Origin: a virus
Taxonomy: Duplodnaviria > Caudoviricetes
DNA: 64,000 bases
Virus record (IMG/VR): IMGVR_UViG_2548877036_000005
Location: 14,660-78,659 of that record
Direction: 5' to 3' (one strand)
Below are positions 1-64,000 of the stretch, in pieces. The translations under genes and the position numbers were made by a program. The stretch's first letter is position 1, and every line of letters begins with the position of its first letter. Under the pieces are notes generated by a model that searched no databases, was not told where the DNA came from, and saw nothing but the letters and a program-made list of their open reading frames with translations.

Positions 1-1
1 G

Positions 2-1102
2 GGGGAGCCGGTTGACCCGGTAACTGTGAGCCATGCCCTGGACGAAATCGGGCAGCTGTCTAGGGTTGGCGCCCCGTATTTGTTGACGTTGTATCAGACA
101 TGTCCTACAGCGGCGAATGTCGGCTACTACTCCAACATTATCGTTGAGAAGTCGAAACTTCGGAAGGTGATTGAGGCCGGTACACGACTAGTCCAGTTCG
201 GCTATGCGGGCGAGGCGGGCACGGATGTGGATGAGATCGTTAGTAGGGCCGAACGGGAACTTAGGGGGCTAACCGAGCCCTCTAAGGACGGCTTGTGGTT
301 CGCGGGAATGCTAGACGATTTCCGAACCGCAGACCAGTTCCAGCCCATCCCAACGCCGTGGGGGTCCATCAACAAGGTCCTGAATGGCGGTTTGCGGCGC
401 GGAAAAGTGTGTGCAATAGGTGGGCGTCCGGGGTTCGGGAAAAGCGCTTTTGCGTTGAATATAGCGGCCAATTCTGCGGAACATAAGTATAGAACCGCTG
501 TTATCTCCATGGAGATGCCTCACCGGGAAGTAACTAGGCGAATTTTGGCGGCGGGGGCGGGCGTGCAGTTCTCCAGGCTGATCACTGGCAGGTTGGACTT
601 AGATGATGTTCGCCTGATAGCGGAGTATGAGGATTCTCATCGGGATATGCCGCTGTATGTGAATGATCGGCCTGAGCAGACGGTTGAGCAGATTGTTGCG
701 GATTGTCGGGCTAATGGGCCGTTTGACCTGATTATTGTTGATTATCTGCAAATGGTGCGGGGTACTGATTTGCGTGTATCTAAGCGGGATCAGGTGAACC
801 ATATTTCTCGTGCGTTGAAGATAGCGGCGAGGGAGCTGGATGCGGCAATTGTTGCCCCCGTGCAGTTGAATCGCGGCCCGGTTGATGCGAGAACGGGAAA
901 GATGCGGGCTCCTGTGGAAACCGATATTGGCGAGGCCGATGGCATCAGCAGAGATTCTGATGTGGTGTTGCTGCTACATCAGGACGAAAACGACCCCGAT
1001 TTCACGAATGTGATTTTCGCGAAGCATCGCGACGGCGCCCGCCCGAATGTTCCGCTTCGTTTCGATAAACATATACAGAGAGTGACGCAGAAGGCAACAT
1101 GA
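2..1102 (+). CDS. dnaB: DnaB-like replicative helicase (5' end lies before the window)
   Basis: Walker A GGRPGFGKS, SMEM, IIVDYLQ, QLNR, FAKHRDG motifs; frame is open back to base 2 (GEPVDPVTV). Confidence 0.95.
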   Translation, partial: GEPVDPVTVSHALDEIGQLSRVGAPYLLTLYQTCPTAANVGYYSNIIVEKSKLRKVIEAGTRLVQFGYAGEAGTDVDEIVSRAERELRGLTEPSKDGLWFAGMLDDFRTADQFQPIPTPWGSINKVLNGGLRRGKVCAIGGRPGFGKSAFALNIAANSAEHKYRTAVISMEMPHREVTRRILAAGAGVQFSRLITGRLDLDDVRLIAEYEDSHRDMPLYVNDRPEQTVEQIVADCRANGPFDLIIVDYLQMVRGTDLRVSKRDQVNHISRALKIAARELDAAIVAPVQLNRGPVDARTGKMRAPVETDIGEADGISRDSDVVLLLHQDENDPDFTNVIFAKHRDGARPNVPLRFDKHIQRVTQKAT

Positions 1103-1217
1103 ACTTTCAGCAGGATATTGATACAGATAATCGTTGTATCAGGAGTGATCTGATTTGTTCTCAGTGTGCTCATTGTCGCGGGGTTGAGCTTGATTTTGAT
1201 CCTTCGGCGTTGGCCGA

Positions 1218-1490
1218 GTGACTGATTATGCGGATGAGCGTAAATATTCCAGGTTGATGCGGGACGCGGACGGGCATTGGTCTGAGCGTGGTTCTTGTCA
1301 GGGGGATGGCCGTTTCACGTTGCCTTTGGATTGGCTTGATTCGGCAGAGTTGAAGGAGATGCAGTCTGTTTGTTTGGGCTGCGATGTTTTCGAAAATTGC
1401 TTTGATTGGGCTAAGTGGTACGGCGACCATGTTTTCGCCGCCGGAGAGTATTGGGAGCGGGCATGGCCGGAATCGGATTCGCATCAGTAG
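1218..1490 (+). CDS. WhiB-family transcription factor (divergent)
   Basis: W-x4-C ... CxxC-x5-C cysteine pattern followed by a VFAAG turn. Confidence 0.7.
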   Translation: MTDYADERKYSRLMRDADGHWSERGSCQGDGRFTLPLDWLDSAELKEMQSVCLGCDVFENCFDWAKWYGDHVFAAGEYWERAWPESDSHQ

Positions 1491-1780
1491 ATACTGATGT
1501 TTCCAGTTTAGTGAATGCGGCATTCAATGAGCTGGATTGCACGAGTTGCCGCAAGCACGAGGTTCCTTGTGGGGGTGCTGTAGCGGCGTACTCCTTGGGC
1601 CATGCGTGTCCAGTGAGGAACAACGATGGTCCCCGCTGCGAGGCCCATTACAAATACTTTTTAGACGTTCTATCGCCACGTTGGCGTGAGATAATCGGCG
1701 TCCATGGGCACATCCACTGTGCCCAGTGCGGGCGGGCGTTTCCCGGCATTGATGAGTTCTGTAAGACGGTCCCGCTGTGA
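1463..1780 (+). CDS. Cys/His-rich hypothetical protein (possible zinc finger)
   Basis: CTSC and CAQC pairs; in-frame ATG at 1463 overlaps the upstream gene. Confidence 0.6.
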   Translation: MAGIGFASVDTDVSSLVNAAFNELDCTSCRKHEVPCGGAVAAYSLGHACPVRNNDGPRCEAHYKYFLDVLSPRWREIIGVHGHIHCAQCGRAFPGIDEFCKTVPL

Positions 1781-1922
1781 TTATCGATGACTACTTTTTC
1801 GGGGAATCCCCGGCTGTCGGCTGGTGGTGTGTTTACCCGACACAGCGGGCGGCAGTGGCCGCGTATTTCGGGAAATCTGTTGACGATCTGATTAAATCTT
1901 TGGGCTTATAGGGGCTATAAAA

Positions 1923-2111
1923 ATGATCAAGCTTGGTATAGGTCTGCTGGCCGTGGCTGTACTTGCCTCCGGTTGCGTAACTGCTGGCGGCGTGACCGGG
2001 GATGAACAATTTATGGTGAAGGTTGTTCATGTGGGTAACCGTGATGTGCCGTGTGTGGTTTGGATTAGTCCGGGCGCGAAGGCGTCTGGTATGCAATGTG
2101 ACTTCCGGTGA
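1923..2111 (+). CDS. Small putative lipoprotein
   Basis: Hydrophobic N-terminus with lipobox-like LASGC. Confidence 0.6.
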   Translation: MIKLGIGLLAVAVLASGCVTAGGVTGDEQFMVKVVHVGNRDVPCVVWISPGAKASGMQCDFR

Positions 2112-2320
2112 GTTTCGTGGCGTGTTCACCCCGCCACCACCACTGCTCACCATCACATTCACGCCTCGTCTCTGATTACAGGCTGGAGCGTGAACGTCAA
2201 ATGGTGGCTTTGGAGTCTGTTACTGGCGGTTATGTGGGTGATTACCGGTTTTGGCGGGATCAGGGCGGGCGTCTGATCGATTTCCGCGACTGGCTGAAAT
2301 TTAGCAAGAGGACAGTATGA
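2108..2320 (+). CDS. Hypothetical protein
   Basis: 4-bp overlaps with both neighbours. Confidence 0.6.
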   Translation: MSFVACSPRHHHCSPSHSRLVSDYRLERERQMVALESVTGGYVGDYRFWRDQGGRLIDFRDWLKFSKRTV

Positions 2321-3231
2321 CGATTTTGACCTGCATGAGGGGATACGTTGCGAGTGGGAAGTCGTCCCGTGCCCGTGAAATTGCAGAGGAGACGGGCGCG
2401 GTTGTCGTCAATAGGGATTTGTTGCGTCTTCAGCTTCTCGGCACCTACTGGACCGGCGACCAGGACGATGAGTGGCGGGTGACTGTAGCTGAGGAAGCCC
2501 AGGTGTTGGCGTTGATGCAGGCCGATATCCCGGTTGTTGTGGACGCTACTCACCTGATGCCGTCGTATCTACGGAAGTGGGCTCGCTGGGCTACCCGTTA
2601 CGGCTGGGACTTCGCCGTCGAGGACGTGAAGACCCCGATGGATGTGTGTTTGGAGCGGTTGCGGCGCCGGAACCTCGAATCGGATCGGATCATTGAGGCT
2701 TCTGTCCTGTTTAATCAGGCTAAGCGGTACCCGATTAATCGTTGGCCGGTGATTGAGAAGCGGAAATTTAATCCGGTACCAGTGGAGCGCGACAATGCTC
2801 TACCGAAGGCGGTCATTGTTGATATAGATGGCACCTTGGCCGAAAAATGCGACCGGAGCCCTTATGACTACACCAGGGTAGGCGAAGACCGTTTACACTG
2901 GGACGTGACCTGGCTGGTGGATTTACTGGCACTGGATGACTACCACGTGCTCATTGTTTCAGGCCGGGATGATACATGCCGCGTAGATACCATAAATTGG
3001 CTGGATGACAACGGCGTCCCTTACGACCACCTGTTCATGCGGGACACCGTGGCGGATGTTGACGTGTTCGGCGGAAAACTACCGGATTACGAAGTCAAGT
3101 ATCGACTGTTCAATTGGCATATCCGAAATAAATGGTGTGTCCATTATGTGATTGATGATCGCCGCCAGGTTATCGATATGTGGCGAGGCATCGGTCTACG
3201 GGTACTTGATGTAGCTGGAAATAACTTTTAG
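2317..3231 (+). CDS. Polynucleotide 5'-kinase/3'-phosphatase (T4 PseT-like)
   Basis: N-terminal P-loop GYVASGKSS and NRD; C-terminal HAD motifs DIDGT, SGR and IDDR. Confidence 0.92.
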   Translation: MTILTCMRGYVASGKSSRAREIAEETGAVVVNRDLLRLQLLGTYWTGDQDDEWRVTVAEEAQVLALMQADIPVVVDATHLMPSYLRKWARWATRYGWDFAVEDVKTPMDVCLERLRRRNLESDRIIEASVLFNQAKRYPINRWPVIEKRKFNPVPVERDNALPKAVIVDIDGTLAEKCDRSPYDYTRVGEDRLHWDVTWLVDLLALDDYHVLIVSGRDDTCRVDTINWLDDNGVPYDHLFMRDTVADVDVFGGKLPDYEVKYRLFNWHIRNKWCVHYVIDDRRQVIDMWRGIGLRVLDVAGNNF

Positions 3232-3240
3232 GGGAATTAA

Positions 3241-3390
3241 ATGAGTGGATTAAGCATATTTGGTAACTGGATTGCGGGCGCGGGGTTCGGAATCTGTCTA
3301 GTTGGGTTGGTATCGGGCACGACCCTGGCCATGAGTTCTTTGGGGTTTGGTTTGGCAACGCTTGGGCTTTTGTGCGTAGTGGTGGGATGA
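3241..3390 (+). CDS. Small membrane protein (49 aa, not in the ORF track)
   Basis: GGGGA RBS, ATG 3241 to TGA 3390, two hydrophobic stretches. Confidence 0.55.
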   Translation: MSGLSIFGNWIAGAGFGICLVGLVSGTTLAMSSLGFGLATLGLLCVVVG

Positions 3391-3393
3391 TTT

Positions 3394-3576
3394 ATGCCTA
3401 AAAGTTTGAAGGATAAGCACAGGAACCGGTTGTGGTGGGATGCGGATGGTTCACTCTGGTTGTTCGATGCAGTCCAGAAAAGATGGAATGTGCTCTTGGA
3501 GTCATTCGGTGGCCATGACATTGTATTTGAATGCCCCGATGAAATGTGGGGGCCGTACCGCGAGGCCAAGAATTAA
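3394..3576 (+). CDS. Hypothetical protein
   Basis: Tightly packed ORF in the operon. Confidence 0.6.
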   Translation: MPKSLKDKHRNRLWWDADGSLWLFDAVQKRWNVLLESFGGHDIVFECPDEMWGPYREAKN

Positions 3577-3579
3577 GTA

Positions 3580-3957
3580 ATGGGCCGGAGTAGAGCATCG
3601 GCTAAACAGGCTGGAACAGCGTTCGAAACCGCAATCGCGAAATATCTTGCCGAGACGCTAGACGATGACCGTATAGAGCGTAGAGCACGGTCGGGCGCCC
3701 AGGATAGGGGCGATATTGGCGGTGTGCGTGTTCATGGTCAGAGACTTGTTATAGAAGCCAAGGATTACGGCGGGCAAATCAAGGCTGCCGAGTGGACCAG
3801 AGAAGCCCAAATTGAGATGGGCAACGATGGCGCGCTAGCGGGGGTTGTGGTGGCTAAGCGTCGGGGTACTCGTGACCCTGGGGCTCAGTGGGTATTGATG
3901 ACCGTCAACGATTTAGTTGCATTCCTGTCTGGAAGTAGGCCAGATAGCGACCTGTAA
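3580..3957 (+). CDS. Holliday junction resolvase (PD-(D/E)xK type)
   Basis: K-x-x-G-x-x-FE ... DRGDI ... VIEAK motifs. Confidence 0.85.
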   Translation: MGRSRASAKQAGTAFETAIAKYLAETLDDDRIERRARSGAQDRGDIGGVRVHGQRLVIEAKDYGGQIKAAEWTREAQIEMGNDGALAGVVVAKRRGTRDPGAQWVLMTVNDLVAFLSGSRPDSDL

Positions 3958-3971
3958 ATGGGGATTATTTT

Positions 3972-4382
3972 ATGAAGCCTGTTGGCACTTGTATGACTAT
4001 GGATTTATCTGAGGTCGATAGGCTGTTTTTTCCTCATAGGCCGGATGCTCAGACTGCGGAGCGGGCGAAAAATATTTGTCTGGAGTGCCCGATTGTTGTG
4101 GAGTGTCGGGAGTCGGTGTTGGCGGGGGAGAAGGCTCGTGGTGAGCGTGAGCGCGGGGTGTGGGGCGGTCTTAAGGAAACTGAGCGTCCTATTCCGGCTG
4201 TGGTGATGTGTCAGTCGCGGCGGCATTTCAGGGATGAGCATTGGGATTTTGATGCTGGTCGTTGTATGGCGTGTTATGCGGAGGCTAATGCGCGGGCGGA
4301 TTCGAGGAAGGTTCAGGATCGGCAGGATTCGCGGACCGATTGGTGGGATTCGGAACCTTCCATAGGGGAGCTTGTTTCATGA
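3972..4382 (+). CDS. WhiB-family transcription factor
   Basis: C ... LFFP ... AKNICLECPIVVEC ... GVWGG. Confidence 0.9.
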   Translation: MKPVGTCMTMDLSEVDRLFFPHRPDAQTAERAKNICLECPIVVECRESVLAGEKARGERERGVWGGLKETERPIPAVVMCQSRRHFRDEHWDFDAGRCMACYAEANARADSRKVQDRQDSRTDWWDSEPSIGELVS

Positions 4383-4510
4383 CGGAAATTAGTCTACTAG
4401 GAATATTGATCGAGGTTTGGGCCGTCCTCTTCGGGGTGTTGGGGCTTCCGTTGGCGATTGCGGCGCCCATCTATCTGTTGGGGTTTGTGTTGTGGGCGGT
4501 GTACCTGTAG
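4379..4510 (+). CDS. Small membrane protein (43 aa, not in the ORF track)
   Basis: ATGA overlap; almost wholly hydrophobic. Confidence 0.5.
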   Translation: MTEISLLGILIEVWAVLFGVLGLPLAIAAPIYLLGFVLWAVYL

Positions 4511-5124
4511 TGGACGTTGTTCACCGCTGCCTATCAAAGCAGGACTGCGTGAACCTAACCGGGGATAAGGAACCGGCTGCCACTAAGAAACCGGACACTC
4601 TCTGCCACGGCTGCATAGAGCAAATCCAAGGCTATTTGGGGAGGCTGCCTCATCTGGTGGAGGCGTTGAGAACGGCCCTGAAACGCCCGCTGGGGTCTTC
4701 GTTGGGCGGGGGAAGGGTATCGGGCTCTAAGGAGCCTCCTGCGCCTTACGACGTGAATGTGGACGCTGAGATTGTCGCTGTTTTGGAGGCTGTGTTTCGG
4801 GCGGGCGGCTGGAAGGTTCAGATCCGGGATCTGGTGAGTCGTCCTGTGGAGCCGTTCGATGTGTGGCGTAAGGGTGCGATGCTCCGAAATTTCCCTCTGT
4901 CGGGGGTGGAGCGGGCTCTTGATTTGCGCCGGATTCATAACCGCGTGGATCAGATGGTGGGTTTGACGCGGGTCTGGATGCGCCGCCAGGCAAGGTGCCC
5001 CGAATGTGACTTGAGGACCCTCGGCATGTGGTCTGGGGACGACACGATTCGTTGCACAAATTCTGATTGTTCTGCGGTTATTCCGCTAGATGATTATGAA
5101 GAACTTTGTAGGAGAAGTAAATAA
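4510..5124 (+). CDS. Hypothetical protein with zinc-ribbon motifs
   Basis: CHGC, CPEC and CTNSDC; likely GTG start at 4510. Confidence 0.7.
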   Translation: MDVVHRCLSKQDCVNLTGDKEPAATKKPDTLCHGCIEQIQGYLGRLPHLVEALRTALKRPLGSSLGGGRVSGSKEPPAPYDVNVDAEIVAVLEAVFRAGGWKVQIRDLVSRPVEPFDVWRKGAMLRNFPLSGVERALDLRRIHNRVDQMVGLTRVWMRRQARCPECDLRTLGMWSGDDTIRCTNSDCSAVIPLDDYEELCRRSK

Positions 5125-5538
5125 ATGGCGGAAAGTTCCGTTACATTCATTGGCCGCTTGGGCGGCGACGTTGATCTTAAGTTTCTATCTGGTGGTAATA
5201 CGGCTGTAGCCAATTTCAGTCTTGCTCATACGCCCCGTAAGAAGGAAGGCAATGAGTGGGTTGATGCCGGTCCGACTACATGGTTGAACGTGAAGTGTTT
5301 TAAGGCTGTCGCTGAGGGCGCAGCTGATTCTTTGGGGCGCGGCGATGAGGTTGTGGTTGTCGGGAAACTCCGTACGGAGGAGTGGATCGATAAGGATACG
5401 GGCGGTAAGCGTTCAAAGATCGTTTTGTTGGCTGACACTGTTGCTAAGTCGGTGAAGCCGAGGAGTCAGGGGAGCGGTTCGCATTCTGCAACCACTAATA
5501 ACGGCTGGGATGGTTCCGACGAGGAACCTCCTTTTTGA
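5125..5538 (+). CDS. ssb: Single-stranded DNA-binding protein
   Basis: OB-fold signature and acidic C-terminal DEEPPF. Confidence 0.95.
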   Translation: MAESSVTFIGRLGGDVDLKFLSGGNTAVANFSLAHTPRKKEGNEWVDAGPTTWLNVKCFKAVAEGAADSLGRGDEVVVVGKLRTEEWIDKDTGGKRSKIVLLADTVAKSVKPRSQGSGSHSATTNNGWDGSDEEPPF

Positions 5539-5693
5539 AAAAGGGGGGAATAGATGTTTCGTTGCAGTGAGTGCCGTAAGCCTATTGGGTTGATGGTTGA
5601 TCCTAAGGGTAGGCCGGAGTTGTTTAAGTGTCCGCGTACACGCCGTGTGGGTCATATGGTGGATGAGCGCGGGTATGCGGTGAAGGTGACAAT

Positions 5694-6080
5694 TTGAGTT
5701 ACGCGAAGGCTATCGCCGGTATTGGTGTTGTACCGATCATTCAGACGAATATCGGGTACTACCAGGGAGACTGGGTTGCGGTAGTTAAAGACACGGATAG
5801 ATGGCCCTCCAGCCTCGGCTTTCTGTGCTACGGGTATGGATCGTGCAGTGGATGCGATGAGTGGGAAGGCGCCGATAATGCCATAGAGCGCGCCGAGATC
5901 GTGGTGAGGATGGCGAAATCGATCCGCTGGTTCGAAAAGCCTGCGGACCTGAAGGCGTGGCTGAATTCCGATGATCGCTGTGAGGACTTGTACATCTATC
6001 ACGATGACGAATGGCGCGAATTTGTCGACTCCGTGCTCGCGGTCAGCGATAAAGAACTGGAACAGATGCGAAATGACTAA
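5694..6080 (+). CDS. Hypothetical protein
   Basis: GYYQGD and YGYGSCSGCD motifs; packed in the operon. Confidence 0.7.
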   Translation: MSYAKAIAGIGVVPIIQTNIGYYQGDWVAVVKDTDRWPSSLGFLCYGYGSCSGCDEWEGADNAIERAEIVVRMAKSIRWFEKPADLKAWLNSDDRCEDLYIYHDDEWREFVDSVLAVSDKELEQMRND

Positions 6081-6411
6081 TTTGAGTAAAGAGTTTATCG
6101 CCCCCACGGAATCTGTGTTGCGTGCTGTGGCGGAGGAGCGTGAAGCCCAGGATGCGAAATGGGGTGAACAAAACCACCCCGATGCTATCTATGACGCGGG
6201 ATATTGGATTGGTCCCGCCCGTATATATCGAAATATTACCAATGATCGCGCAGCCAGAGGGTTCGTAACTTACGCGGACATTCTTCTCGAAGAAGTCGCG
6301 GAAGCTGTAGAAGAGGCGCTTTCCGGGGATAAGAACGCACTGATTGACGAGCTTATTCAGGTGGCTGCTGTGGCTGTTGCTTGGGTAGAAAAGATTGACC
6401 GGGGACATTGA
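6073..6411 (+). CDS. MazG-like NTP pyrophosphohydrolase
   Basis: ER-x-x-QD-x-KWG, LLEEVAEA, ELIQVAAVAVAW. Confidence 0.8.
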   Translation: MTNLSKEFIAPTESVLRAVAEEREAQDAKWGEQNHPDAIYDAGYWIGPARIYRNITNDRAARGFVTYADILLEEVAEAVEEALSGDKNALIDELIQVAAVAVAWVEKIDRGH

Positions 6412-6672
6412 GTGAAGTTTGACGAAGCCTCGCATCTGTGGGCGGAAAAAGAACTCGCACACCGAGGTATTCAAACATCAAGTATTGATTATGTCTGGTT
6501 TGAAGCCAACTCGCGATACGAGTGCGATACGTGCGGCCGAGAAACATATATTGAGGTGTCCATAGGCTTCACTGATTGGGAAGGCCAGCACGGGTTTTAT
6601 CGACTGGAATTCCAGGGCCTTGAAGGGGTCATGGGCGGGCTTTTCGAGGTGAGTGAGAATGGCGCAACTTAA
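6412..6672 (+). CDS. Hypothetical protein
   Basis: CDTC motif; contiguous ORF. Confidence 0.6.
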   Translation: MKFDEASHLWAEKELAHRGIQTSSIDYVWFEANSRYECDTCGRETYIEVSIGFTDWEGQHGFYRLEFQGLEGVMGGLFEVSENGAT

Positions 6673-6916
6673 CTATCAGGGAAACATAGAACTTGACCCT
6701 GATCTTATTTTGGGGCCGGATATGTATAGCGCCTATTACCGCCCCAAGGAAGCCGTATATGACCCGGAGAGTGATGTTACGACTATCAAGTTCAGTCCGG
6801 GGTCGTATGCGAAGCATGCCGCTGATGTTTTGAGTGGCCGTACGGATGAGCAGTTGGGGCAGGTTCGCCGTAATGCTCTGGGGGTTTCTTTTTGGCGTAG
6901 TCAGCGAGGGGAATAG
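6659..6916 (+). CDS. Hypothetical protein
   Basis: RBS plus ATG at 6659; contiguous ORF. Confidence 0.6.
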   Translation: MAQLNYQGNIELDPDLILGPDMYSAYYRPKEAVYDPESDVTTIKFSPGSYAKHAADVLSGRTDEQLGQVRRNALGVSFWRSQRGE

Positions 6917-6921
6917 GGACG

Positions 6922-8208
6922 ATGACTAAGTTTGATGTACCGAAGAACGCTAATTATGTGGCCACGATTGTGGCTGTTCCTGAGCCGGTGGATTTGCCTG
7001 GCTTGGATAATCTTGTGGGGATTCCGCAGTTCGGGTACCAGGCGTTGACTACACGCGGTATCAGTAAGGGCGACCTTCGGGTGTTGTTTACGGCAGAAAC
7101 TCAATTGTCTGCCGAGTATGTGTACGAAAATTCTTTGTCGCGGGACAAAGAGCTGAATAAGTCTGATGAGACTGGCTATATCGAGAGGCATCGCCGCATC
7201 CGTGCTATTAAGCTGCGGAAACACCAGTCAGACGCTTTGTTGATGCCGTTGGAGTCTCTAGCCTACACAGGCTATGACGTGTCCACGTTGAAGCCGGGGG
7301 ATGTGTTCGACACCCTGAATGGGTTTGAGATTTGCCGTAAGTATGAGTTGCCGAAGCAGGCCCAGCCGAAGGCTTCGGGGCCGAAGATACGGCAGCGGGT
7401 GGATCAAAAGCTGTTCCCGATGCATCTGGACACTGAACATCTGTTCCGGAACTGGGACGTGTTCCGTGAGTCAAAGTGGGCTGTGATCACGCAGAAGCTT
7501 CACGGAACTAGCATCCGTATCGGTCGTGTTCCGGCGTTGCGGGATAAGGGCTGGCTGGAGCGTGTGGTGGTCAACAAGTGGCTGCGCATCCCTACTGCTG
7601 ATACCGCATATGAGGATGTTGCGGGCTCACGTCGGGTGATTAAGGGCCGCGACGATAACAACCACTACTACGAGTCTGATATTTGGGCTGAGTATGCGAA
7701 GCGTCTTGAGGGGATGATCCCGGAGAACTTTGTCGTGTACGGGGAGTTGATCGGCTGGGAGTCCAAGGATAAGCCGATTCAGCGGGGCTACACCTATGAC
7801 CTGGAGCCTGGTGAGCGCGAGTTGTACGTGTACCGGGTGGCGATGGTGAACGGTCAGGGTGTGATCGCGGATTTGTCGTGGGATGGCGTGGAGCAGTTCT
7901 GCGCCTCTATCGGCTTGAAGACAGTTCCCGTTCTCTGCCGCCCATGTATCGACACTGGTTACGGCACAGATGACCGCGATATGACCGCGCTGTACGCGTC
8001 AAGCTATCTCAATATTCAGTTCGCTGGCGGGCCGTTCTGGGAGCAAACACCCGTGCCGCTGTCCGACCCTAAGACTGTGGATGAAGGTATCTGTGTCCGC
8101 ATTGAGGGGCGGGTTCCACAAATATTCAAGGCGAAGTCTCCTCTGTTCCTGGAGCATGAAACTAAGTCGTTGGATGCCGGTGAGCTGGATTTGGAGAGTG
8201 CGGCTTAG
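6922..8208 (+). CDS. ATP-dependent RNA ligase (Rnl2/DRB0094-like, with N-terminal OB-like domain)
   Basis: Motif [25 protein letters not shown]. Confidence 0.85.
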
Positions 8209-9176
8209 TGGGGCTTGACGAAGCGTTAGCGAATATTGATAAAAGCTTCGGTCGTGGCGCTGTCATGCGGTTGGGGGACGAGAATCGGACCCCTATCGGA
8301 GTGTTCTCCACGGGTTCGCTGGCGTTGGATTCAGCGCTTGGTATAGGTGGGGTTCCTCGGGGCCGGATCGTTGAGATTTACGGCCCCGAGTCGTCCGGTA
8401 AGACAACGGTGGCGTTGCAGATCGTGGCTAACGCTCAACGTGAGGGCGGTACGGCGGCGTTTATTGATGCTGAGCATGCGTTGGACCCCGAGTATGCGGC
8501 GAACCTTGGCGTGGATGTGGGGCAGCTGTTGGTGTCTCAGCCGGATACGGGTGAGCAGGCTCTTGAGATTGCGGACATGCTGATCCGGTCCGGGGATATC
8601 CGGGTGTTGGTGATTGATTCTGTGGCCGCGCTGGTGCCTCGCGCCGAGATTGAGGGCGAGATGGGTGACGCCCATGTGGGCCTGCATGCGCGGTTGATGT
8701 CTCAGGCTATGCGGAAGATCACGGGTCCGGCGAAGAACAATGACACGACGGTGATCATGATCAACCAGTTGCGTCACAAGATTGGTGTGATGTTTGGTTC
8801 GCCGGAGACAACTACTGGCGGCATGGCGTTGAAGTTTTATGCGTCGGTTCGTTTGGATGTGCGGCGCATTGAAACGTTGAAGCAGGGCACAGAGGCGGTC
8901 GGTAATCGCACGAAGGTGAAGGTTGTCAAGAACAAGTTGGCGCCTCCTTTCAAGCTTGCAGAGTTCGATATCCAGTACGGCAAGGGTGTGTCCCGGCTGG
9001 GGGAGCTGGTCGATCTCGGGGTTGAGCACAAGATTGTGGATAAGTCGGGTTCGTGGTTCAAGTATGAGGGCACCCAGTTGGGGCAGGGTAAGGCTGGCGC
9101 GATGTCTGCCCTGGACGCTTCACCGGAGTTGGCTTCTGAGATTGAGTTGAAGATCCGCGCAAAGTTGGGGATTTAA
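8208..9176 (+). CDS. recA: RecA recombinase
   Basis: [41 protein letters not shown]; no intein. Confidence 0.98.
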
Positions 9177-9895
9177 TGGGTATTGCTCGTAAAAAGAAGC
9201 AACAGTCTGAGCGGTTATTTCGGAGCGACCAGGGCGAGGATTTCACGGTGTCTGAAGCTTTGGACTTGCTGGATATTGATTGTAAGCAGGCTAAAGCGCG
9301 AAGAGATTATGCGGAGGCAGAGCTTTTCGAGACAGAATCAGCGCTGATTTCACGTGCAATGCAGCTGTCGTTGGATAGTGATAAGTTCTTTGAGTATCAC
9401 TTTGACGGTTGGGTTGATGAGGATACTGTTACTGATTGTTTGACTCGGTTGAAGTATTGGGACCGGATGGACCCGGTGTGCCCGATGAATATCGAATTGA
9501 CCTCGGGGGGCGGTTCGGTGTGGGAGGGCACTCGCCTGTTTGATTATTTGGCGGGCTGGTCGATTTGGGGTGGCGGTACCCATGAGGTCACTATCCGTGT
9601 TCGGGGTGTGGCGGCGTCTATGGGTGCTGTGTTGTTGCAGGCTGCCGATCATCGTCTCATGGGACGTGGGTCGATCATGATGATTCATGAGGCCGCTACT
9701 GGTACGTGGGGCAAGTCTTCTGAGTTGAAGGACACTTTGCGGTCTTTGCAGATTGAAGACGAATGGTGTACCGGGGTGTTTGTTGAGCGTTCAGGTATGG
9801 ACCCGGACGCGTTTAAAGCATTGTATGAGCGCCGCGATTTGTGGTTGTCGCCTGCTGACGCTCTGGGCTTTGGATTTATTGACGGGATCGGTTAG
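9176..9895 (+). CDS. ClpP-like protease
   Basis: SGGGSV, GVAASMG (catalytic Ser), MMIHE, RDLWLS. Confidence 0.9.
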   Translation: MGIARKKKQQSERLFRSDQGEDFTVSEALDLLDIDCKQAKARRDYAEAELFETESALISRAMQLSLDSDKFFEYHFDGWVDEDTVTDCLTRLKYWDRMDPVCPMNIELTSGGGSVWEGTRLFDYLAGWSIWGGGTHEVTIRVRGVAASMGAVLLQAADHRLMGRGSIMMIHEAATGTWGKSSELKDTLRSLQIEDEWCTGVFVERSGMDPDAFKALYERRDLWLSPADALGFGFIDGIG

Positions 9896-9901
9896 ATATT
9901 T

Positions 9902-10249
9902 ATGGATTCTTTGAGTGCCTTCATTAGGGGTGAGGCGTCGCGCGGGAACCGTGTGCGTGTTTTCGATTGGGTTCGCGCTGCGGAGATCATTAGGGACGAG
10001 AAGCCGGAATATGCGTCGGCGGGGTTGGGTATGGATTGGGAGTATACAGGCGGATGTATTTACCGCGATGGCGCACCTGTTCCGCCTGATGATACGTATA
10101 CGTATTTAGCTTCCACATGGGCGGTCCCTGAACTGGATATTGATGGTGATGTTAGAGAGTGTTGGACCTATGCCGACGAGTCGGGATGGGATTCGAAAAC
10201 GTATTGGCCTGAGGAGGCCCTTGCGGCGCTTAATGGCGGGGCGTCTTAA
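9902..10249 (+). CDS. Hypothetical protein
   Basis: Well-formed ORF (VFDW, AGLGMDWEYTGG, YLASTWAVP). Confidence 0.7.
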   Translation: MDSLSAFIRGEASRGNRVRVFDWVRAAEIIRDEKPEYASAGLGMDWEYTGGCIYRDGAPVPPDDTYTYLASTWAVPELDIDGDVRECWTYADESGWDSKTYWPEEALAALNGGAS

Positions 10250-10251
10250 GT

Positions 10252-11821
10252 ATGTGGTTTCTGGGGGAGTTGATCAATTGGTATCGGGCTTGGTGGTCGT
10301 GCCGTAAGCGGTTGGGTCGGCCTCCTACTTCTGCGGAGTTGCTGACTGGCCGGGATTATGACGCTCTCAGCAGATCAGTGGAGGCCGGTGACTACAACGT
10401 TGTCGGCCCGGTCGAGGTGTTGCCGTGGAATCGTCGGAGGGCTGACGATGAGGGCTGATGATCCGCTAGCGGTGGCAATCCGTAAGCAGACCGGAAACAA
10501 TGTTTGTATCTGGGTTGGGGAGCAACTGTTTGTACTCAAGTCGTGGACGCTGAAGGATCAGCGGCTTGATACCGCGTGGGAACCTGCGTCGGTTGTGACT
10601 CATAGTGTGCTTGAAGAAAAACATAGTTACATCCAGTGGCTTAGGGGCGCACTGGTAGTGGAGAAGGCGCGTAACGATGGCTGACTATTATCAGACCGGT
10701 TTCGAACGGGATGTCTTAATTGCTTTGGGGGAGATAAGGGACACCCTTAAAGAGGCTCTGGAAATCCAGAAGCAGGCGTGGACCAAATTAAATGCACCGA
10801 CGATTAATGTTCAAAACAGCGTCCACACTGAATCTGCGCAGGAATATATGGATAAAACACAAGACTTTCAGGGGAACCGGCTGAGATGAGTAATTCAACT
10901 AAGAGTGTGGTGGTGAACCTGTGGCCGCTATGGATCTTTACAACGACAATATTCTTCATTCTCAAAATGGCCGGAACTGTCGCGTGGTCTTGGTGGTGGG
11001 TGTTCGCTCCTCTGTGGATACCGCTGTCAGTCGCCGGGACACTTGTTGTGGTTGTGGCATTGGTGGCGTTTCTTTTGACGCTATTGGGGGTTGATCTTGA
11101 CTGAAAGTAATGGTTTCGATCTTGATGTGCATATTAATGACGATGATGTGCATATCGAGGTGTCGGGCTTCGGGGATGTTCGGAACGCTCTTGCCGCGTT
11201 GGTGAAGGTGTTCACCGATAAGGATTATGTTGCCGAATTGTGGGCGACGCTGGTCGAGGGCGACTGGGAGACCGACAACGATGACGGCTGGGATGACCAT
11301 GACTGAGTACCGGATGCCTGACCCGCCCGAAGGATACGATTGGAGGATTTGCCCCAGGGATTGGCGCGATCTAGGCTGGGCCATCTGGGTCTACTTAGAT
11401 GGCAAGAGTAAGAGCTATAGCAATTACTGTGTTGTCAAATCTATTAAAGATGAAGAGTGCAACGCTCGCGTTGCTATAGCTGTGGCTAACTCAATATTAG
11501 AGTTCTTTCACAATCCGCCACCACCTAAACCCCAGCCGTCATTCAACGGCTTGACGGGATACCGCCGTGGGTGATTTGTTACGTCTGGATGCGGAGGAAA
11601 CATGTCGGGCCGCTGCGAAAATCTGGTTTGATGAGTTTCTAGAGAAAGTCGTCATTCTGGACCGGTTCGGTGCAGAGGTCGCAGAGTTTGGAATTGTAGC
11701 CTCACATTGGGGTGCGGGCCTCGCGCACGGGCATCTTCACGCACTTGAGTACGACTGGAAAATCTATACCGCCGACTATCCCGATGATCCGGATGACGAG
11801 CCTGATTGGGAGCCGTGGTGA
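10252..11821 (+). CDS. Run of small hypothetical genes: 10252-10458, 10448-10684, 10677-10889, 10886-11104 (membrane, WSWWWVFAPLW), 11091-11306, 11299-11574, 11567-11821
   Basis: Overlapping same-strand ORFs typical of a phage operon. Confidence 0.65.
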
Positions 11822-12168
11822 CATGGCCGTGGCCTGAACCTGAGTCGGACCGTCTGCGCCGCATAATCGACTACTACCGTGACGCGTTACTAGAGGAAGC
11901 CCCTACCCGCTGCCTGGAGATTGATGCGGTGATGGCCGAGTACGGGCAGGGCTGGATTACCGATAATGAGATTATTGATGTCAATCAGTTGATGACCGCT
12001 CGTGAAGTATCGGAATATATTCAGGCCAGGTTTGGTGAGGATGTTTCGGTGTTTGATGTGCGTAATTGGGAGCGGGCGGGATCATATTCTGGGATTTGGC
12101 GTGGGTCGCGTAAGTATTTCCGGTTGGGGGATGTGCTGGTGAAGGCCAGAAACACAAAGAAACCCTAG
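11818..12168 (+). CDS. Putative helix-turn-helix DNA-binding protein
   Basis: LMTAREVS ... VRNWERAG ... YFRLGDV, MerR/excisionase-like pattern. Confidence 0.6.
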   Translation: MTWPWPEPESDRLRRIIDYYRDALLEEAPTRCLEIDAVMAEYGQGWITDNEIIDVNQLMTAREVSEYIQARFGEDVSVFDVRNWERAGSYSGIWRGSRKYFRLGDVLVKARNTKKP

Positions 12169-12202
12169 AATTCGTAGTATATACTCAGATTGTTGGGGAA
12201 AA

Positions 12203-12589
12203 GTGTATCCGCATGAAGAATGGTATCCGATTCGCGGCATTCCGGGTTATGAGATTACTACTGATGCGCAGGTCCGTTCTCCACGTAAAATTTTGAAGCA
12301 GTGGGTCGGTAGGGACGGCCTGAAACGCGTCCAGATCCGCGATAAGCCTCATTTGGTACATATCCTTATGTTGACGACGTTTGTGTCTCCACGGCCCGAT
12401 GGGGGGCGTGCAAGGTTCAAGTCTGGGGATACTGCGGATTGTCGTTTGGAGAATCTGCGGTGGCGGGAGCCTAAGCGCTCTGTGTCGGTGTCTCGGCTGT
12501 GTTCTAAGGGTCATGACATGTCTGGTCGTGTGTGTTGGGCGTGTGTCGAGGGCGCGCCGCCTGTGGTGGATCTACCTGACGTTATCTAG
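12203..12589 (+). CDS. NUMOD4/HNH endonuclease-like protein (HNH residues degenerate)
   Basis: EEWYPIRGIPGYEI NUMOD4-like start; VHILMLTTFV ... DCRLENLRW lacks the canonical His/Asn. Confidence 0.7.
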   Translation: MYPHEEWYPIRGIPGYEITTDAQVRSPRKILKQWVGRDGLKRVQIRDKPHLVHILMLTTFVSPRPDGGRARFKSGDTADCRLENLRWREPKRSVSVSRLCSKGHDMSGRVCWACVEGAPPVVDLPDVI

Positions 12590-12598
12590 ATTTTGCGG

Positions 12599-12705
12599 TT
12601 TGGCGCACCCTGTGGGGTTCCTTGTGGTGGGGAATCAGGTTGATGCGCCGGGCGGGGCTGTGCCTACTGGTTGAATTCGCGCGTTCCGGTAGAGGCCCCG
12701 CCGTC
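12599..12705 (+). other. Intergenic tandem stem-loops (possible RNA element)
   Basis: TGGCGCA/TGCGCCG and GGCGGGGC/GCCCCGCC stems with inner helices. Confidence 0.45.
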
Positions 12706-12735
12706 TAACTTCAATTAGGGGAAAGGTGCTGGCGG

Positions 12736-13020
12736 GTGAACGCTAAGCATGCATGGGCGGCTATTGCCGGTTGGGTGTTTACGTGGAACTTTTACGCTTT
12801 AGTGAATTCCGCCAAGCCTGATAAGCCTAAAATGTTGTCTGAGCAGATGAATGAGTGGCGGGTTAAGTATCCGTGGCTTGTGTATCCGCTGATTTTCGCT
12901 GTCGCCGGTCATTTGGCGCGTATGTTCGGTAACCGGCATGATCCTATTACGAATAGTTTTGGGTATGCGGGTGTTCTTATTGACTTGTTTAAAACTGTGT
13001 TGAGGGGCCATCATGGCTAG
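12736..13020 (+). CDS. Membrane-associated hypothetical protein
   Basis: Hydrophobic segments; MLSE ... HL ... DP motif. Confidence 0.65.
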   Translation: MNAKHAWAAIAGWVFTWNFYALVNSAKPDKPKMLSEQMNEWRVKYPWLVYPLIFAVAGHLARMFGNRHDPITNSFGYAGVLIDLFKTVLRGHHG

Positions 13021-13579
13021 GGTTGGTGTTGATCTTGATGGTGTCCTCTACGATTTCGGTGGAGCGTTCCGGGAATATCTGGTTAGGAATTATTCCTGGA
13101 GCCGTAGTTGGTGCCCCGATCCTGTTCGGTGGGAATTCTATGAGGACTGGGGAATCAGCCTGATCGGGTTTCTTAACTTATGCAATAGAGCAGCGGACCA
13201 AGGCGCACTGTGGGGGCAGAGCCTTATGGGCGGGCGCGCCGTGCCGGAGCATTTGTGCCGATTGCGAGCTGCTGGACATTCTATCCATATTATAACGAAT
13301 CGTTCTTTTGGTTCACATCCTGGCCGTTCTCAGGCCGATACGGCTAGGTGGCTACAGGCGTGGGGCGTGCCGTACGACACGCTGACGTTCTCTGCGGATA
13401 AAACGATCATTCAGACCGATTTGATGATCGAGGATAACGCCGACAACTATTTGGCTTTAGAGAAGGCTGGGTGTAGGTCGGTACTTATTAATCGTCCTTG
13501 GAATGAGCATCTTGCGTTTGCGCACCGGGTGGATTCCGTTTCTGAATTTGTTGATTTGGTTTTGGGGGAAACCGCGTGA
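13013..13579 (+). CDS. HAD-family 5'(3')-deoxyribonucleotidase
   Basis: VDLDGV, IITNR, DK, IEDN, RPWN motifs. Confidence 0.88.
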   Translation: MARVGVDLDGVLYDFGGAFREYLVRNYSWSRSWCPDPVRWEFYEDWGISLIGFLNLCNRAADQGALWGQSLMGGRAVPEHLCRLRAAGHSIHIITNRSFGSHPGRSQADTARWLQAWGVPYDTLTFSADKTIIQTDLMIEDNADNYLALEKAGCRSVLINRPWNEHLAFAHRVDSVSEFVDLVLGETA

Positions 13580-14022
13580 GTGAAGAGGTTCGTGTTACGT
13601 CCAGTACGGGCGGGGAGAAGGGCTCGAAGTTGGCCCGATTTGATCTCGTGCCGGTTCGCCCCCTGACGGAGCTGGCTGAGCTGTACGGGCGTGGGGCGGC
13701 GAAGTATGAGGACCGGAACTGGGAGCGCGGGTATGACTGGGGGCTGTCGTATGCGGCTCTGTGTCGTCATCTGACGCAGTTTTGGGCTGGCCAGGACCGT
13801 GATGAGGAGACTGGCGCGAAGCACATCATTGCGGTTGCTTGGCATGCGTTTGCGTTGGCCCAGTTCATGGAGACCCATCCGGAGTTCGACAACCGGCCCA
13901 GTGGGGCTGTCGCTGATGCTCTTGGGGTTGATTTGGAGACCCGTAAGGATCTGGTAGAACGCGCTAAGAAAGCTGCCCAAGAGACCTGGAATAACTACTA
14001 TTGGGGTGGTTCTGTTGGATAG
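13576..14022 (+). CDS. dATP/dGTP diphosphohydrolase-domain protein (DUF5664-like)
   Basis: TGGEKG-x-K-x-x-RFDL, GAAKY-x-x-RNWERG, D-x-ETG-x-x-H. Confidence 0.85.
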   Translation: MSEEVRVTSSTGGEKGSKLARFDLVPVRPLTELAELYGRGAAKYEDRNWERGYDWGLSYAALCRHLTQFWAGQDRDEETGAKHIIAVAWHAFALAQFMETHPEFDNRPSGAVADALGVDLETRKDLVERAKKAAQETWNNYYWGGSVG

Positions 14023-14563
14023 CCCTGAGGTTTGGCGCCCCATTCCCGGATATGAGGGTCATTACGAGGTGTCTAACCTGGGGCGGGTCCGGTCGCTGGA
14101 TCGGTATATAGAGACGAAGCAAGGGCTTCGATTCCGCGCAGGGTGTATCCGTAAATTTGGCAAGCATGTTGGTGGGTACCTAGAGTTGCCGTTACTGCTG
14201 GATGGTAAGCAAAAGATGTTTACGGTTCATAGGCTGGTAATGCTTGCATTCGTCGGCGAACGACCTGAAGGCTTTGACATCTGTCACAATGACGGTGACA
14301 AAACTAATAATGAGCTATCTAACTTGCGGTACGACACTAAGAAGTCGAACGCTCAGGATTCGATACGCCATGGCACCAATTGGCAGCTGAGTAAAACTAG
14401 TTGTGTAAACGGTCACGAATTCACGGTCGATAACACCGGGTATAACGATAAGGGTCAACGCTGGTGTAAGGCTTGTAGGCGTGCGCAGGTTCGCGCGCAC
14501 TATTACAATAACCCGGAATATTATAAGGCTCGCAGTGAGCGTAGACGAACGAAGGTATCCTAA
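14006..14563 (+). CDS. NUMOD4-HNH homing endonuclease
   Basis: WRPIPGYEGHYEVSNLGRVRS; VHRLV ... CHNDGDKTNN ... NL. Confidence 0.92.
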   Translation: MVLLDSPEVWRPIPGYEGHYEVSNLGRVRSLDRYIETKQGLRFRAGCIRKFGKHVGGYLELPLLLDGKQKMFTVHRLVMLAFVGERPEGFDICHNDGDKTNNELSNLRYDTKKSNAQDSIRHGTNWQLSKTSCVNGHEFTVDNTGYNDKGQRWCKACRRAQVRAHYYNNPEYYKARSERRRTKVS

Positions 14564-15337
14564 TTGTCGCCGCGTGTGCTCGTTATCGACGTGGAGTCTC
14601 AGAGGGCTGTAGTCGAGTCGTTTAATTTGTTTCCTAAGTACATCACAATTGATCGGGTCATTCGGCCTACACGCCTGCTGTGCTTCGCTGCTAAGTTTGT
14701 AGATGAAGACCGCGTGCGATTCTTTCCCGCTTGGGATGATGATGACCTGCCCGCGTATGAGCGCATGGTACACGCGGCTTGGGCGTTGTTGGACGAGGCT
14801 GACATTGTTGTCGGGTGGAATAACACCCGTTACGACGATAAGTATTTTAATGCAGCATTCGGTAAGATGGGCTTGGGGCCGGTCTCCCCATATAAGTCTT
14901 TGGACTTAATGCAGGTGGCCAAAAAGAACTTCGCGGCAGGCGAGCTGAGCCTCAAATTGGATTGGTTCTCGCGTATGTGGCTGGGGGACGCGAAAACAAA
15001 TCACGGCGGCACAGACCTGTGGCACGACATAAGGTATGGCACGCGAGCAGAGCGTCGCGCCGCCCAGAAAATCATGCGTACGTACAATATCCACGATGTC
15101 GAGTTGACCGCAGAGCTTTATCATAAATTCTTGCCGTGGTCGAACATCAATATGGGTATTTACCATGATGATGGTGTGCCGCATTGTTCTAAGTGTGGTG
15201 GGACTGATTTGCGGCGTTCTGGGTTTCATTATACGTCTGCGGGGAAGTTTCAGGAGTATCGTTGCCGGGATAAGGATTGTCGGGGTTGGTCTCGTGGTTC
15301 TAAGCGGTTGGCGACTACTGAGTTGAGGTCGGCCTGA
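14564..15337 (+). CDS. DnaQ/RNase H-like 3'-5' exonuclease with C-terminal zinc ribbon
   Basis: IDVES, GWN-x-x-x-YD, YNIHDV; C-terminal CSKC ... C-x4-C. Confidence 0.85.
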   Translation: MSPRVLVIDVESQRAVVESFNLFPKYITIDRVIRPTRLLCFAAKFVDEDRVRFFPAWDDDDLPAYERMVHAAWALLDEADIVVGWNNTRYDDKYFNAAFGKMGLGPVSPYKSLDLMQVAKKNFAAGELSLKLDWFSRMWLGDAKTNHGGTDLWHDIRYGTRAERRAAQKIMRTYNIHDVELTAELYHKFLPWSNINMGIYHDDGVPHCSKCGGTDLRRSGFHYTSAGKFQEYRCRDKDCRGWSRGSKRLATTELRSA

Positions 15338-15634
15338 TGGCTCATGGGGCTTCCTATGTAACCGTGATCGTTGATTTTGGTTTTGATCCTAATCCGTTCC
15401 GTTGGGACGTTTTGGAAACTTGGATGATGGTTTCATTTTATGACGAGTTGAGGCTGATCAATTGGCTGCTAGAGGGTCGATAAAGCCGCTGCCTGATCCT
15501 GCCCGGAACATCATGTTGGAATTCAAGCAGTCTGAGCTTCTGCGGATGGTTGATAAAGCTGCGTCTGCTGGGGTGTCTACGCATGAATGGGCTCAGGAGG
15601 CTTTGATCGTCGCCTGTAAGTAGGGGGTGGTCAT

Positions 15635-16063
15635 ATCGCAGGGAATCTGCGTCGGAAAGCTGGCCCTGATGCTGCCCGTACCGATCGTGAGTATCAGCGC
15701 GCGCGGCGTATAGCTCAACGTAGGTCTTCTATCTGCACTGTGTGTCGTCAGGCTGTGGATATGCGTTTGAAGCCTATTTGTAGGTTTGTGGATACTGATG
15801 GTTTTCCGGTTGAGCGGGCGCATGAGATTCCGTTGGAGTGTGGTGACCCGAATTGTCGGGCAGGGCACTCACGTAAGCCTAATCCGTGGTCGTGGTCTGC
15901 TGGGCATAAGGTTCCGGTTGCGAAGTTGGCTCCGGATTCTCCGTTGTTGACTGATCCGAATAACCTCGAAACGCAGCATTTGCGCTGTAATAAACAGGTC
16001 GGTGATCGTGATACCGGCAAATCGGATACTAGCTGTAAGGTTTCTCGTGATTGGTTCCTGTAA
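15635..16063 (+). CDS. HNH endonuclease (packaging-associated type); start uncertain
   Basis: CTVC, SAGHKVP, NLETQHLRCNKQVGD; frame open from 15620; ATC at 15635 follows a G-rich RBS. Confidence 0.8.
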   Translation: MAGNLRRKAGPDAARTDREYQRARRIAQRRSSICTVCRQAVDMRLKPICRFVDTDGFPVERAHEIPLECGDPNCRAGHSRKPNPWSWSAGHKVPVAKLAPDSPLLTDPNNLETQHLRCNKQVGDRDTGKSDTSCKVSRDWFL

Positions 16064-16380
16064 AGATTTTAGTCCGTTGTTGGACAGGTTTGAGTGTGTT
16101 GAATGCTTAGACAGGTTCCGTGTTGTTTATCCGGCGAAATGGATGCTTCAGGTTCACCAGTTGACGCATGGGCATATGGCTTGGCGTGTGGTGGGCGAGG
16201 ATTCTGATTCTGTTGAATGGGATAATTCCTGATGCCCCGGCCCAATGGCGAGCCGTTCTGGTTTGAATCCTATTCTTCGCCTCTTCCCCAGTTTGGGGAG
16301 CGTCGGCCTGTCTCGGAGGGTTGGCCGGAGGTTCCGGAGGGATTCGATTTCGAGTTGTGGCGTGACCGGGAGCGGTATTG

Positions 16381-16581
16381 ATGTCTGATCTTCCTAAGTA
16401 TTCGGTTGTGTTCTCAGATGAGGACAATGAGTGGGTTGCGACGTGTGATATTTTTCCGTCGTTGTCTTGGCTTGATTCTGATCCAGTTGAGGCGCTTGAG
16501 CAGTTATGTAATTTGATAGATGACGTTATCGATGACTTGGTTTATGCCGAGTTTCCGGGGCATTTGAGGTTGGTGAAATGA
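16381..16581 (+). CDS. HicB-like antitoxin domain protein
   Basis: Y-x-V-x-FSDEDNEWVATC-x-x-FPSLSWL ... EAL, the HicB N-terminal fold pattern. Confidence 0.7.
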   Translation: MSDLPKYSVVFSDEDNEWVATCDIFPSLSWLDSDPVEALEQLCNLIDDVIDDLVYAEFPGHLRLVK

Positions 16582-16698
16582 CTGATTCCGAGGATGATGC
16601 TGTTGAGGTTCCGGAATTTTCGGAGCGGCGTCGAATGTATGGGATGCCAGCTTGTTGTGATGCGAAGTCGGTTGAGGATTTTCTGAGGCAGTGGGGTA

Positions 16699-16899
16699 AT
16701 GGCTGAGGAATGGTCTGAGGATCGTATTCGGGGGATTGTGCGGGATGAGTTGGCGGCGGCTGAGGCTGAGGCGTCTTTGATGATTGCTACTGAGCAGGCG
16801 TTGTATAAGGCTGTTTTTGACCAGTTTTTGGCTGATTCTGATCTTCCTGATGATGTGCGTGCGCAGTTGTCTAAGTTTGTGGATGATCTGCTTGGCTGA
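16699..16899 (+). CDS. Hypothetical protein
   Basis: RBS plus ATG; last ORF before the tRNA region. Confidence 0.6.
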   Translation: MAEEWSEDRIRGIVRDELAAAEAEASLMIATEQALYKAVFDQFLADSDLPDDVRAQLSKFVDDLLG

Positions 16900-16904
16900 G
16901 TTCG

Positions 16905-16978
16905 GCTGCCTTAGCTCAATCTGGTAGAGCAGCGGCTTTGTAACCCGCAGGTTGGCAGTTCAATTCTGCCAGGCAGCT
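16905..16978 (+). tRNA. tRNA-Thr(UGU)
   Basis: Acceptor GCTGCCT/AGGCAGC, D arm GCTC/GAGC, anticodon loop TTTGTAA, T arm GGCAG-TTCAATT-CTGCC. Confidence 0.9.
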
Positions 16979-16981
16979 CAA

Positions 16982-17087
16982 TGTGGGGTGAGGATCAGTG
17001 GGAGGGCCAGGGAAAGCTAGCTAGTACCTGGTGGCCGTGATCGGCGCATAGGGCGCAGGCAGCGGGTTTAATTCCCGCCGCCCCGCA
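16982..17087 (+). ncRNA. Aberrant tRNA-like RNA without a D arm
   Basis: TGTGGGGTG/CGCCCCGCA terminal stem, T arm GCGGG-TTTAATT-CCCGC, long internal stem and a GCGC hairpin. Confidence 0.55.
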
Positions 17088-17092
17088 GGTTT

Positions 17093-17164
17093 AGCGGTGT
17101 AGAGCAGTGGTAGCTTGTCGGGCTCATAACCCGAAGGTCGCATGTTCGACTCATGCCACCGCTA
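17093..17164 (+). tRNA. tRNA-Met(CAU), initiator-like anticodon stem
   Basis: AGCGGTG/CACCGCT, anticodon arm TCGGG-CTCATAA-CCCGA, T loop TTCGACT. Confidence 0.9.
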
Positions 17165-17312
17165 CGTAGGGAAATGGTGACGCCCCCGGTTTGATTCCGC
17201 GAATGGGTTGCCGGTGTCAGCCTTCTACCTGAGTGAAGGTCGAGCCACCTATGTTCCGGTGACTATTCAAGCCTTTTGGTTATGGACTCCCGGTGCAACA
17301 GTTCAGGTGGCC

Positions 17313-17386
17313 GCAAGGGTGTAGTTTCAATCAAAATACTGGGAGTCCAACCCCGGAGATGCAGGACGATCCTGCTGCCCGCGCCA
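17313..17386 (+). pseudogene. Degenerate tRNA (Gly UCC-like or Trp CCA-like)
   Basis: GGGTGTAGTTT start, CTGGG-AGTCCAAC-CCCGG arm, GCAGG/CCTGC arm with a shortened loop, ends TGCCCGCGCCA. Confidence 0.45.
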
Positions 17387-17426
17387 ATAAAAATGATATG
17401 TGCGTGATGCACGGAAAGAAGGCGTG

Positions 17427-17705
17427 ATGCCTAAAGAGTATATTGGTAGGGAACCACAAGAGCGTGGCTCTGTTAGTGTGTCGTGGGGCCGGGACCATTG
17501 TATGGTGCAGTTGTCTGTGGCCGGTCCAATCGGGTGGAGAAGCGACCGCTTGCCGTCGCCCGATCCCAAGGGTGTGCAGGTGTGTGGCTATTCACCTGAT
17601 GAAGATTTGGATTGGCATTTTAGCGTTAAGCACCGTAATGAGATCAACGATTTGATCCGTGTGCTTCGTAAGGCTCGTGATCAGGCTTTTGGCCGGGACG
17701 AGTAA
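17427..17705 (+). CDS. Hypothetical protein within the tRNA region
   Basis: RBS AGAAGG plus ATG; C-terminal EINDLIRVLRKARDQAFGRDE. Confidence 0.75.
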   Translation: MPKEYIGREPQERGSVSVSWGRDHCMVQLSVAGPIGWRSDRLPSPDPKGVQVCGYSPDEDLDWHFSVKHRNEINDLIRVLRKARDQAFGRDE

Positions 17706-17944
17706 ATAGACTTCGGGTTAGGCTACCCGCGATCCTCCTTTGGGTCGTGCCCACTCCTTTGGGGGCAACAAAAGGCCCCAGTAACGGTTGTATCGCCGTG
17801 CCCGTCTGGCCAGTTAGGGTGAATGATCCGCTGTTGTCATCGTTAGGGACATAAGCGGGCCGACGCTGACTAAATATCGGCCACCTAAAATGTGCCCAGG
17901 TGGGGTGCCTTCCCTGTTGAAATATCCTACCTAAGGAATAAGTT

Positions 17945-18148
17945 ATGCAGCGTATCGGCATTGAGCGCTACAAGCGGGAGTTACACGATAGCCCGGACGG
18001 ATGGCCCTATTCGGGGTTGATTGAGGGTAGTCGAGATGATGGTTCCCGTTGGATTATGTGGCTTGATGAGCAGGGCAGCCCCGCGTTGTTCTACGCGAAC
18101 CGTGATGAGTACGGTGGCGTGGTTGGTGACCCGGTGGCTTTGCAATAA
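17945..18148 (+). CDS. Hypothetical protein within the tRNA region
   Basis: AAGGA RBS plus ATG. Confidence 0.65.
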   Translation: MQRIGIERYKRELHDSPDGWPYSGLIEGSRDDGSRWIMWLDEQGSPALFYANRDEYGGVVGDPVALQ

Positions 18149-19000
18149 ATCTGCCCACCTGCATGCAAGGTGGAGCTGTAAATCCAGACGTGCATAGAAG
18201 CTGCACGGTCATGAAAGAGCACATACCGGCTGCTGGTGTCGGGTGTGTGTGCGCCTAGCGGATGGTGCGAAGATGTCCGCAGACGGCCACGCATGTTTTA
18301 TCTGACGTGGTTGGGGTGACACCGCTTTTAGGTGGTGAAGAAACCCGTGAGGTGTAAACGTGTCTGCCCTCCGCTGTGATAGCCGACAGCAGAGCGGGCG
18401 TGAGTGGAGTTTCCGACAGGGCGCTCATGCTTTCACCTTGTTAAGGTTGGACACCTTCGGGTAGGTGGAGAGGTTAACTCTGCGAAGCTAGGTGTCGTGC
18501 GGGAATAGGCCCCCCGTATTTTCTACCCAAAACCTGCTAGCCGGGATAGAAGTGCTAGCCCCATATTCCGAATGGGTTACGGAGGTAGTGATACCACCAC
18601 TGTGGAACCCCAGAACCGTCCCTGTAGCCCTCTTTTTTTTAGAGGGCAGATCAAACGGCTGGGTAGTTGCGCTGTGTCTATCCGTCTGGGGTTCTACGGC
18701 CCTGGGGTGATAGATGTGTGGCGAATGAGCTAATTCGTCACAGCTTGGCAAGCTAATCCTCCCAGCCCCCCCGTCCAGGGTTCTGCACTGGCTGGGTTTT
18801 AGGTTGCCCGTGATCCTAAACGGGCCGACTTGGCTCCCCGTTACTTGTTGCCCGGCATTCCCTTCTGTCGTCAACCCGAAGGATTAACTTGTGGGGATTG
18901 GGTGTCCCCGTACGCGACCAGGCTCTCGCGTCTGTTCAGTAGGGTGAACGCACGGAAACCGCCCAATCTTAAACGGCAAACGGTCATGTGCCCGCAATCT
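18149..19000 (+). ncRNA. Candidate large structured non-coding RNA
   Basis: ~850 nt without a credible RBS-led ORF; continuous succession of hairpins; flanked by tRNA-like elements. Confidence 0.45.
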
Positions 19001-19081
19001 TCACCTGTGCGCTCAAATGGTTAGAGCGGCTAGCGGTACCCAATCCGGCAGTGTGTCTCGGTTCAATTCCGGGCAGGTGAT
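19001..19081 (+). tRNA. tRNA-like gene with an abnormal anticodon arm (identity undetermined)
   Basis: TCACCTG/CAGGTGA acceptor, GCTC-AAATGGTTA-GAGC D arm, CTCGG-TTCAATT-CCGGG T arm; middle arm CGG-TACCCAAT-CCG. Confidence 0.65.
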
Positions 19082-19240
19082 CAGGGGATGCAACCTTTTC
19101 CAGAGAATGCTGCATCATCGCGTGGGTGCTGGAAACACCGCGAGGCGACGGAATGTAGGACTCACCCACCCGGCCTAAAAAAAGGGTGAACGGGAGGTAG
19201 ATATTTCTACGATCACGCTGGGTCCGTTAAGCCCATCTCA

Positions 19241-19300
19241 TAGACGACTCTGGTGGGGCCGGATACAGGTTGCGGAGGTTCGATTCCTTCATCGTCTACA
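19241..19300 (+). ncRNA. Mini tRNA-like fold (acceptor stem plus T arm)
   Basis: TAGACGA/TCGTCTA stem and GGAGG-TTCGATT-CCTTC arm, with only one short hairpin between. Confidence 0.5.
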
Positions 19301-19511
19301 AGGCATGGTTGGTGGTTCGAATCCGCCTGCGGTTATTGCCCTCTATGCATGGAGGGAGCTGGGTCTTAGTTCGCGCGAAAGCCACCCGGTGCGGTAATAC
19401 GTATACGTCTCAATTGGTAGAGCGGTGCCCCTCTACTTCCACCTTTCCCAGTCCCCTAACTCGCTGCGGATGCGCCAAGGATTGTGTTGGCGCTGAAAAT
19501 GGTGGACCAAT

Positions 19512-19584
19512 GTCTGGGTAGCTCAATTGGTAGAGCGGTGGTCTCCAAAGCCACTGGTTGCAGGTTCAAGTCCTGTCCCATTCG
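19512..19584 (+). tRNA. tRNA-Trp(CCA), two acceptor-stem mismatches
   Basis: GCTC-AATTGGTA-GAGC, GTGGT-CTCCAAA-GCCAC, GCAGG-TTCAAGT-CCTGT; acceptor GTCTGGG/CCCATTC. Confidence 0.85.
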
Positions 19585-19737
19585 CGGTTGCGCGGGGCAG
19601 GCGTTGGGCGGAACCGACCGTTCACCCCGCTCGCGTCCCGGCGCGGTTACGGCAGCACGTAAGGATCTGCCGATCCGGGCATAACTTTCTAGCTATTTAG
19701 CCCAGCTTGGCGTATTAAACCATGTGCAAAGTGAAAC

Positions 19738-19953
19738 TCATTCGGTGATGTTGAATCGTACGTTTTGACCGTTAACTATTTTCTGCACATTGGGGAATGG
19801 GATGCCGTATTGGTCAGCGATTTTGCGGTATGACCATCCCTCATTGTGGAGTTGTCGGATGAGTTCGTGGGATTGTCGGTAGAGTTCACTGGTTTCATCC
19901 ATTGAGCTTTTGAGTTCTTTGATTATTTCGGCCATCAGGTCAGGTGTGGTCAC
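19738..19953 (-). CDS. Small helix-turn-helix DNA-binding protein
   Basis: GWSYRKIADQYGIPFPNVQKIV; GTGA overlap start at 19953. Confidence 0.75.
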   Translation of the reverse strand: MTTPDLMAEIIKELKSSMDETSELYRQSHELIRQLHNEGWSYRKIADQYGIPFPNVQKIVNGQNVRFNITE

Positions 19954-22900
19954 ACTTGTACCGCTTTCAGGTCGTGTGGATGCCATTGCCCCCATGTTTC
20001 GGCCCATGCTGTTTGGGCTGCGCTCTTGGTTTTGAATACGGCTACTTTGGATACTGTGATGCCGTTTGGTAGTTCCCAATCCAGGGTTGGGTACCATTCT
20101 TCATCGAATGCGGGGCCTCCCCAGTAGTGGCCGTCGAGGTTTTGGATTACCCAGCCTTTTTGTCCGTGGTAGTAGGTGGTTTTCTGCCAGAGTGAGCGTG
20201 CTGGTTTTTGGCCTTGTCTAATTTTTTCGGTGCGATAGATTGTTCTCACTTGAAAAACTCCCAGCTTGGCGGATTTAAAGCTGTGCAAAGTAGCGGCGTG
20301 ATTGGGTTATGGGATGGTCCAGTAGTTGCAGCTACTTGTGGACGGGTTGCATGCGATGGCGGGACCGCTGTTGGTGTATGGCGGTGTCTCCCAGGTGGGC
20401 ATGAGTGGCCCGTTGTATCCCGGCTGGTATTGGCAGACGTTGAATTGTTCGCAGGGCGCGGTGTAGATGGCTAGCGCGAGTAGCGTGGTGATCATGGTTT
20501 GTTCTTTTCTGCGATTCTGTCGAGTATTTTGTCGATCCACGTCGGCTCGTCAGGGAAGCCGCGCCGCATATCCGGCCTGTAGGGTTTATATCCGGGCTGT
20601 AATGTCACACTGGTAACCAAGTCGCCGTAAGCGCTCATGCTTGTTCCTTGTGTTGCTGTAGGTAGGCGATAACCTCTATTTCGCGCTTGCTCCAAGCCCT
20701 ACCAGGACAGATTGAACCACCGACAAATCGGTTGTCATAGGACTTAATCGCCGTCCTGACCCGACCGCTCGGGTAGTACTCCAGGTATAGCTGCGCGCCT
20801 TCGGGATGTTGGTATTGCACTGCGAATCGATCTGGTTTCCACCAAACATGTCTAGCCTCTATAAGGCTCCAGCCGTTTTCTTTGGCTGCTTGTTCTATAC
20901 GCTCACGCCCGGTCATAGTGATGTCTCGCAAGTGCATGGTGTCGGATACCCGCAGTAAGAGCACTTGTCTAGGCTGTCCCAGATGGCATCAAAGTCATAG
21001 GTCTCGGTGCTCATTGTTCTTCCCTTAGGTATGAGAGAGCTAGACGGACACCTTCAACCTTGCCGCCGAGTCTGCGAACCTCGGCGATATCCACGTCGCC
21101 AGGGTGTAGAGATTTAGACTTAGCGGCGGTGTGCATGGCCACCAGTTCAAGTTCGGCTTTCTCTAGCCGTTCTATTACTGCATCGATATCGGTCATAGCA
21201 CTGTCCAACCATCCGGTCCACTCTGCTCTAGACGTTCAAGCCATTGGCCCATAACGGACTGTGCAATCGAATTTATCGCCGCACGCACCGCTTCCTCGCC
21301 AGGATATTTCTCGGGCTCTGAGTAGAGTTTACCCACGGGCGTCTGGTACACGTATCGAATCATCGTCCCTCCTTGTTTAGTAGTTCTGTAAGGTAATAGG
21401 CATGCGGTCGTCTAGAACGCGCGTACGGAGCGTGTCAGCCATTGCGAGACCTCACATACTCGCTAGCCGCCAATAGTGCGCGCGCTAAGGTCTCGGCATC
21501 GTCTGCGTTCTCAATCACGCTACTGACTCCAGACATGCCGATCCTGCCGTCCGTTCGGCGGATGAAGATCTCACCGGCATGTATTCCAGTGCGCTTAGTT
21601 CCTGTCATTGAACAGGTTACCGGCACTTCCCAGGATGCTTCATAAAAATCGCTGGGCACCTTTTCAGGTAGCTCTACCGTCAATGTGCTCACTGTTCTAG
21701 TTCTCCTTAGTGAGTAGGTAGTCAGAGCCGGTCAACATTGTGGGCGACGTGATCGAACTTGTCGGAACCGCCGAACAGGGTTACTACCCCGTCAACCTGC
21801 GCCCCCACCTGGTTGTAAAGTTTCTCCGCTTTACGGGAATCGCTGTCATAGCCGAATTCGTCGGCCCAAGACTCAAAAGATCCTGCGTCACGATATGCGC
21901 TGACCTCACTAACCAGTGAGTCTGCCACTTCTTCAGCGCTGGGGCGGGTAGTGATTGCCATACCTGCACGCCATGGGGTAGTGAACCTAAAGCCATCGGC
22001 ATTTTCAAGTGTCACAGTGTAGGCGCGGTGGTCCCAACCATCCTCGTCACGCGCGTACCCGTGATCTTCAATATTGACGATACCGATGTCGTTGACTTCG
22101 ATGTATTCCGTGATGTTCATTTCTTGTTCCTATCTATTAGTTGGTATGTGGGTTACTTGGCGCTCAGCTGTAAGAAGACCGCGCGCCACCGCGCTTCACA
22201 GAAGGTCCGGGTCCATCCGCAACGTCCGTCACAACTCTTGTCGTGTTCCATTGTTTCTATCCTTGGTATGTAGTAGGGGATTAGTAGGGTAGGTCGGTCA
22301 AATCGTCTGAGTAGTGTTCGGCATAGTTGACCTCGTGCCCGACAAGCGCGGCTGCGTGCTCGGCGGCCTCGCATTCACTGCTTGCGATGACGTAGATGTC
22401 TTCATCTCCGGTGTCTACGACATACACGGCGCTCATCTATCTAGTCCTTATCTCAGTCTATTCTGACGATATGCCCGACTACATTGCCGTGCCCGTCCTG
22501 CACGTCCAGTGCGTGATCGATCGTTTTACTACCGGCCATAATCACCGGGTTATGCCACAGCTTGCGTGTCATTACTAGTGCGGATCTCAGTGCTTGCACA
22601 CCTTCACCGGACCACAGCCGGGCACCCTTGCTGGTAAGGATTACTTGCCTCATCTATCTAGTCCTTATCCAATGGACGGTAGGCAATCCACCAACCGTAT
22701 CCCCGGTCATCGTCTTCAAATTCTGGCTGAGAGCCATCCTCTCGGTACCCGTTGGCGACCAAGCACACGTAGTCACCTGGCGTCTCCAGAATGTGCCGTT
22801 CAAGTCCGCCACCGACAAATTCGGACTGGTGAAATGTGGGGCCGTGGTAGTTGTACTGGCCGCTAAAGCCGCGTAGCAGCTCCCACCCCTCGGGAATGCC

Positions 22901-23802
22901 CTCTATGCGGTCCAGTGAGCTGCCATCTGGCGTAAGTACTTCCTCCACGCTGTCAAAGTGGTCATTGCGTGGGGAGTCAATCACAGCACCGCCAGGTAAC
23001 ACTCTCACGATGTGATCGAATTGCATTTTATCGTTGAGGTTCATTGCTCTAGTCCTTATCGGTAGTAGGGTCTGTAACCACTTGCTCGCGCTCACGGTCT
23101 GTGAGAGATGACAGAAACCCGACTACGGAATTCTCAGTCGTGAGGGCTACTGGATACGTTGAATCTCCGTCTTTCATCCAAACGACGTACTGCAACTTCC
23201 CGCCCTCGGTTAGACCCTCGTAATACGGCAGGCCCTTGTATGTGCTCATTTCCCTTATCCCTTGCTCTTGCGCCGATACATAGACTGTATCTATTGGATA
23301 CGCGACTGTCAAGACCATCTGTCGAAAATCTTTTCCACTGCATCATGTTCCCCACGGGCACACGCCACGGTGGCTGTGCAGCCAGGGGAGAACAGGCGCG
23401 CTACCCAACATCCGCATTCCACATCTAAACGCGCCACACGCCCATCTGGGAGCCTTTTATGCCCCGTCCTGGTGATCATGACGACTCGCCCCATACGCCA
23501 CGCCACACGTCAGCTTCGGGCACATATTCGGCCATATGGTCAAAGAACCCGATGGCCTCACCCGGATAGTGGGCATGCACTAGGTGTGCGACTGTCCATC
23601 TGTCCGCATTCCATGTAGACCGGCCTTCGCCTAGGTCTTCTACTCCATGGTCTGCGAGATGGTCGCATGCCTCCCATGCCCACTGTGGGCTTCCTGCTAT
23701 GCGGGCCATGGCGTACACCTCGGCTAGGTCTTCTGACCGCATGGTGTGGATGTCCCATCCCAGTTCACGTATTGCCTGGTCTATGTCTGACATTGCGCTC
23801 AT
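19950..23802 (-). CDS. Leftward operon of small hypothetical genes: 19950-20288, 20307-20495 (hydrophobic N-terminus), 20492-20638, 20635-20916, 21011-21208, 21435-21692, 21722-22120, 22153-22251, 22281-22436, 22453-22653, 22658-23044, 23049-23249, 23309-23479, 23476-23802
   Basis: Closely packed minus-strand ORFs with AAGGA-type RBS; strand skew flips here. Confidence 0.7.
22432..23060 (-). repeat. Three copies of GATAAGGACTAGA (minus strand) before gene starts
   Basis: Plus-strand TCTAGTCCTTATC at 22440-22452, 22657-22669, 23048-23060; the first two share 21 bp. Confidence 0.85.
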
Positions 23803-23808
23803 ACCACC

Positions 23809-23837
23809 GTTGTATCCGACAGATACACCACTGTCAA
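23809..23837 (-). promoter_or_regulatory. SigA-like promoter for the leftward operon, probably leaderless
   Basis: TTGACA-17 nt-TACAAC then 6 nt to ATG 23802; overlapping palindrome TGTATC-N5-GATACA. Confidence 0.7.
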
Positions 23838-23892
23838 CCCCTAATCAACACATTAGGGGAATACACACACCCCCTAACACACAGGAGGCCCT

Positions 23893-24057
23893 ATGAGCAC
23901 AGTGCACGTACTACCCAACAACGACCTCATAGACCACGAAGACGTAGGCACGGGCTGTGTGTGCGGCCCTACCACCACACCCGTACCTAGGGATGACGGC
24001 ACATATGGATGGGTGATCACCCACCACTCACTAGATGGCAGGGAACTACACGAATAA
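23893..24057 (+). CDS. Small hypothetical protein (54 aa, not in the ORF track)
   Basis: AGGAGG RBS; MSTVHVLPNNDLIDHE ... CVCGP ... HHSLDGRE. Confidence 0.75.
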   Translation: MSTVHVLPNNDLIDHEDVGTGCVCGPTTTPVPRDDGTYGWVITHHSLDGRELHE

Positions 24058-24330
24058 CCCACACACGGCACATAGTCAGCCATGTTTGCTACACACACTG
24101 ATACAGCAACCACACATACATGCATTGACATGGACTGACACAACACAAGCAACACACACCACTTCACACAAACACCACACCCAAGCAACCAACACCCCAA
24201 CCCCCACCCGAAACAACAACACACCCCTGACCTGCACAAACACAACCCCCTGGGGGGTAACCCCAGCAAACACGCAGGCCCCGCCACGCACAGCAAGCGG
24301 GCGCTCTCTCTCCGGGGTTTTCAGACGTAA
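24058..24330. other. A/C-rich low-complexity tract and probable genome terminus/packaging region
   Basis: ACACAC-rich tract ending in CCCCCTGGGGGG; abrupt switch to G/T skew upstream of the terminase genes. Confidence 0.5.
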
Positions 24331-24386
24331 AAAGTGCCTTGTTTTGGGTGCGACCTGCTGTTTTCGAGCATTTTTGGGGGATTTTG

Positions 24387-24644
24387 ATGGCTTCGGATTG
24401 GATGAAGCATTACAGGGTGAAGAAAGTGCCCGCTCAATTCGATGAATGGGGTTGGTCGTCGGCGCATTGGGCTGCGTATGCCCCGTGTAGTTGGGAGCCT
24501 AGTGGCCGGTTTTATAGCTGGACTGAGGCGATGGCTTGGGTGAATGCGAAGATATTAGATGCGGGGCTGGCGGTGGTGGACTTTATCGGTTCCAACGGGT
24601 TCCGGTATCGGATTTCGGGGGGCGAGGCCCTAGAAGGATGCTGA
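24387..24644 (+). CDS. Hypothetical protein
   Basis: GGGGGA RBS plus ATG 24387. Confidence 0.6.
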   Translation: MASDWMKHYRVKKVPAQFDEWGWSSAHWAAYAPCSWEPSGRFYSWTEAMAWVNAKILDAGLAVVDFIGSNGFRYRISGGEALEGC

Positions 24645-24716
24645 CTTAACAATCACTTTTCGGCGCTGGCCGGATTAACAAAAGTTCACGGACTGTATTC
24701 AACACTGGGGGGTGTT

Positions 24717-25067
24717 ATGTCTGAAGTACCTGAGGGTTTAGGGCTTGCTGGTGCGGCTTTGTGGGCGGATGTATGCCGGGGGCGCCAGTTGTCGGCTGCT
24801 AATAAGATTCTGCTGCTTAATGCGTGTCGTATTGCCGATAATTTGGATAATTTGGCTGCTGAGACACCTAAAGAGCGGGTTATTTCGCGGAATCATTTGG
24901 ACACCGAGTCTATTCATCCGACTATTTCGGAGTTCCGTCAGCAGGCTACGGCTTTGCACACGATGTTGACGAAGTTGGGTGTCGCGGATATGCCTGCCGA
25001 GTCTGGTAATGGCGGCGGGTTCTTTGATCAGTTGGCGGCTAAACGCAAGGAGCGTGAAGCCGGGTGA
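24717..25067 (+). CDS. Terminase small subunit
   Basis: P-x-GLG-x-x-G-x-x-LW, ACRIAD-x-LD-x-L, HP-x-x-x-E-x-RQQ; overlaps the large subunit. Confidence 0.85.
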   Translation: MSEVPEGLGLAGAALWADVCRGRQLSAANKILLLNACRIADNLDNLAAETPKERVISRNHLDTESIHPTISEFRQQATALHTMLTKLGVADMPAESGNGGGFFDQLAAKRKEREAG

Positions 25068-26587
25068 CGTTGGCGCTGGATAGCGGCCTGATTGGCTGCC
25101 AAACCCCGCGCCTATTCCACTACCCGGACACTAGCTTTCCGCTGTATAACACCACCCTTGCTGATGATGCTGTTGATTGCGCTTACGTGCTGGGCTATGA
25201 CCTGCTGGACTGGCAGGAAGACCTGCTTCGCCGTTCTTACGGGCGTAATGAGCGCGATAAGTGGGTTGCCCGCTCCGTTCTGCTGATTATCACTCGCCAG
25301 CAGGGCAAGACGGAGCTGATTGAGGTTCGTGAAGCCACCGGCTTGATTCTGCTGAATGAGCGGATCTTTCATACGTCGCAGCAGGCGAAGACGAACTCCC
25401 AGGCGTGGTTGTCGCTGCGGAACCGGTTGTACACCGTCCCGGATTTGGCTGCTCTTTTAGATAAGCCGAAGAACGGTGGCGAGGAAGTTTCGATCCGCCG
25501 TGCAACGCTGAAACGCGGTGATCCTGGTGGTAGGCCGGGGGATGAGGGCGGGTTTGTCCGCTATATCTCTCGCAACAAGGATTCTGGTCGCGGTTTCACG
25601 GAAATCGATCTCGTTATCTATGACGAGGCGTACGCGCTGACAGATGTTGAGATGGGTGCTTTGAAGCCCACCCAGTCGGCTTCGCGTAATCCGCAGACTT
25701 GGTATGCGTCTTCAGCCGGTACGGAGGATTCGGAGGTTCTGACCAGGCAGCGTGAAGCGGGCATGGCGGGGTCTAACCCGCAGCAGCTTTATGCGGAGTG
25801 GTCGTTGCCGGAGGGTTCTGATCCGACTAAGCGGGAGTTGTGGCCTACGGCGAAGCCTTCGCTGGGCGCGGATTTCTGTCCAGTTGAGAACTTGGAGTCC
25901 GATTTCCAGGAAATGGACTTGAAAGAGTTCGCTCGCGAGCACATGGGCATGTGGGATGACCCGCGCATGAACTCGGTGATCGATCTGAATGCGTGGGATG
26001 AGCGGACGGAGCCTGATGTTGATGGTGTTCCCCCGGAAATTCCGGTCGATTGGATTGTTGCTGCGCTGGATGTTGCGCCGGATCGGTCAAGTTGGTCTGC
26101 GACTATTTGTGGGAAGCGCCCTGATGGCCGTCACCATGGCGAGGTCGTTGCGCACGAGTCGGGCGGCACGACGGGAATTCTGCCGACGTTCCAAAAGCTA
26201 AGAACGTCTTCTAATGCTCCGCGTGCTGTGGCTGTTCAGGCTGGTGGCCGCGCCGGGGATTTCGGGCCGGAGCTGGAACAAATCGGATTCAAGGTTGTCT
26301 ATTTCGGGTCTCGCGAGATTGCGAATGCGACCGGCCAGCTAGAAGACGATGTTACGGGCGGCAAGTTGTCGCATTTAGATGATCCTTTCCTTTTCGATGG
26401 GCTCGCTGGCGCCACTAAGTATCAGATTGGTGGCGATGAGGAGCGTTCCGGGGGTTGGGGTTGGCTGCGAAAGAATTCTGCGGTCGATATTACGGGAATT
26501 GTTGCGTTTTCGTACGCAAATAGGCTTTTGACGTTGGAGTCCGTTGAGGAAACTTTGGCGAAGAAGAAAAGGCATAGGATGTGGTAG
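25064..26587 (+). CDS. Terminase large subunit
   Basis: LLDWQ, RQQGKT Walker A, GRG, IYDEA Walker B, nuclease LDV. Confidence 0.95.
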   Translation: MTLALDSGLIGCQTPRLFHYPDTSFPLYNTTLADDAVDCAYVLGYDLLDWQEDLLRRSYGRNERDKWVARSVLLIITRQQGKTELIEVREATGLILLNERIFHTSQQAKTNSQAWLSLRNRLYTVPDLAALLDKPKNGGEEVSIRRATLKRGDPGGRPGDEGGFVRYISRNKDSGRGFTEIDLVIYDEAYALTDVEMGALKPTQSASRNPQTWYASSAGTEDSEVLTRQREAGMAGSNPQQLYAEWSLPEGSDPTKRELWPTAKPSLGADFCPVENLESDFQEMDLKEFAREHMGMWDDPRMNSVIDLNAWDERTEPDVDGVPPEIPVDWIVAALDVAPDRSSWSATICGKRPDGRHHGEVVAHESGGTTGILPTFQKLRTSSNAPRAVAVQAGGRAGDFGPELEQIGFKVVYFGSREIANATGQLEDDVTGGKLSHLDDPFLFDGLAGATKYQIGGDEERSGGWGWLRKNSAVDITGIVAFSYANRLLTLESVEETLAKKKRHRMW

Positions 26588-28042
26588 TTGTCTATTATTG
26601 AGTTACCGGCACAAATTACTGCGGGGGACGTAAAAGAATTTGTGACCGAGGTAATGTATCCGGAATTTACCCGCATCAAACATGAGTTAGATAAGTTTCG
26701 TCTGTGGGTGACTGGACGGCAGCCCTACTATTTGGCTTTGCCTGCGGTTTCTAAAGAGAAGCAGGCCCTTCAGGAGTTGGCGCGGACTCCCTGGCTCGGT
26801 TTGGCTGTTAATACGCTGGCTCAGTGCCTTTTCGTGGACGGTTATAGGTCGGATGGTTCGGATAAGAACTCTGAGGGGCCATGGCGGACTTGGAATGCTA
26901 ACGATTTTCAGACTCAGCAGATAGGCATTCATCGTGCGGCGCTAACGTACGGGTATTCGTATGCGCGTGCTTTGCGGGGTACAGCGTTTGACGGGTCTAA
27001 TCAGGCTGTTTTTAAGGCTTTGTCTCCTCGTAGGGCGCTGTGTTTCTACGAGGACCCGGTTAGTGACCCGTATCCTCTGTATGCGATTGAGATTCTGCCG
27101 AATAATCGCGGTGTCCGCATGTATGATGCGAACGTTTACTATGATTTGCCGTTTCCGTTCAAGAATTTGAATGAAATCACGATCACACCGGTTGAGCACA
27201 ATGTTGGTGTTACACCGTTTGTGCGGTATGTGAATCAGGTCGATTTGGATGGGTACTGCATGGGTGAGGTTGAATATCTAATTCAGGCGGCGTCTCGTAT
27301 CGATAAGACTGATTTCGATTTGATGTTGGCTCAGCATTTCAACTCGTGGAAGGTTCGTTGGGCGACAGGTATTGATGACCTGGACTCGGGGGCTGAGGAG
27401 TTCAGTGCGGAGGATGCTGAGCGCGCGAAGATGATCCTTAGCCAGGATTCCACGCTGGTGCACGGCAACAAAGACGCCAAATTTGGGACGCTCGATGAGA
27501 CGGACCTGTCGGGGCTGATCTCGGCGCACGACTCCTCGGTGGAATCGTTCGCGGCCAACGCTCAGCTCCCGGCTTACGCGTTCGGGCATATGTCGAATCT
27601 ATCGGCGGACACGCTGGCTGCGGCGAACTGGGGGATGACCCAGAAACTTTTCGAACGCCAGATGACTTTCGGTAGTGGCCACAACAAGCTGAATCGGCTG
27701 GGATGCCACATCGAGGGCGATGTTGAGGGCGCTAAGGATTTCTCGGCGTCGTGCACGTGGCAGGACATGTCGGTGAGGTCGCTGGCTCAGGCTGTTGATG
27801 CCTGGGGCAAGGCGGCGACGATGCTCGCAGTTCCGAAGGAAGGGCTGTGGCCGAAGCTTCCGGGTGTCACCCAGTCTGAGGCGAAGTCTTGGAAGGCTAT
27901 CCAGGAGTCGAATGATCCGATGGCGGTGTTTAACCGTTATTGGGGTGCGCAGGCTGGTGTTGACCTTGATGGGAAGTTGATCAAGAGCGCCCCTGCGGAG
28001 CAACCTAAGGGCGTTCCAGGTAACGACCCTAGCTCTCGCTAG
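26588..28042 (+). CDS. Portal protein
   Basis: Position; ALTYGYSY, HNVGVTPFVRY, SNLSADTL motifs. Confidence 0.9.
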   Translation: MSIIELPAQITAGDVKEFVTEVMYPEFTRIKHELDKFRLWVTGRQPYYLALPAVSKEKQALQELARTPWLGLAVNTLAQCLFVDGYRSDGSDKNSEGPWRTWNANDFQTQQIGIHRAALTYGYSYARALRGTAFDGSNQAVFKALSPRRALCFYEDPVSDPYPLYAIEILPNNRGVRMYDANVYYDLPFPFKNLNEITITPVEHNVGVTPFVRYVNQVDLDGYCMGEVEYLIQAASRIDKTDFDLMLAQHFNSWKVRWATGIDDLDSGAEEFSAEDAERAKMILSQDSTLVHGNKDAKFGTLDETDLSGLISAHDSSVESFAANAQLPAYAFGHMSNLSADTLAAANWGMTQKLFERQMTFGSGHNKLNRLGCHIEGDVEGAKDFSASCTWQDMSVRSLAQAVDAWGKAATMLAVPKEGLWPKLPGVTQSEAKSWKAIQESNDPMAVFNRYWGAQAGVDLDGKLIKSAPAEQPKGVPGNDPSSR

Positions 28043-28053
28043 GGGGTTACCTG

Positions 28054-29034
28054 TTGGCGTCTCAGAATCAAAATCAGGGCCGTTTGGAAGCCGCTCCGGC
28101 GTTGGCTTCGTATCTTTCTGTTCAGCAGCAGTTGGTGCAGCAGCAGATTGCTGCGGATGTTGCTGCGGGCATGTTGCTGTTGTGGCCGATTATTGCTTTC
28201 AACAGTGTGGATGCTACGTCCCAGCCGTGGCTGCATGCGGCTATGTTGCAGGTGCAGTCGGGGTTTGATCGGTCTGCGCGTGTGGCTGCCGAGTTTGTGC
28301 AGAATTCGTTGTGGGCGGTGGAGCCTGAGGCTTTGGTGTTGCCGGATGTGCCGGTTGGTTTTCCGGCTGGTGATGTTGCGCGGGCTTTGATGGCTACGGG
28401 GCCTGGTGGCGTGAAGTCTCGTATGCCCGCTCCGGAGGAAGAGGTAATGCCTAAGGCGTTGGCTGATTCGACGGGGGCCGGTGTTTCGAAGGCTATGGAT
28501 GGTGGCCGGTCGAAAGTGATCGCGACTGTCCGCGACATGGCACCGGCCCGTAAGGCTCGTAGGCGTGCGATTGGGTGGGCTCGGGTTACAGACAACGATC
28601 CCTGCTATTTCTGCGGCCTGCTGGCGTCTCAGGGCGCCTTTTATGTGCGTGAAGACTCGTTTAAGGCGAGTAACGCAAAGTTTGTTGGCGATGGTGTTGC
28701 GAAGGTGCATGACCATTGCCGCTGCTCGCTTCGTCCTGTGTATTCGACTAAGGATGACATGGATGAGCGGGCCAATTACTTCCTGAATCAGTGGAATGAC
28801 GCTGAACCTGATCCGTCGCGGCTTGGTGATACGAAAATGAAGGCTTATCGACGGAATTTTATAGCGCCGCCTGATTACAGGTTGGGTGATGTTTTATCTC
28901 TTGATGAGCGGCGGAACATTGTTGATGTTGCTCGTCGTAACCGTGATGTTTTGTTGTTGGGTCGCGGGTTGAGGGAAGATTCCCCTCAAGTGGCTTTCTG
29001 GGAGTCACAAATCAGAAACCTAGAAGTTATCTAG
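28054..29034 (+). CDS. Head morphogenesis protein (MuF-like / capsid maturation)
   Basis: GWARV ... PCYFCGLLASQG ... HDHCRC; located after the portal. Confidence 0.8.
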   Translation: MASQNQNQGRLEAAPALASYLSVQQQLVQQQIAADVAAGMLLLWPIIAFNSVDATSQPWLHAAMLQVQSGFDRSARVAAEFVQNSLWAVEPEALVLPDVPVGFPAGDVARALMATGPGGVKSRMPAPEEEVMPKALADSTGAGVSKAMDGGRSKVIATVRDMAPARKARRRAIGWARVTDNDPCYFCGLLASQGAFYVREDSFKASNAKFVGDGVAKVHDHCRCSLRPVYSTKDDMDERANYFLNQWNDAEPDPSRLGDTKMKAYRRNFIAPPDYRLGDVLSLDERRNIVDVARRNRDVLLLGRGLREDSPQVAFWESQIRNLEVI

Positions 29035-29095
29035 GGCGCGGTACAGACACGCGATTTCATTGTCTGGTTATTTTGAAGGAAGTTCACAAACAGTA

Positions 29096-29746
29096 ATGAG
29101 TAATGAAAATTCTCCAGTAGACCTGAATGGTGTTGGCGATAAGGTTGACGCGGTTTTCGATGAGGTGCTGGGCGCCGAACCGAAGGCTGATCCGAAGCCT
29201 GCCGAACCTGTCGAGAAGTCGGAACCTAAGCCCGTTAAGGAATATGTTCCGCCCGCGTCGCAGGAGGCTCTTGACAAGATTATTAACAGCCGACTTGATC
29301 GCGCTACGTCTAAGTATAAAGACTACGACGACATCAAGAAGCAGTTGGATGATCTGCTTTCCGAGAAGGAGAAGGCCGAAACGGCGAAGCTTGACGACGT
29401 TGAGAAGGAAAGGCGTCGGGCAGAGCAGGCCGAGAAGCGTGCTGCCGAGTTGGAGGCTGCTGCCGCGAAGCGTGACCGGGCTGACCTGGTGCGCGATATA
29501 GGTGACGAGCTGGGCTTGCCGCCGAAGCTGCGAGGCCGGGTTCAGGGCGAAACTGATGAGGAGATTAGGGCTGATATTGCTGAGCTTCTTGAAGGATTGC
29601 CGCAGGCGGATAAGTCTGCGCCTGCTGGTCCTCCGGCGTCTGCACCTAAAGAGAAGGTGAAACTTTCCGCTAATGGCATTGAGCCTCCGGAGGTTACGTC
29701 GGATGACATTTTGGATGCTGTAGGCCGGGGCGGTCTACATTTCTAG
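29096..29746 (+). CDS. Scaffolding protein
   Basis: SQEALDKII-x-x-RL, KYKDYDD, coiled coil, G-x-T-x-EEI; precedes the capsid gene. Confidence 0.85.
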   Translation: MSNENSPVDLNGVGDKVDAVFDEVLGAEPKADPKPAEPVEKSEPKPVKEYVPPASQEALDKIINSRLDRATSKYKDYDDIKKQLDDLLSEKEKAETAKLDDVEKERRRAEQAEKRAAELEAAAAKRDRADLVRDIGDELGLPPKLRGRVQGETDEEIRADIAELLEGLPQADKSAPAGPPASAPKEKVKLSANGIEPPEVTSDDILDAVGRGGLHF

Positions 29747-29794
29747 TTTTCTGTAAACACAATTTAATAACATAATTTAATAGGGGGAATCTTC

Positions 29795-30967
29795 GTGCCT
29801 GATCATGAAGTTCTTAAGTCTAGTCTTGTCATTGACTCGGCTTTGAAGCTGCTGCGCCGTGAGCGCATTTTGGCAGCGATGGTCACTGACCATGGTGTGT
29901 CTAACTGGGGTGGTTCTGAGGGCGACACGATCACTATTCGCGTGCCTGGCGTCATGCGTGCAAACCAGCGCGGTATTCGCGATGCGAACCGGACGCTGGC
30001 GGAAAGCTCGATTGTCGAGTACCCGGTCCCCGTGACCATTGACCAGCACCTTTACCAGGCAGTTCCGATGAAGGATGAGCAGCTTTCGCTGGATATCCGC
30101 GATTGGGCTCGCCAGGTGCTTTTCCCGATGGTTCAGTCGATTGGCGAACTCAATGAGTCGAATCTTGCGAGCCTGATTGAGACCGCTCCTTACCAGGAGA
30201 CTATCGCTATCGATCCTACTGACACCTTCAAGGCGTTTTCGACTGCGGTTCAGCGTTTGTCTGAGACCAATGTTCCGAAGCCTGGCCGTGTGCTGGTTGT
30301 GGGTTCTGCCGTTGCGACTGCTCTGCGCAATGACACCCAGTTCCGTCACGCCGATTTCTCGGGTGACGCAGCGAACTCTGCTCTGCGCGAGGCGTGGGTT
30401 TCTCGTATCGCTGGCATGAATGTGATTGAGTCGCAGTGGATTTCGCAGGATTCTGCGTACATCTTCCACCCGACCGCGTTCCTGGTCACCTACCAGGCTC
30501 CGGCTGTGCCTCGTGGCGTTTCCTACGGTTCTTCGGCTGCGGTTGATGGCCTGGCGCTTCGGTTCCTGGCTGACTACAACTACGGCGGCCTGAATGACCG
30601 GTACGTGCTGGACACCTACGCGGGCTACAACACCATTTCTGATCCCGATCAGGGGTTTGTGCGCGCGGTGAAGCTGCGTCTGGCGATGACTGGAAACATC
30701 AACGTGGTTTCTGCTGGTGGCACCACTGTGTCTATGGCTGTTGGCGATACCTTGCAGCTGAAGATCCGTGACGACAACGGCGCTCTGATCACTGATCGTT
30801 GCACCTTTGTTTCGGGTACTCCGGCCAAGGCGACTGTCACTGCTGGCCCCGGCTACGAAAATGGTGGTCTGGTTACCGCTGTCGCGGTCGGTACTTCGGC
30901 TATCACTGTCACTTACGCCGGTCCTAGCGGTAATAAGACCGCGACCGTGAACGTGACGGTGGCTTAG
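29795..30967 (+). CDS. Major capsid protein with C-terminal Ig-like domain
   Basis: GDTITIRVP coat-protein motif; Big_2-like C-terminus. Confidence 0.9.
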   Translation: MPDHEVLKSSLVIDSALKLLRRERILAAMVTDHGVSNWGGSEGDTITIRVPGVMRANQRGIRDANRTLAESSIVEYPVPVTIDQHLYQAVPMKDEQLSLDIRDWARQVLFPMVQSIGELNESNLASLIETAPYQETIAIDPTDTFKAFSTAVQRLSETNVPKPGRVLVVGSAVATALRNDTQFRHADFSGDAANSALREAWVSRIAGMNVIESQWISQDSAYIFHPTAFLVTYQAPAVPRGVSYGSSAAVDGLALRFLADYNYGGLNDRYVLDTYAGYNTISDPDQGFVRAVKLRLAMTGNINVVSAGGTTVSMAVGDTLQLKIRDDNGALITDRCTFVSGTPAKATVTAGPGYENGGLVTAVAVGTSAITVTYAGPSGNKTATVNVTVA

Positions 30968-30972
30968 CAGCT

Positions 30973-31479
30973 ATGCGAGCAGGGTTAGCGAGTATTGATG
31001 ACCTGCAAACCCTGATCAAGCGGACGTTAGCGGGGGACGATCTGGAGCAAGCGACTTTGCTGCTCCAGATCGTTTCTTCGTGGGTTCGGGTTTTAGCAGG
31101 TAAGTACGGCGTCGAGGACTGGCCGGATGCCCCTGTGGGGGTGCCGGATGATGTGCAGTCTGTGGTTTTGTTGGCGGTTGCCCGAGAGTTGGGTAAGCCC
31201 GTGGGGGAGCGGATTACGCAGAGGGTGATGGGGCCGTTCGCGGTCACTTTCGCTCCACCTCCGGACGGGTTTTTTCTGCCTGCGGAGTTGCAGATTTTGC
31301 GCCGGTTCCGACCTAGTTCGGGTTTACGGGCTGTTGGTACGTCTCGGGGCGAGACTGGCCGACCGTGGATTGGCCGCTCACGTCTCGGCGTGAATGGTGT
31401 CCCGTATCCGTGGAGTGATGTGCCTCCGGGCATGGCCTGGTGGGAGTCCGATTATGACTGGGCTGATTGGCCATGGTGA
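30973..31479 (+). CDS. Head-to-tail adaptor
   Basis: LASIDDL ... MGPF ... ELQIL; position after the capsid gene. Confidence 0.75.
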   Translation: MRAGLASIDDLQTLIKRTLAGDDLEQATLLLQIVSSWVRVLAGKYGVEDWPDAPVGVPDDVQSVVLLAVARELGKPVGERITQRVMGPFAVTFAPPPDGFFLPAELQILRRFRPSSGLRAVGTSRGETGRPWIGRSRLGVNGVPYPWSDVPPGMAWWESDYDWADWPW

Positions 31480-31811
31480 CTGAGACGGTACAGGTCAAAC
31501 GAGGCGGCACTGACCGTATGGGGGTGCCGAATAAGTCTGCACACGGCACTGCTGAGGTGGTGTTTGCGTGGGGTGCGGGTTCTAGGTCGGTTGGTTCGTT
31601 TTCCCGGAAGGGTGAGCGCGGCGAGTCTGCGGCTATCACCGGCCAGATTTATGTGGCGCGCGGCGAGGATCTGGAGGCTCGTGACCGCATTGTGCGGTCT
31701 AACGGCGAGGAATACGTGATTGTCGGGCATGCCTTGTGGGATCAGAATGACCCATTCGGCGGCTATGACTTTGGCTGGATGGTCTTCCAGGTGGAGTCAT
31801 ATAATGCCTAA
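31473..31811 (+). CDS. Head-to-tail stopper
   Basis: ETVQVKR ... DRMG ... DRI ... GEEYVIVG; synteny. Confidence 0.7.
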   Translation: MVTETVQVKRGGTDRMGVPNKSAHGTAEVVFAWGAGSRSVGSFSRKGERGESAAITGQIYVARGEDLEARDRIVRSNGEEYVIVGHALWDQNDPFGGYDFGWMVFQVESYNA

Positions 31812-32181
31812 TGATCATTTCTTGACTGACGTGAATGTGTATAAGCCGAATAAGGCTTTGGCCGCGATTCTGTCGGGTGTCGAGGGAAATCTTGAGGGAT
31901 TTCTTTTGGTGCAGGGCGCCAAGTTTGTTGCCGCGTATCAGGCGAGGGTCGCTAAGCGTACCGGGCGTTTGGCTGAGTCCGCTGTTGCGCATGTGGTGGC
32001 AAATGGTGGCCACAAACATGACCGTCTGGTGGGCAAGGTCACTGTCGGTGGCGAGACGGTACGGAATCCGCGTGGCGGGTTTGAGTACACGTTGCTGCAT
32101 GAGTTCGGCGATAAGGACAAAGAACATCCTGCCGCTAAGGATCTTCGCGCCATCGCTCGGGAGATGTGGGGGACTACATGA
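31804..32181 (+). CDS. Neck protein (HK97 gp10-like)
   Basis: KRTGRLAES and Y-x-x-x-HEFG motifs; synteny. Confidence 0.7.
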   Translation: MPNDHFLTDVNVYKPNKALAAILSGVEGNLEGFLLVQGAKFVAAYQARVAKRTGRLAESAVAHVVANGGHKHDRLVGKVTVGGETVRNPRGGFEYTLLHEFGDKDKEHPAAKDLRAIAREMWGTT

Positions 32182-32687
32182 GTTTGATACCCGACTGGCT
32201 TCCGGACTGGTGGGAAGACAACTACGTCGATCAGGAACGTCTGTTGATTGGCCTGTTCGAACAGTTGTTACCTGATGTGACGTGCGGCAGATGGAAGTCT
32301 GACGATTATCTCGATGAGCAGGGTCGGCCTGTGGATATCGCGGTGCCAGAGTTGTGGTTTTGGCGGCAACCAGGTGGCGTTGAGGATTACCAGCGCGGCC
32401 ACGATATCGGCGTCATTGAGGTGACTGCCGTGTCTGGGCATCCTGATTATTCGAATAGGCTGCAAGATTTCGTCCGATCAATCCTTATCCCGATTGAGGG
32501 GCAGAAGGTGAAGATGGAGGACGGGTTCGTTGCAACTATTCAGTGTGTTGAGGGTCTGACTGGCGGTCCTCAGATGTCTCTTCCGGGGCAGCGTATTGAC
32601 GAACGAATTTCCACTTACCTTTACAAAATCACAGTTGGGCTTCGGTCTAGGAAACGCTACGGCGATAAGCTACGCGAACTGCTTTAA
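32178..32687 (+). CDS. Tail terminator
   Basis: Synteny immediately before the major tail gene. Confidence 0.65.
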   Translation: MSLIPDWLPDWWEDNYVDQERLLIGLFEQLLPDVTCGRWKSDDYLDEQGRPVDIAVPELWFWRQPGGVEDYQRGHDIGVIEVTAVSGHPDYSNRLQDFVRSILIPIEGQKVKMEDGFVATIQCVEGLTGGPQMSLPGQRIDERISTYLYKITVGLRSRKRYGDKLRELL

Positions 32688-32723
32688 GTCGCGATTTAAC
32701 AACTAAATATAGGAAAACTTAAT

Positions 32724-33623
32724 ATGGGTGATCTTGACACATTCAAGGACCCTCGGCCCGATCTGGCCCTGGCTCCTCTGAATCTCACCATCATGTTGGC
32801 GGATTTCGACAAGGCTCCGGCTACGTCGCTTGAGTCGCCCACTGATGGTTCTCTTCTGATTCCGGTCGATTACGAGTCGATGGGTCATTTTGAGAAGAAG
32901 GCCGGTGCCACTGTCGGTATCGAGATGGACGGTAAGGACATTGAGGCGTATGGCGAGCTTGATCCGATTCGTCGGATTATCTCCAAGCGCACCGTGACTT
33001 TGCAGGCGTCTTTCTTTGAAAACAAGGCCCGCGTGCTGGGTGTTGTGTGGACTGAGGACTTCAAGAACGTCGATCCGTCTGATTTCGGTGGCGTGCTTCT
33101 GAAGGCTCCGAAGATTCCGAAGAACATCTTCTATCGGTGCGCTCTGGTTGGCCTGGATACTCGTGGTGCCGACGATGTTTACGTTTACTGGCTGCTGCCT
33201 AAGGTGCAGCTGGATTCGGTGGAGAACATCGAACTCAATGACGACAATGTTGTTGAGTACAAGGTGAAGCTGAAGGCTTTCGTTGACCCGGCTCTCGGGT
33301 ATTCGGTGGCTCAGGGCTTCGCTGGTCCGGGTTGGCGTGCGCTGGTGGATCAGGCTGGCTTTGCGGAGGCTCTGACTGCTATTTCGTCTACTCCGTCTTC
33401 GGTGTCGGTGACTGCGGCCACTGGGGCGTCTCACACCGCTCAGCTGGTGATTCATGGCGATAACGACATCAACTACACCCCGGATTGCACGTTCGTTTCG
33501 GCTGATCCTTCTAAGGCAACCGTTTCGGCGTCCGGTTTGGTGACTGGTGTTGCTACTGGTTCTACCAATATCACGGTTTCGAAGGGTTCTCTCACGGCCA
33601 CTGTCGCTGTGACTGTTACCTAG
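32724..33623 (+). CDS. Major tail protein with C-terminal Ig-like domain
   Basis: YG-x-x-x-P-x-R motif; Big_2-like KATVSASGLVTGVATG. Confidence 0.9.
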   Translation: MGDLDTFKDPRPDLALAPLNLTIMLADFDKAPATSLESPTDGSLLIPVDYESMGHFEKKAGATVGIEMDGKDIEAYGELDPIRRIISKRTVTLQASFFENKARVLGVVWTEDFKNVDPSDFGGVLLKAPKIPKNIFYRCALVGLDTRGADDVYVYWLLPKVQLDSVENIELNDDNVVEYKVKLKAFVDPALGYSVAQGFAGPGWRALVDQAGFAEALTAISSTPSSVSVTAATGASHTAQLVIHGDNDINYTPDCTFVSADPSKATVSASGLVTGVATGSTNITVSKGSLTATVAVTVT

Positions 33624-33632
33624 TTCGATCTT

Positions 33633-33669
33633 GGGGGTGGGGGCTTCTTTTTCGGGGCTCCCACCCCTC
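33633..33669 (+). terminator. Hairpin after the major tail gene
   Basis: GGGGTGGGGGC ... GCTCCCACCCC followed by an AT-rich run. Confidence 0.65.
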
Positions 33670-33699
33670 TAATTATTTTACTTTTAGGGGAAACATTTT

Positions 33700-34002
33700 A
33701 TGGCTGCTGCACGTCGCGCTAAGGCGAATGTCGCTACTAAGTTTGATGAAATTTTGGCTTCGGCTGCCGGGCCTGAGCCTATTGTGCTGGATGGCGGCAA
33801 TATTGTTGCCGAAGCACCGACTGTCGATCAACTCGAAACTTTGCAGTCCGTTGAGTCGGATGATGCGGCTCGCGAGATCATGTTCGGCGAAGATGCGGAG
33901 AAGGCTACCGCCTATTTCAAGAAGCAGCCCCCGCACGTTTGGGTTGCTTTTCTGAAGATGTATTTTGAGCATTGGCTTAATTTCGAAGATCTGGGAAAAT
34001 AA
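33700..34002 (+). CDS. Tail assembly chaperone (short form)
   Basis: Position; ends in slippery GGGAAAA-TAA. Confidence 0.85.
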   Translation: MAAARRAKANVATKFDEILASAAGPEPIVLDGGNIVAEAPTVDQLETLQSVESDDAAREIMFGEDAEKATAYFKKQPPHVWVAFLKMYFEHWLNFEDLGK

Positions 34003-34472
34003 CGCAGATCGCAGAGCTGGTAAATCGTTACTGGCCTGCGATCTCCTGGGATTTTCAAACAGTGCTTCACGTCAACCCGTTGGAGTATTTTTCTAACCCT
34101 CAGCGTCCGTGGGACCAATTTCTGATGTTCTACGGGTTCCTTGCGCAGCGCCAGGGGTCGGCTTGCCGCGCGTGGCTTATGAAGGACCCGGAGATGATCG
34201 AGGAGTTGGCGGCGATGCCAGAACCTACTGGGCCTGCCGCCGCCCCGGATCTCTTTGAATGGGACCCAGTTTTGGACAAGTTGACTGACATAGCCGACTT
34301 GTTGCAGGTGGATATTTTCCGGGATAAGGCGCGGCCCGCTAAGCGCCCCGTGTATCCGTTCATTGCGGAACGCAAACGGCGTGGGCGTAAGCGTCAGGCT
34401 GATGCTATTGAGCTGGCTCAGCAGAGGGCGCGTGAGCAGGATGAGGCCCGCCGCAAAGCGAATGAGTCCTGA
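33700..34472 (+). CDS. Tail assembly chaperone, -1 frameshifted long form
   Basis: GGGAAAA at 33993-33999; -1 frame open into ORF 34062-34472. Confidence 0.85.
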
Positions 34473-34521
34473 TTTTTTATAGCTCTTTATAACTTAATAT
34501 TGTCTTTTACGGGGGTTATTC

Positions 34522-37500
34522 GTGGCTGAATTTGTTGCCGCACAAGCTGCGGTACTCATGGTGCCCTCAATTAAGGGTTTTCACTCTAAGTTGAAAGCCG
34601 CCTTGGATACGGTGCGTCAAGACTTGACTATTCAGGTCAAGGCGCAAACCAAGGAAATGTTGGCTGAAATTCAGGCTGCCAAGAAGGCAGCCGAGGCCAA
34701 CGCTATAGATTTACGTGTCAAGGTTCATGACAAAGAGTACATAAAGCAGATCACCGAGATTCGCCACAAGTACGAGAATCTTCAATCACAGTTCGTTAAG
34801 GGTTTGAAGCTTAACGTGGTGGTCACGGGTGCGCAGCTGATTCCGCAGCTGGCGGTGGCTGTCGCAGCTCTGAATGAGTCGATTGTTTCGCTGTCGCAGA
34901 ATGCACTACTGCTGCCGGGCGTGTTCTCTGCTGCTGCCGCTTCTATCGGCACTCTGCTGCTGGGTACGCGTGGACTGAAGGACGCCTTCACGGCATATGG
35001 GGAGGCGCAGAAGTCGGCAGTTGATGATGCCCGCCGTCTGCGTGACGCTCAGAGGGCTGTAACAGACGCGAACCGTGACTATGCGCGGGCGTTGAAGGAT
35101 TCGCAGCGGAACCTTCGCGACCTGAATTTGGAGATGAAGGGTGCCCGCCTCTCGGAGGCAGAGGCGATCCTTAATGTCCGAGAGGCCGAGGAGGAGGCCC
35201 GTAAGGCTTACGGGAAGTCGGCGCTGGACCGCCAGCGCGACATTCTGCGGGTACAGCAGGCCGAACAGCGGCTAGCTGAAGTTCGTAACCGTAATGCCGA
35301 CCTGGCACAGGACACTGCCGAAGCGAACGCTAAGGGTGTCTTGGGCGCCGACAATGTGGCGTCCGCTATCGACCGCCTAACGAACGCCAACGAGAAGCTT
35401 AAAGACTCATCAAAGGGCAATCAGGGCATCGCTACGGCGATGGCGAACCTGTCGCCTAACGCCCGCTCATTTGTTGCTGCGGTGCAGGAGCTACGCGGCA
35501 CGTACGGCGGGTTGCGGTCCGACATTCAGGACCGCATATTCGCGGATCTTGATCATGATGTTGTTGCTCTTGCAGGCAGGTCACTGCCAATGCTGCGGCG
35601 CGGTTTGGGCGGTATCGGTGATGCCTGGAACCGAAACATTCGCACCTTGTTGTCCGAGTTGGGGACCGGCTCCAATCAGGGGTTGGTGAGCCGGATTCTC
35701 GGTAACACCGGGGAGGCGCAGTCGCGGCTATCGAATGCGATCAGGCCGTTCCTGAATGCTTTCCTGCAACTCGGCGCAGTCGGATCTGATGTTTTGCCGA
35801 GGCTGTCCACCGGATTCACGCAGTTGATGAACCGCTTTGATGCGTTCGTTCGCCGGTCCGAGGAATCCGGCAAGCTCGATGAGTGGATCAACCGGGCTAT
35901 TGAGGCGGCGAAGGACTTCGGTAACTCGCTTCTCAATATCGGTTCGATCATGAACTCGCTTACCGAAATCTTTCTCGATGGCGGCGGTAAGGGATTTTTG
36001 CAGTGGTTCCAGGAAGCTACCAAGCGTACAGCTGATTATTTGAAGACGGCTGCTGGCCAGGAGAGGGTTAACCAGTTCTTCCGGGATGCGCGCGATGTTC
36101 TGCGGGAGTTCCGGCCACTACTGTCCGCGTTGCCTGATTTGTTCCGGGCCGCTAAGGACGGCGCCCAGCTGTGGGCGTCTATCTTGTTGCCGTTCCTGAA
36201 TGCTGCCGGAACTTTGTTGTCTAGGCATCCCGGATTGGTTACCGCAGCTGTTACCGCGTATTTGGGTTTCAGGACGGTAGCGCCGATTCTGAAGGTTATT
36301 AATGCTGGCCTGGATGTTATGGTCGCTCGCCTTAATGCCCAGAGAATTGCGGCGGGGCAGGCCGCATTGCAGACCGGGGCGTTCAATTCGCGGATGACCG
36401 CGCTGAACGGCATGGTTGGCGGCGCGGCTGGCGGTGTCATCGGTGTCGGTTTGGCTGCTGTGGCCAGCATTCTCACGTACAAGTACATCCAGGCGCAGGA
36501 GCGTGCCGCTGGCGCTGTCCAGGACCACGTTAATTCGGTCAATCAGCTTAAGGCTGCGCTGGATGATGTTACCGGCGTCATGGATAAGGCTGGCTTGGCT
36601 CAGCTCGGTAAGGAGCTTACCGACTATTCGTCTAGTGGTGGCGCTGGTCAAAAGCTTGACCATGTGAATGCGTTACAGCTGGCCGAAAAGGGCGGCGTGG
36701 ATCGTGGCGCCTACCTAAATTCGTTTGTTGGCGAGAATAGTAAACTTCGCGGCGACACCCTTAAGAAGATGGACGATATTGTCCAAAACGATTTGGTGGC
36801 CAATGAGTGGTGGCAGAAGTACGGCCACTTCTTTAAGGAAGCGGGTATACCGCCTGACTTGATTGCCCGCGCCTTGAATGGTGATCAAGGTGCGATGCGG
36901 GAATTCGAGCAGAAGGCAAAGAATGGTAACCCGTTCACTCAGACGAATACGGATCTGTTTCAGCTTCAGAATAAGCTTGGCCAGCAGGCGCATGACGCGT
37001 CTACGGCTGCCGGTATCTTGCGTGAGCGTACTGATACTGGTCTTGGTGTTGCTGATGATTTCCGGAAAACCAATGAGGCGCTAAATGGCAAGGCGACGCT
37101 TGATCAGCGCGGTCTAGATCGTTTCAACGCTTTCGGTAATCCCCGCGCGTCCGCGTCGCCTGACGGCGGCATGGACATCGTTGTGGATCGGATGCCGGAT
37201 GCGCCGTTTGTGGCGAATGTCCGCAAGAACGGCGGCGATGTCAAGGAGACTGCTGGCGGCGGCGCTCAGATCCATCTTCCTCCCGATAGGGCGCGACTGT
37301 ATGGGGCGGTGACCCCGCCTGTGCGTCGCGCTGGCGGCGGAATGATGTCTGGGCCTGGTTCTGGCACTTCGGATTCGATCCTTGCGCGGCTGTCGAACGG
37401 CGAGTTCGTCACGAAGGCCGCATCTGTCGCCAAATACGGTCCGGATCTGTTCCACGCATTGAATGCGGGGCAGATCGATCCGAGTCTGCTGCCTGGTTTT

Positions 37501-39498
37501 GATGAGGGTGGCCCCGTGTTCGTGGGGCCGAAGAACCCTTACCCGTATACGCCTCCTAGCCATGTGGAAGCGCCGAGTATTCCGAATGCTGCTAATCCGG
37601 GGTTGTTTGATCCTGCGACCGGCACGTATTCGAATGCGCCGACTCCGGCTCCCGCCCCTGCCCCTTCCCCGAATAGCCCGATTGATACTGCCCGTTTGAC
37701 GGGGGGTACTTCAACGCATTCGGGTTCGGGTGCTGCCCCGGGGCCTGATCCGTCAACGATCCTGCCTGAGATTCCTGCGTACGCGCCGGAGATTGCGCAG
37801 GATATTGCGCCTCAGGGCTTCGGGTTCGGGATGATCAATGGTTTGCCAGACAACATTCAGCCGGTGAACATTCTCGCTCAAATCGGCGAGATCCTGTTGG
37901 GTGCGGTGTTGTCGTTCTTCGGTATCGACCCAACCTATTTCAACCTTGGTAAGCAAGCTGTGCAGGGTGTCGCTAAGCAGATGAACCTGTTTGGCGGTGG
38001 GGCTCGGGACCCGCAGGTAGATGAGTTGCTGAAACCGGGGGCGTTGCCGTCCAACGTGGCGAATAAGTCGCCGCTGTCGCCAGAGAACCCAATCTATGAC
38101 GGTTTGGGTTCCGGATCGATGCAGGCTATTGAGTTCGCTCAGCAGCATGCGTTGGGGCAGAAGTATGTCTACGGCGGTGTCGGGAACTTCGACGGCAAGG
38201 GCGTAGACGGCTATGACTGTTCCGGTATCGCCTCGGCGCTCTACGCGGCTGCGACTGGTAAGCCGCAGGGGACAAGGTATTTCACTACCGAATCTGATTT
38301 TGAGAAGTTGGGCTTCATTCCCGGCAACAAGCCGGGTGCGTTGAACATCGGCGTCATGCGCGGTGGCGGTGGGCCGAACTCCCACATGGCAGTGACCCTG
38401 CCTAACGGGGTGAATGTTGAATCCGGTGGTTCACACAATTCTACAGCGTATGGTGGCCCCGCCAGAGGAGCGTCTACGTTCCCGTTGCAGTGGTATTTGC
38501 CACTTCCTGAGAATTTTGCTACAGGCGGGAAGATTCACGGCCCCGGTTCGGGTACTTCCGATTCCATCCTTGCCCGCGTATCTAACGGCGAGTTCGTTAC
38601 CCGTGCGGCTTCGGTCGCCAAATATGGTCCGGATCTATTCCACGCCCTGAATGAGGGGCGGATTGATCCTTCGTTCCTGCCTGGTTTCGATAGTGGCGGC
38701 ATTATCGACATTCCTGGTTTGCCTACGCCGACGCCTGATCCTCAGGCGCAGGGGCCGATGGAGGTCTCAGAACCTCTGCCGACACCTGAGCCGATGGTTG
38801 AGGCTCCTGGCGCTGCGCCTGCACCGTCAACTGTGGGCGGGCCGACTGAAGGCCAGCAGGCGCCTGCTCCGATGCCTACGGAGCTTCCTGCGCCTGATGC
38901 GGGGGCGGCTGCCCAGACGGAGGCCGCAACGGATTCTGTCGGTAAGGCGATGACCGGTATCGGTGGCGCCTTGAAGGGTGTCGGCGGTTCGGTGGCGCCT
39001 GGCGCTAAGGGGCCGACTGGGGCTAGCCCTGAGAAGGACCCGCGTTCTGTGTTGGGTGCTGCTCCGAAGAATCAGAACCACAATGCGCCTGCGGTGCAGA
39101 AGGGTATCGAGGGTGCTGCGTCTGCGATTGGTGGGGCGCTTTCGACTGCTATTTCTGCTGCGGCGTCGGCTGGCTCGTTTGGTGCCGCCGGTCCTGCTGC
39201 TGGTGCGGCGGGGTCTATGGCTGCTGCGGGTGTGCAGATGGCCGGTCAGGCTGTCGCTGGCGGCGTGAACGTTCTGTCTTCGTTGCTTGTTGGCACGTTG
39301 ACGGGCGGTTCTACGGCGAATGCGTCGGGTACTCCGATGCTGCCGAAGGAAGGCGCTCAGCCAGGTCAGCGTGGACCGATGATTCAGAACGTATTCAACG
39401 GCGGTGTTCATACATCGAATTTGGACCAGTGGAATCAGAATCAGCAGCGTAGGGAACAGCAGCAGGTGGCGGCTTATCAAGGTACGCCCGTGCGCTGA
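34522..39498 (+). CDS. Tape measure protein with NlpC/P60-like peptidoglycan hydrolase domain
   Basis: 1658 aa, Ala-rich helical; YVYGG ... YDCSG ... HMA motif near 38160-38400. Confidence 0.95.
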   Translation: MAEFVAAQAAVLMVPSIKGFHSKLKAALDTVRQDLTIQVKAQTKEMLAEIQAAKKAAEANAIDLRVKVHDKEYIKQITEIRHKYENLQSQFVKGLKLNVVVTGAQLIPQLAVAVAALNESIVSLSQNALLLPGVFSAAAASIGTLLLGTRGLKDAFTAYGEAQKSAVDDARRLRDAQRAVTDANRDYARALKDSQRNLRDLNLEMKGARLSEAEAILNVREAEEEARKAYGKSALDRQRDILRVQQAEQRLAEVRNRNADLAQDTAEANAKGVLGADNVASAIDRLTNANEKLKDSSKGNQGIATAMANLSPNARSFVAAVQELRGTYGGLRSDIQDRIFADLDHDVVALAGRSLPMLRRGLGGIGDAWNRNIRTLLSELGTGSNQGLVSRILGNTGEAQSRLSNAIRPFLNAFLQLGAVGSDVLPRLSTGFTQLMNRFDAFVRRSEESGKLDEWINRAIEAAKDFGNSLLNIGSIMNSLTEIFLDGGGKGFLQWFQEATKRTADYLKTAAGQERVNQFFRDARDVLREFRPLLSALPDLFRAAKDGAQLWASILLPFLNAAGTLLSRHPGLVTAAVTAYLGFRTVAPILKVINAGLDVMVARLNAQRIAAGQAALQTGAFNSRMTALNGMVGGAAGGVIGVGLAAVASILTYKYIQAQERAAGAVQDHVNSVNQLKAALDDVTGVMDKAGLAQLGKELTDYSSSGGAGQKLDHVNALQLAEKGGVDRGAYLNSFVGENSKLRGDTLKKMDDIVQNDLVANEWWQKYGHFFKEAGIPPDLIARALNGDQGAMREFEQKAKNGNPFTQTNTDLFQLQNKLGQQAHDASTAAGILRERTDTGLGVADDFRKTNEALNGKATLDQRGLDRFNAFGNPRASASPDGGMDIVVDRMPDAPFVANVRKNGGDVKETAGGGAQIHLPPDRARLYGAVTPPVRRAGGGMMSGPGSGTSDSILARLSNGEFVTKAASVAKYGPDLFHALNAGQIDPSLLPGFDEGGPVFVGPKNPYPYTPPSHVEAPSIPNAANPGLFDPATGTYSNAPTPAPAPAPSPNSPIDTARLTGGTSTHSGSGAAPGPDPSTILPEIPAYAPEIAQDIAPQGFGFGMINGLPDNIQPVNILAQIGEILLGAVLSFFGIDPTYFNLGKQAVQGVAKQMNLFGGGARDPQVDELLKPGALPSNVANKSPLSPENPIYDGLGSGSMQAIEFAQQHALGQKYVYGGVGNFDGKGVDGYDCSGIASALYAAATGKPQGTRYFTTESDFEKLGFIPGNKPGALNIGVMRGGGGPNSHMAVTLPNGVNVESGGSHNSTAYGGPARGASTFPLQWYLPLPENFATGGKIHGPGSGTSDSILARVSNGEFVTRAASVAKYGPDLFHALNEGRIDPSFLPGFDSGGIIDIPGLPTPTPDPQAQGPMEVSEPLPTPEPMVEAPGAAPAPSTVGGPTEGQQAPAPMPTELPAPDAGAAAQTEAATDSVGKAMTGIGGALKGVGGSVAPGAKGPTGASPEKDPRSVLGAAPKNQNHNAPAVQKGIEGAASAIGGALSTAISAAASAGSFGAAGPAAGAAGSMAAAGVQMAGQAVAGGVNVLSSLLVGTLTGGSTANASGTPMLPKEGAQPGQRGPMIQNVFNGGVHTSNLDQWNQNQQRREQQQVAAYQGTPVR

Positions 39499-39587
39499 CA
39501 ATTGAATATAGATGTTCGGGAAAACCCGGTGTTCTGCTGGCTGCGGAATTGCCGGGTTTCCTGAACGTTGGGGGGACAACTGAATAA

Positions 39588-40484
39588 ATGCCCGCGATTG
39601 AGTATTTCGACAATCTCAAGATAGAGATTGTGGGGCGGGACGGCTCATATTGGTGTGTGTCTGGCCCCGGCATGGCGGAACAGGGCGTGTTTATGCTGCC
39701 GAATCCGCAAGGTATTTACGACGCCGAGTTTAAGACCTTGTTTGTTCCTGGCCCGTTTGGTGACGAGTATGTCGGTAAACGCAGCCAGAAAAGGGAAATG
39801 ATCATCCCTCTGTACGTGTATGCGGATGATCCGCATACGTGGCGCACTATTGATGCGCAACTTCGGTGGGCTTTCGACTATGACGAATTGGCCACTATAT
39901 ATGTGACGACTGCTGACGGTACCCGATGGTTGAGGGTCCGGATGCAGGAGGCGCCGAAGTACACGTACGAAAAAGATCCGCATTTACTTTCGGAGAATCC
40001 GGTTGTTTATACGTTTGCAGCCGAGTTTCCGTTTTGGCAGGACGATCCTGTCGAGACGGTGTGGGAAACACTTAATACGCAGGATCTGCACCGTTTTCAT
40101 GTGGAGAATCCGGGCGATATCCCGGTGTGGTTGAAGTGGACTTTAACCGATAGAGCGTTGTGGACGTTGCCTGATTTTTCGTGGGGCAATGACATGTATT
40201 CGCGGGGTGAGCAGGACTGTGGCCGCACCATTCCGCTACCGGAGTTGAAGGCGGGCGAGGACATTGAAGTCGATTCCGATCCTCGGGTTCAGACGATTAT
40301 CGCCGCGAACTCTTCCCCTGTTCAGCACCGATGGAAGGGCAATGACCTTCTGTATCCGCTGATGCCGGGTAAGCATGGCGAGATCCCGGTTCAGGTGAAG
40401 AACGCCGAGTTCGGTGGGGCGTTGAAGCTGACGGTGCCGCGTTGGTTCAGTCGCCCGTGGTCGCATCCGTGGGCGATTCTGTGA
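39588..40484 (+). CDS. Minor tail protein (distal tail-like)
   Basis: Synteny after the tape measure; NPGDIPVWLKW. Confidence 0.85.
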   Translation: MPAIEYFDNLKIEIVGRDGSYWCVSGPGMAEQGVFMLPNPQGIYDAEFKTLFVPGPFGDEYVGKRSQKREMIIPLYVYADDPHTWRTIDAQLRWAFDYDELATIYVTTADGTRWLRVRMQEAPKYTYEKDPHLLSENPVVYTFAAEFPFWQDDPVETVWETLNTQDLHRFHVENPGDIPVWLKWTLTDRALWTLPDFSWGNDMYSRGEQDCGRTIPLPELKAGEDIEVDSDPRVQTIIAANSSPVQHRWKGNDLLYPLMPGKHGEIPVQVKNAEFGGALKLTVPRWFSRPWSHPWAIL

Positions 40485-42202
40485 CCGCCGTACAGGACCG
40501 GCTGAACGCTATCAGCCGGAGAACTGACGCCGTGCGCGCCGAACACAAGTCGTTACGTCGCGCAAAGCCAGAAATCTATCTGTACATGAATGACCCTACG
40601 GGGAATCAGCAGGCAATTTGTGTCGGCCATATCGACTACGACACCACTTTGAAGGGGTCGTTCCCGTTCAAGAACAATACCCCAACTCAGGGGATTCTTG
40701 AGTTGCCTGATGACCATTTCATGGCGATTTGGTTGAAGGCGCTGCCTAATGATCCGGAGCTGAAAAAGAACGTCCTTATCAGGGTGGACTTTTATGGTGG
40801 ACGGAAACGGTGGACCGGGCTGCTGGATAAGTGGACGATCAAGTCCAAGGGTGGGGTTAAGTATTTAGAGGTCACGTTCGATGATGACCTGAAATTCCTG
40901 CAATACCTCCTCTGCCCGCCGAATCCTTTGCTGCCCATACCAATTTTCCAGTTCCCACGCATTTTCGGAATAGCTGGACCGGCAAAATGGTGTATTTCCA
41001 TGATAATTCTTATCAACCTAATTCGGGTTGAGGGGAACCTGTGGACTTTACCGGATGATCCGTTCGATATAAACAGTTGGGTTGGTGGGTTCAACTGGAA
41101 TACGTGGCAATGCTTCATTAGGTGCAAGTCTTTCCTCTTGGACGATTCGTCACTGTGGACTTTCTTGGCGTCCCGAATGAATCCAATTGACTCGGTTATC
41201 GCGGATTCGCTGGATGATGCGCAGCTGACTTTGACGTATCGCCGCATTTTCACCGACGACGACGAGTTCGGCGATGTTCCTGGTGTGTCGGCTATGCGGA
41301 ACGGCGCTCTCGTGCTTGAGGTCGTGGATAACTCGGATGCTCACGCGCTGGGCGGCACGTTCCTTGAGGGCACCATCGTTGATGGCTTCGCGCGTTCGGT
41401 TGCCGTTTACGGCGGCGGGTTCATTGAGGACTCGTGGAACATGGTTGACGACTCCGAAACGTTGCAGCCTGACGAGTACTACCAATCGGGCTGGTTGGCG
41501 TCTATGGCTAAGCAGCCGTGGCTGGTGGTCCGAGATTCTGAATGGACACCGATTGAGTCGGGGGATTTATCGTGGGGGCCTGCAAAGAATGCCTCCGTGG
41601 TGGTGGGTGGCGATAACCCTGCCGCTGACGCTATAGCGAAACTAGTCATCGAAACCACGGGGAATCTGCTTGGCTACTTTTTGTTGGCTGGTTTCTCATC
41701 TGCGGGCACTATTGCGGCGGACATCATTATGCCGTTCATTGTTGGCACCATTGCGGCGTGGCTGCATTGGAAGAACACTGGGCGTGCCACGAAGCTGGGT
41801 TGGATTCACTACTGGGAGCTGTACCAGCAGGGCGCCGAGAATAACGCTTGGTCGTTGTCTGCGCTGGCTGCGCTGCGGGGCGGTTTCTTGGCAGGTAGGG
41901 CCGAGACAACTCATTTGTTGGCTATGCATGATTCGTGGGTGATCCCCGGTTTGCATATCGATATCGGGCAGCGCATGGGCTCCACCGTCAATTCTAAGGG
42001 CGTCGAGTCGATTATTTGGGTTAACCAATTGGAGGAGATGAATCCTTCGTGGGATCACTCTGATTCTTTGCAGCCGTTGTCTTGGGTTTTGAAGGCCGGT
42101 AAGTCGGAGCGGGCTATGTCTCTGGGGGAGAGGTCCGCGCGGTTGGCGAAGAAATTGACGGAAGCCACCAGGAATGTTGGTTTCCAGTTGATTGCGGCTT
42201 AG
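40481..42202 (+). CDS. Minor tail protein (baseplate hub, Gp37-like)
   Basis: NPLLP-x-x-x-x-QFPR motif of mycobacteriophage minor tail proteins; synteny. Confidence 0.85.
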   Translation: MTAVQDRLNAISRRTDAVRAEHKSLRRAKPEIYLYMNDPTGNQQAICVGHIDYDTTLKGSFPFKNNTPTQGILELPDDHFMAIWLKALPNDPELKKNVLIRVDFYGGRKRWTGLLDKWTIKSKGGVKYLEVTFDDDLKFLQYLLCPPNPLLPIPIFQFPRIFGIAGPAKWCISMIILINLIRVEGNLWTLPDDPFDINSWVGGFNWNTWQCFIRCKSFLLDDSSLWTFLASRMNPIDSVIADSLDDAQLTLTYRRIFTDDDEFGDVPGVSAMRNGALVLEVVDNSDAHALGGTFLEGTIVDGFARSVAVYGGGFIEDSWNMVDDSETLQPDEYYQSGWLASMAKQPWLVVRDSEWTPIESGDLSWGPAKNASVVVGGDNPAADAIAKLVIETTGNLLGYFLLAGFSSAGTIAADIIMPFIVGTIAAWLHWKNTGRATKLGWIHYWELYQQGAENNAWSLSALAALRGGFLAGRAETTHLLAMHDSWVIPGLHIDIGQRMGSTVNSKGVESIIWVNQLEEMNPSWDHSDSLQPLSWVLKAGKSERAMSLGERSARLAKKLTEATRNVGFQLIAA

Positions 42203-42283
42203 TTCAGTTTTCTCTGCTGTTCAGATTTTCTGAACAGTGGGGTGGATTGAACACGCGTTTTTATTAATGGGGGAATTAAAGAA

Positions 42284-42751
42284 TTGTTGTCACAGGACGA
42301 TTGTGATCCGGATGACCCGCGTACGGCTTTTGCGTGGATGTTCGCGGGAGGTATCCCGGACCCGCGTGAGACGGGTACCGAGAAGCGATTCCATAATCAG
42401 CCGCTCATTCCGCCGCAGTGCTTTGAGGCTGTGTCGCAAATGTTGTGGGATTTCGGGTGCCGGTTCCATCCAGACTTGCAAACCAAGTGGATTAAGGCCG
42501 GGAATGGTCCTCTCAAGAATTTCGAGGTGTGGGACACCGTTACTGAGCGTCCTGTGGATATTTCGGGGGATGCGGCGGCGATGCTCGCTGATATTGCGCC
42601 CGATGTGGCTGCCGAGATTGATGCGGCTGCGCAGTCCCCTGAGAAGCACGCGGAGGCGCTGAAGAAGTTTGAGAAGCAATTCCAAAGCTCTTTGGCCCGT
42701 CTAGAAGCGGCTCGTCAGCGCATGGAGGGGAAGGGGGGTGATTCGTCATGA
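42284..42751 (+). CDS. Minor tail-associated protein (DUF2744-like)
   Basis: Q-x-x-CDP-x-DP ... W ... S-x-x-LWDFG-x-R-x-HP. Confidence 0.75.
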   Translation: MLSQDDCDPDDPRTAFAWMFAGGIPDPRETGTEKRFHNQPLIPPQCFEAVSQMLWDFGCRFHPDLQTKWIKAGNGPLKNFEVWDTVTERPVDISGDAAAMLADIAPDVAAEIDAAAQSPEKHAEALKKFEKQFQSSLARLEAARQRMEGKGGDSS

Positions 42752-45700
42752 GTATGCCAAATGGGGAAGACGGTTTAGATCCGGGCGGCTGGCTTTTCCC
42801 TTTCATCAATAAAGCTGACATGACGAAGCTTCCTGCCCGAACCCAGGATGCGATTACGGAGTATTTCGCTAATCAGGTTCAGAATGATACGGGCTGGAAT
42901 GCGGCGTCATCCACTTTCTTTGACGTAATTCTTCACGGGTTCCGAAACCTTGGCGAGTTCATCACACTGATTGTTCAGGCTATTACGGGCGCCCCTGGCG
43001 GTTTAACGAATCTTCAGGAGTTTCTGTCTGACCGCTGGGCTGATGTCGCAGCTGGTATGGAAGCGGCGCTTGAAGCGCTGGAGAAAATCGCCGCCCTGTT
43101 CGGGCTGGACGGGTTCATAAAGAAATCCATTCTGCCTCTGATTGGTCTTAGCCAGATTACGGATGAGGAAGATAACATTCTGGTTGCCGGTAATTTCGGC
43201 CCAGATAGCGTGGCGGGGAATCCGGTCTGGTCGTATGAGTCCGGGGTTTCTCACACCGCTGACGGCACTGGCAGTGTGAAAGTCGTTGCTGATGGGACTA
43301 AAAAGTCTCTGCGGTCGAACGAGATCAGGGTTAACCCTAAGCAGAGCTTGTCCCTTGAAATGTTCGTTATGTGGTCGGGCTATTCCGGCACTGGCTCGCC
43401 TATCAAATTACAGCTTGTCGAATATTCCGGCTACGGCGACACCGCCGTCCAGACCGGCATTAAAGACATTGCGACTTTGAATCCTCCGGCTAGCGCTGGC
43501 TCCTGGCGCCTCATGTCGGGCAACTATGTGGTCCCGGATGGTGTGCAGTCAGTAAAGGTCCGCATATTCATCACGCGCGATGCGCTCACAGGCACATTCA
43601 ACTTTGATGACGGTGTTGGTAAAAAGACCAATAAGATTCAGCAGAGCTGGATTTCCGGGTTCGCCGAGACATTACAGCAGGTCACCTCTCAGTGGCAGTT
43701 GTTACTTGACACGATTGTTAACGCACTCGGCCTGGGCGGCGCTTTACATACATTAGAAGACCTCGCTAACGCAATCAAGAATATACCGCTTTTCAATATT
43801 CTCGGTTTCGGCGGTCCGAGCGATGCGCTGACCTCCTTCCAGGATTTCTTGTCTCACCTGCTTGGCGGTTTGCAGGGCAGCGGCACACCCAATACGACTG
43901 GCGGTTTCGCGGACCTGCTTAATGTCACGAACATTCTCGCCGCCATGGCGGGGATGGGTGAGTCGGCGTTCCAAATCTTGAGTAACCGCAATAACACATC
44001 TATCGATTCTGGGCTACTGCCTTCAGGTAGATCAAATTACGGTTTAACGAGCGCTAATACAACTATCACGGCAACCCAGGCAGCGTCGCGTATTGCTGCG
44101 CTGCGTATTGAGCAAGATATAGCCGTTGGCGTTATTTCCTGGCTGGGTGCAGGAACGTCTGGTATGTCCGCCTTCTATATCAATATTTGGAAGATGAACG
44201 CCGATTCCGGCGACCGGGCTCTGGTTCATCATTCCCCTAATATTCTTGCGGATATTGTGCCCGGAACCACTCCGGGATGGAATTTCTATCAGCTGGATAC
44301 GCCGTTTGACTGGAAAGCCTCAGAAACTTACGAAATTGAGTGGGTTCCGGTAGGCGGAACTCACTACATGCGTGGTATTTCCACCGAAGACAACATACCT
44401 GACCATCCTTTCGCAAAGGTTCAGGGTCTAGCTTCTACACGCGATAACTCATCTTCGCCGAATTCGCCGCCCACGTCTATTTCTAAGGACAGCGTTGTTC
44501 GGTCTGGCGATATTCCGTGGGTTGAGATCGCGATAGATACAGGTAATGGCGCTGGCTATTACGACCCGATCGGTGGCTACGTAGTCGATTCCGGGGACAT
44601 TCAGATTCCGGCTTGGGTGAATTTCGTGGATGTCACCGCTGTTGGTGGTGCTGGTGGCGGGCAGATGGGCCTGACGTTGGGTTTCCATGGCGAGCCGGGA
44701 TCTCCGGGTTTGTATCAGTCAACGACTTGGCAGCGCGGAGTCCATTTCGGTGACGACGCTGTTATCACCTTCACGAAGGGTGTCGGCGGTCTCGGCGGAC
44801 ATCTAGGCCATGACGACGGCGCTGACGGTACGGCGAGCACGTGGTCTATTCCGGGTTACAGCATTACTGCCGAGCCAGGTGTTGGCGGCACGGAGTTGCA
44901 GTTCGGCGGGAATCCGATTGGTCGCGGCCCTGGCCCGTACTCGTATAAGGGCGAGCCCATTGTTGCCGGTGGCGACCAAAGAATTCCCGGTGCCGATGGC
45001 GTGTCGCCAGGTGGTGCCGGTAACGGCGGAAACAACCTCACTTTCCAGTCCGCTGGTAAGGGCGCGGACGGTGCCGGTTGGTACCGGTTCCGGCAGAACC
45101 CGCTAGAGGGTGAAGAGGTTGTTGGCGGTCCGGGCCAAATCCATGTGGCCGGTATTGAATCTGCCGAGGCGTTCGGGAAGCCCGTCATGTCTGGCGGTCT
45201 ATCGATGCTGCCTTTGGAGGACCAGGCGGCTATCGATGCGATAGTGGCGGCGAACTTGACCGCACCTGGCGCTGTTTTGGCAATTCAGTCTCCGGACGGC
45301 TACTACACGAAAGCCTACGGAAAGGTTTCCACTGCTGCTGGCGCGCGCGCGGTTACACCAGCTGACCATTTCCGCATCGGGTCGTGCACTAAATCGTTTA
45401 CGGCGACCATGATTTTGCAGGCAGTTGACCGTGGCTTGTTGTCGTTGGATGACCCGCTGGAGAAGTTCCTTCCGGGCGTCCCTGGCGGGACGAAGATAAC
45501 CATCCGGCACATGCTGTCTCTGCGGTCGGGTCTGTTCAATGAGCAAACTGACCTCGGCATGATGATGCGCTACTTCCTGATGCCGACTTCCGATTGGACG
45601 GATGCGGAAACGCTGGCGATTGTCAAGCAGCACGAACCGGCCTTTGAGCCCGGCCAAGGTTGGGCGTATGTGAACTCGAACTATTTCCTGCTGGGAATGA

Positions 45701-46926
45701 TCGTTGAGATTGTTAATGGGCGCCCTGCCCGCGATGTGGTGCAGACGGACATTCTTGATCCGTTGGGTTTGACGGAAACCAGTTGGCCTACAACGGCGAA
45801 GATGCCGGAGCCGTATGCGAACGGGCATGCGTGGGCGACCGGAATATTCGGTGGTGGGGCGTGGCAGGACGCCACAGAAACCGGGCCGGGGTATGCGAGC
45901 GCTGCCGGTGTCATGATTTCGACAGCACCCGATCTGCTTCTGTGGGCTAAGGAGCTGCGGGACGGGACTTTGTTGAGTCCCGAGTTGCACAAGATCCGAA
46001 CTCAGTACTACTGGCCTGTCCCGTGGGGCAATGATGATCAGCTGAATTTCTATGGCTACGGGCACGGCATGTTTGAGCTGGGCCAATGGCGCGGCCACGG
46101 TGGTTCGTGGCGCGGATACGAATGCTCTGTCTACTACCTGCCGAACGGCACATTGTTCGCGATGGTGGAGAACGCGCAAACCCCAGTCGTTGAGGTTGAG
46201 GTTTCGATGATGTTCAAGATAGGCAAGTATTTGTATCCGGATTCCTTGGATGAGCAGGATTACCGGGCCAATAACCTGGTATTCGGTATTCCGTCGCGGG
46301 AGTCCGTTGGTAAGCCCCTGTTCGGCGATATTGATGTCAAGTTCGATAATAAGAGTGACACCGATATTAGCATGGCGTCAATTCCGGAATTTACTATTGC
46401 GGACGACGCGAACCTGGTATTCGCGTATGTCACCGCTGATGGTGGTACAGATATTTCTGGTATGTCACTGAAGATTGGTGGCGTCACCATGAATAGGCTG
46501 CCCGACATAAAAGTTGGTACCAGTAGTTTGTTGGTGTTTTGGATGTTAGATCCGCCTACTGGCGCGAGGTCAATAAAGATCATCGGGGCCGGATACGGCG
46601 TCTACTATTCCACCGGCGCTGCCTCGTATAAGTTGGCTGCTCCTGCCGGTATTGGTACGCCTTCGGTGGCTACCGGGTATGGGTCGTCGGCTTCTGTGAC
46701 TACTACATCGAATGCCCATGGCATGAGTGTCAACGCCTTCTTTTATGACGGGGTTCGTACTACCTATAACAAGACCGAGCGGGGCTATCGGGATGCTGTG
46801 GCGTTCAAGAATAAGGGCCTCATTTTCGGTGATGCTCCTGGTGGACCTGCGACATTCACAACAACTTTGGCGGCGGACGGCAAGTGGCTCGGTGTAGCGA
46901 TACCAATTATTTCTAACGCTGAATAG
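42748..46926 (+). CDS. Large minor tail protein with internal serine beta-lactamase/D-Ala-D-Ala carboxypeptidase-like domain
   Basis: FRIGSCTKSF (SxxK), YVNSNY (YxN), GHGG; Gly-rich and carbohydrate-binding-like segments. Confidence 0.9.
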   Translation: MSMPNGEDGLDPGGWLFPFINKADMTKLPARTQDAITEYFANQVQNDTGWNAASSTFFDVILHGFRNLGEFITLIVQAITGAPGGLTNLQEFLSDRWADVAAGMEAALEALEKIAALFGLDGFIKKSILPLIGLSQITDEEDNILVAGNFGPDSVAGNPVWSYESGVSHTADGTGSVKVVADGTKKSLRSNEIRVNPKQSLSLEMFVMWSGYSGTGSPIKLQLVEYSGYGDTAVQTGIKDIATLNPPASAGSWRLMSGNYVVPDGVQSVKVRIFITRDALTGTFNFDDGVGKKTNKIQQSWISGFAETLQQVTSQWQLLLDTIVNALGLGGALHTLEDLANAIKNIPLFNILGFGGPSDALTSFQDFLSHLLGGLQGSGTPNTTGGFADLLNVTNILAAMAGMGESAFQILSNRNNTSIDSGLLPSGRSNYGLTSANTTITATQAASRIAALRIEQDIAVGVISWLGAGTSGMSAFYINIWKMNADSGDRALVHHSPNILADIVPGTTPGWNFYQLDTPFDWKASETYEIEWVPVGGTHYMRGISTEDNIPDHPFAKVQGLASTRDNSSSPNSPPTSISKDSVVRSGDIPWVEIAIDTGNGAGYYDPIGGYVVDSGDIQIPAWVNFVDVTAVGGAGGGQMGLTLGFHGEPGSPGLYQSTTWQRGVHFGDDAVITFTKGVGGLGGHLGHDDGADGTASTWSIPGYSITAEPGVGGTELQFGGNPIGRGPGPYSYKGEPIVAGGDQRIPGADGVSPGGAGNGGNNLTFQSAGKGADGAGWYRFRQNPLEGEEVVGGPGQIHVAGIESAEAFGKPVMSGGLSMLPLEDQAAIDAIVAANLTAPGAVLAIQSPDGYYTKAYGKVSTAAGARAVTPADHFRIGSCTKSFTATMILQAVDRGLLSLDDPLEKFLPGVPGGTKITIRHMLSLRSGLFNEQTDLGMMMRYFLMPTSDWTDAETLAIVKQHEPAFEPGQGWAYVNSNYFLLGMIVEIVNGRPARDVVQTDILDPLGLTETSWPTTAKMPEPYANGHAWATGIFGGGAWQDATETGPGYASAAGVMISTAPDLLLWAKELRDGTLLSPELHKIRTQYYWPVPWGNDDQLNFYGYGHGMFELGQWRGHGGSWRGYECSVYYLPNGTLFAMVENAQTPVVEVEVSMMFKIGKYLYPDSLDEQDYRANNLVFGIPSRESVGKPLFGDIDVKFDNKSDTDISMASIPEFTIADDANLVFAYVTADGGTDISGMSLKIGGVTMNRLPDIKVGTSSLLVFWMLDPPTGARSIKIIGAGYGVYYSTGAASYKLAAPAGIGTPSVATGYGSSASVTTTSNAHGMSVNAFFYDGVRTTYNKTERGYRDAVAFKNKGLIFGDAPGGPATFTTTLAADGKWLGVAIPIISNAE

Positions 46927-46952
46927 CGTATTTTTGGGGGAAACAATTTCAT

Positions 46953-47351
46953 ATGGTTAATGCTCTATACGATAAGGGGCGCCAGGCGTTTCTGGATGGC
47001 CAGATTAGTTGGTCTAGCGACAATATTAAGGTCGCGGCGGTTGATGCGACGTATACGCCGAATATGGCGACACACCAGTATTTGTCTGACATCACTGGTG
47101 TTGTCGCTACTTCGGCGAATCTTTCAGGTAAGTCGAGCACTGGTGGTGTCGCGGATGCTGCTGATATTACGTTCCCATCTGTTACGGGTCCAACAATTGT
47201 GAGGCTCATTGTTTACAAAGACACAGGAACGGCTGGCACTTCTCCGCTCATAGCGGCTATTGATACCGCCACTGGTCTGCCTGTCACTCCGGACGGCACG
47301 AATATCAGTGCCACTTGGTACAACGGCGCTGAGCGCCTGTTCAAGTTGTAG
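46953..47351 (+). CDS. Minor tail/structural protein
   Basis: GVADAADITF ... LPVTPDG motif; tail region. Confidence 0.7.
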   Translation: MVNALYDKGRQAFLDGQISWSSDNIKVAAVDATYTPNMATHQYLSDITGVVATSANLSGKSSTGGVADAADITFPSVTGPTIVRLIVYKDTGTAGTSPLIAAIDTATGLPVTPDGTNISATWYNGAERLFKL

Positions 47352-47359
47352 GGGGCGTT

Positions 47360-48751
47360 ATGGCTACTGGCTGGTGGGTTGAATTCTTTTGTTCGCCTGT
47401 AACAGCCACTATCGCCGTTTCGGGCGGGGTTCCTGGCGTGAGTGTCACGCGCGACAATTACGTGTTCCCGGCTCCGGCGACTCTGGTGGTCGCTGGAGCC
47501 GAGCCCGCGATTATTGGTCCGCCGCTGCGGCCCGGATCAGCCGATTTGGTGCTCACCCCTGGGGCGCCACTGGTTCGGGTTGGGCAGGTATTGACCCCTG
47601 ATGATGCGGAGCTGGCGGTTACTGGCGGCTCCCCGGTGGTGGTGCAGTCCAGCAATAACCTGATCATTCCGGCAGGCGGAACGTGCGCACTGGCTGGCGG
47701 CGCCCCGACCGTACTTACCGGGCTGGTACTCACCCCGACTGGTGCGACTCCGACCCTTACGGGCGGAACACCGCTCATCGCGGCTCGTATTGTGCCAGCG
47801 GGCGCTTCACCGACTCTTACGGGTGGGCGCCCGTTGATCAACGTGAATTATCCGCCGCCTACGGTGCAGCTCACCGTTACGGGTGGCCGTCCGCTGATCC
47901 TGACGGGTGTGGCTCCTGGGGGTGCTACAGCAACCCTTACGGGTGGCGCGGGATCAGTCGGCCTGGGTGTCACTGGGGCACCTGTTTCACTGACGCTGAC
48001 AGTTGGTTCGCCGCGTATTGCATCCACGATTGCCCCGCCTGGGGCTACTCCGACACTGACTGGCGGAAGCCCACGAATCGATACGAAGATAGCCCCAACA
48101 GGGACATCCGCGTCGCTGACCGGTGGTACCCCGATTGTGACGAACGTGTCGAACGCTTCGTACATTTCGTCGGCTGGGGCTGCGGCCTCCTCGGTCACCA
48201 TCCCCACCCATTCGGTTGGGGATCTGATCGTTCTGTTCGCGTACAACCCGTTCTCAACTCATGCCCCCACTAAGCCCGCAGCGGGTGGGACGGTACCTGA
48301 CTGGGAATACATAGATCCCGGTGATAGTGCTAGCGGGTCAGGTTGCGTGACGGCGATGTTCAAAGCCACAGCAACGAACACCACGTCAGGGTCGTGGGGT
48401 ACCGCGTCGCACTTGATTGCGGTAGTGGTGCGGAATCAGAACGCAACGTCACCGATTGGTGGTCATGCTAAACAGGCCGGTTCTAGTGCTACATCCACGG
48501 CCCCTTCAGTACCTATGAGTCACACGGATGGGTCGTCGGTCCTGTTGCATTTCCATGGACATTCAAATCTTGGTTCAACCGGGTGGGATGCGGCACCGGC
48601 TGGTTATACACGGGGCGCAACATCGGGTGCCGCTTTTAGTTCGGCGACGGCACTGAATTACAAGAACATAACAACTTCTGATGGCTCTGTGGGTCAAACG
48701 GGCGGGCAGAACACGAGTTATGCGGCTGCGACTGTGGAAGTCATCAATTAA
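47360..48751 (+). CDS. Minor tail fibre-like protein with ~17-aa repeats
   Basis: Repeated P-x-GA-x-x-TLTGG-x-P-x-I units. Confidence 0.75.
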   Translation: MATGWWVEFFCSPVTATIAVSGGVPGVSVTRDNYVFPAPATLVVAGAEPAIIGPPLRPGSADLVLTPGAPLVRVGQVLTPDDAELAVTGGSPVVVQSSNNLIIPAGGTCALAGGAPTVLTGLVLTPTGATPTLTGGTPLIAARIVPAGASPTLTGGRPLINVNYPPPTVQLTVTGGRPLILTGVAPGGATATLTGGAGSVGLGVTGAPVSLTLTVGSPRIASTIAPPGATPTLTGGSPRIDTKIAPTGTSASLTGGTPIVTNVSNASYISSAGAAASSVTIPTHSVGDLIVLFAYNPFSTHAPTKPAAGGTVPDWEYIDPGDSASGSGCVTAMFKATATNTTSGSWGTASHLIAVVVRNQNATSPIGGHAKQAGSSATSTAPSVPMSHTDGSSVLLHFHGHSNLGSTGWDAAPAGYTRGATSGAAFSSATALNYKNITTSDGSVGQTGGQNTSYAAATVEVIN

Positions 48752-48787
48752 TACAACTGAATAAATATAACTGAATAGGACAATTTA

Positions 48788-49219
48788 ATGACCGCTGGTA
48801 ACTGGACGTTCACTAATGGCGGGCGCACTAGGCTCCTTAATGGCACTTTCGATATCGACTCGGATACTTTCCGGGTCGCTCTTGTCACCTCTACATCGAA
48901 TATCGGTGCATCGACTACCACTTGGGCTGGTGTCACAAATGAGGTGGCCAACGGTAACGGATACACCACTGGTGGTATTGCTGTTACTTTGGTTCTTTCT
49001 GGAACTACGAGTGTCACTGCATCGTTTTCGTCTAACCCAACTTGGACTGCTTCGGGTGGAAGTATTACCGCGCGATGGGCGGTGTTGTATGAGCTTGGCG
49101 GGGATGTCTTGTGCTATGTGCTATTGGATAACACGCCCGCTGATGTGGTTACCACTAATGGTAACTCGCTGACGATTGACAGTGACGGCTCGCCTGCACC
49201 TGTATTTACGTTGGCTTAA
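48788..49219 (+). CDS. Minor tail/structural protein
   Basis: DTFRVAL ... NEV ... GYTTGG ... WTASGGSITAR. Confidence 0.7.
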   Translation: MTAGNWTFTNGGRTRLLNGTFDIDSDTFRVALVTSTSNIGASTTTWAGVTNEVANGNGYTTGGIAVTLVLSGTTSVTASFSSNPTWTASGGSITARWAVLYELGGDVLCYVLLDNTPADVVTTNGNSLTIDSDGSPAPVFTLA

Positions 49220-49407
49220 AGCGTATGAATGTGTTCGCTGGCCCGCCCGAATTGCATTGCCCGATTTGTGATGGGCGTGTTGGTTGGGGCGGGCATGAAT
49301 CAAGTTTCCGGCATCGTACGCACCTGCTTTTGATGGCAGCTGAAATCAATTTACGGCTGGCTTTTGTCAGGGTGCGTGCGCGGCTGGTTCAGCTTTTGGG
49401 GGGTTAA

Positions 49408-50343
49408 ATGCTGGGTATTGGTCCGAGGATGGACACGATTACCCTCACGGCGGGGTCGCGTCTTGAAATCCCCGAATGGCAGTTGTCGGGTAGTTATCCA
49501 GCTGGCTCTACTGCCCAGCTTGTGATCACAGATGATGCTGCGATCACGCTGGCGACGTTTGATGGCACGGTCACGGCGCGCGGAATTTCGTTCGCGGAGG
49601 AAGCCGCTGATGTAGCGGATATTGAGCACGGCTCCAATTTCATTCTGTTTGTGACTTATCCGGGGCAGTCTGCGTTGGCATTGCGCCAGGGGAAGGTGAT
49701 CCGGCAGGAGCCCCGGTATCCGTTGACGCCGCCTGAGGATGAAACCGACTACACGGTGCAGTACACAGCGGATTTTGTTGGCTCCTACATTGGGCCGCGC
49801 TGGATTCCGATGGGCGGAACGGGTATGGAGATCCATACTCACGGCCTGATTTCTGAGGTTCCGTCTATGGGGCCGAAGTATGCGTTCTTTAATCAGGCAT
49901 GCGCTAAATGGTATGCGCCCATGCACATGGATTCTGTGTCGATCAATGTGCGTGTGCTGAATGTGGGTGCGGGCCGGTTCAACGTGATTGTTTGTGGCGA
50001 TTACGCCATGACTGCGTGGTTGGCGATTTCATTCGAAACGGGAATCACAAATAACAAGGTCCATGTCATCAAGGGCAATAGCCCGCTGACCGCCGATTTT
50101 GTGGGCGACCCGGTAAACAACACAGTCGCTAACGGTGACACATACAAGGTTGTTTACAACCATTTGGGGCAGACGCTTTCTTGTTATAAGAACGGCAATC
50201 TGAGCACGCCAATTATTTCTGGCGATGTTACCGGCCTGGTTCCTCATGGTGAGGGTTTCCGGCATGTGGGTTTGAGCTGGTCTACGTCTCTTTTCACGCC
50301 TGGTGTTGAGCCGACTGCTTGGGAAGCTCGGGACGGTATTTAA
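49408..50343 (+). CDS. Minor tail protein (lectin-like C-terminus)
   Basis: VPHGEGFRHVG motif; last tail gene. Confidence 0.65.
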   Translation: MLGIGPRMDTITLTAGSRLEIPEWQLSGSYPAGSTAQLVITDDAAITLATFDGTVTARGISFAEEAADVADIEHGSNFILFVTYPGQSALALRQGKVIRQEPRYPLTPPEDETDYTVQYTADFVGSYIGPRWIPMGGTGMEIHTHGLISEVPSMGPKYAFFNQACAKWYAPMHMDSVSINVRVLNVGAGRFNVIVCGDYAMTAWLAISFETGITNNKVHVIKGNSPLTADFVGDPVNNTVANGDTYKVVYNHLGQTLSCYKNGNLSTPIISGDVTGLVPHGEGFRHVGLSWSTSLFTPGVEPTAWEARDGI

Positions 50344-50360
50344 GTATTTGGGGGAAACAA

Positions 50361-50687
50361 TTGAAGTTTATTGAAAATCTGGTGCTGATGTTCGCCGAAA
50401 AGGTGGCAGAAGCAGTAGCTAAAGAAATCGCGAAACAGATCCCGGAGATTACTAAGAGCATCACGGAGGCGGTGGCCCGTGAGGTTGGTGACGTTGCGGA
50501 CAAGTTGGGGGATGTCGCTGCGGATGTTTCTAAGACCATTGTCACTGAGGTTTCGGGATCGGTTCAACATATTTCGGACAGTATGTTGAAAACAGTGGGG
50601 GAGTCTTTCCAGGGTCTTTCTGGGTTGGTTGCCAAGTCGATTAATGATGCCTTTGCGAATCTGAACCCGTTTAATTGGGGGAAGTAG
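50361..50687 (+). CDS. Hypothetical helical protein before lysin A
   Basis: GGGGGAAACAA RBS plus TTG start. Confidence 0.65.
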   Translation: MKFIENLVLMFAEKVAEAVAKEIAKQIPEITKSITEAVAREVGDVADKLGDVAADVSKTIVTEVSGSVQHISDSMLKTVGESFQGLSGLVAKSINDAFANLNPFNWGK

Positions 50688-51874
50688 TGGCGGCGACAAA
50701 GGATGATGTTGCGCAGTTGACTATTGCCGAGGCAAAGAAGCGGAAGTATGGCCGCGACGACTGCCTGGCGATAATGTCTACTTTCTACCAGGAGTCCGGG
50801 TGGAATGAAACGATTTGGGACCCCTCCCAAACTACGTATGGGGTAGCGCAGCAGGACGGAAGTTATCCGAACCGGTTCAATGGTGCGGCGGCGCAGATCT
50901 CCGCGTTCTTTGATCGGCTCGACGTGCAGCGGAAGAAGCCTGGCGCGAGCGCAGATATTTGGCTGAACATTTGTTGGCTACAGCAGGCCCCGAACTGGCC
51001 CAGCGCCCAGTACTGGTATGACAATGGGCGCCGCGCTTACCTGGACGAAATCAAGTCCCGTATCGGGACTGTGAGGCCGTATCTCGATAAGTACTGGGCT
51101 GATGGTTCAGCCCCGGCAGATAACCGGCCAGACTTCAACGAATTCCCGCTGTGGAGTCCGAGTAATTCGTCTCGTGGTGGGACGAACGTTGACTCGTTTT
51201 TCATTCATACACAGGAGGGCGGCGGCGGGGATTCCGCCGCTGAGGATCTGGCGAAATACCTTGGTAACCCTTTCAATCAGGTGTCCTACCACTACACGAT
51301 CAGTCAGGCATCCGATGGCGGTGTGACGGTCGTTGACGTTGTGGACACCGATTACGCGTCGTGGTCGGTGCTGTCTGCGAACAGCCGCAGCATCAATCTG
51401 TGCTTCGCGGGCTCTAAGGCGTCGTGGTCCCGTGATCAGTGGATGAAGCAATCAAAGGCTATCGATGTTGCGGCCTATCTGGTTGTTCAGGATTGCAAGA
51501 AGTATGGCATTCCGTTCAATGTTGTCGCGCCTCCGTATACGGGCCGGATTCCGGGTATCTCGGATCACCGTTATGTGACGCAGGTTTTGAAGGACGGCAC
51601 GCACACGGATGTGGGTGACCAGTTCCCGTGGGACTACTTCACGGCACGTATCAACTTCTACGCCGACATTAAGGCCCCTGTGGAGCCGTCTGAGCCCACA
51701 GAGCCGCAGCCGAAGGTGTATCCCCGTGACTTCACAGATCGGGAGCTTCTGGAGGAAATCTGGACCCAATTGCGGGGTCCAGGCGGTAAAGGCTGGCCGC
51801 AGCTCGGACAAAACAGTCGGGGGCAAAACCTGTCACTTGTTGATGGGGTAGCGAAACTTTTGGGGGACAAATGA
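50687..51874 (+). CDS. lysA: Lysin A (endolysin, N-acetylmuramoyl-L-alanine amidase domain)
   Basis: IHTQEG, SYHY, SINLCFAG, HTDVG; C-terminal LRGP-x-x-x-GWPQLG. Confidence 0.93.
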   Translation: MAATKDDVAQLTIAEAKKRKYGRDDCLAIMSTFYQESGWNETIWDPSQTTYGVAQQDGSYPNRFNGAAAQISAFFDRLDVQRKKPGASADIWLNICWLQQAPNWPSAQYWYDNGRRAYLDEIKSRIGTVRPYLDKYWADGSAPADNRPDFNEFPLWSPSNSSRGGTNVDSFFIHTQEGGGGDSAAEDLAKYLGNPFNQVSYHYTISQASDGGVTVVDVVDTDYASWSVLSANSRSINLCFAGSKASWSRDQWMKQSKAIDVAAYLVVQDCKKYGIPFNVVAPPYTGRIPGISDHRYVTQVLKDGTHTDVGDQFPWDYFTARINFYADIKAPVEPSEPTEPQPKVYPRDFTDRELLEEIWTQLRGPGGKGWPQLGQNSRGQNLSLVDGVAKLLGDK

Positions 51875-52917
51875 GGGTTGGCGGTGTCTACGTCGGCCTC
51901 GGCTTAGGTGATTCGTCTAAGGAAATCCGCAAGATCAAGATGTTCATGCGGCGAAAGTTTTCTTCGTACGCGGGTGGCTTGGCGGACACCGAGTTGTATG
52001 ACGACGCGATGGTTGCGGCTGTCACCGAAATGCAGTCCCGCTACCTTCGGTCCGGGCAGTTGACATCTGATGAATTTCTGCCGGGTGTGATCAACGCGGA
52101 AACCAAGTATGTGATGGGTTATCTGCCGCGTCCGTTGACGGTGAAACCGGTGATCTTCACGGTTGAGGGTCACCTGTCGGATATGTGGGCGGGGCCGTCA
52201 GCGTCTATTGGTTCGCAGCTGTCGGGCGAGGGTTTGGCGTTTTGGCAGCCTGTCGGCTACAACAGTGGCGCTCTGCCTTTCGACAACAAGTCGGGCATGA
52301 ATGAACTGGTCAGGCTGGTTGGTTCCACCAGGTTGACGGATGAGTCTGGCCGTGTCGTGGCTGAGTTCCCTGCCGGTACACCTTGGGGGATCACCGGGTT
52401 TTCGCAGGGCGCCATGGTGGTGTGCGAGTTCATGATGAAGTACGTCATCCCTGAGGGCGCGGCGCTGCATTGGCGGCTGGCCGACTTCAAACGCGGCTTG
52501 TGTTTCGGGAATCCGCGCCGGGAGAAGGACAAGGTTTGCCCTTGGTCTACTGATCCTCCAGCGGAGGGCACGCAGGGCATCATGGATGTGCTGTTCAACT
52601 CGTCTCAAACGGTTATCGCGGACAGGTGGCAGGAGCATCCCCGTAAGGGTGACATGTTCACGGAGAACACCACGGATTCTGCCGGTAAAGACAAGACGGC
52701 TATCGCGAAGATCATTTGCGAGAATTCGTGGGTCGGTGGCCCGTCCGCGTTGTTTGCGCGAGTGTTGGCGTTGTTCGGTAATCCTGTCGGTGAGGGCTTC
52801 GCGGCGGTTAAAGCATTGTTCGACGCGATCATGTTTCTGGTTCGCAATCCGAATCCGCATTATTCGACTGTTGCGGAGCCGGGGGATTTTCAGTGGATGC
52901 GCGGTATCGCCGCGTGA
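51871..52917 (+). CDS. lysB: Lysin B (mycolylarabinogalactan esterase)
   Basis: N-terminal peptidoglycan-binding-like region, GFSQGA nucleophile, FGNP, C-terminal PHY. Confidence 0.92.
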   Translation: MRVGGVYVGLGLGDSSKEIRKIKMFMRRKFSSYAGGLADTELYDDAMVAAVTEMQSRYLRSGQLTSDEFLPGVINAETKYVMGYLPRPLTVKPVIFTVEGHLSDMWAGPSASIGSQLSGEGLAFWQPVGYNSGALPFDNKSGMNELVRLVGSTRLTDESGRVVAEFPAGTPWGITGFSQGAMVVCEFMMKYVIPEGAALHWRLADFKRGLCFGNPRREKDKVCPWSTDPPAEGTQGIMDVLFNSSQTVIADRWQEHPRKGDMFTENTTDSAGKDKTAIAKIICENSWVGGPSALFARVLALFGNPVGEGFAAVKALFDAIMFLVRNPNPHYSTVAEPGDFQWMRGIAA

Positions 52918-52927
52918 GGGGGTCGTT

Positions 52928-53269
52928 TTGAGTTTCAGTGAGGACACGGCGCCTTTGGACGATAAGTTCCGTGGTGCCCAGGTTGTGTTGCGGGCGGTTG
53001 TTGGTGATCGTGTAGACCGGAAGTTCCGGGCTAATTACACGATGGCTAAGTATTTGGCTGACCGCCGTAAGATTAAGAAAATTGTTATCGAGGTTGATCC
53101 GGGTAAGGCTTCACCTGTCGAGGTTGAGCATGCTTTGGAGCGGGCTTTCGCTGGCGTACCGCATCCTGCGGTAGTGGTGGGAGAGGACCCCGCTGAAGAA
53201 CTCGGCGTTCCTGAAAAGCCGTTGTGGCCCGAGGTGCCTGGATTGAAGAACGAAAATGGGGGAGAGTAA
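52928..53269 (+). CDS. Hypothetical protein
   Basis: ORF in the lysis cassette; likely TTG start. Confidence 0.55.
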   Translation: MSFSEDTAPLDDKFRGAQVVLRAVVGDRVDRKFRANYTMAKYLADRRKIKKIVIEVDPGKASPVEVEHALERAFAGVPHPAVVVGEDPAEELGVPEKPLWPEVPGLKNENGGE

Positions 53270-53271
53270 AA

Positions 53272-53484
53272 ATGGTACGTATTCTTGGTAAGAAGCCTTC
53301 GGAGATACGTAAGGCTGTCGCTGCTGTTATAGCGGTTCTGTTGGCGGTGCTGGTGGCGATTCCTGTAGTGGGATTGCCGTTGAAGGTGGCTGCTGTTATC
53401 GCTGCGGCTATCGCCGTGTTGAAGGGCGCCGAGGTGGTTTTGAATAAAGTCGCTGGCGCTATCGACTCCGCTGACAACCTCTAA
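53272..53484 (+). CDS. Holin-like membrane protein
   Basis: SEIRKAVAA followed by two hydrophobic helices; after lysB. Confidence 0.7.
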   Translation: MVRILGKKPSEIRKAVAAVIAVLLAVLVAIPVVGLPLKVAAVIAAAIAVLKGAEVVLNKVAGAIDSADNL

Positions 53485-53489
53485 CCCCT

Positions 53490-53849
53490 GTGGGGTTGGT
53501 TGAGGCCGTCACTTCCATAATCGTGGCCCTTATCGCGGGCCTCGGTTATTGGTTGGGGCGGAAGTCTAAGAAGGAAGCCAACCAAAACGATTTGACGGAG
53601 CTTCAGCAGAAAGCTATCGAGGTTTTGTTGGAGCCATTGACGAAGCGTGTTGAGGATCTGGAGAAAGAGTTGGCTGAGGTTAAGGGCGCTCTTGAATCTG
53701 AGCGCCGCGATCACGCTCACACAGATGCGTTGTTGGTGACAGCTACCGGGCATATCCGGGATGTTCATGGTTCGTGGCGTGCGGGTGATCCTGATCCGCC
53801 ACCGGTTCCTGCTGTCCTGTTGTCGAGAGTTTTCCCTGAAGGTCGATAG
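53490..53849 (+). CDS. Membrane-anchored coiled-coil lysis-cassette protein
   Basis: N-terminal TM helix, coiled coil, Pro-rich end. Confidence 0.7.
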   Translation: MGLVEAVTSIIVALIAGLGYWLGRKSKKEANQNDLTELQQKAIEVLLEPLTKRVEDLEKELAEVKGALESERRDHAHTDALLVTATGHIRDVHGSWRAGDPDPPPVPAVLLSRVFPEGR

Positions 53850-53851
53850 TT

Positions 53852-54109
53852 TTGTTGGTTACTGTTTATTCACCTAACGCGTATTGCCATAAGTGTGAGT
53901 TGACGAAAAAGGGACTGGAGAAGTCTGATGTTCCGTTCTCTGCGGTTGTGGTGGACGACGAGTTGGCTGCGGTATTGCGTGGCGAGGGCTTTTCGTCGTT
54001 TCCGGTAGTTAAGGTTGATTTAGGTGATGGTGCCACGTGGTCGTGGTGCGATTTCCGGTTCGAAAATATTCAGCGTTTGAAGACCATGTTTTATCAGTCT
54101 GATAGCTGA
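53852..54109 (+). CDS. NrdH-like glutaredoxin
   Basis: VTVYS ... CHKC ... SFPVV ... W-x-DFR. Confidence 0.85.
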   Translation: MLVTVYSPNAYCHKCELTKKGLEKSDVPFSAVVVDDELAAVLRGEGFSSFPVVKVDLGDGATWSWCDFRFENIQRLKTMFYQSDS

Positions 54110-54140
54110 ATTCTGTGTTCTTGTCTGCGTTATGTGGGCT

Positions 54141-54198
54141 GGGCGGGTCTAGTTCCCTTTTCGGTTTCCCCGAAGGGTTCTAGGCCCGCCCCTTTTTT
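54141..54198 (+). terminator. Intrinsic terminator ending the late operon
   Basis: GGGCGGGTCTAG/CTAGGCCCGCCC stem plus T6. Confidence 0.85.
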
Positions 54199-54249
54199 GC
54201 GTTTCCGGGGTTCTGTGATCTTGAATCGGCGTAGGGTAGCCCCGAGACA

Positions 54250-55314
54250 GTGGGAGGAGTCAGGGTGAACCTTGGGGCGGCATTTGATCCACGTAACAAC
54301 GCCCTGAACGCGTGGAGACTCTTCCTGGCTACTGGGGTGATCCTGTGGCATTCGTGGCCGCTGACAGGCAATGACGCCCCGAACCGGTGGGTGGAGCAGC
54401 TGGGGTCGCAGGTGTTCGTGGATGCCTTCTTCGCCATATCAGGGTTTCTGATCACACGCAGCTGGCTCCGCAGGCCCGTGGTACGCGAGTACGCGGTAGC
54501 GCGGGCGCTCCGCATTCTGCCCGGACTGTGGGTGTGCGTGCTGATCACCGCGTTCATATTCGCCCCGGCCAGTGTGTTGATTCAGCACGGCTCCGTGGGC
54601 GCGTTGATGGCTTCCGGCGCCCCCGTCGCATACGCCATCAACAACTGCCTGATGAATGTCGTCTTCTATGTGGGCATCAATGGCACGCCCCGAGAGGTGC
54701 CCTGGCCTCACGTCTGGAACGGCTCACTGTGGACGCTGGTGTTTGAGGCGGGCTGCTATATAGCGGTAGCCGCTATAGGTGTGGCCGGGCTACTGAAGTA
54801 TCGGTGGACCATCCCTGCCGCATTCCTGCTAACACTGGCAGCCACGGCAGTGTTCGGCTACCCGTCATTCGGTATGTCAACTATTCCGCAGATGATTGCC
54901 AGATTCGCTGTGATGTTCGCAGCCGGGGCCGTCATCTACCAGTATCAGGACCGCCTGCCCGCCTTGTGGCCGCTCGTCGGACTTTGCGTCGGGGTGGTAC
55001 TACTGTCCGGGCTATTGCCCAACTACCGGGTGCTGGCGGCTTTACCGCTGGCCTACCTGGTGATCACATCCGGCGCGTTACTGAAACATCCCCACCTAAA
55101 CCTGCGCAATGACCTGTCCTACGGGGTGTACATCTACGCCTTCCCGGTTCAGCAGCTTCTCGTGATCCTCGGATTTGGGGCGTGGGGTCCATTCCCAGTT
55201 TTCGTGCTGGCGACACTGGTGACGTTGCCGTTGGCTGCGGCGAGCTGGTTCATTGTGGAGAAGCGTGCATTAGCACTGAAGAGAAGGCAGCGAGCTAAGG
55301 GGGCGGTCCTTTGA
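54250..55314 (+). CDS. Acyltransferase family 3 (OafA-like) membrane protein
   Basis: R-x-x-LA-x-x-V-x-x-x-H, VDAFFAISGFLI, RALRILP, NGSLWTL-x-x-E, SYGVYIY, SWFIVEK. Confidence 0.92.
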   Translation: MGGVRVNLGAAFDPRNNALNAWRLFLATGVILWHSWPLTGNDAPNRWVEQLGSQVFVDAFFAISGFLITRSWLRRPVVREYAVARALRILPGLWVCVLITAFIFAPASVLIQHGSVGALMASGAPVAYAINNCLMNVVFYVGINGTPREVPWPHVWNGSLWTLVFEAGCYIAVAAIGVAGLLKYRWTIPAAFLLTLAATAVFGYPSFGMSTIPQMIARFAVMFAAGAVIYQYQDRLPALWPLVGLCVGVVLLSGLLPNYRVLAALPLAYLVITSGALLKHPHLNLRNDLSYGVYIYAFPVQQLLVILGFGAWGPFPVFVLATLVTLPLAAASWFIVEKRALALKRRQRAKGAVL

Positions 55315-55493
55315 ACATCTTGCTGGTTTTCCTGATCCTGCTTGCTGTGGCTACGGTGGTAGCGCGGAGTGACGATCCACGACCCACGCTCCAAGACACA
55401 TGGTGGTGATTCAGCCAAGCGGCACTAGGGCTGTAGTGCTACGCTTCCCGCAAACTAGGTGACGGTGGTCACCTGAACGGGGAGGTGACCAGT

Positions 55494-55799
55494 ATGAGTG
55501 AACCGCTACACGTGGCATTCGATGAGCTACAGCGGACGGCTGCCGTCCTACGCACCGATGCTGAGACCTGGCGGCAAGAGAAGAAATACGTCCACGAATC
55601 TATCCAGGCTATCGCTAGCCGCTTCAGTGCAGGGTCTTCTGGTAGGGCCATGACCAACCTAGTTGAGCACTGGGAGCAACAGACCTCGGATCGGCACGAG
55701 GCGTTCGACGGCCACTGCGATGCACACGAGGTAGCCGCGCACGACTTTATGGCAGTTGAAGAGCGGGGCGTAGACAACTTTCGGACATCCGGCAGGTAA
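55494..55799 (+). CDS. WXG100/ESAT-6-like small protein
   Basis: ~100 aa helical hairpin, MSEPLHV start, degenerate central motif, C-terminal F-x-x-x-E. Confidence 0.75.
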   Translation: MSEPLHVAFDELQRTAAVLRTDAETWRQEKKYVHESIQAIASRFSAGSSGRAMTNLVEHWEQQTSDRHEAFDGHCDAHEVAAHDFMAVEERGVDNFRTSGR

Positions 55800-55802
55800 T
55801 CC

Positions 55803-57149
55803 GTGATCCCACTATCGGATGCTCTCAGATGGCCCCCGTATATCCAAGAGTTTATCGATATGGGCCTGAAGAGCTACCAGTCGGATAAGAAGCTGAGTCA
55901 GACGATCTTGGATCTCAGCAAAATGTCCACCTGGGAAGGGCTGAGCGGAAACGCCGCACGCAACGCACTTCGCACGGACCACAAGACGCTCGACATGGAT
56001 TCCGAAGCGGCGAAAGTGCTTATCACGAACGCGTACAACACCCACTCGGCGTCGCTGGACGTTGAGAAGGGCATTCGTAGCATTGTCGAGTTCTCGGAGG
56101 AAGCGCCCAAGATCCTGGTGGATCTGGATACCAACCAGGTTTACCCACCGAATATAAGCCATCTTGATCCAGAGAAAGACGCAGCCGAGATCAAGAAAAT
56201 CCAAGAGAAATACACCCTGTTGCAGTCCCGGATGAAGACCGCTGAGCAGGCGGTTGAGATTGTCGATCAGGATTTTGCAAGACTCATGCAATACGCGACT
56301 GGCGCTCCTGTTGATCCGCTGCCAAAGTGGCGACAGCCGCCCCGCATTCACGGCGCACCCAAGGTCCAAATTGCAGCCGCTGGCAAGGGATTCGCGCCGA
56401 AAGGCGATGAGGAATTCCCCATACCCAAGCAGAAGCTCAAAGAGCACGAAGACAAATGGGGAGCCCCCAATTCAGGGATATACAAAGACGAAAAGGGCAA
56501 CGCCATCACCCGCCAGGGCGGCAAGCCACTCAAAATCCCAGATTTGAAGGGTCCGAAGCTCTGGGGCGACGAAAAAGAGGTTAGTCGTCAAAGAGGGTGG
56601 GCCGAAGGCGAATACGGGAAGGTGACGGTCGGTGGCCGGGACATCGATTACCGCTGGGGCGCACGCGGCCCCAGCTTGGACGGCAAGGCCGGTTTAGAAG
56701 GCTACGAAAAGGGCGTCGAGGGTAAGCTCGGCGGAAATGTCAACGTCTTCTCCAATGACCTTGAGATGCGTGCCCGTCTTGGTCCTGCGGACTTGATAGT
56801 TTCCGGGGACCAGAAGCTCGGCGTAGAGGTGAACACCGACACCACTCTCAACCTTGAAAAGAACGGTGGCCTACAAGGCGGCGGGGATGTCTTTGCCGGA
56901 TATTCGGAGAAAAAGAGCTTCGATGCCGATGCGTGGGGCATCCATTTCACAGATGACGTTACAGGATATGCAGGTGCCGGTGGCGGGGTGGGTGGCCACG
57001 CGGGCAAGACCGAAGACGGCAAGTGGGCTTTCGGATGGAATGCTGGCCTGGCTTTCGGGTTGGGAGCCAAGAACAAAATGGCAATCACCGTTGACCCGAG
57101 TGAGGTGAAGGGACACCTGAACGACTTGTGGCAGTGGCTCTCTAAGTGA
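55803..57149 (+). CDS. Putative type VII-secreted effector: WXG-like N-terminus, Gly-rich beta C-terminus
   Basis: TWEG motif in a helical N-terminus; C-terminus GGDVFAG ... GYAGAGGGVGG ... GLAFGLG ... ITVDP. Confidence 0.7.
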   Translation: MIPLSDALRWPPYIQEFIDMGLKSYQSDKKLSQTILDLSKMSTWEGLSGNAARNALRTDHKTLDMDSEAAKVLITNAYNTHSASLDVEKGIRSIVEFSEEAPKILVDLDTNQVYPPNISHLDPEKDAAEIKKIQEKYTLLQSRMKTAEQAVEIVDQDFARLMQYATGAPVDPLPKWRQPPRIHGAPKVQIAAAGKGFAPKGDEEFPIPKQKLKEHEDKWGAPNSGIYKDEKGNAITRQGGKPLKIPDLKGPKLWGDEKEVSRQRGWAEGEYGKVTVGGRDIDYRWGARGPSLDGKAGLEGYEKGVEGKLGGNVNVFSNDLEMRARLGPADLIVSGDQKLGVEVNTDTTLNLEKNGGLQGGGDVFAGYSEKKSFDADAWGIHFTDDVTGYAGAGGGVGGHAGKTEDGKWAFGWNAGLAFGLGAKNKMAITVDPSEVKGHLNDLWQWLSK

Positions 57150-57592
57150 GGTTCACCGCGACCCCGCCAGATGGTTGGTCTCCAATCGCGCCACATCAAG
57201 TTGGCGAAGGTGGGGCTTCTGCGGTCTGGGTGAGGGACGCTGAGCTGTACAGCGAGCGGGCTTCCACCATTACCGTTCTAGAGCGAATCGTAAGTGCTAC
57301 AGCGGATTTGGAGCAATTGGCCGATGACCTACTGAAGGTCTGGAATGAGTCGGCTATCGAGCTGACTGTCACCCGCTCCGAGCACATTTCCATGGGGACT
57401 TACGGCATGGACGTCGAGTACACGGCCCCCGATGTGCAGGCGTTGCTGCGGAAGACGTACCTTTCGATGGCAATCCCTTCCACAAAAGGCAGTTACCTAC
57501 TAGAATTCGTGCTGGATACACCGTTTTACCAGCACACCTTTACACGAACGGAATTCGGGTCATTCGTAAAATCGATTACGCTCCAGCCATGA
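57146..57592 (+). CDS. Partner/immunity candidate (PsbP/LpqN-like fold suspected)
   Basis: F-x-x-x-PPDGW start, F-x-x-FV-x-SI end; GTGA overlap with the effector. Confidence 0.6.
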   Translation: MRFTATPPDGWSPIAPHQVGEGGASAVWVRDAELYSERASTITVLERIVSATADLEQLADDLLKVWNESAIELTVTRSEHISMGTYGMDVEYTAPDVQALLRKTYLSMAIPSTKGSYLLEFVLDTPFYQHTFTRTEFGSFVKSITLQP

Positions 57593-57930
57593 AGAGTCTT
57601 CGCGGTATCGCCATCCTGGCCGCAACGGCGTTCCTGGCATGCAGCTGCAACTTCCACGCCTCCACCGGCTCAGGTGGCAGCATGTCTAAGCATGATCTTG
57701 AGGGCGGCGTGGGTAGAGTGCTGACCCGCTGGGATGTGAACTACAAGTCGGTCAAATGTGACGGTGATCTACCGGCTAAGGTCGGCAAAGAGCAGACCTG
57801 CTGGGCCTACATGGATGACGGATCGAACCTGAAGATGGTTGGTGTCACCACCAAGGTTGATGGCGATGACATCAGGTATGACGTTGAGGTAGACGGTAAG
57901 GCTGCTAGTCAAGCTCACAAGATCCGCTGA
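57589..57930 (+). CDS. DUF4333-like lipoprotein
   Basis: Signal peptide with Cys lipobox; SVKCDGDLPAKVG-x-x-x-x-C. Confidence 0.8.
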   Translation: MKSLRGIAILAATAFLACSCNFHASTGSGGSMSKHDLEGGVGRVLTRWDVNYKSVKCDGDLPAKVGKEQTCWAYMDDGSNLKMVGVTTKVDGDDIRYDVEVDGKAASQAHKIR

Positions 57931-60900
57931 TATCCGCCGCAAAGTAGATTGGCTTCCCCTCGTTTGCATCCCAACTCCAGGATGGCCATACAGCCACGTT
58001 CCCGGCAGTAGTACGCCTTGGGGTGGCCGCAGGGGTTAGGGGAGTAGTCGGCTACAGGCTTCTCCCCGCTCACCACTCGTCTCCGTAAAGCTTCTCCATC
58101 ACGCAATCAGCCATATCCTCTGGATATTCATAGTACCCGTCGAATTCCGTGATTCCGGCGTGGACCAGTTGCCATTTAGGGCTGGCGGATCGTCTTGCTT
58201 TGAGTTTCGCTAGTCGTGCGCGATTGTCTAGCTCCTGGACTCTCAGTTCTTCCCAGCGGCTTATATGGGTTCCCGAGAAGTACCCCCCGTTACTGCGCGC
58301 CCGTTCAATGAGTCTGTCGAATGAACTTTCTTCACTCATCCGTACCTCTTAAACAGTCCACGTAAAGTCCCTTCCGGGAATTCCAGCGGGCAACCGCATT
58401 TGTGTCCTACACCGTCTGCGATGTGTCGGATATGCCTGTCGTACTCGTCCCAGTTGATGTAGTCAGTCATGGGCTCATTCCTCCCAGCCGTGCCACTGGA
58501 AGCATGCGTAGTAGATGACGAGGATTCCTGCCGCTAGGAACACCCATCCGACCGCGCTCATTCGGTCACCTCGACGGCAATCAACATCACCAGGAGCATC
58601 AACAGTGTGTAGCCGATGAATACGGGCCATGAATCACTCATTCGGCCACCTTGACTTCCTTAGCTCCGCATCGGCAGTAATGCCACGAATCCGAGTGAAA
58701 TGGCCGATAGGCGCAGCAGTGGACTCCAGTGTCGTCCAGGTCATCCGGGCCTGTTCCGGTGGTCCATTGGTGGTTGCAGTATGCGTCGCTCATTATCATT
58801 CGGTCACCGTCCAGCCAGACACAAAATAGAACTCGGCGCGAACGGTCTGCGGCTGGGCAGCGGCGCATCGGAGGGCTTGCCACTTTGCGCACTCGGTTAC
58901 CAGCTCCCCGTCACCGATATAGTGTGCGGCCCATTTCTGCGTGAGTCCTCCAAGGGCTTTATCCACCTCGGCGGCGTACGCTTCGGCACGGCGTTGCGCG
59001 AACAGTTCATCCGGGTATCGCATGTCGGCGTAGATGAGCGGCTTCAAGACTTCCGCTATGAGCTTCTGCGCGTCCGAAGGTTCGTCACTCATCGCTCTAG
59101 TTCCTCTGTGGGATAGATCAAGGGGGCGAGGTCGGCCAACACTGCGAGTGCTATTGCGGCAGCCGGTGTCGGGGACTGCTCCAGCACGGCCACCCATTCG
59201 CCGTGCTTTTCCCGTATCGGCCTCAAAGCCTCACAGGCGGCGGTCACCATCTCGCCGAATTTGTCGGGCTGCTTGATGTCGGGCTCCCAGGAGTCAGCCC
59301 GGCGTGCTGCCTCTACTGCTGGATCGGTCATAGCCAGGGCCTCTCTCCAGATTCGGTGACCAGGTCACGCATTGCCGCGTGTTTCAGCCACACGGCCCCC
59401 GGCAAGTACCAAACGTTGTTGCCGTCAACCTCCATAACAGTTATCTCTTGCATGCCCCGTGGCGTGTCAAGGTAGTAGCGGTCGCCTACTACTGGATCGG
59501 TCATGACTGAACCCGGTAGTAGGGCCATGCATCAAACACGTCGCAGTCGTCCAACTCTTCCTCGTCGGCTTCGTAGTAGTCCCGTGAGGTGTCAAACTTG
59601 TCGGTCCACCAGTCGTTGACATATTGGCCATGGGATCGGGCCGAGGCGACACTCGTCTTTGTCCACATGCGCCCGAATTTGTCGGCGAAGGTTTCATCTA
59701 CCGGGATGTCTCCAAACCGGCGATACTCGTATTCGCTCATAGTCCTAGTTCCTCACTTGGGTAGACCCGGATAGCGGCCTCAGTCATCTCGACACTCCTC
59801 ACAGTGACCACCGAGTAGGCGTCGATAGATGAAGTCGAGTTCGTCATATAGGTCGGTGGCGTCTAGCCCAGCGGGAATCTTCTCGATGTACTCCCGTATT
59901 GGCCTAGCCATCTCACGGGCAGCGGCAGCGCCGATATCACTCAGGAGTGCCTTGAATACGGGTTGCTCCATGGGCTCAGACAGGGCAGGCATTCCGTCCA
60001 AAGCCCGTTGTGCGGCGGAGATGCTTGGATCAGGCATTGTCAACCTCCTCGGGTTTATACCCGAAGCAGTCGCACACCCAACACGACAAGCGGTCCGGTC
60101 CTGCTTCACCATTGGGGGTTAGGCGCTCCCTGCTGTGCGGGCAGACGCGCTTTTGGAGGCACTGTTGCTCATACACAAGCCATTCGGCTTCAATATCTCG
60201 GCCGCTCATCTTCCACCTGCCGTGAATGCTGCCAGAACAGTGTTGTGAGTCATTTGTCACCATCCGGCTTGTACTGATAGTTGCCTTCTTGGTCCTTGGG
60301 GTTTAGGAAGTCGATACCCCTTTGAGGACCGCAAGCATTGAAGAGGTCCCTCAGATTCTCGGTACGCAGGGCGCTCTCCTCTTCGTCCTTGCGCTGCTTC
60401 GGGTTTCCCCATTCGTTGAGGCCGTCGGGAACGCTGTAGTGGACTGTCAGGTACTTGTAGTAGGCACCCTGTGGGCGCTGCTTACGGACGCGGCAGCAGA
60501 ACAGTAGGAATGCTGTGCTCTGCCCGTCGTATTCACTGCCCGACACCACCTGAACATCGGCGATGGATTGCTTAAGAATCGGCAGGTTCTCTTCGGTGAC
60601 AAGCTCGCAATCAGCTGTACCCCAGTCGAAGAGATCACTACAGTTCACCAGTACTAGAAGCTCGGTGCGCCCCTCATTCCATCTCCACCAGATTGATTCG
60701 CAGGCGTCAAACTGGGCGAGCTTCGCCACCTCGTAGAGGAGATCCTTATCGCTCATCGCCCACCTGCCGTGAATGCTGCTATAGCCTCATCACCAAAGAG
60801 GAACGCGCGTCGTCCGTGACACTTCCCGTATCGATCCACCTTGCAAACCCAGCAGCACCCATCAAGCTTGTGGATTCGATAACCTTTGCGCCTCATAGCT

Positions 60901-61430
60901 TCACCACGTCTTCTATGCGCTTCCGTATCGGAACGACGAGAAACCGCCGTCTTCATTGACTAGGAATCCAAGCGCGTCGAGTTCGGCCAACTCTTCTGCC
61001 GTATATGCGGCGGGGTTGCTCATCACGAACAACTCATCGTGTTCGCAATGAAACGGGTACGGGCCAGTCTTGTGTTTCGATAGCAGTTCTATTGCTTGTG
61101 GTAGGTCGGCCCACGCATCGTCGCTCATCGCTCCTCCGAATTACGTTCAGCCGCAGCAGCAGCGGCAAGTAGTTGGGAGGCAAAGGAGTGGGCCATGTCA
61201 ACCGTCATCGTGCGAGGCGCGCTGTGTGTAGTAATGACGCGTTCACTGGAATCCGGCAGTCGGTACCACCGGCTTACCCACTCCCACGCACGATTGTTGT
61301 TGTCATCGGCAACATGGGTTGGTAGTTCTACTACTGCGTATCCGTTGCCCGACAGGAACGCTAGAATGTCGTCAGCATCGAACGCTTCTGCATAGAGTAA
61401 GAACTCGTTAAGGCGTTCTCTCGCGCTCAT
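57915..61430 (-). CDS. Leftward array of small hypothetical genes including 58070-58339, 58638-58799, 58796-59092, 59089-59331, 59328-59504, 59501-59740, 59780-60037, 60030-60209, 60250-60756, 60753-60956, 60913-61128, 61125-61430
   Basis: Chain of ATGA-overlapping minus-strand ORFs. Confidence 0.7.
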
Positions 61431-61685
61431 TCTTTGTCTCCGTCTACTTGCAGAGCAGCCGTAACGGGCGTCTTACCGTCCTCGCACAGCCCACGGCGGC
61501 AGTGCCAGCCCGCATTCCGGTTAGTGCACTCAAAGCACCAGCACCAGCAGCCGTTCATTTCCCGCTTTCCCCTACTCCGTCCTCGCCCATTTCTTCATCG
61601 ATCTGCCTGTTCAAATCCAAGACATTTCGATCGACGGGATTAACGCTAACGGCGAGACCTTCACGGCTGGGCTGACCTGCGCGTT

Positions 61686-62054
61686 TCATACCTGCACCGA
61701 CGATTCGTGAATGATGTTCGTCGCCTGCCACGGGCAGTACGCCTGGACAGCGCCAGACATGATGATGGCCGCTTCTTCAAGGCTGTAGCCGACGTTCCTT
61801 AACCTGGTGATCGTGATCCGCCAGTTCAAGCCGGACTCAAGCTCACGACACACCCTTAAGCCCTGCGCCCTCACAAGGTCGGGGTCGTACACAACCATGG
61901 AGTGGTTCGACAGGAAGCCGTAGAACTGGCCGTCTTGGCCGGGATCGGCATCAGAGTTTGGGGATGCGATGAGCATCGCCGTGATGGCCGCGATGATGGC
62001 GGCACAAATGGTGGGGAGTGGCAGACGGGTTTCCCGCCGCCGTAGGGGTAGCAT
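61686..62054 (-). CDS. DUF732-family secreted protein
   Basis: Signal-like segment, ADP-x-x-D-x-x-F, G-x-x-VC, A-x-x-x-YCP. Confidence 0.85.
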   Translation of the reverse strand: MLPLRRRETRLPLPTICAAIIAAITAMLIASPNSDADPGQDGQFYGFLSNHSMVVYDPDLVRAQGLRVCRELESGLNWRITITRLRNVGYSLEEAAIIMSGAVQAYCPWQATNIIHESSVQV

Positions 62055-62081
62055 GACAAAGCCTTCCTTCGGGTTGGTGGC

Positions 62082-62126
62082 CCAGGTGGCCGGTCAAGGT
62101 TCCTAAGCTGTGAACCGGCCACCTGG
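62082..62126 (-). terminator. 13-bp inverted repeat downstream of lsr2
   Basis: CCAGGTGGCCGGT / ACCGGCCACCTGG. Confidence 0.6.
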
Positions 62127-62165
62127 TGGTCAATAACGATTTATTCAGTTATTTGAGAACTGTGT

Positions 62166-62504
62166 TCAGTTAGCGGCGTTGAATGCTTCAACAACCGTTT
62201 CGGGGATTCGCCCCCTGGATGAAACTTGGTGGCCGTTCTTAGCGGCCCATTCCCTGATCGCGGTGGATTGTTCCCTGTCGATTTTCGCGCGTGGCCTGCT
62301 GCTTCCGGTCCTGGCGGTGCGGCGCCTGCCGGAAACCCGCCTCGCATGTTCAACCCAGGGTTGCAGCTGCTTCCTCAGTTTCTCTGCATTCTTGGTTGAA
62401 AGATCGATTTCGTAGGTCACGCCGTCGATACCGAACTCAACCGGCCCGTCTGCGGGGGACTCATCCATGTCGTCAACGTAGGTGACGTTTACTTTCTTAG
62501 CCAC
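62166..62504 (-). CDS. lsr2: Lsr2 nucleoid-associated protein
   Basis: MAKKV ... YEIDLS ... IREWA ... VSSRGRIP. Confidence 0.96.
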
Positions 62505-62543
62505 GTTAGGTTCCTTTCATCTGTGCTTTCGTGGTTGAAAGGA

Positions 62544-62573
62544 ACTTTAGGATCAGTGCAATGGAATTGTCAA
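62544..62573 (-). promoter_or_regulatory. SigA-like promoter of lsr2
   Basis: TTGACA-18 nt-TAAAGT on the minus strand upstream of an AAAGGA RBS. Confidence 0.65.
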
Positions 62574-62622
62574 TAAGATTCTTTTAAGAAGAGTGGATGT
62601 GTCTCTCTAGTCACAGAAATCA

Positions 62623-64000
62623 CTATTGTTGTAGTGCTTTCCGGTCGCTGAGTTCCTTCCGATCCGGTGACCATTGCCGGAAAAGGCAATCCCAAGCTTC
62701 GGGGTAAGAGGGGGCCACTACCTGCACATACCTCTTCAATTTCACTGAGAGTGTTATCTGCTCCTCGGTCCAAAGCGGTCGGTAGCAGTCGTACCACCTA
62801 TCGGCTTCTTCTCTGCATATTTCCAGTTCCGCGCTTGCGAGATCCTTGGATGCGAGAAGATGCGCCATGCCGCCATCTTGCCAGCCGACAACCACAAAAT
62901 CTGGAACAGTCCGCGCCGTCACAGGTCCCCCAGTGGAACTATCACGGAGTTGTAGTACTCCATCTGGGCTTCGTACACGGCCATAGACCTCTTGTGGGCG
63001 CCTCTTAACTGGCAGTTCCGGGCATGGGCCTGCTTGCGAAGACAACCTTCCGATTCTAAGTCTTCCGGCTCGCACCATTGGCATTCCGAGTGGTAGAAAC
63101 AGACGCTACAGACGCTTCCGCTGTGGTGATCACCATCCCAGCCATCTTCATTCCACACATGTTTCTGGTCTGGAAGGTCTTCACTCTCGTATTCAGGCTC
63201 TACAGGACGCGTAGGGGCGGGGATGAGGCGGGGATTAATGAGGTTGACCCACTCGCCTTGATCATTCCTGTAGCTGTATCCGTCGATTTTCATTGACCTC
63301 GCCTTACCTCGGCGCGCGTCGCAGGACGCCAGCCGGGACCGCCACAACCACAAGAGTTGTAGTTCAAACCAGATTCCTTAACATGAGCTACCGCACCCCA
63401 ACCAGAGTCGTCGGATTTCTTCGGTGCGTGGAAATCATGACCGGCCATCCACATGGGTTCGCGGCATGTGGGGCAGTGCACCTGATTGTGGTTCCTGGCG
63501 ACGTGTCGGTGCTTGATGCATACCCAGTGGGTTTTGTAATGGTTGAGCGCGTATCTACACATCACGCCATCCGTATCTTTCGGCCACCGTCTGCCACTCC
63601 GTAGAACCCGGAAGAATCTCTTCAAGTTTCAAATACTCATCCAACTCATCCAGTGTCATATCACCCATGTCGGTGTCCACATCCAAGTTGTGCATCCACC
63701 ACAACACTTTGTCGGTAGTGTTGATCCATTCGCCGGGTTGAATGGGTGAACCTATCCAGTAGGGGTGCATCATGAAAGCCGCCCGGAACAGTCTGTGATC
63801 ACTCATTGCCGCCCCCTTTTCGGAAAGTCTTCATGCGGCGCTGGAGAGCCCCACATCTGATAGTTGATTAGAGACACCTGGTCTAGCTCTTCCCTAAGTT
63901 CCTTCAGGCGGTAGATGAGGGTGTCTATTTTAAGGCTGATGACTTGTAGTTCACCGAGAATGTTGGCGGGGTGGCGGATGATTTCGCTCCTGTCACTCAT
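62623..64000 (-). CDS. Leftward small hypothetical genes: 62623-62868, 62919-63293, 63290-63625 (start probably nearer 63562), 63555-63806, 63803-64000
   Basis: Overlapping minus-strand ORFs, several Cys-rich. Confidence 0.65.

What the first reader, a model, noticed from the sequence alone, without database searches (positions are those of the whole stretch)
16900..19700. tRNA island dominated by non-canonical tRNA mimics, in a phage that also encodes PNK and RNA ligase
Seen: only three near-normal tRNAs (Thr, Met, Trp) but at least five tRNA-like pieces (16982, 17313, 19001, 19241, 19302). Most keep a clean T arm and a terminal stem, while the D or anticodon arm is lost or distorted. Known: PNK plus RNA ligase repair tRNAs cut by host anticodon nucleases (T4 versus PrrC), and mycobacteria carry many tRNA-cleaving VapC/MazF toxins. 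Inference: preferential retention of the acceptor/T half, which RNase P and RNase Z recognise, suggests processing punctuation for the intervening RNAs or decoys for tRNA-targeting defences, rather than random decay.
Basis: partly seen in the sequence, partly recalled or inferred. Interest (0 to 1): 0.72.

Follow-up and report, generated by a model that had tools for sequence, protein, structure and literature searches.

The report
Phage tRNA island with conserved mimics
A mycobacterial prophage carries three ordinary tRNA genes mixed with five tRNA-shaped RNAs that cannot decode; at least two are conserved RNA genes and not wreckage, one being a rearranged tRNA look-alike of the Y-RNA type.

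Summary
ARAGORN and Rfam find only tRNA-Thr, tRNA-Met and tRNA-Trp. All five flagged pieces exist at the stated places.

More distant relatives (terminase 57-60% identical) carry 9-16 intact tRNAs at the same place and in the same order. The island is therefore a reduced, mosaic form of a large array. It is not only decay:
- **Piece 19302 is the 5' end of a 128-nt RNA, "X" (19302-19429).** It is a permuted tRNA look-alike: paired ends, T arm, closed acceptor-like helix with two inserted hairpins, D arm. It occurs in four contexts. 98% of cells pair and 16 of 38 pairs carry compensatory changes. It is colinear with a YrlA-type Y RNA found elsewhere in this prophage, but fails Rfam YrlA and has no Ro60 gene nearby.
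- **Piece 17313 ("p2") is 85-86% identical to an unannotated element abutting tRNA-Trp in 39 Fromanvirus phage records**.
- **Pieces 19001 and 19241, and X, carry none of 13 located changes** in a close relative whose spacers diverged.

PNK and RNA ligase are real but lineage-wide and not tied to the mimics. Function is untested. I rate this a new variant of a known kind.

The parts
16905..16979 (+). tRNA-Thr(TGT), canonical
   Evidence: ARAGORN. Rfam 63.8 bits.
16982..17088 (+). p1: 107-nt tRNA-like unit wedged between Thr and Met. It has a 9-bp terminal stem, a long arm of about 50 nt, a 4-bp hairpin and a T arm (loop TTTAATT). It has no D arm and no anticodon loop.
   Evidence: Fold (z = -2.0). 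T-arm/acceptor scan. No Rfam tRNA hit. No homologue in the phage collection or IMG/VR. One change (17048, in a hairpin loop) in relative X1.
17093..17165 (+). tRNA-Met(CAT), canonical
   Evidence: 69.3 bits.
17309..17387 (+). p2: conserved tRNA-like RNA. It has a bulged terminal helix, a 4-bp D stem with a 6-nt loop lacking GG, a 5-bp stem with the 8-nt loop AGUCCAAC, a 5-bp T stem with a 5-nt loop, then G + CCA.
   Evidence: 85-86% identical over 73-74 nt to 39 Mycobacterium phage records, where it abuts tRNA-Trp. 19 of 19 model pairs are kept in all 3 sequences, but only 1 is a double change. Retained in relatives X1, X3 and X6.
17400..17705 (+). Small protein gene (101 aa) inside the island
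   Evidence: phrog_10659, E 1.9e-39. No Pfam hit. Weak DNA match to LittleE gene 186.
17945..18148 (+). Small protein gene (67 aa) inside the island
   Evidence: phrog_7834, E 1.6e-18.
19001..19081 (+). p3: Trp-tRNA-derived unit. It has a perfect acceptor, D arm and T arm. The anticodon arm is lengthened (3 bp + 2x2 internal loop + 3 bp) with the 8-nt loop UACCCAAU.
   Evidence: Fold. Best local alignment is to tRNA-Trp of relatives: score 50 against a null of 24.9 +/- 2.3. Called 'Tyr(gta)' only by relaxed ARAGORN. 0 changes in relative X2.
19241..19299 (+). p4: 59-nt mini-unit. It has a 7-bp acceptor, one 6-bp hairpin, a 10-nt linker and a T arm. There is no anticodon arm.
   Evidence: Fold. 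Sits where the closest relative L006 has tRNA-Asn. 0 changes in X2.
19302..19429 (+). X: 128-nt permuted tRNA-like RNA. Order: end stem (5 bp), 4-nt link, T arm, 11-bp acceptor-like helix closed by hairpin c (UGCA loop) and hairpin d (loop with invariant AGUUCGCGCGA), UA, D arm, end stem.
   Evidence: Alignment A5 of 4 carriers. 98% of cells paired and 16 of 38 pairs with double changes. 0 of 500 shuffles reach the observed value; slid controls give 39-50%. Model R1 gives 136-141 bits in 3 of the 4 carriers and 133.4 bits in Omnicron. Colinear with a YrlA-type element.
19512..19585 (+). tRNA-Trp(CCA), canonical but with two non-standard pairs in the acceptor stem
   Evidence: (NC marks).
2317..3231 (+). 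Polynucleotide kinase/phosphatase
   Evidence: PF25109 4.5e-40 and AAA_33. phrog_505.
6922..8208 (+). RNA ligase
   Evidence: PF09414 3.6e-14. phrog_968 2.3e-114.

Best explanation
The island is a reduced, mosaic descendant of the large tRNA array typical of this phage lineage. Three decoding tRNAs are interleaved with tRNA-derived RNAs that no longer decode but are kept by selection.

The units are packed head to tail. One base separates Thr from p1, four separate p1 from Met, and two separate p4 from X. I infer that they are transcribed with the tRNAs and cut out by RNase P and RNase Z.

Once released they act as tRNA mimics. They present the tRNA elbow and/or top half to proteins that recognise tRNA shape, without entering translation.

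X is a Y-RNA-like (YrlA-type) permuted tRNA mimic with an enlarged, branched acceptor-like arm. p2 and p3 are tRNA-shaped RNAs with 8-nt loops that keep the Trp-like letters CCAA. p4 and p1 are top-half units.

Shown: existence, structure and conservation of X; conservation of p2; absence of located changes in p3, p4 and X in one relative. Inferred: co-transcription, nuclease processing and protein binding.
For: 1. X is found in 4 contexts: this window, the closest relative L006 (after tRNA-Asn), phage Omnicron (after tRNA-Trp), and a Mycolicibacterium palauense contig inside a tRNA array.
2. The X structure has 38 pairs. 98% of cells pair, 16 pairs have changes on both sides, and 0 of 500 shuffles reach the observed values. 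Slid controls pair at 39-50%.
3. The X model matches, end to end at 23.1 bits, the element that Rfam YrlA hits at 47.2 bits elsewhere in this prophage. The only difference is that the 62-nt insert is replaced by 3 nt.
4. p2 is 85-86% identical over 73-74 nt in 39 of 39 Mycobacterium phage hits, which otherwise share only tRNA genes with the island. All 7 substitutions in model stems between the window and Tote keep the pair, and the G + CCA end is conserved.
5. In relative X2, none of the 13 located changes (9 substitutions, 4 indels) in 18802-19510 falls in the 268 nt of p3, p4 and X. By my arithmetic, (441/709)^13 is about 0.002.
6. p3's acceptor differs from every Trp tRNA compared yet pairs 7/7.
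7. T-arm-plus-acceptor units are enriched in the island: 5 of the 6 window hits, against a null mean of 0.75.
8. In the relatives' arrays I scanned (11 loci), I found no such extra units. The exceptions were X itself, a tRNA-His that ARAGORN misses, and scattered T-arm-like motifs that lack a paired acceptor or look like chance.
Against: - Relatives with 9-16 intact tRNAs in the same order show that most of the array has been lost here.
- Close relatives drop units. X1 has a deletion between the 19-nt D-arm repeat that fuses the 5' part of X to the tRNA-Trp body and should destroy both. X3 lacks Thr, p1 and Met, and also p3, p4 and X. X6 keeps only Met and p2.
- p1, p3 and p4 have no homologue outside the immediate clade.
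- p2's covariation is not significant: 1 double change, and 158 of 500 shuffles reach it.
- X rests on only 4 sequences.
- One of the 10 substitutions that table 8 counts for X2 is not located by table 3. It could lie in a unit.
- No RNA run holds the stretch, so expression and processing are unseen.
- X fails the Rfam YrlA threshold. Neither a Ro60 nor a DUF2828 gene accompanies it in the other carriers.
Confidence: 0.58

Rival explanations
1. Simple pseudogenisation. The pieces are dying remnants of tRNA genes from a formerly large array. Their good stems reflect recency, not selection.
For: - Array-level synteny with 9-16-tRNA arrays.
- p3 is Trp-like, the 5' half of X is Asn-like and its 3' half is Trp/His-like.
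- tRNA-Trp itself has two acceptor mismatches.
- Units are lost in X1, X3 and X6.
- p1, p3 and p4 are clade-restricted.
Against: - Covariation in four helices of X, including the end stem and the long helix that would join two different 'remnants'.
- p2 is conserved at 85-86% in a different phage genus, with pair-preserving changes.
- 0 of 13 located changes fall in p3, p4 or X.
- p1 and p2 are not significantly similar to any of 108 intact tRNAs of relatives.
Confidence: 0.2
2. Processing punctuation. The units exist mainly as RNase P/Z cleavage signals that define the ends of neighbouring RNAs and of the small mRNAs in the island. The released pieces have no function of their own.
For: - p2 ends 12 nt before the start of the 101-aa gene.
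- Recombination joints in relatives fall at unit borders, for example 17388.
- Units abut each other and the tRNAs.
Against: - In the Fromanvirus phages p2 abuts a tRNA that needs no extra signal.
- X's two inserted hairpins and its invariant 11-nt loop are conserved beyond what a cleavage signal needs.
- The 67-aa gene has no unit before it.
Confidence: 0.14
3. Unusual but working decoders. p2 and p3 are charged and used in translation, for example as Trp tRNAs with widened loops or as four-base (UGGN) decoders.
For: - Both have 8-nt loops that keep CCAA.
- p2 keeps G + CCA at the expected place.
- p3 keeps acceptor, D and T arms.
Against: - Neither has U at the position before the anticodon.
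- p2's T loop has 5 nt and its D loop lacks GG.
- One natural variant (BigMau) has a 9-nt loop.
- There is no Rfam tRNA hit at E<=10.
Confidence: 0.05

Closest known systems
YrlA-type bacterial Y RNAs (Rfam RF02553; Chen et al. 2014, PMC4201824; I read passages, not the supplements)
   Same: - The order of parts is the same: T stem-loop, then an acceptor-like stem-loop, then a D stem-loop, with the RNA ends paired where a tRNA has its anticodon stem.
- YrlA RNAs are known from mycobacteriophages.
- The X model aligns end to end with a YrlA-type element of this same prophage.
   Different: - X scores nothing with RF02553 at E<=10.
- Its acceptor-like arm is an 11-bp helix carrying two extra hairpins (about 62 nt more).
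- It has no 5' extension with the GNCGAA(N)G motif.
- It lies inside tRNA arrays, not beside a Ro60 gene. TROVE is absent from G000 and G011, and DUF2828 is absent from 3 of 3 other carriers.
- Supplemental Table S2 of the paper (22 phages) could not be seen, so I cannot say whether any X-like element is listed there.
Phage tRNAs with anticodon-loop changes proposed to escape host anticodon nucleases (van den Berg et al. 2023, PMC10264068; abstract and passages read)
   Same: - Mycobacteriophage tRNA arrays.
- Changes concentrated in the anticodon loop while the rest of the tRNA is kept, as in p3 and p2.
   Different: - That work concerns canonical, decoding tRNAs of cluster C1 found by ARAGORN and tRNAscan.
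- p2 and p3 have 8-nt loops and are not called as tRNAs.
- Searches of that text for 'tRNA-like', 'decoy' and 'pseudo' gave 0 occurrences.
Small stable RNAs C and D (species 1 and 2) in the phage T4 tRNA gene cluster (recalled, no call)
   Same: Non-tRNA stable RNAs encoded among phage tRNA genes and, as I recall, processed from the same transcripts in a phage that also has PNK and RNA ligase.
   Different: I found no sequence or structural relation.
T4 Pnkp/Rnl1 repair of PrrC-cut tRNA-Lys (as cited in PMC10264068)
   Same: The phage encodes a bifunctional PNKP and an RNA ligase.
   Different: - No anticodon nuclease or target was identified.
- The enzymes occur in relatives with fully canonical arrays and are missing from 2 of 3 other X carriers.

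Membership tests
Canonical tRNA (Rfam RF00005) | Score at or above the 29-bit gathering threshold | tested here: not met
   p1-p5 give no tRNA hit at E<=10, apart from a 15.6-bit partial hit on X's T arm. Thr, Met and Trp pass.
Canonical tRNA (Rfam RF00005) | 7-nt anticodon loop on a 5-bp stem | tested here: not met
   p2 has an 8-nt loop (9 nt in BigMau), p3 an 8-nt loop on a lengthened arm, and p1, p4 and X have none.
Canonical tRNA (Rfam RF00005) | Acceptor stem stacked on a 5-bp T stem with a 7-nt T loop | tested here: met
   Met for p1 (9 bp), p3 and p4 (p4 has one extra base). Not met for p2, which has a 5-nt loop and a bulged stem.
YrlA / Y RNA-like (RF02553) | T stem-loop, acceptor-like stem-loop and D stem-loop in that order, with paired ends | tested here: met
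   Structure of X on alignment A5. Colinear match of model R1 to the YrlA-type element at L117 2637-2702.
YrlA / Y RNA-like (RF02553) | Rfam gathering score of 69 bits | tested here: not met
   No RF02553 hit on X at E<=10. Hits of 15.8-18.2 bits in G001 and G012 overlap only the upstream tRNA plus X's T arm.
YrlA / Y RNA-like (RF02553) | 5' GNCGAA(N)G motif for Ro60 binding (Chen et al. 2014) | tested here: not met
   Read by eye on alignment A5. X starts 2 nt after the preceding unit and has no 5' extension. The loop letters GCGCGAAAG do not fit the motif and are not kept in Omnicron.
YrlA / Y RNA-like (RF02553) | Encoded within a few kb of a Ro60/Rsr (TROVE) gene | tested here: not met
   No TROVE match in G000 or G011. 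The DUF2828 'RNA-binding protein' of G000 lies about 25 kb away, and DUF2828 is absent from G001, G012 and G011.
YrlA / Y RNA-like (RF02553) | Bound by Ro60/Rsr in cells | not testable with these tools
   Needs immunoprecipitation.
tRNA pseudogene | An intact orthologue at the same place in relatives, with damage spread over all arms | tested here: inconclusive
   Not met for X and p2: they are conserved as they are, with pair-keeping changes. Open for p1, p3 and p4, where no orthologues were found. p3 is nearest to Trp, not to the Pro/Tyr genes that hold that place in relatives.
T4-type tRNA healing and sealing set | Bifunctional PNKP plus RNA ligase in the same genome | tested here: met
T4-type tRNA healing and sealing set | Co-occurrence with the mimics across genomes | tested here: not met
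   Both enzymes are in G001, G002 and G006, and neither is in G012 or G011, which carry X.

The most novel reading that the evidence does not exclude
The prophage carries a complete RNA-damage counter-measure kit: a Ro-like RNA-binding protein with its Y RNA, PNKP, RNA ligase and replacement tRNAs. In this reading the non-decoding units are working parts of that kit.

p2 and p3, with widened loops that keep the Trp-anticodon letters CCAA, would act as competitive decoys for tRNA-Trp-directed anticodon nucleases.

X has its free ends exactly where an anticodon-loop cut leaves them. It would mimic a broken tRNA and engage the repair or Ro-like proteins.
Probability: 0.13. Interest if true: 0.8.

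Novelty: new variant of a known kind. Interest (0 to 1): 0.56.

Why it matters
Phage tRNA genes are counted by programs that see only canonical cloverleaves. In this island such programs miss more RNA genes than they find.

- One missed element (p2) sits unannotated next to tRNA-Trp in 39 records of well-studied teaching-collection phages. In some records it lies under an annotated 'hypothetical protein'. It can be deleted and probed in a harmless laboratory host.
- X shows that the Y-RNA style of tRNA mimicry also exists as a free-standing unit of tRNA arrays, without a Ro60 gene. This widens where such mimics should be sought.
- If the mimics prove to bind host tRNA-directed toxins or the phage's own RNA-repair proteins, they would add a new layer to the debate on why phages carry tRNAs.

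Tried and rejected
- Relaxed ARAGORN (-ps90/-ps80) calls 'Tyr(gta)' at 19001-19082, 'Ser(cga)' at 19246-19335 and two four-base-anticodon genes. The 'Ser' fold uses p4's T arm as an anticodon arm. The call at 18020-18107 lies inside a protein gene. I rejected both as artefacts.
- ARAGORN's permuted-tmRNA calls at -ps80 were not followed and are treated as noise.
- A 56-nt 'mini unit' in three relatives proved to be a tRNA-His that ARAGORN misses.
- Pattern scans for p2's loop gave 7 stretches in IMG/VR. Four come from records of 51-53 kb, the size of known Fromanvirus genomes. The three others I read are unrelated sequences.
- Scans for p3 found 0 stretches. Scans for p1 found 3, all unrelated.
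- X patterns found only Omnicron in IMG/VR and nothing in metagenomes. They found 5 stretches in species genomes, of which only the M. palauense one is X: 140.7 bits against at most 18.4 bits for the rest.
- Model R1 over 151 genomes of that family gave 1 strong hit and 9 weak hits at 25-31 bits. In the alignments I viewed, most of the weak hits were a T arm followed by a D arm, as at junctions of neighbouring tRNAs, and two were unclear. One had a TROVE gene, but on another contig.
- BLAST of the island against 401 + 401 genomes returned only X of G011 and host tRNA genes.
- Model R2 (p2) found no further copy in 20 sources. Its best other hit is tRNA-His of L006 at 19.2 bits.
- The promoter/terminator scan found fewer sites than shuffles do.
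- No RNA holder is listed for the stretch.
- The PDB sequence search for the DUF2828 protein gave only chance hits.
- A search for 'DUF2828' in papers gave 5 unrelated papers.
- Pope et al. 2014 on cluster M tRNAs is not held.
Full report
**1. What is there**

The window is bases 14660-78659 of a 78.7-kb IMG/VR provirus record.

Canonical tRNAs:
- ARAGORN at default settings finds three tRNA genes in the whole window: Thr(tgt) 16905-16979, Met(cat) 17093-17165 and Trp(cca) 19512-19585.
- Rfam at its curated thresholds finds the same three, at 63.8, 69.3 and 57.9 bits.
- A permissive Rfam scan of 16700-19900 (E<=10) adds no tRNA.
- Short-range scans of each piece add none either, apart from a 15.6-bit partial match to the T arm at 19295-19335.
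- Loosening ARAGORN brings up folds at 19001-19082, 19246-19335 and 16992-17086. The second uses one unit's T arm as an anticodon arm, so it is an artefact.

- PNKP with kinase and HAD-phosphatase domains lies at 2317-3231, and an RNA ligase at 6922-8208.
- Two small genes inside the island belong to phage protein families (17400-17705 phrog_10659; 17945-18148 phrog_7834).
- The island closes a rightward gene block and meets leftward genes at 19738.

**2. Anatomy of the five pieces**

- **p1 (16982-17088)** starts two bases after tRNA-Thr and ends four bases before tRNA-Met. It has a 9-bp terminal stem directly following a 5-bp T stem (loop TTTAATT), one long arm and a small hairpin. It has no D arm.
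- **p2 (17309-17387)** has all four arms. Its 'anticodon' loop has 8 nt (AGUCCAAC), its T loop 5 nt, and its D loop 6 nt without GG. Its terminal helix is bulged and it ends in G + CCA.
- **p3 (19001-19081)** has a perfect 7-bp acceptor, a 5-bp D stem and a 5-bp T stem. Its anticodon arm is lengthened by a 4-nt insertion into 3 bp + 2x2 internal loop + 3 bp, with the 8-nt loop UACCCAAU.
- **p4 (19241-19299)** has a 7-bp acceptor and a T arm with only 26 nt between them.
- **The piece at 19302** is a clean T arm, but it belongs to a larger RNA (section 4).

A scan for a T arm followed by a strand pairing 7/7 with upstream sequence gives 6 hits in the window. The mean is 0.75 (max 4) in 40 first-order Markov random sequences built from the window, and five of the six hits are in the island.

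**3. Evolutionary setting**

- The large terminase finds 19 related loci in IMG/VR: one at 81% identity (L006) and the rest at 57-60%.
- In the phage collection the nearest named phages are Mycobacterium phages such as Snenia, Lumos and Clautastrophe, at 59%. By my recall these are cluster L.
- These more distant relatives carry 9-16 ARAGORN tRNAs, or 10-16 Rfam matches at E<=1. The tRNAs sit at the same place relative to the terminase and in a conserved order: Leu-Thr-Met-Ile, a gap, then Pro-Tyr-(Phe)-Trp-Leu-(His)-Gln-Glu-Gly-Lys-(Ala)-Cys-Asn.
- The window keeps Thr, Met and Trp in that order. L006 keeps only Asn and His.

The island is therefore a reduced array, which is the strongest argument for decay. 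The pieces, however, are not the orthologues of the tRNAs that fill those places in relatives. I compared them with 108 intact tRNAs:
- p1 and p2 show no significant local similarity.
- p3 is nearest to Trp (score 50 against a null of 24.9 +/- 2.3), not to Pro or Tyr.
- The T-arm piece is nearest to the 3' part of Asn.
- The D-arm piece at 19405-19430 is nearest to the 5' part of Trp.

In the 11 relatives' array loci I scanned, I found no comparable extra units. The exceptions were X itself, a tRNA-His that ARAGORN misses, and scattered T-arm-like motifs that lack a paired acceptor or look like chance.

**4. X, a permuted tRNA look-alike**

Where it occurs:
- Window 19299-19429 matches L006 at 82% over 131 nt, between tRNA-Asn and tRNA-His.
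- The same element follows tRNA-Trp in phage Omnicron, at 77% over 156 nt.
- It lies between tRNA-Ala and tRNA-Ser in a tRNA array on a Mycolicibacterium palauense contig.

Structure, from the four trimmed copies (A5):
- the two ends pair (5 bp);
- 4 nt;
- a T arm;
- an 11-bp helix that starts right after the T stem, as an acceptor strand does;
- two hairpins closing that helix, one with a UGCA loop and one whose loop holds the invariant AGUUCGCGCGA;
- the returning strand;
- UA;
- a D arm with an AAUUGGUA loop;
- one base, then the end stem.

This is a tRNA opened in the anticodon stem and closed at the acceptor end.

Support:
- 98% of 150 cells pair.
- 16 of 38 pairs have changes on both sides, including 4 of 5 in the end stem and 4 of 11 in the long helix.
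- 0 of 500 shuffles reach any measure, and sliding the partners drops pairing to 39-50%.

These two helices would have to join parts of two different 'remnant' tRNAs, so their covariation rules out a chance junction. The caveat is that there are only four sequences.

Further searches found no other copy:
- A covariance model of X scores 136-141 bits on three of the carriers and 133.4 bits on Omnicron, and at most 31 bits elsewhere in 151 genomes of that family.
- Most of the weak hits whose alignments I viewed were a T arm followed by a D arm, as at junctions of neighbouring tRNAs.
- Omnicron is the only other carrier in 50,697 phage records and in IMG/VR.

**5. Relation to Y RNAs**

- Chen et al. 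2014 (PMC4201824; passages read) describe YrlA RNAs. These have a T stem-loop, an acceptor-like stem-loop and a D stem-loop in that order, with ends forming the Ro60-binding module that carries a GNCGAA(N)G motif. They are encoded near Ro60 in 254 bacteria and 22 phages, including mycobacteriophages.
- X has that order of parts.
- Earlier notes of this scan pointed me to Rfam RF02553. Searching it in the whole record gave no hit on X, but a 47.2-bit hit (cut-off 69) at record 8137-8201, outside the window.
- That hit lies just downstream of a 466-aa protein with DUF2828 and DUF7788, matching phrog_850 'RNA-binding protein' at E 1.5e-140.
- The X model aligns to that element end to end at 23.1 bits. 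Its 62-nt insert is replaced there by a 3-nt loop.

X is therefore a YrlA-style core with a large branched insertion. It fails the other family tests:
- no RF02553 score;
- no 5' motif;
- no TROVE gene in this record or in the M. palauense genome;
- no DUF2828 gene in 3 of 3 other carriers.

I file it as working like a YrlA tRNA-like module, not as a member of the family. I could not see the paper's supplements (Table S2, the phage list).

**6. p2**

- The 73 nt at 17316-17388 match 39 Mycobacterium phage records (taxonomy line: Fromanvirus) at 86.3%, or 85.1% in two records. In each record the match ends where the annotated tRNA-Trp begins.
- No record annotates the element. In a few records a hypothetical protein is drawn over it.
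- Apart from tRNA genes, these phages share nothing else with the island at the DNA level.
- Between the window and Tote there are 10 differences in the 71-nt core. Seven lie in model stems and all seven keep the pair: one A-U to G-C, the rest wobble to Watson-Crick or the reverse. The remaining three lie in the T loop, at position 26, and in the 3' tail just before G + CCA, where the base pairs with upstream leader sequence outside the model. G + CCA is kept.
- The formal test is weak. All 57 cells pair, but there is only one double change and 158 of 500 shuffles reach it. The case for p2 therefore rests on conservation, not on proven structure.
- An alternative pairing of the first GGGYG with the segment after the D loop cannot be excluded.
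- BigMau has one more C in the loop, which argues against strict decoding.

**7. Close relatives**

Contigs of four isolate assemblies were laid on 16700-19900.

- **X2** covers 18802-19510.
  - It has 9 located substitutions and 4 indels, at 18919, 18994, 19162, 19177, 19187, 19201, 19209, 19216, 19433 (two events), 19452, 19458 and 19475.
  - None falls in p3, p4 or X, which make up 268 of the 709 nt. By my arithmetic, (441/709)^13 is about 0.002.
  - Table 8 counts a tenth substitution that table 3 does not place.
- **X1** is identical over p3, p4 and the 5' part of X.
  - It has one change in p1 (17048, in a hairpin loop).
  - It has three changes in p2: D loop, T loop, and a U-G to C-G change that matches the Fromanvirus copy.
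  - It also has a 113-nt deletion between the 19-nt D-arm repeat (19408 to 19522). This joins the 5' part of X to the body of tRNA-Trp and should inactivate both.
- **X3** replaces Thr-p1-Met with 156 other letters, keeps p2, and lacks p3, p4 and X.
- **X6** keeps Met and p2.

Joints fall at unit borders, for example 17388, the last base of p2. Units thus behave as exchangeable cassettes that are conserved internally but individually dispensable.

**8. PNK and RNA ligase**

- Both enzymes are present in 3 of 3 tested lineage relatives. One has the reduced array (G001). Two have full canonical arrays (G002, G006).
- Both are absent from Omnicron and from the M. palauense genome, which carry X.

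**9. Most likely mechanism**

Shown:
- X is a structured, conserved RNA.
- p2 is conserved across genera.
- p3, p4 and X show no located change in one relative whose spacers diverged.

Inferred:
- The units are transcribed with the tRNAs and released by RNase P and RNase Z, as their tight packing and tRNA-like top halves suggest. M. smegmatis YrlA is cut by RNase P and receives CCA (Chen et al. 2014).
- The released RNAs bind proteins that read tRNA shape.
- For X the best guess is a Y-RNA-like role with a Ro-like or other RNA-quality-control protein.
- For p2 and p3, the shared 8-nt loops keeping CCAA suggest mimicry of the tRNA-Trp anticodon loop.
- Punctuation is a fair rival for p2, which ends 12 nt before a gene.
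- Decay remains a fair rival for p1, and to a lesser degree for p3 and p4.

**10. Verdict**

- This is a new variant of a known kind: tRNA mimics of the Y-RNA type, plus an undescribed tRNA-like family. Two literature searches for non-canonical tRNAs in mycobacteriophages, passages read in two papers and the listing of a third search turned up no description of them. Pope et al. 2014 could not be read.

Noticed in passing
outside the window: G000:C1:8137-8201 (L117 2638-2702), with the gene at L117 1148-2548: A YrlA-type permuted tRNA-like RNA (RF02553, 47.2 bits, below the 69-bit cut-off) lies about 90 nt downstream of a 466-aa DUF2828+DUF7788 protein (phrog_850 'RNA-binding protein'). Sub-threshold RF02553 hits also lie near, and in two cases (G002, G006) downstream of, the DUF2828 gene in 3 of 5 relatives tested (G002, G004, G006). 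In G004 the DUF2828 gene itself was not searched.
   Followed up: partly
L117 2565-2745: A motif of the form ACAGCAATTNAA occurs three times around the YrlA-type element. I saw this by eye only.
   Followed up: no
window 19512-19585: The 'normal' tRNA-Trp has two non-standard pairs in its acceptor stem (positions 2-71 and 3-70). Host tRNA-Trp genes in four isolates match 19518-19577 with 7 differences in 60.
   Followed up: partly
window 18380-18801: About 420 nt present here are replaced by 58-61 other letters in three related isolates. The stretch holds a hairpin with a run of T (about 18630-18652) and a 128-aa minus-strand ORF without a Pfam hit.
   Followed up: no
window 18283-18379 (core 18305-18347): A block is conserved in three isolates and, at 88% over 43 nt, in L006 about 130 nt before its tRNA-Asn. 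It forms a CACC/GGTG hairpin whose loop differs between relatives. It may be another small RNA or a control site.
   Followed up: no
window 14006-14563: An HNH endonuclease (NUMOD4 + HNH_3) lies 2.3 kb upstream of the island. Morgado and Vicente 2018 (PMC5966550, passages read) note that HNH endonucleases beside mycobacteriophage tRNA arrays have been implicated in generating repertoire diversity.
   Followed up: no
L058 7138-7193, L059 (reverse strand) 4870-4925, L060 4215-4270: A tRNA-His with encoded CCA is found by Rfam but missed by ARAGORN in three related prophages. ARAGORN-based tRNA counts for this lineage are therefore undercounts.
   Followed up: yes
window 33560-33642: There is one T-arm-plus-acceptor match in the tail-gene region, overlapping the end of an open reading frame. 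I take it as chance.
   Followed up: no

Follow-up and report, generated by a model that had tools for sequence, protein, structure and literature searches.

The window analysed here is a stretch of 64,000 nucleotides corresponding to bases 14660-78659 of a 78,659-base IMG/VR provirus record, and its similarities identify the source as a Mycobacterium-type prophage, with part of the leftward operon 95–97% identical to M. abscessus prophages and the terminase region ~73% similar to cluster L mycobacteriophages. The region of interest, positions 18149-19000, closes a long rightward operon whose genes serve DNA and RNA metabolism, among them a DnaB-like helicase, WhiB, SSB, RecA, Clp, a polynucleotide kinase-phosphatase (2317-3231), an RNA ligase (6922-8208), NT5C, a dGTP diphosphohydrolase, HNH (an HNH endonuclease gene occupies 14006-14563) and an RNase H-fold protein; from 19738 on the genes run leftward. 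Three tRNA genes, Thr at 16905, Met at 17093 and Trp at 19512, are called by ARAGORN and Rfam, which at their standard settings call no others in the window. A further tRNA-like unit at 19002-19082 (+ strand) is a weak call made by ARAGORN at its 85% threshold only, with no call by default ARAGORN or by Rfam; at 85% the extra tRNA-like calls fall solely outside 18149-18997, and at 70% they are noise. No repeated modules were found across 17000-19800, and a scan for promoters and terminators returned no promoter-like sites and, on the minus strand, three terminator-like ones, fewer than shuffles give on average. A search of IMG/VR found no relatives of the flanking 67-aa protein, and prophi86-1 shares the leftward operon only, with the island not syntenic. 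Contigs from wastewater libraries, probably DNA, are identical to 18924-19072 (151 nt) and 19222-19431 (212 nt); the other sequencing-read matches on the stretch are tRNA-Trp cross-matches.

The first-pass annotation had described 18149-19000 as free of genes and as losing the coding skew of its surroundings, and both descriptions hold. By a codon log-odds measure fitted to 20 long window genes, every open reading frame of at least 30 aa in the stretch scores at most 0.023, compared with a mean of 0.42 for real window genes (5th percentile 0.052 at 35 codons) and with 0.22 and 0.42 for the flanking genes at 17400-17705 and 17945-18148. None of the eight stop-to-stop frames has a PHROG match, compared with both flanking genes. 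The longest frame, a 128-aa minus-strand ORF at 18488-18874, was rejected as a gene, with no Pfam or tblastn match and no homologue among 5.8 billion proteins. GC skew falls from between +0.16 and +0.43 over 14000-17000 to between -0.02 and +0.07 over 18400-19000.

The same annotation listed nine stem pairs, all of which are present at 18155-18825, and called the segment hairpin-dense; structure beyond chance is shown in part, for the stretch as a whole and for 18600-18824, with 18150-18600 proving ordinary. The whole 852-nt fold has z-scores of -3.36 (+ strand) and -3.01 (- strand), with none of 20 shuffles per strand folding as well. Perfect stems of at least 6 bp number 25, against 14.7 ± 3.6 in shuffles; none of 200 shuffles and 2 of 39 coding tiles reach this number, and stems of at least 7 bp (33 of 200 shuffles) or at least 8 bp show no excess over shuffles. 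A 150-nt sliding window picks out just 18600-18749 (z -3.3) and 18675-18824 (z -4.37); across 18150-18600 z lies between -0.3 and -1.8, no better than shuffles. Rfam was searched at the gathering threshold over the whole window and at E≤10 over 16500-20500 and over 18100-19100, and the three settings return tRNAs and sub-threshold noise only; the suggested membership of the GOLLD or ROOL families is not borne out, with no family reaching threshold and no relevant family appearing even at E≤10.

Positions 18149-18888, the upstream 740 nt, are best read as a lineage-specific leader or spacer RNA. With 18149-18895 as query, blastn retrieves none of 50,697 phage records at E≤0.01, and comparison of 18149-18888 with 56 loci yields as sole similarity a weak 44-nt match (79.5%) between 18384-18427 and the spacer that follows the tRNA array of phage phiGD24-3; ARAGORN detects no tRNA-like signal in these 740 nt. 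The first part, 18149-18597, is a non-coding spacer with short hairpins, assigned to neither strand, that displays no conservation and no local folding excess. It is followed on the + strand by a 105-nt three-way-junction element at 18598-18702, identified by the repeat search as inverted repeat I5, in which a 15-bp stem encloses two hairpins, one with a U-rich loop (18627-18647) and the other of 7 bp. This element has a minimum free energy (MFE) of -49.8 kcal/mol on the + strand (z -4.76, 0 of 200 shuffles as good) and -42.3 kcal/mol on the - strand (z -4.19), and a pattern scan of IMG/VR for the helix at 18602-18697 found no match. It is a lineage-specific structure and a candidate site of double-strand processing. 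Evidence for three further + strand hairpins at 18717-18742, 18761-18796 and 18806-18825 is modest, the fold of 18705-18835 having z-scores of -1.62 (+) and 0.05 (-).

The terminal 109 nt, 18889-18997 on the + strand, form a conserved structured small RNA. A rod is built from the 7-bp closing stem P1 (18889-18895/18991-18997), P2 (18896-18904/18960-18968), a 3 × 4 internal loop and P3 (18908-18911/18952-18955), and is capped by a junction carrying the hairpins P4 (18912-18917/18926-18931, loop CCAGGCUC) and P5 (18933-18938/18945-18950, loop GUAGGG), with a 3-bp mini-hairpin, P6 (18975-18977/18983-18985), on the 3′ side. The tRNA-like unit at 19002-19082 begins 5 nt 3′ of P1. The window copy forms all 31 pairs of the family's six-helix covariance model, R1, which it matches in full over 18884-19003 with 114.1 bits and an E-value of ~1e-27 to 2e-27, according to how much sequence was searched. 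Its single-sequence MFE structure is exactly the consensus fold; the energy is unremarkable against shuffles (z -0.81, 44 of 200 as good), and the structural support is therefore wholly comparative.

That comparative support comes from an alignment of 12 distinct sequences from about seven lineages, in which the element ranges from 93 to 133 nt. R1 finds exactly one copy in each of the 12 sources, at 65.7-127.1 bits, and neither the window nor any of five whole records holds another. In the alignment used for counting pairs, which was fitted to R1 and includes several close relatives (one group comprises D29, L011, Odin and Adzzy, another L022 and L048), 88.6% of 352 cells are paired, compared with 30.9-42.7% when partners are slid by 1-3 columns. 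Changes on both sides occur at 24 of 31 pairs, against 5-12 in the slid controls, and the covariation score of 0.479 compares with at most 0.128 for the slid partners and is reached by none of 500 shuffles. Double changes are present in five of the six helices, the sixth being invariant save for an A/G position that always pairs with U. Outside the invariant block, L014 and L023 agree in every aligned column of the element and differ just 5′ of it, and L047 has a different 5′-side arrangement.

The invariant block is the 24-nt core UUAAACG-R-CAAACGGUCAUGUGCC at 18969-18992 (+ strand), which spans the P2/P6 junction, P6 itself and the P6/P1 junction, placing the invariant strand in the three-way junction that P1 and P2 form with P6. 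It accounts for 24 of the 32 invariant alignment columns and is identical in all 12 members bar the single R position, with identity between lineages outside the core of 27-65% and carrier GC content of 45-64%. Within the window the core occurs exactly once. Whichever half of the block is taken as an exact pattern, a scan of IMG/VR yields the same six true members, out of 18 and 24 stretches respectively. A 22-nt form of the core occurs in six metagenome stretches, and a scan anchored on the other conserved features returns known members only, none with a variant block. No match to the core was found in a plasmid search, and the 21 specified bases occur in one of 185,579 species genomes, in a D29-identical stretch inside a Paraburkholderia assembly. 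As far as these collections reach, the core is phage-restricted.

The P4 loop is a 6-nt palindrome in eight of the nine members that possess P4, CCUAGG in six and CUGCAG in two. These two forms occupy the same loop position and differ at four positions with self-complementarity kept, a pattern of change that suggests loop-loop dimerisation. The window loop, CCAGGCUC, is not palindromic, reading CCAGG with one base of the palindrome missing. A possible pseudoknot between the L5 loop and the junction (UARG with CUUA) varies too little among members to be judged.

The nearest cultured relatives are mycobacteriophages, with blastn of 18900-18993 retrieving 22 cluster A2 records (the D29 group, Odin, Superchunk and Adzzy) at 80-85%. 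The alignment of the window with D29 contains a 1-nt indel and the region is unannotated in 17 of the 22 phage records, from which we conclude that the element is not coding. Cluster A phages are not known to encode Ro60. The match in D29 falls in the gap that separates gene 64, the RDF gene, from gene 63 and is on the strand that codes in the right arm; as annotated from its TTG start, gene 63 reads through the RNA. Strand-specific RNA-seq by Dedrick et al. (2017; PMC5712189) revealed a bottom-strand transcript at D29 63-64 raised relative to the flanking genes, together with a prominent transcript at the matching 68-69 region of StarStuff, and the element's match lies on the same strand as the reported D29 transcript. 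The passages of PMC5712189 on this transcript assign it no structure, family or function, and a second D29 transcriptome preprint makes no mention of the 63-64 region. A literature search found no published structure or name for this RNA and no paper in which the core is printed; the 8,495 IMG/VR candidate RNAs of PMC10690425 entered this search through that paper's main-text passages. On the evidence of the R1 match we place 18889-18997 in one family with the D29 63-64 intergenic RNA, that model serving as the family's definition.

Outside cluster A2, four metagenomic lineages carry the element inside phage tRNA arrays, on the strand of the tRNAs. In L023 it occupies 626-746 between a tRNA-Ser at 541-624 and a tRNA-Ser at 747-834, an arrangement shared by L014, with 1-4 nt to spare in both. 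The element of L046 lies between tRNA-Asp and tRNA-Thr, that of L022 abuts a tRNA with a CUA anticodon, and in L048 a CUA-anticodon tRNA follows 284 nt downstream. Where the element stands alone, the bounding tRNA genes are within 1-20 nt; in the D29 group, L011, L047 and L049 the downstream neighbour is a protein gene rather than a tRNA, at a distance of 25-50 nt. Rfam returns 36 matches on eight homologous loci, all of them tRNAs. The phages that carry L022 and L023 are distantly related to large Streptomyces phages, and each record includes a Ro60/TROVE gene. Such a gene shares a record with the element in two of the five records examined (G002 and G003) and is found neither in the 78.7-kb provirus nor in the G001 and G004 fragments; none of the cultured Ro60-encoding Streptomyces phages matched the core.

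Taken together, 18149-19000 is best explained as the composite non-coding tail of a rightward (+) operon, ending in a conserved small RNA that forms an autonomous module, is released by tRNA processing and probably acts in trans, a reading to which we give a probability of roughly 0.68. The small RNA at 18889-18997 is real and conserved, and it is probably expressed. The first-pass proposal of a new actinophage non-coding RNA cut from a tRNA-containing precursor accords with the last 109 nt, which belong to a covarying family, sit inside tRNA arrays in four further lineages and are homologous to the D29 intergenic region with the RNA-seq peak; for the whole ~850 nt it is not supported.

The paired ends of the element, its embedding among tRNAs and the transcript peak in D29 make release by tRNA enzymes as a stable small RNA the simplest model. 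The element would share a transcript with the island's tRNAs and tRNA-like units and be excised by tRNA-trimming enzymes, with RNase P acting at the downstream unit and 3′ trimming upstream, such that 5′ processing of the unit at 19002-19082 would set the element's 3′ end. Its paired ends would then let it persist, and the distal P4 palindrome would allow dimerisation through loop-loop contacts. The unchanged core at 45-64% GC, with neither copy nor complement in host genomes, points to a conserved host factor or an active centre, and makes long antisense pairing, or an attachment sequence of host origin, less likely. We propose that the invariant junction may serve as a docking surface in trans for a conserved cellular RNA-metabolism factor, in the manner of a Y-RNA-type tether or decoy. 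The presence of a Ro60 gene in two of five element records was counted for the tether idea; counted against the reading as a whole were the records devoid of Ro60, the CGAA-type motif missing from all 12 members, the protein-gene neighbours in the D29 group, L047 and L049, and the non-palindromic P4 loop of the window copy. A further reading is tentative, in which the 109-nt element would represent an undescribed phage-restricted RNA class that forms a kissing-loop homodimer through the covarying P4 palindrome, with the 24-nt core as an active centre, either of a self-processing ribozyme of tRNA arrays or of a Ro60-independent tether for a universal host RNA-metabolism factor.

We favour action in trans, as a tether or decoy, over readings of the element as a cis-acting antitermination signal, a ribozyme or a DNA site. 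The first of these, which we consider unlikely, would make it a signal for processive antitermination or transcript protection, similar to nut, put or rrn leaders, through tRNA arrays and long early operons, with the invariant strand binding host Nus-type factors or polymerase. The element does always occupy the sense strand of long operons or untranslated tRNA arrays, its invariance at 45-64% GC would suit a universal host partner, and the invariant single-stranded block followed by a mini-hairpin may resemble the layout of a boxA plus hairpin. However, a covarying 100-nt scaffold with paired ends is not needed by nut-type sites, and in the transcript data of PMC5712189 the D29 homologue accumulates as a discrete species to a level above the genes on either side, behaviour more to be expected of a stable RNA that acts in trans.

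Rather improbable is the second possibility, in which the element would be a self-processing ribozyme, or the substrate of a dedicated nuclease, that punctuates tRNA arrays, with the core as the active site. An invariant core amid variable, covarying helices and the tight placement between tRNAs speak for such a role, and other small ribozymes are known beside phage tRNAs. Nevertheless, no ribozyme family in Rfam matches at E≤10 over 16500-20500 or 18100-19100, the helices are nested rather than double-pseudoknotted, and release is already explained by processing of the neighbouring tRNAs. A hammerhead-like junction and an HDV-like double pseudoknot, both considered by eye, were rejected, as neither the core letters nor the nested helices fit.

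More improbable again is that 18149-19000 constitutes one large ornate RNA, either a divergent relative of GOLLD and ROOL or a new class of ~850 nt. This was the original suggestion, and in its favour are the non-coding character of the stretch, its whole-stretch z-score of -3.4, its place next to tRNAs in a prophage and the strong junction element at 18598-18702. Against it stands the distribution of conservation, which in the collections searched is limited to the last 109 nt, with the weak 44-nt match as the sole similarity for 18149-18888 and the conserved part standing alone between tRNAs in other phages; the ordinary folding of 18150-18600 in sliding windows and the lack of an Rfam match at the gathering threshold or at E≤10 also count against it. 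Conservation at the level of DNA, as a recombination, replication or homing-endonuclease site or a mobile module with an incidental fold, is about as improbable. In its favour are 24 contiguous invariant bases, a scatter among unrelated phages that suggests horizontal movement and an HNH endonuclease gene in the window (14006-14563); against it, compensatory changes in five helices are unexpected for protein-binding DNA, the absence of the core from 185,579 host species genomes bar the D29-identical stretch argues against a host attachment sequence, each record holds one copy and no repeats, and the transcript reported in PMC5712189 is strand-specific.

The assignment to the D29 family changes how several observations can be approached. 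An orphan RNA-seq peak of D29, an engineerable model phage, becomes directly testable and is linked to the tRNA arrays of uncultured phages, some of which encode Ro60, and the annotation of D29 gene 63 is corrected, its TTG start overlapping the RNA. Phage tRNA arrays are usually seen as cargo for codon supply or counter-defence, with their non-tRNA spacers ignored. The stretch also illustrates that a long, gene-free and hairpin-rich sequence can conceal one small real RNA and not a giant.

Among known systems, the bacterial and phage Y RNAs (YrlA, Yrl1/2) that are bound by Ro60/Rsr invite comparison, being described in PMC4201824 and PMC12135203 as ~100-nt RNAs with paired 5′ and 3′ ends and a large conserved internal loop; their Ro60-binding motif is GNCGAAN0-1G or CGAA, with GGUCCGA in animals. 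P1 together with a 22-nt loop on the 3′ side satisfies this description of end stem and loop, and in two lineages the element lies among tRNAs in a record that also contains a Ro60 gene. In contrast to Y RNAs, none of the 12 members contains a CGAA or GNCGAAN0-1G motif (GUCCG is present in three of 12), T-arm and D-arm modules are lacking and the conserved loop is on the 3′ strand. Moreover, this prophage has no Ro60 gene, and D29 is not known to have one either. As the CGAA-type motif is missing from all 12 members and T and D arms are missing too, we do not file the element as a Y RNA.

The element resembles tRNAs and tmRNA in its 7-bp terminal stem, its place in tRNA arrays and its probable release by tRNA enzymes, but it has neither a cloverleaf with T loop nor a tag reading frame, ARAGORN makes no call in 18149-18997 even when relaxed, and Rfam gives no tRNA or tmRNA match there. 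With GOLLD and ROOL it shares a phage or prophage location next to tRNA genes, whereas its conserved unit is 109 nt rather than several hundred and neither a covariance-model match nor a conserved multi-domain structure is found here. The D29 63-64 RNA differs from the window copy in setting, as the cluster A2 copies occur in the early right arm, flanked by the RDF gene and the gene of a small protein, and the window copy lies in a tRNA island with a tRNA-like unit next to it, and in one base of the palindromic P4 loop, which is lost in the window copy. The two share 85.3% identity over 95 nt, the same six helices, the same invariant core and the same position on the sense strand of the operon.

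In phage D29 (NC_001900.2), the annotated TTG start of gene 63 (1490-1595 of the D29 locus, L002) reaches ~150 nt through the conserved RNA. In most sister records of D29, gene 63 begins downstream at an ATG, or the conserved RNA is left unannotated. The TTG start is probably an over-extended annotation. A stretch identical to D29 over the 150 nt compared is also found at 6996-7145 of the Paraburkholderia bengalensis contig NZ_JACFYJ010000065.1, and is likely to be contamination of that assembly.

Parts of the island itself are matched by short contigs from two wastewater "RNA-Seq" libraries, both of which were rated as probably DNA, with an identical 212-nt contig corresponding to window positions 19222-19431, and an identical 151-nt contig corresponding to 18924-19072. 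Elsewhere in the 2-kb stretch that was compared, coverage was seen at the tRNA-Trp region only.

A tRNA-like unit at 16992-17086, called by ARAGORN with a 4-base anticodon at the 85% threshold, is placed exactly between tRNA-Thr and tRNA-Met, and the 150-nt window around this unit shows strong folding (z -3.3). In uncultured relatives, tRNAs bearing a CUA anticodon adjoin the conserved element (5175-5389 of locus L022 and 574-647 of locus L048); these are amber-reading, and are labelled Pyl by ARAGORN. The prophage additionally encodes a tRNA-repair pair, comprising a polynucleotide kinase-phosphatase (2317-3231) and an RNA ligase (6922-8208), both encoded in the operon that also holds the RNA island.

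Two further tRNA-like elements in the window are uncalled by default tRNA finders and were read by eye only. The element at 19241-19300 appears to combine a T arm with a 7-bp acceptor-like stem but to lack a D arm; that at 19302-19429 appears to have a closing stem enclosing a T arm followed by a D arm. No Ro60 gene was found in the provirus carrying these elements. YrlA-type Y RNAs, as described in PMC4201824, have a permuted arm order in which the T arm lies ahead of the D arm, and the by-eye reading of 19302-19429 suggests the same permuted order.
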